From Promethearchaeota archaeon (GTDB lineage: Archaea; Asgardarchaeota; Lokiarchaeia; Sigyniarchaeales; SOKP01), in NCBI GenBank assembly GCA_008080735.1, contig SHMW01000058.1:1-27438 (forward strand): a stretch of 27,438 nucleotides of DNA, read 5' to 3'. Numbering within the stretch: the stretch's first letter is position 1; the number at the start of each line of letters is the position of its first letter. The notes under the pieces are model-generated. The model worked only from the letters and a program-made list of their open reading frames with translations. It ran no database searches and was not told the origin of the DNA. Position numbers and translations under genes: made by a program. Shown one piece after another: positions 1 through 27,438 of the stretch.

Positions 1-312
1 CGTATTCCTTCTTTCTTAATATTGACCGAGGCGTTCTTATCTCGGTGATGATGCGTGCCACATTCGGGACACGTCCATTCACGATCACTTAAAGATAATC
101 CCTCATTTATATAGCCGCAGACAGAGCAGAGCTTACTTGAGGGAAAAAAGCGGTCTACTTCTTGATAGTCTTTGCCACGCCATTCAGGCTTGTATTGTAG
201 GATGGTTTTGAGTTGATGCCACGAAAATTCGAGCGTCACCGATTTTGAGAGGGCACCATTGAATCGTTGCATCTCTTTTATGTTGAGATCCTCCAAAATG
301 ACGGATTGATTT
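1..312 (-). mobile_element. tnpB: IS200/IS605-family TnpB, C-terminal fragment (5'-truncated pseudogene; continues off the left edge)
   Basis: Manual minus-strand translation gives NQSVILEDLNIKEMQRFNGALSKSVTLEFSWHQLKTILQYKPEWRGKDYQEVDRFFPSSKLCSVCGYINEGLSLSDREWTCPECGTHHHRDKNASVNIKKEGI. This contains RuvC-II (EDL), the Zn ribbon (CSVC...CPEC) and RuvC-III (RDxNAxxNI). An in-frame TAG at 369-371 and the AT-rich upstream sequence show the N-terminal part, including RuvC-I, is missing. Not in the ORF track. Confidence 0.92.
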
Positions 313-470
313 AGTCCAATTGATCTATGAACCGCTATGAATCTTTGATTTATAATATTTTCAGAAATCTAGGATTTAAAAGAAAGAAACTTTAAAATAC
401 TTTCAAATTTTATGATATAACTATTTTTATTAGATCTCTGAATTAAGTAAAATTATAGTGCGATGGATAA

Positions 471-698
471 ATGAAATATGAAATCCAAATTGACCGAACT
501 GGTTGTATTGCATGTGCGAATTGTTATATTATGGATCAAGAGCATTTTGAGGGGGATGATGAGGGATATTCTATGGTAATAGGTGGGGAAACCAATCCCT
601 CTATTTCCAAAGGATCGTTTGATGATGAAGATTTTGAATATGTCCAAGAAGTTGCTGATATGTGTCCGGTTGATGTTATTTCGGTTAAAAAAGTATAG
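471..698 (+). CDS. Monocluster ferredoxin (4Fe-4S/3Fe-4S)
   Basis: 75 aa, acidic, CIACANC...CPVDVI motif. Confidence 0.92.
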   Translation: MKYEIQIDRTGCIACANCYIMDQEHFEGDDEGYSMVIGGETNPSISKGSFDDEDFEYVQEVADMCPVDVISVKKV

Positions 699-896
699 AA
701 AATAAATTTTTAACACTATAAAACATTAGAAAATATTTTTCCATCCCAACTTTTCTGGTTTTTTATTCAATTATTGAAGAAAGTGTGGGCGGTTTAGTGT
801 ATCAAAAATTTTATTAGTGAAAATATCTAATTTCTGATAATATTATATAACGCTTAGACTTTTCTAACTCATTTTCTATTGATAATTAGAAGATCT

Positions 897-1658
897 ATGG
901 AAAAAATAAAAATCGTGTTCTTAGGAACAAATGGTTGGTTTTCGACTGAATTAGGAAATACCATCTCAACTCTAATAGAGACAAATCAGTACTATATTAT
1001 TCTTGATGCCGGAAATGGTTTTTATAAGATAGATCGACATATCACGGAAAATAAGCCTATCCTCATTTTTCTAAGTCATTTACACCTTGACCACATAATA
1101 GGGCTTCACTCCTTAAGTAAATTTAATTTTAAACAAAACCTAAAGATTTTTACATATCAAGGAACAAAAAAGAATTTAGAATTGTTGTTTAATCATCCAT
1201 ATTCTACATCATTATATGACCTGCCTATTAATTTACAAATAGTTGAATTAAAAGAAGGATTCCATGATTTAGAACTTCCTATAACTTGTAATTTATTACT
1301 TCATTCTGATCCTTCCTTAGGATATAGATTTGAAATTGATGATAAAATCCTTACATATTGTACAGATACGGGAATGACCGAGAGTCTATATGCTCTCTCG
1401 AAAAACGCAGATATATTTATTTCGGAATGTTCTTATAAACCCGGACAAGAAGAATGGGGGTGGCCTCATCTAAAAGCGGAGGAAGCTGCTTTGATAGCCA
1501 TACAATCAAATTGTAAAAAGTTATTTTTAACTCACTTCGATGCAAGTTTCTATAATTCGTCAGAAATGCGTCAGAAAGCGGAAAAAAGAGCTCAAGGTAT
1601 TTTTCCGAATAGTTCTGCTGCTTATGACGATATGGAATTTTCTTTAACACTTGATTAG
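897..1658 (+). CDS. MBL-fold metallo-hydrolase, RNase Z/BN-like
   Basis: FLGT N-terminus, LDAG, SHLHLDH, H..SLGYR, TDTG, ECSY, HL, LTHF. ATG at 897 is preferred over TTG at 879. Confidence 0.88.
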   Translation: MEKIKIVFLGTNGWFSTELGNTISTLIETNQYYIILDAGNGFYKIDRHITENKPILIFLSHLHLDHIIGLHSLSKFNFKQNLKIFTYQGTKKNLELLFNHPYSTSLYDLPINLQIVELKEGFHDLELPITCNLLLHSDPSLGYRFEIDDKILTYCTDTGMTESLYALSKNADIFISECSYKPGQEEWGWPHLKAEEAALIAIQSNCKKLFLTHFDASFYNSSEMRQKAEKRAQGIFPNSSAAYDDMEFSLTLD

Positions 1659-1765
1659 TGGATAATTTCTAAAATATGGAAAATCATAGATAATGACTAA
1701 GAATCACCTTTTATAGCTGTAGAAACAAAAATTAAGTATAAAAAAAGGAAAAAAAGAGATTTGGT

Positions 1766-3790
1766 TTACCAGGCTATTTCTGTCCAATAAGTATCATGGT
1801 CAGAATATGACTGAGGCATTGTAATTACTCCTGTATCATTAATCGTGAAAGTTGTAGATACAAAAATATAATCAATGCGATCGGGCATTGGTGTATCCGG
1901 GTTGTCAAAACGCCATGTGTCTCTTAGTGTTGCTACAGACATATTATAAAAAGTTGAATTTTCCCGAGTATTGAAATCTCCCATAGAAATGACATTTGTT
2001 GACGCATTTACCCGAGTCATAAGTTCTGTCATATGAGCTAATTTCGCATCATCATTTCCAGCAGGATGATTTACAAATACATTAAAGTCAATTCCAGCGG
2101 AGATAACTACTTGAGTCGTGCCAATCTCATCTATATTACTGTAAGTAAAGAAGGTTTGTGCGTTTTTGATGGGATATTTTGATAATATAGCCGCCCCATA
2201 AGTCCCAGTAACAGTTCTTGGACCATAAAATGAATAATAATACCCGGGTAATTTGCTCGCAAAGTATCTCACCACGTCCGAATTTCCACCAGAGATACGG
2301 GCGGTGTCGGATTCTTGTAGTCCAAGAATATCTGGATCTATTGATTTAATTATTTCAAGTTGCTTGTCATATGCTTTCTCTCCATCACCATCAACACCTT
2401 GCTGAATATTATAGGTCATAATCTTAAGCGTATCTGGTTCACTGGGTGGACTAAGAGGTCCTATTTCATATACTAAGGTAGGAATTGCCGTCCCAACCAA
2501 AATTACGGCAAAAAAAATACCCAATATTAATTGCCGATTTTTTGAGGTCATTATAGATGAAAAGTCAATGGAACGCTTCTTTACTAACACAATCGGAGCC
2601 GCTATTGCTATACCAACAAGTAAAAAGGGAAGCCAGAAAAGATTTCGGAAGATATTGCTGATAGGATCTACATAACCCCAAACATTTGTAAATATAAGTA
2701 TAAAGGTTATCAGAATAAAAAATAATCCACTTAACCCAAATCCCACTCCTAATTTTGTAGCACTTGGTCTTTGGTTCAGGATTTCTCTCGAAAGAAGTGC
2801 AAAGTCAATAAATACAATTGGCAATAGTGCGATCATAATCCCTAACGGCAGATATAAGTACCACGCAAGCGGGTACGCATTCGTCACAACGTCAGTTGTA
2901 GTTGCGGGAAATGGAAACGTATGGACGGCTATTGTGAGTACCAGAGCAATAACATAAACAAGATTCCAAATCCAAATAATCCTTCTATCTAATTTATTCA
3001 ATATCTCGGGTTTTAAGGCGAGTAATAGGATGCTAAGGATAATCATTACTACAATGGAAAGAGTTATACCTATGTAATTTCCGTCTGTCCATCGAGAAAT
3101 TACAGTAGGACTACTGAACGCAAAATAATTCAGAGTGATAATACTCATAAGTGCTAAAGAAAGGGAAATGACTCCACGTACCTTTTTAGGTTTTCTTAAC
3201 GAATTATCCTCATTTTTTGATTCTGAAGCGTCTGAGTTTTCTATTTTGCTCATATTACCATAGTAATGTTGTGTTATAATCGCGATTATTGCTAAAGCAC
3301 CCAAAATCCATCCAATAAATTGGAACGCACCGTACATCGAAATATCAATAGTTGCATTTAACGCTCGAAACATTATCGATAGTAAAATCGCCGATGCGAA
3401 TCCCGTAGATAGTTTAATGCTGAGATCTCCTTTTGGTTTTCCAGAAAAGTAGGACGGGAAAAATAGTAAAAAGCATGCGACCCCAAATCCAGCAGTAACA
3501 ATCTTGAGAGAAGTGTTTACCAGCGGTGTAATAATTCGCATTATCACTAAAATCACGACCATAATTTGGGAAAACACATTAGGAATTTTCTTTCTGAAGA
3601 TAACTAATATGAATGGAGATAGGAGAAATAAGACTCCCAATACCTTCTCATCAAGTTGTAAATTCAAAAGATCCATCATATAGATAGACGAAATCAAATC
3701 GCCGACGAGTTGGATGAAGAAGAGAAAAGTGATGCTGAAAAGTAGTAATTCAGAATCTAATTTTTTAAGTAAATTCTTATTAAGTTGCAT
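1766..3790 (-). CDS. Multi-pass membrane protein with C-terminal endonuclease/exonuclease/phosphatase (EEP) domain, Cwh43/PGAP2IP-like
   Basis: More than 12 hydrophobic segments, then TYNIQQG, LGLQESD, AILSKYPI, MGDFN, RIDYIF, SDH. Start placed at ATG 3790 (MQLNK) because a TATA box lies at about 3822-3829, inside the longer ORF-track call. Confidence 0.85.
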   Translation of the reverse strand: MQLNKNLLKKLDSELLLFSITFLFFIQLVGDLISSIYMMDLLNLQLDEKVLGVLFLLSPFILVIFRKKIPNVFSQIMVVILVIMRIITPLVNTSLKIVTAGFGVACFLLFFPSYFSGKPKGDLSIKLSTGFASAILLSIMFRALNATIDISMYGAFQFIGWILGALAIIAIITQHYYGNMSKIENSDASESKNEDNSLRKPKKVRGVISLSLALMSIITLNYFAFSSPTVISRWTDGNYIGITLSIVVMIILSILLLALKPEILNKLDRRIIWIWNLVYVIALVLTIAVHTFPFPATTTDVVTNAYPLAWYLYLPLGIMIALLPIVFIDFALLSREILNQRPSATKLGVGFGLSGLFFILITFILIFTNVWGYVDPISNIFRNLFWLPFLLVGIAIAAPIVLVKKRSIDFSSIMTSKNRQLILGIFFAVILVGTAIPTLVYEIGPLSPPSEPDTLKIMTYNIQQGVDGDGEKAYDKQLEIIKSIDPDILGLQESDTARISGGNSDVVRYFASKLPGYYYSFYGPRTVTGTYGAAILSKYPIKNAQTFFTYSNIDEIGTTQVVISAGIDFNVFVNHPAGNDDAKLAHMTELMTRVNASTNVISMGDFNTRENSTFYNMSVATLRDTWRFDNPDTPMPDRIDYIFVSTTFTINDTGVITMPQSYSDHDTYWTEIAW

Positions 3791-3821
3791 GTTATAAAAT
3801 TCTGTGTTCTTCATATAAAAA

Positions 3822-3851
3822 CATATATAGTTTTCTGAGAAACTATAAATA
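3822..3851. promoter_or_regulatory. Back-to-back bidirectional archaeal promoter (two BRE-TATA units)
   Basis: Inverted repeat TATAGTTT-N6-AAACTATA at 3826-3847. The plus strand reads GAGAAA-CTATAAATA and the minus strand CAGAAAA-CTATATAT, each 30-45 nt upstream of a divergent ATG (3891 and 3790). Confidence 0.6.
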
Positions 3852-3890
3852 CTATATTGATGAATATGGTTTAGCAATGGTGTAGAAATT

Positions 3891-5111
3891 ATGGATCAAA
3901 ATGAAAAAGCAATTTTGAAAAGAATCGAGAACATTCGACAAGAGATTGTAGAATTTCATCAAAAGTTAGTCCAAATCCCCTCCGAAAACCCTCCTTCCAA
4001 TTATAAAGAGATTTCTAATTTTACTAAATCTAAGATGGAAGAGATTGGTTTATCTCCAAAAATAAAGCGAAAAAATGTAGTTGGAACATATGGAAATGAG
4101 AATGGGAAATCTCTAATCTTCTATGGACATCTCGATACGGTCGAGGCGTTTAAAGGGTGGTCAAAAGATCCTTTTGGAGGAGAACTCATTGAGAACCGAA
4201 TTTATGGGCGGGGTTCTTCGGATGATAAATCATGTGTGACCGCGGAATTGTTTGCTGTAAAGACCTTAAAAGATTTAGGAATAAATTTAAATGGGAAAAT
4301 AGACATTGCTGCCGTGGTAGATGAAGAGACAGGAGGACTAAGAGGAGCGGAGTATTTACTCAATAGCGGAATAATTAGTGGCGATGCATGTCTATTGGGT
4401 GATGCTCCCGCGGGTGCACCTATTGGCTATACGGGTGGTGCGATTTTTGTTACATTTACTGTCAATGGAAAACAAGCACACGGAATGAATCATCCCGATG
4501 TTCCAGAACCTTACCGTGATGAACATTCTGGTATTAATACTATTCAACGAATGGTTAAATTAATGAATTTTTTGCTGGAACTCAAAGAAGATCTGAACAA
4601 AAATGTGACTAAGTATCCTTTTCCTCCTGGGTTTCCCTCAAAGGTGAGCGATATTAATTTAGCAGAAATTCATGGGGGAAATAAGATTACCACCGTCCCA
4701 AAAAAATGTTTTCTCCACTGCAGCATTAATACCATCCCCGAACAGAAAGTGGAACCCATAAAACAAAAAATTATGGAACACATAGATCAGATGAAAAAGG
4801 AGGATCCTCTTTTGGATATCACCGTGCAAATGCCAATTGTGTTTGATCCAGGGTTAATTGACGAAGATTCAAAATTTGCGAAAGTAGTACAAAATGTAAC
4901 AAAGCAGGTATACGGAGAACCAAAAGAGTTTGCGACTTTCATACCCACCACGGATGCCCACTGGTTCCAAGAACGAGGTATTCATACGATACTAATCGGT
5001 TCCATACGCCCTGAAAATAAAGTGCATGCGGAAGATGAGTTTGTCTATATCGAAGATCTTTTGGATTTGGTCAAGATTTATGCGCTCACAGCATACAGAT
5101 ATCTAAAATAA
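3891..5111 (+). CDS. M20 family metallopeptidase (ArgE/DapE-like deacylase)
   Basis: GHLDTV, IYGRGSSDDK, DEETGG, GKQAHG, TDA, VHAEDE motifs. Confidence 0.92.
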   Translation: MDQNEKAILKRIENIRQEIVEFHQKLVQIPSENPPSNYKEISNFTKSKMEEIGLSPKIKRKNVVGTYGNENGKSLIFYGHLDTVEAFKGWSKDPFGGELIENRIYGRGSSDDKSCVTAELFAVKTLKDLGINLNGKIDIAAVVDEETGGLRGAEYLLNSGIISGDACLLGDAPAGAPIGYTGGAIFVTFTVNGKQAHGMNHPDVPEPYRDEHSGINTIQRMVKLMNFLLELKEDLNKNVTKYPFPPGFPSKVSDINLAEIHGGNKITTVPKKCFLHCSINTIPEQKVEPIKQKIMEHIDQMKKEDPLLDITVQMPIVFDPGLIDEDSKFAKVVQNVTKQVYGEPKEFATFIPTTDAHWFQERGIHTILIGSIRPENKVHAEDEFVYIEDLLDLVKIYALTAYRYLK

Positions 5112-5129
5112 GAATTAATCTTTATCGAG

Positions 5130-5831
5130 CTAAAAATAATCATCTATTTTTTTATTTTGATCATTACAACGCCGTTCGATTCCATCTCTAAGTCCTGGGA
5201 GCTCAAAACATTTATCGGGGATCATTTGCTTAAAATAACGCTGATTTTGTCTCTGCGCTATATTTTGTGTTTGATATAGTGTTTCAAAAATTTCCTTGCC
5301 AGAAAATTGGATATCCTCAAAATAGGGGATAATTGGCCTGTTTTTGCTAATTTTTTCTACCACTACTTGAAGCGGTAAATCAACTTCTCTTAAAGTTCCC
5401 TGCTCATTAATTATTCCCGTTTTCTGGGTATGTTCATTATACAAGCAAATAATACATTTAGGCCACCTTTCATGAAAATAATTCAGAACAAGATCCATTA
5501 CCTTATGTTTTAACAAGACGACCCCATATAACACCCCACGATCATTAATATTCGTACGGGTAAACTGTTTTGCTCTGTAAGATTCTCGAAAAATTTCTCG
5601 AACCATTCTAATAAGTTTTTTAGCCATTGGAGTTCCTAAATTCCGTAGTACAACATCTGGAAGTCGCTTAATATGTTTGATTAAATCTGGGGAGTAATTC
5701 TCGTGACGGGTAATATTTTTAATTAGCTCTTCACGGGAATAGCCTTTACATCGTCCAATCACTTCCAAAGGGTCTTTATCATCACTATTTTCATTATTAA
5801 TATTAGTATATGCGGTCATTTTGGGATTCAC
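5130..5831 (-). CDS. DUF4130-like protein (TIGR03915-type partner of the DNA-repair radical SAM)
   Basis: RESYRAKQFTR...YF.ERWP...IAQRQN.RYFKQMIP resembles the DUF4130 pattern. It lies 5 nt downstream of the radical SAM gene, the usual pairing. Confidence 0.75.
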   Translation of the reverse strand: MNPKMTAYTNINNENSDDKDPLEVIGRCKGYSREELIKNITRHENYSPDLIKHIKRLPDVVLRNLGTPMAKKLIRMVREIFRESYRAKQFTRTNINDRGVLYGVVLLKHKVMDLVLNYFHERWPKCIICLYNEHTQKTGIINEQGTLREVDLPLQVVVEKISKNRPIIPYFEDIQFSGKEIFETLYQTQNIAQRQNQRYFKQMIPDKCFELPGLRDGIERRCNDQNKKIDDYF

Positions 5832-5836
5832 CTATT

Positions 5837-7153
5837 CTAATGCATTACTTTTTGTTGATATTTCTGAAAAAAATCATTCATCGTTGTTTGATTGGTGCCA
5901 TTAACCTTTAGAAATGGATCGGCCCGCTTCAATACGACGCCTACCGACTTCAATTGTTCCCTTCTCTTGAATTTGAAGTTTTTGGCTTGGAGATTAATGA
6001 TCCGTTTTGCTGAAATTGGTCCGATACCCGGTACGCGAAGTAGATCTTGATAGCTCGCTTCATTCGGATCCACCTTGCTATGATCTTCAAAATAATGACG
6101 GGCAATATGGATTTTCGGATCTCCTTCAGGAAGATTCTCATCCTTGGTTAATATGGTCTTTAAATCATCCATATCATAATGATAAATCCTCAAAAGCCAA
6201 TCGCTCTGATAGAGTCTATGCTCTCTGGCTAATGGTGCGGCGGTTTTACTTGCAAGCGGAGTCCCCTCAATCGGTATGAAAGATGAGAAATAGGCTCGCC
6301 GTAAATCCATTTTTTGATATTGCCAATCGATTCTTCTGAGTAGATCCCAATCTGATTCTTGTTCTACTGCACCTATAACAAATTGAGTCGTCTGACCACC
6401 ATTAAGAATCGGGGCTCCATCCCAGCGAAACTTTTTATAACCATTTTTCCTGCGATCATTAATCATTTTTTCTTGGAATTTAAGTTCTTTATCTTCTTTC
6501 AAATCTTTGAGTTCTCTCAGAGTTTCCCTATTATGATCTAATCTTAAGCTTTTAATCCATCTCTGCCTTACAAGGATATCGTTTTTAAAATCCTTCTGTG
6601 AAGAGATCTCCTCCAAATAGCTTTTTCTAGAAGCTTCGGAATTAATAGAGATGCGATCAGAAAGAGCTATGGCTTCCTTAAGAAGATATTGGCTGACTCC
6701 AGGAAGACATTTGAAATGCACGTATCCTTGAAAGTTATATTTGAATCGTAAAAGTCGCACAGCTTCTAGCATTTCTTCAGTAGTCTCATCTGCATTTTTA
6801 CAAACACCCGAGGATATGAATACCCCTTCCACCACATTCATGGAATAGAGTTTCATAAAGGTTCGTGCATATTCTTCGGGGGTAAAACTCGTCCGTTGTG
6901 TACAACTCTGGGAAAAGCAATATTTACAATCGTAAATGCATTTATTGGTGTACAATGTTTTAAACAGGCTCATACAGCGACCATCGCGGGTGTAGCTATG
7001 ACAAATTCCCGCACTTGCGGTTGCTCCTATCCAATCTTTCGATTGTCCGAATAGTTTTGGATATTTTGTTGTACGACTGGAGGCGGTACTGGCACATATA
7101 TCGTATTTCGAGTTCTCTCCCAAGATTCTAATCTTTTCTAAGGTGGAGGGCAT
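5837..7153 (-). CDS. Putative DNA modification/repair radical SAM protein with C-terminal HhH (TIGR03916-type)
   Basis: KYDICAS, GICHSYTRDGRC, CIYDCKYC (CxxxCxxC), GQTTQFVIGA, REHRLYQSDWLLRIY, LLRVPGIGPISAKRI (HhH). Confidence 0.92.
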   Translation of the reverse strand: MPSTLEKIRILGENSKYDICASTASSRTTKYPKLFGQSKDWIGATASAGICHSYTRDGRCMSLFKTLYTNKCIYDCKYCFSQSCTQRTSFTPEEYARTFMKLYSMNVVEGVFISSGVCKNADETTEEMLEAVRLLRFKYNFQGYVHFKCLPGVSQYLLKEAIALSDRISINSEASRKSYLEEISSQKDFKNDILVRQRWIKSLRLDHNRETLRELKDLKEDKELKFQEKMINDRRKNGYKKFRWDGAPILNGGQTTQFVIGAVEQESDWDLLRRIDWQYQKMDLRRAYFSSFIPIEGTPLASKTAAPLAREHRLYQSDWLLRIYHYDMDDLKTILTKDENLPEGDPKIHIARHYFEDHSKVDPNEASYQDLLRVPGIGPISAKRIINLQAKNFKFKRREQLKSVGVVLKRADPFLKVNGTNQTTMNDFFQKYQQKVMH

Positions 7154-7462
7154 ATATGAAGAACACCCAAAATGAGATTTATTATTTTGTTTAGGATAGA
7201 TGGATGAATCAAATTATATAAAAAATTAGGGGGTTAAGAAATTTCAAAATCCAGATCTTGACCAATTAATTTTTTGATTTTTTTTAGGAGAAGAAAAGAA
7301 CTCAAGAGCGCATCGGCTTATAATTAGGAGTATAGGAGAATTAGTTTGGATCTTCTTTCTTTTTTTGTGAATAATTAAAAACGTCCTTTAGCGTGAGTTG
7401 ATTGAAGATAAAAGCATAGAATCCATTTTTAAATCCATCGTAAAAAAATGAAATAAACAAAA

Positions 7463-10195
7463 TTAATATTGTCTCTCCACTGTTAATTTCCAATGAAGTC
7501 CTTTTTCAGTAACATTTTTACCCCTCACGACAATCCCGTGTTCATCTCTCTGAAACTCTTTTTCTTGCTCATTTATCAGAAGTTTTTGAACTTGTGGATA
7601 TATATTGCCCTTAAATTGTAATTCAATCGTCCATTTTCCTACCGTCTTGGGATTGTACCAACCGCTATAGCCATTATGCGTTTTTTTCAATCCTACTAGT
7701 GGGGATGAAAACTCATAGGTAGTTTTGGGGAAATCTAGACAGATCTTAATTCCAGTTTGAGTGAACTCAATTCCTAACAAATGGAGGATATTATAAAGAG
7801 GCCAAGCATGCGGATGGAGGTTTAAAACCGGGAAATCAGTCCAATTGATTCCCGTTGAGATCGGATTATCTCCTTTATCTTTAGGATCGCCACTTAGATA
7901 AAATTTGTTGAAAATGGTGTGTCCAGGGAATTCTGAAAACACCGAATTTATGGTATCGGGTCCACTCCAAATGCCATACCAAATTTCCGGATATGTTTCT
8001 GCATGGTATGCTAATAGATTCTTTTTATATTCATCCCACGCCATTTCTGGATCGACTTTTCTCAACGCCCAAATTAAAGTTCCATTGATGGACGGCCAAA
8101 TTCCCGCACTATTTCCCATCCCAGGGGGTGAATTCTCGTTTTCGATCACTTCGCTCTGTAAAATTGCTCCAAGTTCAGATGGTTGACGAACTTTCTTATC
8201 TATATTTTTTACCAATACTTTCTTTTTCTCATCATCGAGCGCCTCAGATATGATTGCCCAAGGTTGCGGTTCTAACCATAAAATATCATCACCAACCCAT
8301 CCAATTGCGTCCGTTAACCACGCCCTTCTCAACCATTTACCATTCCATTGTTCTCTCAATGCATCTTTCATATCATTTGCATAATCTCGAGCTTTCTGTG
8401 CCGTTTCTTCTTCATTTACATACTCCATTAAGGTGGCAAAAAGAGGTAATACATAGGCTGCCATCGCCGAGTTTAGAACTGATTCTCCTTTCTTTTTCAC
8501 TTCCACTAATTTATCATCTGGAACAAATCCAGAGATTATTAAATCGTTCCAATCACAGCTGGCGACTCTTTGTAGTCCATGCTCTCCTTTTCCCGTATTT
8601 TCTGTAAAATGACGGTATATGAGTTTTAAAAATTCTTTTATTGATATGGTACTAGAACTTTTTTTATAAATCGGATACAGAGGAATCTCCTCCTCTAAGA
8701 ATCCGGGATCTTTTGAAGAAAGGACATAATTAGCTGTAAGCCAAAGCACCCATAACTCTGTGTCACTCGGTTCCCACGGTGACGGCATAATTGCCCCATT
8801 CCCCGTTATTCCGTAGGGGATCTTCCCATTCTTTTTTGTTTCTTTGAAGGTGTATCGGATAATTTCTTTTGCAATTTCAGGATCGGTGTATAAAAAGGGC
8901 ATAGCATGTTGTGGTGGATCGCGAGCAGCTCCTTGAAATCCTATTAAATATTGATATATGTGTCCTTGAGAAAGTATATGTTCCATAAAAAAGTCATCAT
9001 AGGTAAGCCCGCCCCGTAAATAATAGTAATGCCAGAGAATCTCCCGTGATACCCATTTTTCTCCCTCTACCTCGAGTTTTGGTCCCACGGATTTCCAGGC
9101 TTCCAATGTGTTCATTAGTACGCTTTCTGTCTGGGTTAAATGTGTATATTTTTCAATTAAATCATTTAAACCAAATCCCTCGGGAATATATCCATACATA
9201 AAGATTAGGGTCTTAGTTTCTTTTGGTTTGAGTTCAAAATCTTTCCTTAGCACCATACAACTTTGAAAATCTTCCATTTGGATATTAAAAGAAGCTTTAG
9301 AGGATACTCCCCGAGGATTACTCACGCCTCCGTTTCCAAAAAACTTCTGCGCGTCCGTATAGCACCCTTGAATTGGTCCGTCTAAGCTTATTAAAAATAT
9401 CGGAGGAGGGTTTCGATCTTCAAAAATAGGCTTCTTTTTTCCAATCTGGATGCCTCTTTTTCTTAAATCGAAATCTTTTTGTTGCTCTGCATTTCTTGAT
9501 GACGGATTAAATTTCATATTGAATAAACCTCTATTATCATCAAGCAAAATGAATCTATTTTTGAATTTCTTTTCAGATTCCACGCGATATTTCTTCAGAA
9601 GATTCTGATCTTGCTTCCCAATTGCTTGAATAACAGCTTGAAATGAAAATTGGAAATTAAAACACCCCCAATATTCAAACCAACTGAGCTCGGCATTCGT
9701 ATCAGTTTGATTTGTGAAAGAAACTTGAGAAATCACCACTGGATCATCGCCAAATGGAGCAAAAATTCTCTGATCGATTGAATAATTCGCATTTGAAACT
9801 GTTTTCCGACAGTATCCCATACCAAAAATTCTTTCCTTAAATTGAGTTGGCTCAGAATAATAGGTCGTGAGAAGATTTACTCCGTCGGTTAGATATCCGA
9901 ATCCCCCCGCATATTGGTGTAATTCCGGAAGATAATAATTTAAATATTTAGGACTTCCCTCATCTTGGCGGATCTTAATATATCCATAATTGGAAGCAAC
10001 CCCCGCAATTCTATCATTCCCCACCAAAAAATAATGGTCGGTTTTTTCACGCCATAACTCATTCATCGGGGTAGTTGCCCTAGGATCCGCTAGTTGATTA
10101 CATTCATATCGATAAGCAGGTGCTCCAAACCTATCTTCTATCCATCTCCCAAAATAACCGGAGCCATATGGCTTCTCATTATTTCTGGCATTCAT
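7463..10195 (-). CDS. GH94-like glycoside phosphorylase/hydrolase, (alpha/alpha)6 barrel
   Basis: 910 aa with RDxxQ (ARDPPQ), SDTELW, DWND...GESV and WLEPQPWA motifs typical of cellobiose-phosphorylase-like proteins. Confidence 0.78.
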   Translation of the reverse strand: MNARNNEKPYGSGYFGRWIEDRFGAPAYRYECNQLADPRATTPMNELWREKTDHYFLVGNDRIAGVASNYGYIKIRQDEGSPKYLNYYLPELHQYAGGFGYLTDGVNLLTTYYSEPTQFKERIFGMGYCRKTVSNANYSIDQRIFAPFGDDPVVISQVSFTNQTDTNAELSWFEYWGCFNFQFSFQAVIQAIGKQDQNLLKKYRVESEKKFKNRFILLDDNRGLFNMKFNPSSRNAEQQKDFDLRKRGIQIGKKKPIFEDRNPPPIFLISLDGPIQGCYTDAQKFFGNGGVSNPRGVSSKASFNIQMEDFQSCMVLRKDFELKPKETKTLIFMYGYIPEGFGLNDLIEKYTHLTQTESVLMNTLEAWKSVGPKLEVEGEKWVSREILWHYYYLRGGLTYDDFFMEHILSQGHIYQYLIGFQGAARDPPQHAMPFLYTDPEIAKEIIRYTFKETKKNGKIPYGITGNGAIMPSPWEPSDTELWVLWLTANYVLSSKDPGFLEEEIPLYPIYKKSSSTISIKEFLKLIYRHFTENTGKGEHGLQRVASCDWNDLIISGFVPDDKLVEVKKKGESVLNSAMAAYVLPLFATLMEYVNEEETAQKARDYANDMKDALREQWNGKWLRRAWLTDAIGWVGDDILWLEPQPWAIISEALDDEKKKVLVKNIDKKVRQPSELGAILQSEVIENENSPPGMGNSAGIWPSINGTLIWALRKVDPEMAWDEYKKNLLAYHAETYPEIWYGIWSGPDTINSVFSEFPGHTIFNKFYLSGDPKDKGDNPISTGINWTDFPVLNLHPHAWPLYNILHLLGIEFTQTGIKICLDFPKTTYEFSSPLVGLKKTHNGYSGWYNPKTVGKWTIELQFKGNIYPQVQKLLINEQEKEFQRDEHGIVVRGKNVTEKGLHWKLTVERQY

Positions 10196-10379
10196 CGAAG
10201 AATATAGTGGATTGCAAATAAAAAAATCTTATGAAAAATACGTTAAAATCTAAATAGGTTCAGATAATTTACAAAACATATTCGAATTTGCCAAATATAA
10301 TTTTAGAATTAATCATTTAGATTTAAAGGTATGAATGATTTAAATTATCTTAATCTGCCTAATAAACACAATAAACATA

Positions 10380-11540
10380 ATGAATTCTCGAGAGCGCGTA
10401 AATGAAGCACTTAATCATAAGGAACCCGATAAGATTCCATTAGATCTGGGTGGCAATCAATCGGGAATACATATTAAAGCTTATAAAAACCTATTAGACT
10501 ATCTTGAGATTGAGGATAATGAGATTCAATATTATGATTTTGTCCAACAACTCGTCGACCCTTGTGAACAATTGTTAAAAAGATTTCAAATAGATGTTCG
10601 TTATATCCGTCCCTTAGGCGGTATGGTTAAGATAGATGATGTGGAACCTCAATATGAAGGAAAGTATGTTGGAGTATATGATCAGTTCGGAGTTTTTTGG
10701 GGAAATGACGCCGAGAAAGATATAGAGGATATTTTATATTATGATCCCGTAATTCATCCATTGGCAGACTGCAAGACTGTGGAGGATATAGAAAATTATG
10801 ACTGGCCAGATGGAAAAGACAAAACTCCGTTTAAGGGCCTGCGAGAATATGCTAAAAATTTATATGATAATACTGACTATGCTCTGTCAACCCCTCCCAC
10901 AGGGTGCATCTATGAATATACTACTTTCCTTTTCGGATTCACAAAGGTTCTCAGATATTTCAGAACAAAGCCAGAATTACTTGTGAGTGCTATGAATCAT
11001 CTCTTAGATTATTGGATAAATTACAATGAATCGTTCTTGTCCGAAGTTGGTCAATATTTAGATGTGGTTTGTATTAACGGTGATCTTGCAGAACAAGCTG
11101 GACCTATCATGAATCTTAAACTCTATGAAGAAATGATTAAGCCGATTGAAAGAAAATTATCGGAAAAAGTGCATAAGCTTGCTGATGTGAAAATCAATTA
11201 TCATTGCTGTGGTTCTATTCCGCAATTTATTCCTCATTTTTCTGAGATTAGCTATGATGCGGTTAATCCCGTACAGATTTCTGCTTATGATATGGCACCA
11301 TGCGGTCTTAAGGAACGATTTGGAGAACAAATTAGTTTCTGGGGTGGACTGTGCAATACTCAAGATACACTTCCATTCGGTACTCCTGAGCAAATTCGAA
11401 AGGAGGTTAAGCATAATATGTGGTGTTTCAAAGAAAATGGGGGGTATATCGCCGCGAATATCCATAATATTACCGCAGAAGTTCCCCCAGAAAATATTGT
11501 GGCAATGTTTGGTGCTGCGAATGAATTTAGGAATTATTGA
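10380..11540 (+). CDS. Uroporphyrinogen decarboxylase / MtaA-CmuA family protein
   Basis: MNSRERV..ALNHKEPDKIPLDLGG, HCCG, VNPVQ, FWGG, GTPEQI, GGYI..HNI...PPENI. Confidence 0.9.
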   Translation: MNSRERVNEALNHKEPDKIPLDLGGNQSGIHIKAYKNLLDYLEIEDNEIQYYDFVQQLVDPCEQLLKRFQIDVRYIRPLGGMVKIDDVEPQYEGKYVGVYDQFGVFWGNDAEKDIEDILYYDPVIHPLADCKTVEDIENYDWPDGKDKTPFKGLREYAKNLYDNTDYALSTPPTGCIYEYTTFLFGFTKVLRYFRTKPELLVSAMNHLLDYWINYNESFLSEVGQYLDVVCINGDLAEQAGPIMNLKLYEEMIKPIERKLSEKVHKLADVKINYHCCGSIPQFIPHFSEISYDAVNPVQISAYDMAPCGLKERFGEQISFWGGLCNTQDTLPFGTPEQIRKEVKHNMWCFKENGGYIAANIHNITAEVPPENIVAMFGAANEFRNY

Positions 11541-11683
11541 TTCATTTTTGTGAATTGATCTCAACCTAAGCAGATATCAAAAAAACTATACCCTTTTCAA
11601 AAATCCAATATCTCTAATCATAGAAAGATATATAATTCGCACTCATATGTGAATGGACAAACCTATTTGTGGAAAATGTCGGT

Positions 11684-11989
11684 TTAAACATTACAATATA
11701 TAATTTCCATCGCGGAATCGTTTGGATTGTATTGAGGACGTGAGCCATTAAATACATCTTTTTCAGTTTTTAAAGATCTGATTTTCTTAACATCGAATAA
11801 TTTCCAGCCAGTCGGCCTCCCCGATTTACTAAATCCGCGGATTTGATAAGCTCTCAATAATTCAGTACCTTTATGATTTTTCCCATAACAGAAAGGTTCT
11901 ACGACACGTTCACCTCCGTCATAGGTGAATCTCAGCAGATTTCTCGATTTTATAGCAGAAGAAATCGCATCATACATTCCCATTGTCAT
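11684..11989 (-). CDS. Stand-alone WYL-domain protein
   Basis: F.YDG..RVVEPFCYG...LLRAYQ...WKLFDVKKI matches the WYL/Sm-like pattern. About 100 aa with no HTH. Confidence 0.72.
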   Translation of the reverse strand: MTMGMYDAISSAIKSRNLLRFTYDGGERVVEPFCYGKNHKGTELLRAYQIRGFSKSGRPTGWKLFDVKKIRSLKTEKDVFNGSRPQYNPNDSAMEIIYCNV

Positions 11990-12197
11990 TCTCAGATTTT
12001 AGAGTAATTTATGACCTCCTTTAAACTTTGGTATCAATTTTGGTAAAATTAAAAGCCAAACAGCGGATTTAGAGGTAATGGGAATAGAACTCCTTAGAAG
12101 GAAAGAGATCAAATTCCTTAAGGGATGAGTTTTCTCGCATTTTCAATGATAAAAAACTAAAAATTAAAAAATGAAAAATTGCGATTAAATTTAAAAT

Positions 12198-13994
12198 TTA
12201 TAGGTTATTAACTTCTTCGATGATCTCGTCTAGGTCTCTCTTCGCATCATTAATATCCATCATCTTCACGCAAGTCGCAAAAGAAAGGATCATTTTAAAT
12301 CCGATTGCGGGATTTTGAAGCATCTTTTGAGTCTCATTATTGTCCTTTCCGGTATATTCCCTCCCATAATATGCGCTCCCGCGTTCAAGAACATATATAT
12401 TAGTATAGCCGATTTCTCTCAACGAGGATCTCTTTAGCGATTGAATTATATAATAAATCAGAAAGATAAAAGACAAGGGAATAAGAATAAATGCAGATAT
12501 GAAAGAAATTGAGCCGAAGGTGCCGTTTTGAATGAAATCGGCTAACAGCAAAATTATTGAAGTAAGGAGATAACCAATCCCTAATAATAGAATACTCATA
12601 CTCGCAAATTCGATTTTCCCTCCCAATTTCACCCGGATACTTCCTTTGATAGATCCATTCAGATCATAAAAGTTATATGCATTATCATCTGTTTGAGGCA
12701 GCGGCTTCTCCGAGATTTCTAAACGATAACCCCTATCTTCCACCAGATTTTGTATGAGTAAATGCAGAAAATTAGGATGGTATGTTGAACTGGATTTCTC
12801 AATGGTCATCTCCTGAAAATGTTCGAAATCTTCTTGTTCTGTTGACTTTTTACCATGTATAAGAGCCCACCGTTCAGGAAAGTCTGCTTTAGTTTCAATT
12901 CGGTTATATCTCTCCAATATTGGTTTTTTTTCTTGCTTTTCCTCTTCTTCTTTTGTCTTTTCCATTTTCTTGATATAGTAAGATCTGAATATAAACGTAT
13001 CAATACATAATAGCAAAAGAGAAAGAAATAGGATCGAATATGTGAGTTGGAAATTCAAATTGGAGAGATTATCCAGTAAGATGTTAATGAATTCCAGTAT
13101 TATGATTAGAGACACACTGAAAAAGGCACTTAGCAATGCAATTATCTCAAGTATGTTGGTAATTCTCCTCTTTATTAGCCCGATATAACTTACGATTAGA
13201 CCAAATATCGATACCCAGATCAACATTGTTATAAATGCTTCTGCATAATTAGTATAACCACTGATCAACATATTGGGATAAAATATGATAAGTCCGACTA
13301 GAAAGATAATTAAAGCCAATATTTTTAGTAGGATACTATATGGGGATATAATTTCGAGATTGATATTTATCTTGCGTTCTTTTGTAGGTCTCTGGGTTAT
13401 AGGGACTGCCTCCTTTTTTGGATGCTTTTGACCCTTCGGCTCTAACCTAAGGGAAATCCTTGCTTTTTTATCCGACTTTTTAGATTTTCCTTTCTTTTCT
13501 TGCATCCTCTGATAGATCTTCCCAAAAAAGCGTTTTCTCAAGAAAAATATTTCAACTGAAATTAGTAATATCCCGATAATTCCAAAATATGCACCCAATT
13601 CAAGACGAATCCCGTATGAAGGAAATACAACTGTCATCAATATATTTAGGGTTAATTGTATGGTCAGTGAAACAATCCCAACGATGATACCGATTTCTTC
13701 TACAAGATTTATTCTCGCCATATCCAAAAGGCCTATAACTGTCAGTGAAACAATCCCAACGATGATACCGATTTCTTCTACAAGATTTATTCTCGCCATA
13801 TCCAAAAGGCCTATAAAGCTCATTGAAACCCCTATAACATATGCAATGAACAATATATTAATAAACAAATCAGCAGTAGGCGAATAATCTTCTGAAGTAA
13901 TATTATTCCAAGGAAAAACTAATGAAAGTATCACAAAGATCAGAGCGCATAATTTAACGCTGAGACTGAGTGGATTTATGAATTTTTTCTCCAT
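12198..13994 (-). CDS. Hypothetical polytopic membrane protein with two similar multi-TM modules and Lys-rich linkers
   Basis: 598-aa ORF. INPLSLSVKLCAL... and ISPYSILLKILAL... begin two similar TM blocks. No family recognised. Confidence 0.8.
   Translation of the reverse strand: MEKKFINPLSLSVKLCALIFVILSLVFPWNNITSEDYSPTADLFINILFIAYVIGVSMSFIGLLDMARINLVEEIGIIVGIVSLTVIGLLDMARINLVEEIGIIVGIVSLTIQLTLNILMTVVFPSYGIRLELGAYFGIIGILLISVEIFFLRKRFFGKIYQRMQEKKGKSKKSDKKARISLRLEPKGQKHPKKEAVPITQRPTKERKININLEIISPYSILLKILALIIFLVGLIIFYPNMLISGYTNYAEAFITMLIWVSIFGLIVSYIGLIKRRITNILEIIALLSAFFSVSLIIILEFINILLDNLSNLNFQLTYSILFLSLLLLCIDTFIFRSYYIKKMEKTKEEEEKQEKKPILERYNRIETKADFPERWALIHGKKSTEQEDFEHFQEMTIEKSSSTYHPNFLHLLIQNLVEDRGYRLEISEKPLPQTDDNAYNFYDLNGSIKGSIRVKLGGKIEFASMSILLLGIGYLLTSIILLLADFIQNGTFGSISFISAFILIPLSFIFLIYYIIQSLKRSSLREIGYTNIYVLERGSAYYGREYTGKDNNETQKMLQNPAIGFKMILSFATCVKMMDINDAKRDLDEIIEEVNNL
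13663..13816. repeat. Perfect tandem duplication (2 x 76 bp, period 78 bp) inside the CDS
   Basis: 13663-13738 is identical to 13741-13816. It encodes IGLLDMARINLVEEIGIIVGIVSLT twice. Confidence 0.97.
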
Positions 13995-14215
13995 AATTAA
14001 ATCATAGGATTTTTGATTTTTTTCTATATCCTTATATCATTCTCAAATAAATTATATATTAAATATCTTTAGGTATAAGAACAAATACTCTCACTTTTGT
14101 TATTTTATTTATAATCTAACCCCTCAATGTTAAGTATAAAATATTCATAATGAGGGATTTAGTTAAGTTAAGAAAAGAGATTAAAAAAAAAGATTAAAAG
14201 CTTAGAATTTTCATC

Positions 14216-14491
14216 AAATTCCCTGAGTATGTTGTCAGGCTCCCGATTGTAGCATTATTAAACATAACAGAATACTCCTCTGGTCTATAATTATTAATGA
14301 TTTATTGAGATCTGTGTGAATTAGAAGCACTAAAATATTACTCTGGCAAAAATGTTTACTTCACCGGTTTGGATGAAATTCCATGAATATGTGATCAAGC
14401 TCCCGATTGTTGAATTATTAAGCACAACAGAATATTCCTCCGGTCTATAAGCATTAACCATGATTTGAGATATTTCTGAGTTAAAAGCACT
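14216..14491. repeat. Degenerate direct repeat (116 bp, period 160 bp): decayed copy of the 3' end of the surface-protein gene
   Basis: 14216-14331 aligns without gaps to 14376-14491 with 23 mismatches in 116 positions by hand count (about 80% identity). Confidence 0.92.
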
Positions 14492-16705
14492 TAATTTTGC
14501 TCCACTAAGAATGATCACTAATTCTACGTAGGAATCTTCTAGCATTAGCTCCGAATATTCATAAAGTTGAATTCCCATTTGACTTGGAATCTTTGTATTA
14601 TTGGTGATGGTTAGACTTGAAGTATCGTAGCAAGTTATAGAATGAGCCCCCATTTGGAGAAGTGACGACATTTGTGACATAGTTCCATCAGATCCTTCGA
14701 ATGTGCAGTTATTAAGAGTTGCTACGGAGTCAAATTTCATTTGAAGCGAACTAATGGTAGAGTTGAATACATCTAAGGTTCCATTATCAATATGGATGAC
14801 TAAATTTTTGTAGACATTGTTGATAGATACATTAATATCATCTCTAATGATGAGATATTTAGTAGATCGATTAAAGTACGTGGTATCTTCCAAGTTTATA
14901 TAATTAATGCTATTACCTGGTCCATTAATACCGGAAGGATCAATTTCAATATCACTTGATTCCAGAATAAAACCTTCATAGAGATTGTTAATGGTCAAGT
15001 TCGTCAAATTTACTTTATGAATAGGATATACATATAATTCATCAATTGTGCAATTAGTGAAATGTGAAGTCTCTCCAGCTTGGTTATCTGATACCAGAAA
15101 CAATTGAGTAATAAAGGTGTCTTGAATGTTAACTTCTTCTGTAGTATTGAGAAGCGCAAAATTTATGATGGATTTATTATCCACATTTACTCGTGCTTCT
15201 CCATAAGCTAATAACGTTTCAAAAGAACAATTATTTCCTGATAATTCAGAGGTATCTTGAAGAAATCAAGTATATGTTGTGGATGAGGTTATATTCGATT
15301 CATTGAGTTCCAATTTAGCTGAATCGTATAAGAAAATATTGCAGCTATAGTTTGTTATCGAGAGCTGCCCAGTTCCATTCACCATGATATAATTATAATT
15401 CGAATCTGAGACATTAGAATTAATCAATTCAGTGCTATTTAGATAATCTCCTTCTATTTCACCGTTGGTTATATTAACAGAACCGGAAGATATGGTTATT
15501 CCGTAAACCAATGTGTCCAAGATCTTCGATTCATTCAGAATTGCTTTTGATGAAAATACCGAAGAGAGAGATGAGATAATACATTTTTGGAAAGTTGCTT
15601 TTGAATTTCCCATCAAATTGGCTGAGCTTATATTTGTATTAGTTATGAGAAAATCTGACTTTCCAATACTAATGAAGGAATTCAATTTAGTATACGTTAT
15701 TTCGCCGGTTATCTCATATCCTTCCATTTCATCAAAGTTTGCTGTCGGTTGGGCTAATATCGAGTTAATTGATGAAGATTCTATTTCCAATTCAGATGAT
15801 ACTATAATCATAAGCATCTCTAAATAGGAGTTATTCTTTATAGTGAGTAGACCTTTACTCTCTTTAGTCCCCGAAGTTATGCAGTATTGAAGAGTACTAT
15901 TGTTAATGGTGATGGAATTATTTCCAAACGAGCGGAGTTCATATATGGAACAATTATTTAATGAAACGGAGCTATTTTCGCATACTATTAAACTTATGGA
16001 TGGATTCCAAATGTTATTTAAGGTCAGATTTTGTTTCCCATATAATGCAAATGATATTTTGGTTTGACTATTCTGAGGAGTCGAGTTGTTAAGAATTGTT
16101 GAATTTACTACTGAGTATCCATTTATTATTCCATTCGAGATCTCCAGAGAATCTTCAATCAGAATTTGATTATCTTTAAATTGAACAGCATACATTAAAT
16201 TATCTATGGTTGAGTTATATGCGTATGTATTTGGACGAATTAATTCTCCTTGTAAGTAAGAATAATCGATTGTGATATGATTATTTGTCTCTAAACTTTC
16301 TTCGATAAGATCACCAGGATCGAGGGATATAATAATTGAGTATATATAACGATCTATAAAATATGAATGATAATCAGTTAAATTGATGTGTATTTGATAG
16401 ATTTCGTTAATTTCTAAATCGAGCGGACTTAAAGAATTATTATAAAGCAAAAGAGACAAAGAAGTAATTTCTACTATAATTTCAATTCCTGTCGCGTTTT
16501 TCTCTCCTTGATTTTTCACTGTGAAAGTTAGATTATCATTCTCGAGGGAATGACTTGATATTGATAAATCGGCATAGTTAAGATCGGGCTGCTCGTCGTC
16601 TGGAGGGGGTTCTCTAAAAAGAAACATCCATGATAATAGACCAGTAGGGATTGCGATGATGATAATCGCACATACAGCTATGAGAAATTTTTTGTTTCTA
16701 TTCAT
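14330..16705 (-). pseudogene. Membrane-anchored surface protein (N-terminal TM, CARDB-like domain, beta-helix repeats), about 791 codons, interrupted by one in-frame TGA at 15266-15268
   Basis: ORFs 15266..16705 and 14330..15184 are in the same frame. The read-through is ...SSTTYT*FLQDTSELSGNNCSFETLLAYGEARVNVDNKS.... CARDB-like motifs: DLSI...VKNQG...LDPGDLIEESLETNN. The rest is I/N/S-rich beta-solenoid repeats. Confidence 0.8.
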
Positions 16706-16910
16706 TGGCCTTCATTCCTTTTTTAGGTTTACTCCGCGTAATAACAGAGTAGTATAACCATAGAAAACCACATCATATAAAAGACTTACTTAATATGTAC
16801 AAATTGTTTGTCAAATATGAGTTATCCGCATTGTGGGATGAGTCAATTTAATCTAGAGAACCCCTTCATTTGGTTTGATCTTTAAAAAACTGTTGGATTA
16901 ATATATCGGC

Positions 16911-18428
16911 TCATAGATTTTTATGTAAATTCGTCAGATAGTTCTCAGCAGTATCCAAGAGATGATTTAGGTCGTTTTTATCTTTTTTGTTCAGAATATT
17001 TACCATCAGACTCATACGAGGATTATTTTTAAAGGTTTCTCGATGCTTATGGATGAAGCGCCAGTAGAGCGCATCCCAAATATCACACCATTCACCTTTA
17101 GGATAATCGCTCATTTTTCTTACATAATTGGACGAACTCACATATGGCTTAGTCGTTATAAGCCCTCCATCCGCATAGGTGCTCATTCCATAAACATTTG
17201 GAACCATCACCCAATCATACGCATCGATGAATAGCTCCATAAACCACCTATAGATTTCATCTGGATGGATTTCGCAGAGGGTCATGAAATTTGCCAACAG
17301 CATTAGTCGCTCGATATGATGGAGATATGCATGTTGAAGGAGTTTTTGAATTATATTATCGATCGGAAGGATATTTGTTTCGGCAGTGTAAAATGCTTGG
17401 GGGATTGTCTGTGTGTGGTTCCAATGATTCGAATTTCTTTCATTGACACCTTCTAAGAGATATACAGCGCGAATAAATTCCCTCCAGCCGAGAATTTGGC
17501 GTATGAATCCTTCTAAAGAATTAATCGGGATTTTATTGGTTTTTGAATAGGAGATAGTTTTTTTGATTACCTCCTCTGGAGTTATGAGCCCAGAATTAAG
17601 CAAGGGTGATAGGAGGGAGTGAAAGAGCAGGATCTCCCCTTGCTGCATTGCGTCTTCATAGGGTCCAAACTGCTCAAATCGCTCCTCTAAGAAGGTTTGA
17701 AACCATTTCCATGCGGACTCATAGTCAATAGGATAGAAAAATCTTTCGAGTTCTCCTGGATTATCAGGAAACAGATCTTCTACATAGGTTTTTGCTTCTT
17801 GTACGTATTTATTTGAATCCATATTTATGTGTGGAAGTTGCGGAAGTTCGAGATTTTTGGGAATTTTTTTACGGTTTTTTACATCAAATGTCCATTTTCC
17901 TCCTATAGGGTTTCTATCTTTCATCAAGATGTTCATTCGCTTTCGCTGGTCAATGTAAAATGAGGTTTGTAAATACTTGTCTTTATTGTCAAAATAGTCT
18001 CGGATATACTCCCGAGCGCAGAGAAATCCAGGGGACTTGTACGCTTTTAAATCAATATTATGGGAATTGGATAACGTGTTCAATCTTTTTTCTACTGCCC
18101 AATCTGTTGGATCTGTATAATGAATAGTTTGAACCTTCTGGTTTTTGAATTCTTCAAACAAAGAGTTCATTGAACCAAGACGTTTGTCTTGCTGCTTTAT
18201 CGGAATGTGGTTTATGTATCGCACTGAAAACTCTTTGGAGGTGAGATGATCATAAAAACATCGCATAGACGCTCTGTGAAAGACTAATTTCTTTTTGTGA
18301 AGGTTGATGGGATATTGCGCGTCGTGAAAAAAGAGCGAATCTTCTACAATGTAAACCTCCCGAGTCGAGTCGAGGGCGGGATGTTGTTTAAACAGTTGAT
18401 GGGGAAAAATTAGCGTGATCTCGCTCAT
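16911..18428 (-). CDS. Cryptochrome/photolyase family protein (DPRP/COG3046, PhrB/CryB-related), lacking the Fe-S cysteines
   Basis: IFPHQLF, HKKKLVFHRASM, PIGGKWTFD, FGPYEDAM, EGFIRQILGWREF, HHIERLM, DAYDWVMVPNVYGM, TKPYVSSSNY. Confidence 0.93.
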   Translation of the reverse strand: MSEITLIFPHQLFKQHPALDSTREVYIVEDSLFFHDAQYPINLHKKKLVFHRASMRCFYDHLTSKEFSVRYINHIPIKQQDKRLGSMNSLFEEFKNQKVQTIHYTDPTDWAVEKRLNTLSNSHNIDLKAYKSPGFLCAREYIRDYFDNKDKYLQTSFYIDQRKRMNILMKDRNPIGGKWTFDVKNRKKIPKNLELPQLPHINMDSNKYVQEAKTYVEDLFPDNPGELERFFYPIDYESAWKWFQTFLEERFEQFGPYEDAMQQGEILLFHSLLSPLLNSGLITPEEVIKKTISYSKTNKIPINSLEGFIRQILGWREFIRAVYLLEGVNERNSNHWNHTQTIPQAFYTAETNILPIDNIIQKLLQHAYLHHIERLMLLANFMTLCEIHPDEIYRWFMELFIDAYDWVMVPNVYGMSTYADGGLITTKPYVSSSNYVRKMSDYPKGEWCDIWDALYWRFIHKHRETFKNNPRMSLMVNILNKKDKNDLNHLLDTAENYLTNLHKNL

Positions 18429-18529
18429 GTATCTTTCTTATTCATCCCCTCTTTATTTAGGTATCCCTTTTAAATTAAAGATAACCTCACGCGATCTGGC
18501 TGTTTGTTTGCGACTATAAATATGGTTTC

Positions 18530-18772
18530 TCATCTGATTTGGAAGCATGTCTCTCCTTGGGTTCGGAGACCTCGCATCCTCAAATGAAAGCCGGCTCTCT
18601 TCATTTCTCTGATAAAGCCTTTTGATCGGATGTAATCTTTCAGCACCTTTCCATGTCGATATCCATGAATTATCGTAATCTCATCAATATCATTCACTCG
18701 ACATTCCTCCAAACAGTACAGTATCTCATCAATGGCTTCCCATAAATGAAGCCCGTGGATATCGGTTTCCAT
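18530..18772 (-). CDS. Stand-alone Smr-domain protein
   Basis: DIHGL...EA...IIHGYRHG.VLK...G.T matches the Smr consensus (DLHG, IxHGxG). 80 aa. Confidence 0.85.
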   Translation of the reverse strand: METDIHGLHLWEAIDEILYCLEECRVNDIDEITIIHGYRHGKVLKDYIRSKGFIREMKRAGFHLRMRGLRTQGETCFQIR

Positions 18773-19211
18773 TTTAATTTATTTTCTTATAATTTATGAT
18801 TAATACTAAAACTTTCTTCAAGGCGGCGAGTATTATGCCAATTTGAATATTCTGAAAATCTAATGTTCTTTGAAATAATTTTAAAACCATTATCGTGCTA
18901 TGATCCTTACATATATGTTTCCTTACTGCTCAGAGAAGAATTATAACTTCTGTTTAAATATAAAGAAAAGAACCTAATTTTTTTCATCATGGACTTTCCA
19001 TTTCACTACATTATTATAATAAGAAATAATCAGATTCACTTTAATTATAGGTTTATTAATAGATAGACACATTTATCTGCATAAAATTATAAATCGGAAA
19101 GATCATATTACTTATAGAAAACAAAAAACAGATTTGTGATAGGTATAAGAATCTAATAAATAATCAAAGATCAGAAGTCTAAATTACCAGTTTATTTGGA
19201 TAAAATTGAAT

Positions 19212-20702
19212 ATGATTGACCAGCTCTACCAAAAAGGAAAGGCATATTATAAAAGCCAAAATTACGAAAAAGCTCTCGAGATATTTAGCGAATTAAAGGA
19301 CTACGACGAAAAACATCTAATCGCCTTGAAATTTCTCAGTTTATGCTATGCTCACCTTGAGGATTACAAGAATGCGATAAAAACTTTTGAAAAGGGGATT
19401 GAGCTCGATGAGAATAATGAAGTTTTTTGGATGAATTTGGTTAAAGCTCTTTTTCAAGTTGGTAATCATAAAAAGCTGATCAAAAAAGCTCGAATGGCAA
19501 AACAAAAATTTCCCAATAATGAATTCTTTTGTAACATAATTGGTGTTGCATATTTAAATTTGAACGATATAGAGAAAGCAATCGATTCCTTTAAGAAAGC
19601 ATTAAGAATAAGCGAGAGATCTAAAAAATCGTGGGTTTACCTATGCAGAGCATATAACATGAAAGGAGTAAATTTTAGATATGATGATTATAAACCTAAT
19701 ACAGAAATCTCATGGTATTTTCTCGCTAAAGAGTTGATGCTTAGTGAATTTTATGAAGATGCCATCTACGCGTGTAATTTTGCCCTCAAAATTAATCCGA
19801 GTTTTGAAGGTGCTTTTACCTTACGGAATAAAATCCGAGATATAAAACAGCAGACACCAAAACTTAAAGCGAGACAGAAAGTAAAAAAAAAACCACCGAA
19901 AGGTCCACCTAGAAAGAAACTTAAGGTCGAAAAGGAAACTTCCCGTTATGAACTCTATGATCAAAGGATGAAAAAATTTCAAGATCGATTTAAGCAACTC
20001 AAATCTGTAGAAACTCAAGAAAAAGGAGAGGAGGAATCACTAGACAAAAGGATGGAAGAAGCTAGAAAGCGATTAGAGATGCTGAAGCTTGAGGATTCTG
20101 ATGTTTATTTCGAATCAAAAAAGCAAATTTCAGACACGGATGCAGATGAGGGAGAAGAGAAGGATTATTTTATGGAATCTAAAAAAGAATTTGATATTCA
20201 GAATCTTAGTAGCGGTCAAACTCAAAATGAGAAGCCTAAACCTGAACCCGAAATATACTTAGGAAATACACGCTGCGAATTAAAAGACATCACTTTTGTC
20301 ATTGATGGGGCAAATCTCGCTCTCTATGATGCGGATACTAATGATAAAGATGATATTGTAAAGGGAAATGTCTGGAGATTAGAGGTTTTAATTGATACCA
20401 TGAAATCTCTGGGCATCTCAGATTATTTAGTCATGTTTGATAGGGCTCTGATATATAAAATTGATGAACCCGATGCCTATGAACAGTTACTAAAGAAGGA
20501 AAATTTTATCGAGGTGACGGGCGGAACTCAAGCGGATAATTTCATATTACAATATGCAAAAAAAGAGAATGCCTATATTATCTCGAATGATATGTTCCGA
20601 GACTTCTATGAGGTATATGGTAGAGATTGGATTGTTGAGAAACGCATTGCGTTCCAGTTCGTCAATGATTTCTTGTTTTTCGATAAGATTTCCGTAATAT
20701 AA
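19212..20702 (+). CDS. TPR-repeat protein with C-terminal NYN/PIN (Zc3h12a/Regnase-like) ribonuclease domain
   Basis: About five TPR-like repeats, a charged linker, then FVIDGANLA...FD...ADNFIL..A...IISNDMFRD with the acidic catalytic set intact. ATG at 19212. Confidence 0.85.
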   Translation: MIDQLYQKGKAYYKSQNYEKALEIFSELKDYDEKHLIALKFLSLCYAHLEDYKNAIKTFEKGIELDENNEVFWMNLVKALFQVGNHKKLIKKARMAKQKFPNNEFFCNIIGVAYLNLNDIEKAIDSFKKALRISERSKKSWVYLCRAYNMKGVNFRYDDYKPNTEISWYFLAKELMLSEFYEDAIYACNFALKINPSFEGAFTLRNKIRDIKQQTPKLKARQKVKKKPPKGPPRKKLKVEKETSRYELYDQRMKKFQDRFKQLKSVETQEKGEEESLDKRMEEARKRLEMLKLEDSDVYFESKKQISDTDADEGEEKDYFMESKKEFDIQNLSSGQTQNEKPKPEPEIYLGNTRCELKDITFVIDGANLALYDADTNDKDDIVKGNVWRLEVLIDTMKSLGISDYLVMFDRALIYKIDEPDAYEQLLKKENFIEVTGGTQADNFILQYAKKENAYIISNDMFRDFYEVYGRDWIVEKRIAFQFVNDFLFFDKISVI

Positions 20703-21044
20703 CCCCTGGAATATTTAACGTCTGAATCTAAATACAAATAATAGTATATTATGATAATTTAAAAGACCAGATCTATTCAATGCACTACATGAATAAATTA
20801 GATTTATTCTAAAATTATGAATTCTCTTAAAAACCTATTATTTTTTCATAATAATAGAGAATTTTTATCAAAATTCTGTTGGAATCTATAAGTCTAGTTG
20901 CTCTATTCTTAAAGTAGGAATTCAAGAAGCTTTAAAAGATATAAATCTTGATTATGATAAATTTATTGAATGAGATAGTCTATATAATTGGTAATAACTT
21001 AAAGAATCTATATTTGAAGCTCGAATGATGATAGGTCTGACAGT

Positions 21045-21137
21045 ATGAATCCGAATAATTCTTCCAGGGAAGCACGTCGAGACAAAAGGTCAAATCAGAT
21101 GAATCCAAACAATCCAGAATACAAAAGGAATAAATAA
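21045..21137 (+). CDS. Possible 30-aa microprotein with a repeated MNPNN motif
   Basis: MNPNNSSREARRDKRSNQMNPNNPEYKRNK*. In-frame upstream SSNDDRSDS completes a second D.RS..MNPNN unit. Locally less AT-rich than its flanks. Confidence 0.5.
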   Translation: MNPNNSSREARRDKRSNQMNPNNPEYKRNK

Positions 21138-21317
21138 AACCATAGTTCAATTTCTCCAATTTCCACCTTATCCGAATTATACTATGTTTTTTCAATTTTT
21201 TGCTTCTTACAAATTATAAATTTCCCGAAGTGAAGCCATTCAAATATTATTTAAAGATTTGAATGAAATAAGATAATCAATATTTTTATAATCGAAGCCT
21301 TTTTTTCTATACAGAAA

Positions 21318-22091
21318 ATGATCGATTGGCCTCCCTCCCGTTGTGAATTTCCCGACAACTTTATCGAGCGCATGATCGCATTCGACAAATGTGAATGTGA
21401 ACTGACATGTGAGCTCTTGGGTAGGTCCAGTTATCATGAGTATACCGATGCGACTGTCTGGGATGAGGGTTTGCTCGAAGATATCCATGCCGCAGGGGAG
21501 GGTATTCTTAACTTTATCGCATGCTGTTCGGAACTGAATGAAAAATCGTACTTTGGGAAAAGAATTGTATCCTTAGATATCGAGACGACTACGTGGTTCC
21601 CGAAAGCCTATGAAGGATTTGTCAACATTCTAGGCATGTCGGTGCTGGATCTGCGAGAGGGACCAATTGAGAATTCCAGACTTTTGATTCACCAAACCTT
21701 TAATATGCTGCGAAAGAAGGAAAAAGCATGCCATTTACTCCATTTGGCGCTTGATATTTTGAATGATGCCGATATCGTGCTGGTGTTCAATAAGGGCTTT
21801 GATATCAAGATTTTGAATACCATTATTGAGAATTTTTGTATTGAATATGAGTTTCCGGAAACGATTGTTGACTTGAAAGATTCTTATCGGAGTCTTGCTC
21901 ATTTAGAGCAGTTTTTAAAGAAAAAAGTCAAGTTTCGACGTCTTAATTCGGAAAAGGGAAAGTATCCAGATTATTATAAGCTATTTAAGGGCAAAGGAAG
22001 TAAGGGTGTGGGAAAACAAATAGAGCCAATCGGAATCTATAACATAATGGACACCTTGACGCCGCTCTACGCATTTCTTTTGCTCGAATAG
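21318..22091 (+). CDS. RNase H-like / DEDD 3'-5' exonuclease-domain protein (RNase_H_2/YprB-like)
   Basis: Exo I SLDIETT, Exo II FNKGFD, Exo III YNIMD, with a Cys-containing N-terminal extension. Confidence 0.7.
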   Translation: MIDWPPSRCEFPDNFIERMIAFDKCECELTCELLGRSSYHEYTDATVWDEGLLEDIHAAGEGILNFIACCSELNEKSYFGKRIVSLDIETTTWFPKAYEGFVNILGMSVLDLREGPIENSRLLIHQTFNMLRKKEKACHLLHLALDILNDADIVLVFNKGFDIKILNTIIENFCIEYEFPETIVDLKDSYRSLAHLEQFLKKKVKFRRLNSEKGKYPDYYKLFKGKGSKGVGKQIEPIGIYNIMDTLTPLYAFLLLE

Positions 22092-22317
22092 CTCAAATGT
22101 GTTTTAATGTGTATAATAGTTGTTAAGCTTGTTAAGCCAAATATTTTTATATGTGTGAAATTCTATAATAACCATATGAGGTATACGTTCTTCGCACCAA
22201 ATATTAACTTCCCAATAGGTTTTAGTTATAATATTTAAATAAAAAATCTGATATTTACATTATATAAATCTCTAAATTGACAAAAATAAAATCTACACAA
22301 ATTCACGAGTAAAACCA

Positions 22318-23589
22318 ATGCCAGAATTTCTAACAGAATATCAAACGGAATTGGATGCGAAATCGAAGAGAATCATCTCGGACTATGAAGATAAAAAAAT
22401 CAATAAGTTCTATGAACCCTATTTCACACAATATTGGAATGTGCATAAACTTACAGATGAGATTCCCGCGGAAAAAGTACTGGCGGTCGATGGGAGTATG
22501 GGAGTTGCTCCAATTGGAAATGGCGGGATTTTCTACGTGGTTCGAGCGCTTGGAATAGATAAGGAAAAACGGTATCGGAAGATATTTGCTGATTTTAATT
22601 ATTCGAATGAGCGGAATTTTGGGAATTTTGTGGGAAGACTGATGGAATGGACCGAGCATTTGGTCATGATTGACGCAATTAAGGACGGATTTCGGGATTT
22701 TATCTTGTTGGACGGCTCCATCTATGGCAGATTAGCCCACGTACCACTGGAATGGGACCTACTCAATTCCAAGGGGTTTATGATCGAATATTTCGACACT
22801 ATTATCGAGCTCTTAAGTCTCTGCAAAAACCATTCCATCCCCATCATTGGAATAAGCAAGGAAAGTAAGACATCCTTTTTCAGAGAATTTCTCATCAAGG
22901 AAATGATTAAGGATATAATACCCGATGACCGCTTGAGAAAGAAATTAATAAGCGTGACGCTCAATGATAGACGATTGGGCGTTCAGGAAGCGCAAAAAAC
23001 CGGTGATAAGAGAATTATCACATTGATTAATGAATTAGTCCACAGAAAACCGGATTCATTGTTAGTTCTTAGCCGCAGCAATAACGGTAATAATTCGGGC
23101 TACACGCAACCGCTAATCCTTGGGGGAAGCCAGAGATGGCATCGCGCAGTACGGGAAATAGAGCGCAGCGCTCGCTCCTACATCACCTCCAATTTTCCGG
23201 TCTCTTCGGAAGATGATGAGTTCATGGACAGAGCGGTGGAAGTGGTTGAACGGCTTACGGAGGTACCCGCGATTATCTCATTCCACTTACTTCCCCAAGT
23301 CATTGATACACCGATGCGAATTGATATTCCCGCATGGTACTTTGACTCTCCGCACAAACTTAAGGAAATGGGCTGGCCAGAACCGATTGAGATCGATTTA
23401 GACACCATCTTGAAGCTCATCTCATCCGGTTATTGCGGCTTGGAGAATTATAATATTTGGTTATCTCATGTAGATTCGGAAGTAAAATTAAAGAGGAACG
23501 TGTTTGAAGAACTGTATATAAATAAATTTGAAGAAATTATAGGAACATATTCAACAGCAAGAGGTTATAGACGTGTCAGGTACCCATAA
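22318..23589 (+). CDS. nurA: DNA double-strand break repair nuclease NurA
   Basis: VLAVDGS, E.LV, ILLDGSI, IGISKES, RID motifs. First gene of the operon with herA, mre11 and rad50. Confidence 0.9.
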   Translation: MPEFLTEYQTELDAKSKRIISDYEDKKINKFYEPYFTQYWNVHKLTDEIPAEKVLAVDGSMGVAPIGNGGIFYVVRALGIDKEKRYRKIFADFNYSNERNFGNFVGRLMEWTEHLVMIDAIKDGFRDFILLDGSIYGRLAHVPLEWDLLNSKGFMIEYFDTIIELLSLCKNHSIPIIGISKESKTSFFREFLIKEMIKDIIPDDRLRKKLISVTLNDRRLGVQEAQKTGDKRIITLINELVHRKPDSLLVLSRSNNGNNSGYTQPLILGGSQRWHRAVREIERSARSYITSNFPVSSEDDEFMDRAVEVVERLTEVPAIISFHLLPQVIDTPMRIDIPAWYFDSPHKLKEMGWPEPIEIDLDTILKLISSGYCGLENYNIWLSHVDSEVKLKRNVFEELYINKFEEIIGTYSTARGYRRVRYP

Positions 23590-25126
23590 AATAGGTATGA
23601 TTATTGGAGAGGCAAAACCCACCGAGTTCGTGTTTGCGACTCACGAAGATGTCTCTCGATTGGAATATTTGCTCATTAAGTCAACGGAAAATGTAGCAGG
23701 AGGCGAACTAGATGTCGAGATCGTGGCCCAAATTTCCACCATTTATTCGGGGTCAAAAGCCTTAATGGAAGGTATTAAACTAACGGACGCCGAAAAGATT
23801 CAAGAAGCCGGATTAGTTGATAATCGGACCTTCGCGATGGCAAAAGTGTTGGGCTTCCTTCATAAGGGACAGATTTATCAACCAAGGCGTGCGATTCAAC
23901 CCGGAAAAGAAGTCTATTTAGCACCCGAAGATCTGTTGGAACAATTCTATTCATATCCCAAGGGTGAGGGATTGACCATCGGCAATTTGATCACGCGACC
24001 GAAAGTGCCCGTACGGATCACGCTGAAAGGTTTTAGAAGGCATCTTGCCATCTTGGCTCAGACAGGCGCAGGAAAAAGTTATACCGCCGGGGTGTTAGCC
24101 GAAGAATTATTTGATAAGGGCGCCACGATTTTGATCATAGACCCGCACGCCGATTATGTCTTTTTAGGCAATAAGAAAGGCGGAGGGAACATTAACAGGT
24201 TTGACGTTTTCCGCACCCCCCAAAGTACGGGGCGATATGATGAGTCCAAGATCGGCAAAAAAATTCAACCGTACCAAGTCAAGTTCTCTGATTTAAGCCA
24301 GAATGAGATCGAAAAAGTAAGCGGAATCCACGAGCGATTTACGAATATCTCCGGAGCGCTTAGAGCTGCTTTGGATGAGCTCGGCGATGGATATAGCTTA
24401 GAAGATCTTCTGGATGTTTTAGACCAAGGTGATGCGAATGCGAAGAAAGCGAGAAATTATGTGGAACGGTTGTCCTATATGAACGTATTCGGCACCGCAA
24501 CTACGGATTATGAAAAGTTTTTGAAACCGAAATATTTATCTGTGCTGGATCTCTCTGGGTTGGACGATAGCGTGTCAGATTATATTAACTATCGAATTAT
24601 GCGAGATATCTATCAGACTGCTGAGAGAGGGGACCTTGACTTTCCAGTATTTATCTTTATTGAAGAAGCGCATCGGCTTATTCCTTCCCGAGAAAACACG
24701 CTCTCTAAAAATATCATTAAGCGGATCGCCGCAGAAGGACGTAAGTTTGGGGTGTTTCTGGTCCTTATTACTCAGCGACCATACAAGATAGACCAAGACG
24801 CGTTGAGTCAATGCAACAGTCAAATTATCATGCGAATGACCAACCCCGAAGATCAAAAGGCCATTAAAACCAGTTCGGAACGCGTGAGCGAAGAATTATT
24901 GGACGATTTACCCGGGCTGAATGTGGGTGAGGCTGTAGTCGTCGGGGAGATCACTCGAGCACCAATTATGGTCAAGATCAGAGAACGCAAGACCCAAGAG
25001 GGAGGCGGTGATATCGATATTGTAGGCAAATTAAGTGAAGCTCGCGATGCTGCCGTGACTGAAGAAAAAGAAAAGCCAGAACGATTGAAACAAGAAGTGG
25101 AAGATCTCAAAAGCATGATGGAATGA
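23573..25126 (+). CDS. herA: HerA ATPase / DNA translocase
   Basis: HAS-barrel-like N-terminus, RHLAILAQTGAGKS (Walker A), IDPH.DY, FIEEAH (Walker B), EGRKFG, TQRP, SQCN. The GTG start overlaps nurA. Confidence 0.95.
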   Translation: MSGTHKIGMIIGEAKPTEFVFATHEDVSRLEYLLIKSTENVAGGELDVEIVAQISTIYSGSKALMEGIKLTDAEKIQEAGLVDNRTFAMAKVLGFLHKGQIYQPRRAIQPGKEVYLAPEDLLEQFYSYPKGEGLTIGNLITRPKVPVRITLKGFRRHLAILAQTGAGKSYTAGVLAEELFDKGATILIIDPHADYVFLGNKKGGGNINRFDVFRTPQSTGRYDESKIGKKIQPYQVKFSDLSQNEIEKVSGIHERFTNISGALRAALDELGDGYSLEDLLDVLDQGDANAKKARNYVERLSYMNVFGTATTDYEKFLKPKYLSVLDLSGLDDSVSDYINYRIMRDIYQTAERGDLDFPVFIFIEEAHRLIPSRENTLSKNIIKRIAAEGRKFGVFLVLITQRPYKIDQDALSQCNSQIIMRMTNPEDQKAIKTSSERVSEELLDDLPGLNVGEAVVVGEITRAPIMVKIRERKTQEGGGDIDIVGKLSEARDAAVTEEKEKPERLKQEVEDLKSMME

Positions 25127-25154
25127 GAATTGAACACGGAGGAAAAAATAGAAA

Positions 25155-26270
25155 ATGAGAATTGCGCATATTTCGGATACGCACTTAGGATATCGACAGT
25201 ACAATCTCAATGTGCGGGAGCAGGATATTTATGATGCCTTTAATCAAGCGATCGATATTGCCTTAGAGGAACGAGCCGATGTGTTGATCCATTCGGGAGA
25301 TCTGTTTGATACTCCTCAACCACCGATCAAGGCGCTTTATACCTTAAAAGATGCCTTGGGACGGATCGGAGATAAAATGAAGGTTTTGTGCGTGTTGGGA
25401 GAGCATGATACCCCCAAACGAAGGGGGATGGCCCCGCATCGATTATTTGATATTTTTGGTATTAACGTGTTAGGGGCAAATTATCATCTAGAGGATATTG
25501 TAATTGATGATGTCTTGTTTGCGGGCATTTCGAATATACGAGGGCAAGCAAGTGATCACCTGAAAGCGGAATTGAAAAAGTTTGATCCGATGGCTGAGAA
25601 GTATGAAAGCGCTGTATTGATACTTCATCAAGCGTTAGAAACCTATCTCCCATTTGAAGGCGCGTTTCAGCTCAAGGATGATGAACTACCCCAGAACGCA
25701 ATATATTACGCGATGGGGCATATTCATGCACGTGAGATGGAAAGCTTTGGACGGGGCAAACTTGCCTATAGTGGTTCCACCGAGATTATGAATAAAGATG
25801 AAATTACATCCTGGCAAGAGAAAGGGAAGGGCTTGAATCTAATTGATATTGACAAGGGAGAAGTGGAAGTAGAGCAGATTGATCTAGATTTGCGTCCGCA
25901 GAAAAAACTGACCATCGAGGTGGAAAACTTGGAAGAGCGGTTGAAAGAACTCTCGTTTGAGAAAAAGCCTATCCTTCACTTGGAAATCATCGGAAAATTA
26001 ATTGACAAAAAATCAGTGTATGAAACTCTGAAGGACCACTTGGAGGAGAATGTGGTTTCTTATCGACCCGTGTTTACCAATACCGAAGTCAAAAAACTTC
26101 AAATTCCCAAGGGCAAAATCGATTTTGCTGAAATTCTACGGCAATATTATGAGGAGGAGGATAAAGCGGAGTTCGCCTTGGAATTGTTTGAGACGCTCTC
26201 GATCGGTGAGGTTGAAGGCGCGATTGAGAGTGCTCATAAACGATTGGAAGGAGGTGATTTTTCGAAATGA
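25155..26270 (+). CDS. mre11: Mre11 nuclease
   Basis: HISDTHLG, HSGDLFD, GEHD, LHQ, MGHIH, YSGS. GGAGG at 25138-25142 upstream. Confidence 0.95.
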   Translation: MRIAHISDTHLGYRQYNLNVREQDIYDAFNQAIDIALEERADVLIHSGDLFDTPQPPIKALYTLKDALGRIGDKMKVLCVLGEHDTPKRRGMAPHRLFDIFGINVLGANYHLEDIVIDDVLFAGISNIRGQASDHLKAELKKFDPMAEKYESAVLILHQALETYLPFEGAFQLKDDELPQNAIYYAMGHIHAREMESFGRGKLAYSGSTEIMNKDEITSWQEKGKGLNLIDIDKGEVEVEQIDLDLRPQKKLTIEVENLEERLKELSFEKKPILHLEIIGKLIDKKSVYETLKDHLEENVVSYRPVFTNTEVKKLQIPKGKIDFAEILRQYYEEEDKAEFALELFETLSIGEVEGAIESAHKRLEGGDFSK

Positions 26271-27438
26271 TTATCGAATCGGTAAAATTAAAGAATTTTA
26301 TATCCCACGAAAGAAGTGAGATTGAATTTCCGTTGGGTGTGTCAATTTTAGTGGGACCAAATGGAGCGGGAAAATCTGCGGTAATTGATGCGATTTTGTA
26401 TGCGCTGACAGGGAGCCGAGTACGTGGTGAAAAAATGGAGGATCTTATTCGCGAAGATAGTCGAGAAATGGAGATTGGGTTAGCTTTTCGATTAGATGGC
26501 ATAAAACATACAATTGAACGACAAAGGAAGCTCATAGGGACGCCCGACGCTAAATTACGCATTAATGGATCCATGGTCGCAAATAGTCAAACGGAAGTCT
26601 CGAGGGAGATAATGGACCGCCTCCAGATGGACGAGGATACCATCATCAATTCGGTTTTCATCCGACAAGGAGAGATTACCGCACTTTTAGAAGCCGATCC
26701 CGCCGAAAGAAAAGAATTGATCGGAAAACTTATCGGATTGGACAAGCTTGATAAAGCATATGTAAACATGCGACAATTAATCAGTCATTTCGAAAAAGAA
26801 GTCGATAAATTTGATGGAGTAAAGCGAGAAATTGAAGTGCGGAGGGAATCCAAGCAAAAAACTCTGGACAAGATTAACTCACTTCAGAAGGAAATTGATG
26901 ATCTGCAAGAACAGCTGGAAGCGAAGGAAAAAGAATTACAAGAGGCTCAAAAGAGCATAGACACATGGGAAAAGAAAGAAAAGAAGTATACCGAGCTTAC
27001 AGAGCAAATTTCGGTATTGAAGGAAAGGATTTCCGCGAACCAAGACAAACTAAAGAGCGAGAAGGAATCTTTGGAGGAGGCGGAAAAAGCTAAAGAAGAA
27101 ATGGAAAAAATACAACCTAAAATCCAGATTATTGATACCTTGGAATCCTATATTGAATCACTCGATACAAAAGAGAACTTAGGGAAGGAACTGGATGCGA
27201 TACAAAAAGAGCTAAAGAAAGTTAAAGGGCTACTTGAGCAACAACATCAGAATCAAAAGGAACATGAATTATATATACAAAGGGAGCAAGAGCTTGCGGA
27301 TGCAAAAGATAAACGCAAAACACTGGAAGGGGCCCAATCTAAATATGCTGAAATTATCACCGAATTGAACCATACCCAAGAAGATATTAAAAGTGCTGAG
27401 GAAACCATTTCAACCATTTCAGACGAGGCTAAGAAGTT
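26267..27438 (+). CDS. rad50: Rad50 SMC-like ATPase (partial; runs off the right edge)
   Basis: The ATG overlaps the mre11 stop (ATGA). Translation begins MIIESVKLKNFISH...ILVGPNGAGKSAVIDAILYAL, has Q-loop FIRQGEI, then coiled coil. GGAGGTG upstream. Not in the ORF track because it has no stop in the window. Confidence 0.96.
   Translation, partial: MIIESVKLKNFISHERSEIEFPLGVSILVGPNGAGKSAVIDAILYALTGSRVRGEKMEDLIREDSREMEIGLAFRLDGIKHTIERQRKLIGTPDAKLRINGSMVANSQTEVSREIMDRLQMDEDTIINSVFIRQGEITALLEADPAERKELIGKLIGLDKLDKAYVNMRQLISHFEKEVDKFDGVKREIEVRRESKQKTLDKINSLQKEIDDLQEQLEAKEKELQEAQKSIDTWEKKEKKYTELTEQISVLKERISANQDKLKSEKESLEEAEKAKEEMEKIQPKIQIIDTLESYIESLDTKENLGKELDAIQKELKKVKGLLEQQHQNQKEHELYIQREQELADAKDKRKTLEGAQSKYAEIITELNHTQEDIKSAEETISTISDEAKK

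Follow-up and report, generated by a model that had tools for sequence, protein, structure and literature searches.

A radical SAM/HhH and DUF4130 gene pair of an Asgard archaeon with PIP-like tails on both proteins: a probable PCNA-docked enzyme

The gene pair described here belongs to a Promethearchaeota archaeon (assembly GCA_008080735.1, a genome that is 93% complete) and lies on contig SHMW01000058.1. The window, that is the whole stretch of DNA analysed, covers positions 1 to 27,438 of the forward strand and has a G+C content of about 35%. Two genes follow each other directly on the minus strand, on which all the features given below are read: that of a radical SAM/helix-hairpin-helix (HhH) protein (5837..7153) and, downstream of a gap of 17 nt, that of its DUF4130 partner (5130..5819). 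From the arrangement of the genes, the short gap suggests that they may be co-transcribed. Their immediate neighbours, an M20 peptidase and a GH94-like protein, are uninformative on the function of the pair. No RNA family was found in the window with Rfam at gathering thresholds, and a scan of positions 5000-7500 for bacterial-type promoters and terminators, which does not apply to archaea, gave fewer sites than in shuffles.

The radical SAM protein (438 aa) scores 347.3 bits against the whole-protein HMM TIGR03916, for a cut-off of 343.5, a margin that is narrow because of an Asgard insertion and of the tail; it also matches the Pfam families Radical_SAM and HHH_3. The CX3CX2C motif of the [4Fe-4S]/SAM cluster (C72/C76/C79; 6917..6940) falls in invariant columns of one homologue alignment, and these positions are Cys in 125 of the 127 rows of a second one. 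Relative to most non-Asgard homologues, the protein contains an insertion of about 45 aa at residues ~205-250 (6404..6541), and most representative homologues align to it in two blocks, about 1-204 and 250-428. In the AF2 model, whose mean pLDDT is 85.8, this region is helical (helices 189-218 and 224-232) and of lower confidence (pLDDT 52-79). A ComEA-like HhH DNA-binding domain is found at residues 358-404 (5942..6082; PF12836 HHH_3, 45.2 bits against a cut-off of 27). A Foldseek search of the PDB returned generic radical SAM enzymes as neighbours of the barrel (HydE, 9e-8, TM 0.36-0.50), which give no hint of the substrate; SPL was absent from the top matches. Sequence identity of the protein is 75-80% among named MAGs of Loki-, Thor-, Odin-, Heimdall-, Hod- and Hermodarchaeota, a sign that its role is important and conserved. 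Outside archaea, a control search with TIGR03916 found matches in Caulobacter vibrioides, Thermus thermophilus, Bacteroides thetaiotaomicron and Thermotoga maritima.

The DUF4130 partner (229 aa) scores 47.1 bits against PF13566 (cut-off 27), and the domain calls made for both proteins in a sequence-only reading of this DNA therefore hold. Against TIGR03915 it reaches 37.1 bits over profile positions 89-235 only, below the cut-off of 112.25; it is a short, divergent archaeal form that lacks about 88 N-terminal profile positions. Its start is most likely ATG 5819 rather than GTG 5831, from which the ORF is open, because homologues begin at this ATG and because a Shine-Dalgarno-like AGGTGA (5828..5833) lies 8 nt upstream of it, after the stop codon of the radical SAM gene (5837-5839). 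The best fold match of the AF2 model (pLDDT 84.5) is RecJ (2zxo_A; Z 7.8, rmsd 3.3, 130 aligned), and further DHHA1 proteins come next in the list. Judging from this match, the fold is probably DHHA1/RecJ-like. The subunit is probably non-catalytic and probably binds nucleic acid; the catalytic residues are reported not to be conserved in DUF4130 (bioRxiv 10.64898/2026.08.19.745780).

Both proteins carry a PIP-like motif at or near their C-terminus, as had been proposed from the sequence, and both motifs were confirmed. In the radical SAM protein, QTTMNDFF (Q422-F429; 5867..5890, read from the minus strand as caa aca acg atg aat gat ttt ttt) fits the consensus Qxx[ILM]xx[FY][FY]; it begins 2 residues past the conserved core ..KRADPFLKVNG and ends 9 residues ahead of the stop codon. 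All 119 Asgard homologues keep the Q, the [LIM] and the [FY] without exception, while the eighth position and all residues beyond vary or the tail is missing, and in Asgard forms of 429 aa the motif is the exact C-terminus. Along this tail, the pLDDT of the AF2 model goes from 90 to 63 to 47, and a helix is drawn over residues 425-437. In archaea, the distance from the end of the last HhH helix to the motif is constant at about 2-3 residues, so that the motif may in part be integral to the fold.

The DUF4130 ORF ends in QNKKIDDYF-stop (5159..5133, stop codon 5132-5130), the last 8 residues of the protein forming a PIP-like motif, NKKIDDYF (N222-F229; 5133..5156), that departs from the consensus by an N in place of the Q. 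A tail of the form x-x-x-[LIM]-x-x-[FY]-x is present in all 120 Asgard homologues, with N first in 111 of them and the motif at the very end in 109; the last block of the AF2 model has a pLDDT of 54. In both proteins, the conserved motif thus sits in a low-confidence, flexible end of an otherwise confident model. An N-first tail is also found on RNase HII, whose status as a client of PCNA is established in archaea. Indeed, the RNase HII of the host genome ends in NKKITQYFE (motif NKKITQYF). Across the host's family its tail reads N[KRQ]KIT.[YF][FL] in the majority of genomes, and in sister families it reads QKK[LI].[DE]F, so that in this very lineage a known client has N where Q would stand. 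By this comparison of sequences, the N-type tail of DUF4130 can be regarded as a PIP variant specific to the lineage.

Among 3450 crude ORFs of the host genome, a strict PIP motif within the last 25 aa occurs in 9 and an N-type motif within the last 10 aa in 8, and the motifs of the radical SAM and DUF4130 proteins are beyond chance. PolD DP2 and RNase HII are among the ORFs retained by these two screens, and a broader Q-type screen adds PolB, a Y-family polymerase and Nre. Motif-like tails are also borne by host proteins with no obvious DNA role, for example an LRR protein and kinases.

A complex of host PCNA with DUF4130 residues 180-229 was then predicted, a modelling check that the sequence-only reading had called for. 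The ipSAE was 0.65, against 0.00 for the best control, and the control in which PCNA was replaced likewise gave 0.00; the verdict was 'supports binding', at a score mark that 58 of 80 solved complexes attain, as do 2 of 110 mismatched pairs. Between runs, at least 51% of the contacts were the same, with a partner pLDDT of at least 40. In the model, DUF4130 residues 221-229 contact PCNA residues 41, 44-48, 128-135, 231-232 and 248-253, which supports an insertion of the last nine residues into host PCNA at the canonical PIP pocket, although this pass may reflect likeness to PIP-PCNA complexes, since such complexes have already been solved. The proposal that both subunits dock on PCNA is thus supported by motif conservation, by the N-type tail of RNase HII and by the predicted DUF4130-PCNA complex.

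The comparison was extended to 80 named genome loci gathered with the pattern GY[IVL]H[LFT]K[IVL][LM]PG. These are almost entirely non-Asgard, the Asgard copies reading GYVHFKCLPG and being nearly all missed by the pattern, with one Hodarchaeota locus recovered. The radical SAM tails of the archaeal loci are of strict PIP type in 49 of 70 cases and of beta-type in none, the remaining 21 being variants (e.g. EYSRLDRW, YQSVLSF), whereas those of the bacterial loci are beta-type, QLxL[FW]-like, in 9 of 10 cases (QLTLW, QLSFF, QLTLF and similar) and PIP-type in one (tail type against domain of life, Fisher p = 8e-10, a value that is overstated since relatives are non-independent). In the bacterial proteins, a linker whose length varies from 10 to 25 aa precedes the beta-clamp motif. 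PIP-type tails recur in most of the other archaeal lineages sampled, including some of differing base composition, so that the alignment of archaeal orthologues, with motifs invariant or nearly so in Asgard archaea, did not reveal the loss of motif that would have spoken against the proposal. In Methanobacterium, the tails are truncated (YQTTL, YQSVLSF) and lack the usual aromatic spacing, and no DUF4130 gene is adjacent.

Furthermore, by sequence, the clamp motif is kept in the linker of fused radical SAM-DUF4130 proteins, as QTTLCNFF in an Asgard fusion (P0090) and as EQLSFF and DQLSLF in two bacterial ones (P0273 and P0300). As for the separate DUF4130 partners, TLDDF[LF]-like ends are found on at least 27 of 36 in non-Asgard archaea and on 0 of 6 in bacteria, which have no clamp motif. 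The statement of the sequence-only reading that bacterial members often end in QLxLF-type beta-clamp motifs is thus borne out for the radical SAM subunit and fails for bacterial DUF4130. Such a switch of motif by domain of life, PIP in archaea and QLxLF in bacteria, would tell where and when the enzyme acts, namely on clamp-loaded DNA.

The absence of an adjacent UDG gene, also pointed out in the sequence-only reading, extends to the genome: PF03167 has no match in the host genome at its 93% completeness, locus included, nor in any of the 7 genomes of its genus, host included. Among 31 relatives, 8 have PF03167 matches. An anticorrelation between module and UDG was considered in this set and discarded, since no consistent pattern emerged: in the host's family UDG occurs only in two genomes without the module, and in sister families UDG and module co-occur. 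In Bacteroidetes, Verrucomicrobia and Alphaproteobacteria, the COG1573-COG4277 operon is reported to be LexA/SOS-regulated (PMC8565304), and because of this SOS regulation clamp-tethered DNA repair is the best inference for the role of the module. For the pair of bacteria, a published AF3 model predicts a tight complex (bioRxiv 10.64898/2026.08.19.745780).

To present the pair as an undescribed system, as had been done, overstates the case: it is a catalogued family of uncharacterised function, and only the clamp link appears unreported. Full-text literature searches found no mention of a clamp motif in the TIGR03916/DUF4130 family, and the PCNA clients known from the literature searched include no radical SAM enzyme. 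This family is present in roughly a fifth of prokaryotic genomes according to its NCBI family description, and the pair is among the more widespread DNA-linked enzyme families whose reaction is uncharacterised.

Taken together, we consider it likely that the pair is the archaeal TIGR03916/DUF4130 module and forms a heterodimeric, DNA-acting radical SAM enzyme docked on PCNA by both tails. The large subunit would combine the [4Fe-4S]/SAM barrel with the HhH DNA-binding domain, and each subunit would insert its tail into the hydrophobic pocket that lies beneath the interdomain connecting loop of PCNA, of which the host has a single one; the motif used would be the canonical QTTMNDFF for the radical SAM subunit and the lineage-typical, N-first NKKIDDYF for DUF4130. 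Because each subunit carries a docking motif, the heterodimer could occupy two of the three sites on the PCNA trimer. The enzyme would thereby stay on DNA loaded with the clamp, at forks, gaps or repair patches, and would carry out radical chemistry on the DNA there, most likely the direct reversal or the processing of a base lesion. In this reading, the actual binding to PCNA, the assembly of the heterodimer in the host, the substrate and the reaction are the parts that we infer.

Other origins and uses of the tails have to be weighed against this reading. One could argue, from the low G+C content of the window and from the similar tails of the LRR protein and kinases, that the motifs arose by chance in an AT-rich genome, in which N, K, I, F and Y abound at protein ends; this explanation is effectively refuted by the conservation data, the motif positions being invariant over 119 and 120 homologues of 63-99% identity while neighbouring positions vary. 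The rarity of such tails among the host ORFs and their persistence in archaeal lineages of other base composition speak in the same direction. The motifs might also dock on another PIP-reading protein of the replisome or of repair, clamp tethering being then only apparent. PIP-like motifs are shared with other binding sites in eukaryotic systems, and the DUF4130 motif is without Q. We nonetheless hold this to be very improbable, given that the domain-wide exchange of PIP and beta-clamp motifs points specifically to the sliding clamp and that the model puts the peptide in the canonical PCNA pocket, a result that vanishes in the PCNA-replaced control.

Somewhat less remote, and still unlikely in our view, is that the tails serve the enzyme itself, in heterodimer assembly, in capping of the HhH domain or in DNA contact, and merely resemble PIP boxes. 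The fixed and very short spacing of the archaeal radical SAM motif after the HhH domain, the helix drawn by AF2 over its residues 425-437 and the tight complex predicted for the bacterial pair (bioRxiv 10.64898/2026.08.19.745780) would be in line with such a function. However, bacterial DUF4130 proteins do without the tail, which is thus not needed for assembly, and the bacterial radical SAM protein bears an unrelated motif, of beta-clamp type, on a linker of variable length. The retention of the motif in fusion linkers, the low pLDDT over both tails and the presence of the same N-type tail on the RNase HII of the lineage argue against it as well.

Docking of the archaeal pair on PCNA by both tails thus remains the reading that we prefer. 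A wider proposal can be put forward, tentatively and with more doubt than belief: the whole TIGR03916/DUF4130 family would be a clamp-dependent radical SAM DNA repair enzyme whose beta-clamp and PCNA peptides are exchanged on crossing domains of life, and the Asgard two-PIP heterodimer on PCNA would clear a replication-blocking base lesion without UDG where no PF03167 is found. The clamp link gives experimental handles on the family, such as peptide binding, motif mutants and activity assays in the presence of the clamp and clamp loader and, if true, radical SAM chemistry would join the activities organised by sliding clamps.

Several known systems can be compared with the host pair. It shares with the TIGR03916/TIGR03915 (COG4277 + DUF4130) module the CX3CX2C barrel, the C-terminal HhH domain, the downstream DUF4130 gene and the existence of fused forms. 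In many bacteria this module is joined to a family-4-like UDG (TIGR03914, COG1573), whereas the host has none; unlike TIGR03915 members, the host DUF4130 is a short archaeal form below the cut-off, and PIP-type tails are present on both host subunits whereas in the bacterial module the radical SAM subunit alone has a clamp motif, of beta type. The spore photoproduct lyase SplB (COG1533) is likewise a radical SAM enzyme acting on DNA, probably of another family: no match to the SPL family was found among the Pfam or NCBIfam hits of the host proteins, and the structural neighbours of the host radical SAM protein are generic (such as HydE, HydG and PFL-AE). To our knowledge, SPL has no HhH domain, DUF4130 partner or clamp motif. 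In the literature the TIGR03916 family has been grouped as 'SplB-like' (PMC3765255), and both it and SplB are SOS-regulated in some bacteria (PMC8565304). Regarding the DHH/DHHA1 proteins (RecJ, Cdc45/GAN, NrnA, the C-Ala domain of AlaRS), the host DUF4130 model aligns to the linker and DHHA1 of RecJ, in agreement with the preprint (bioRxiv 10.64898/2026.08.19.745780), with a Z below 8, in the range of a common arrangement, and a sequence identity of 5-10%. Finally, the archaeal PIP-box clients (RNase HII, PolD DP2, PolB, the Y-family polymerase and Nre) have, like the host pair, a C-terminal [QN]xx[LIM]xx[FY][FL], and RNase HII shares the NKKI..YF form with the host DUF4130; the host pair differs from them in that both subunits of a single enzyme have such a motif.

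The window is contig C58 of an archaeal MAG (4.1 Mb, 93% complete, 7% contaminated), which belongs to the Asgard archaea, as close homologues of its proteins bear Promethearchaeota or Lokiarchaeota labels. Its minus strand carries a gene for a TIGR03916 radical SAM protein of 438 aa (5837-7153), with a Radical_SAM core in which C72, C76, and C79 are invariant and a ComEA-like HhH domain matched by profile at residues 358-404. Seventeen nucleotides separate this gene from the downstream one, whose ATG at 5819 is preceded by AGGTGA and which encodes a DUF4130 protein of 229 aa (Pfam 47.1 bits for a cut-off of 27), a short archaeal form that matches the TIGR03915 profile at positions 89-235 only and stays under its cut-off. 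The sequence-only reading placed a PCNA-docking peptide (PIP box) on each protein, and direct reading finds both exactly at its positions, namely QTTMNDFF at 5867-5890 in the radical SAM protein and the C-terminal (Q)NKKIDDYF-stop at 5133-5159 in its partner, both on the minus strand. Besides these motifs, the radical SAM protein displays, relative to most non-Asgard homologues, a helical and charged insertion of about 45 residues at ~205-250 (window 6404-6541), and most representatives align to it in two blocks flanking this insertion. In 31 Asgard sequences, six more Cys residues (C20, C51, C60, C84, C118, and C149) show little or no variation, and at three of these positions (C20, C51, and C60) Cys is found in 29-54% of other members; judging from these extra conserved Cys, a second Fe-S cluster is possible.

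Conservation of the motifs among archaeal orthologues, on which the proposal depended, is borne out at the anchor positions. For the radical SAM protein, the comparison covers 119 unfused Asgard homologues with 74-99% identity, from genomes bearing the names Loki-, Thor-, Odin-, Heimdall-, Hod-, and Hermodarchaeota; every one of them has Q, an aliphatic residue three positions on (+3), and an aromatic residue at +6. The next position (+7) differs between homologues (F in 35, I in 32, T in 28, and others), and the residues past the motif are variable or missing, the motif being the very C-terminus in the 429-aa forms. Likewise, all 120 Asgard DUF4130 homologues end with x-x-x-[LIM]-x-x-[FY]-x, with N as first residue in 111 of them and a strictly terminal motif in 109. 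Confidence of the AF2 models falls off in both tails: across the final 28 residues of the radical SAM protein, pLDDT drops from 90 to 63 and then 47, and in DUF4130 it declines to 54 in the final block. Fixed anchors inside a variable, low-confidence tail are the hallmark of short linear motifs. About three-quarters of the Asgard radical SAM homologues (P0004-P0120) have another semi-conserved element at their extreme C-terminus, ..[KT]-I-[LS]-Q-[GSR]-[EG]-I, which is missing from the window's protein (ending with QKYQQKVMH). Between MAGs assigned by name to Loki-, Thor-, Odin-, Heimdall-, Hod-, and Hermodarchaeota (homologues P0001-P0120), identity of the radical SAM protein is 74-80%, which is unusually high for an accessory repair enzyme; strong selection could account for it, as could recent transfer between Asgard lineages.

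Scanning one genome per species yielded 80 named loci with a radical SAM member, 70 archaeal (Woese-, Nano-, Alti-, and Micrarchaeota, Methanosarcinales, Methanothrix, Thermoplasmata, Methanofastidiosa, Methanobacterium, and one Hodarchaeota) and 10 bacterial. The archaeal tail starts two to three residues past the last HhH helix (..KRAxPF[IL]K[IL]NG) and has the strict form [QD]xx[LIM]xx[FWY] in 49 of the 70 members; the other 21 have variants, such as EYSRLDRW in Methanofastidiosa and, in Methanobacterium, the shorter YQTTL or YQSVLSF, and none of the 70 has a tail of the beta-clamp type. Among the 10 bacterial members, nine instead carry a beta-clamp-type motif (QLTLW, QLSFF, QLTLF, QISLW, or similar) that comes after a linker of 10-25 residues. 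The sole exception, on a 6.7-kb contig of a 'Sulfurovum sp.' MAG (L062, JAIVYC010000028.1), has the archaeal-type tail VQARLSKWL and no DUF4130 match at the locus, and could result from horizontal transfer or from a mis-binned archaeal contig. The Fisher test for the archaeal/bacterial split (8e-10) overstates the evidence, as relatives are not independent. Both tail classes recur in a set of 150 unnamed representatives obtained by clustering at 50% identity. In fused radical SAM-DUF4130 proteins, the clamp motif persists in the linker between the two domains, with QTTLCNFF in the Asgard fusion P0090 and EQLSFF and DQLSLF in the bacterial fusions P0273 and P0300, respectively. On the DUF4130 side, the archaeal partners, which span many lineages, have TLDDF[LF]-like ends in at least 27 of 36 cases, whereas none of six bacterial partners has a clamp motif, their ends reading ..IPKKYWDWLxEGKIL.. 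The statement of the sequence-only reading that bacterial members often end in QLxLF-type motifs thus holds for the radical SAM subunit and not for DUF4130. The shortened tails (YQTTL-stop, YQSVLSF) belong to Methanobacterium/Methanobacteriaceae loci (L054-L058, L065, L069-L071, L075, L076, L080, L081, and L085), where no DUF4130 gene was detected beside the radical SAM gene; these members may represent a different, partner-less variant.

To model docking on the host clamp, the product of the single PCNA gene of the genome (L001:1495-2298) was represented by 22 aligned relatives and DUF4130 residues 180-229 by 49. The predicted complex, which the sequence-only reading had suggested computing, favors binding, with a score of 0.65 against 0.00 for the best control; 58 of 80 solved complexes attain this mark, as do two of 110 mismatched pairs. 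Contact agreement between runs is at least 51%, and the DUF4130 segment has a pLDDT of at least 40, its own fold being uncertain, as expected of a peptide. Confident contacts link residues 221-229 to PCNA 41, 44-48, 128-135, 206, 231-232, and 248-253, which correspond to the regions where known PIP peptides bind, namely the hydrophobic pocket, the interdomain connecting loop, and the C-terminal strand. The model supports binding of the DUF4130 tail, as a likeness rather than a proof since PIP-PCNA complexes have already been solved.

What the pair would do on the clamp is a matter of inference. Structural neighbors of the radical SAM barrel are generic (HydE, HydG, PFL-AE, BioB, LipA, and viperin, TM 0.36-0.5). 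With a borderline score (Z 7.8, rmsd 3.3, 130 aligned), the DUF4130 model is similar to the linker-DHHA1 part of RecJ, Cdc45, and NrnA, and many DHHA1 proteins appear in its list of structural matches. A 2026 preprint reports the same resemblance, predicts that one bacterial pair forms a tight heterodimer, and suggests that DUF4130 binds nucleic acid without being catalytic (bioRxiv 10.64898/2026.08.19.745780). Aravind and colleagues tied DUF4130 to SplB-like radical SAM enzymes and UDGs (PMC3765255), and LexA/SOS regulation of the COG1573-COG4277 operon has been reported for three bacterial phyla (PMC8565304). With the clamp motifs added, these links make a damage-related repair enzyme acting on clamp-loaded DNA the most economical reading, while a replication-coupled DNA modification enzyme is a possible alternative. 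Our confidence in any specific chemistry is low.

The immediate neighbors of the pair, a convergent M20 peptidase and a GH94-like protein, are uninformative. Genes for a photolyase-related protein (DPRP + FAD_binding_7), a TPR-NYN (Zc3h12a-like) RNase, NurA, and HerA lie 10-18 kb away (16911-18428, 19206-20702, and 22318-25126), and their spacing and the intervening genes disfavor a single operon with the pair. The sequence-only reading saw no UDG beside the pair, and PF03167 finds no match in the whole genome either, nor in any of the seven genomes of the genus, this one included (completeness 61-98%). It matches only two of 18 further genomes of the family and eight of 31 overall (this genome and 30 relatives), 23 of which match TIGR03916, 21 of them strongly. 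The module thus stands here without any PF03167 UDG.

In a crude set of 3450 ORFs covering 84% of the bases of the genome, a strict PIP box (Qxx[ILM]xx[FY][FY]) falls within the last 25 residues of only nine, and the N-type motif within the last 10 residues of eight. Known PCNA clients are prominent among ten annotated tail-bearing ORFs, with PolD DP2 (KQQKLSDFF), PolB and a Y-family polymerase (PIP-like tails), Nre (QRTIDDFL), and RNase HII (NKKITQYFE), which indicates that this genome uses such tails as expected. DP2 (L002, C1:39516-44372) also contains an intein with a LAGLIDADG domain. Clean terminal PIP boxes occur in two DUF72 (PF01904) paralogues, GQTSLDKFF (L003, C35:1868-2734) and TQKTLTDFL (L005, C2:59571-60371); a link to PCNA would hint at a role on DNA for this family, which lacks an established function. 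PIP-like tails are further found in a deoxynucleoside-kinase-like protein (KQMNLKKFLK; L009, C36:1665-2387), an AAA_18 kinase-like protein (NNRLNEFFD; L010, C74:7746-8336), and an LRR protein (SQMKITEFF; L004, C41:19124-20680).

Two such tails on adjacent, co-oriented genes are no compositional accident. The literature searched does not mention a clamp motif for this family, and we rate the pair as a new, two-subunit PCNA client inside a catalogued but uncharacterized enzyme family, clamp docking itself being probable. The unusual N of the DUF4130 motif has its counterpart in RNase HII, an established archaeal PCNA client, whose tail reads N[KRQ]KIT.[YF][FL] in most of 19 genomes of the window's family and QKK[LI].[DE]F in sister families. 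This argues that N at the first position is a local spelling of a real PIP box, the RNase HII tail of the window's family being nearly identical to NKKIDDYF of DUF4130.
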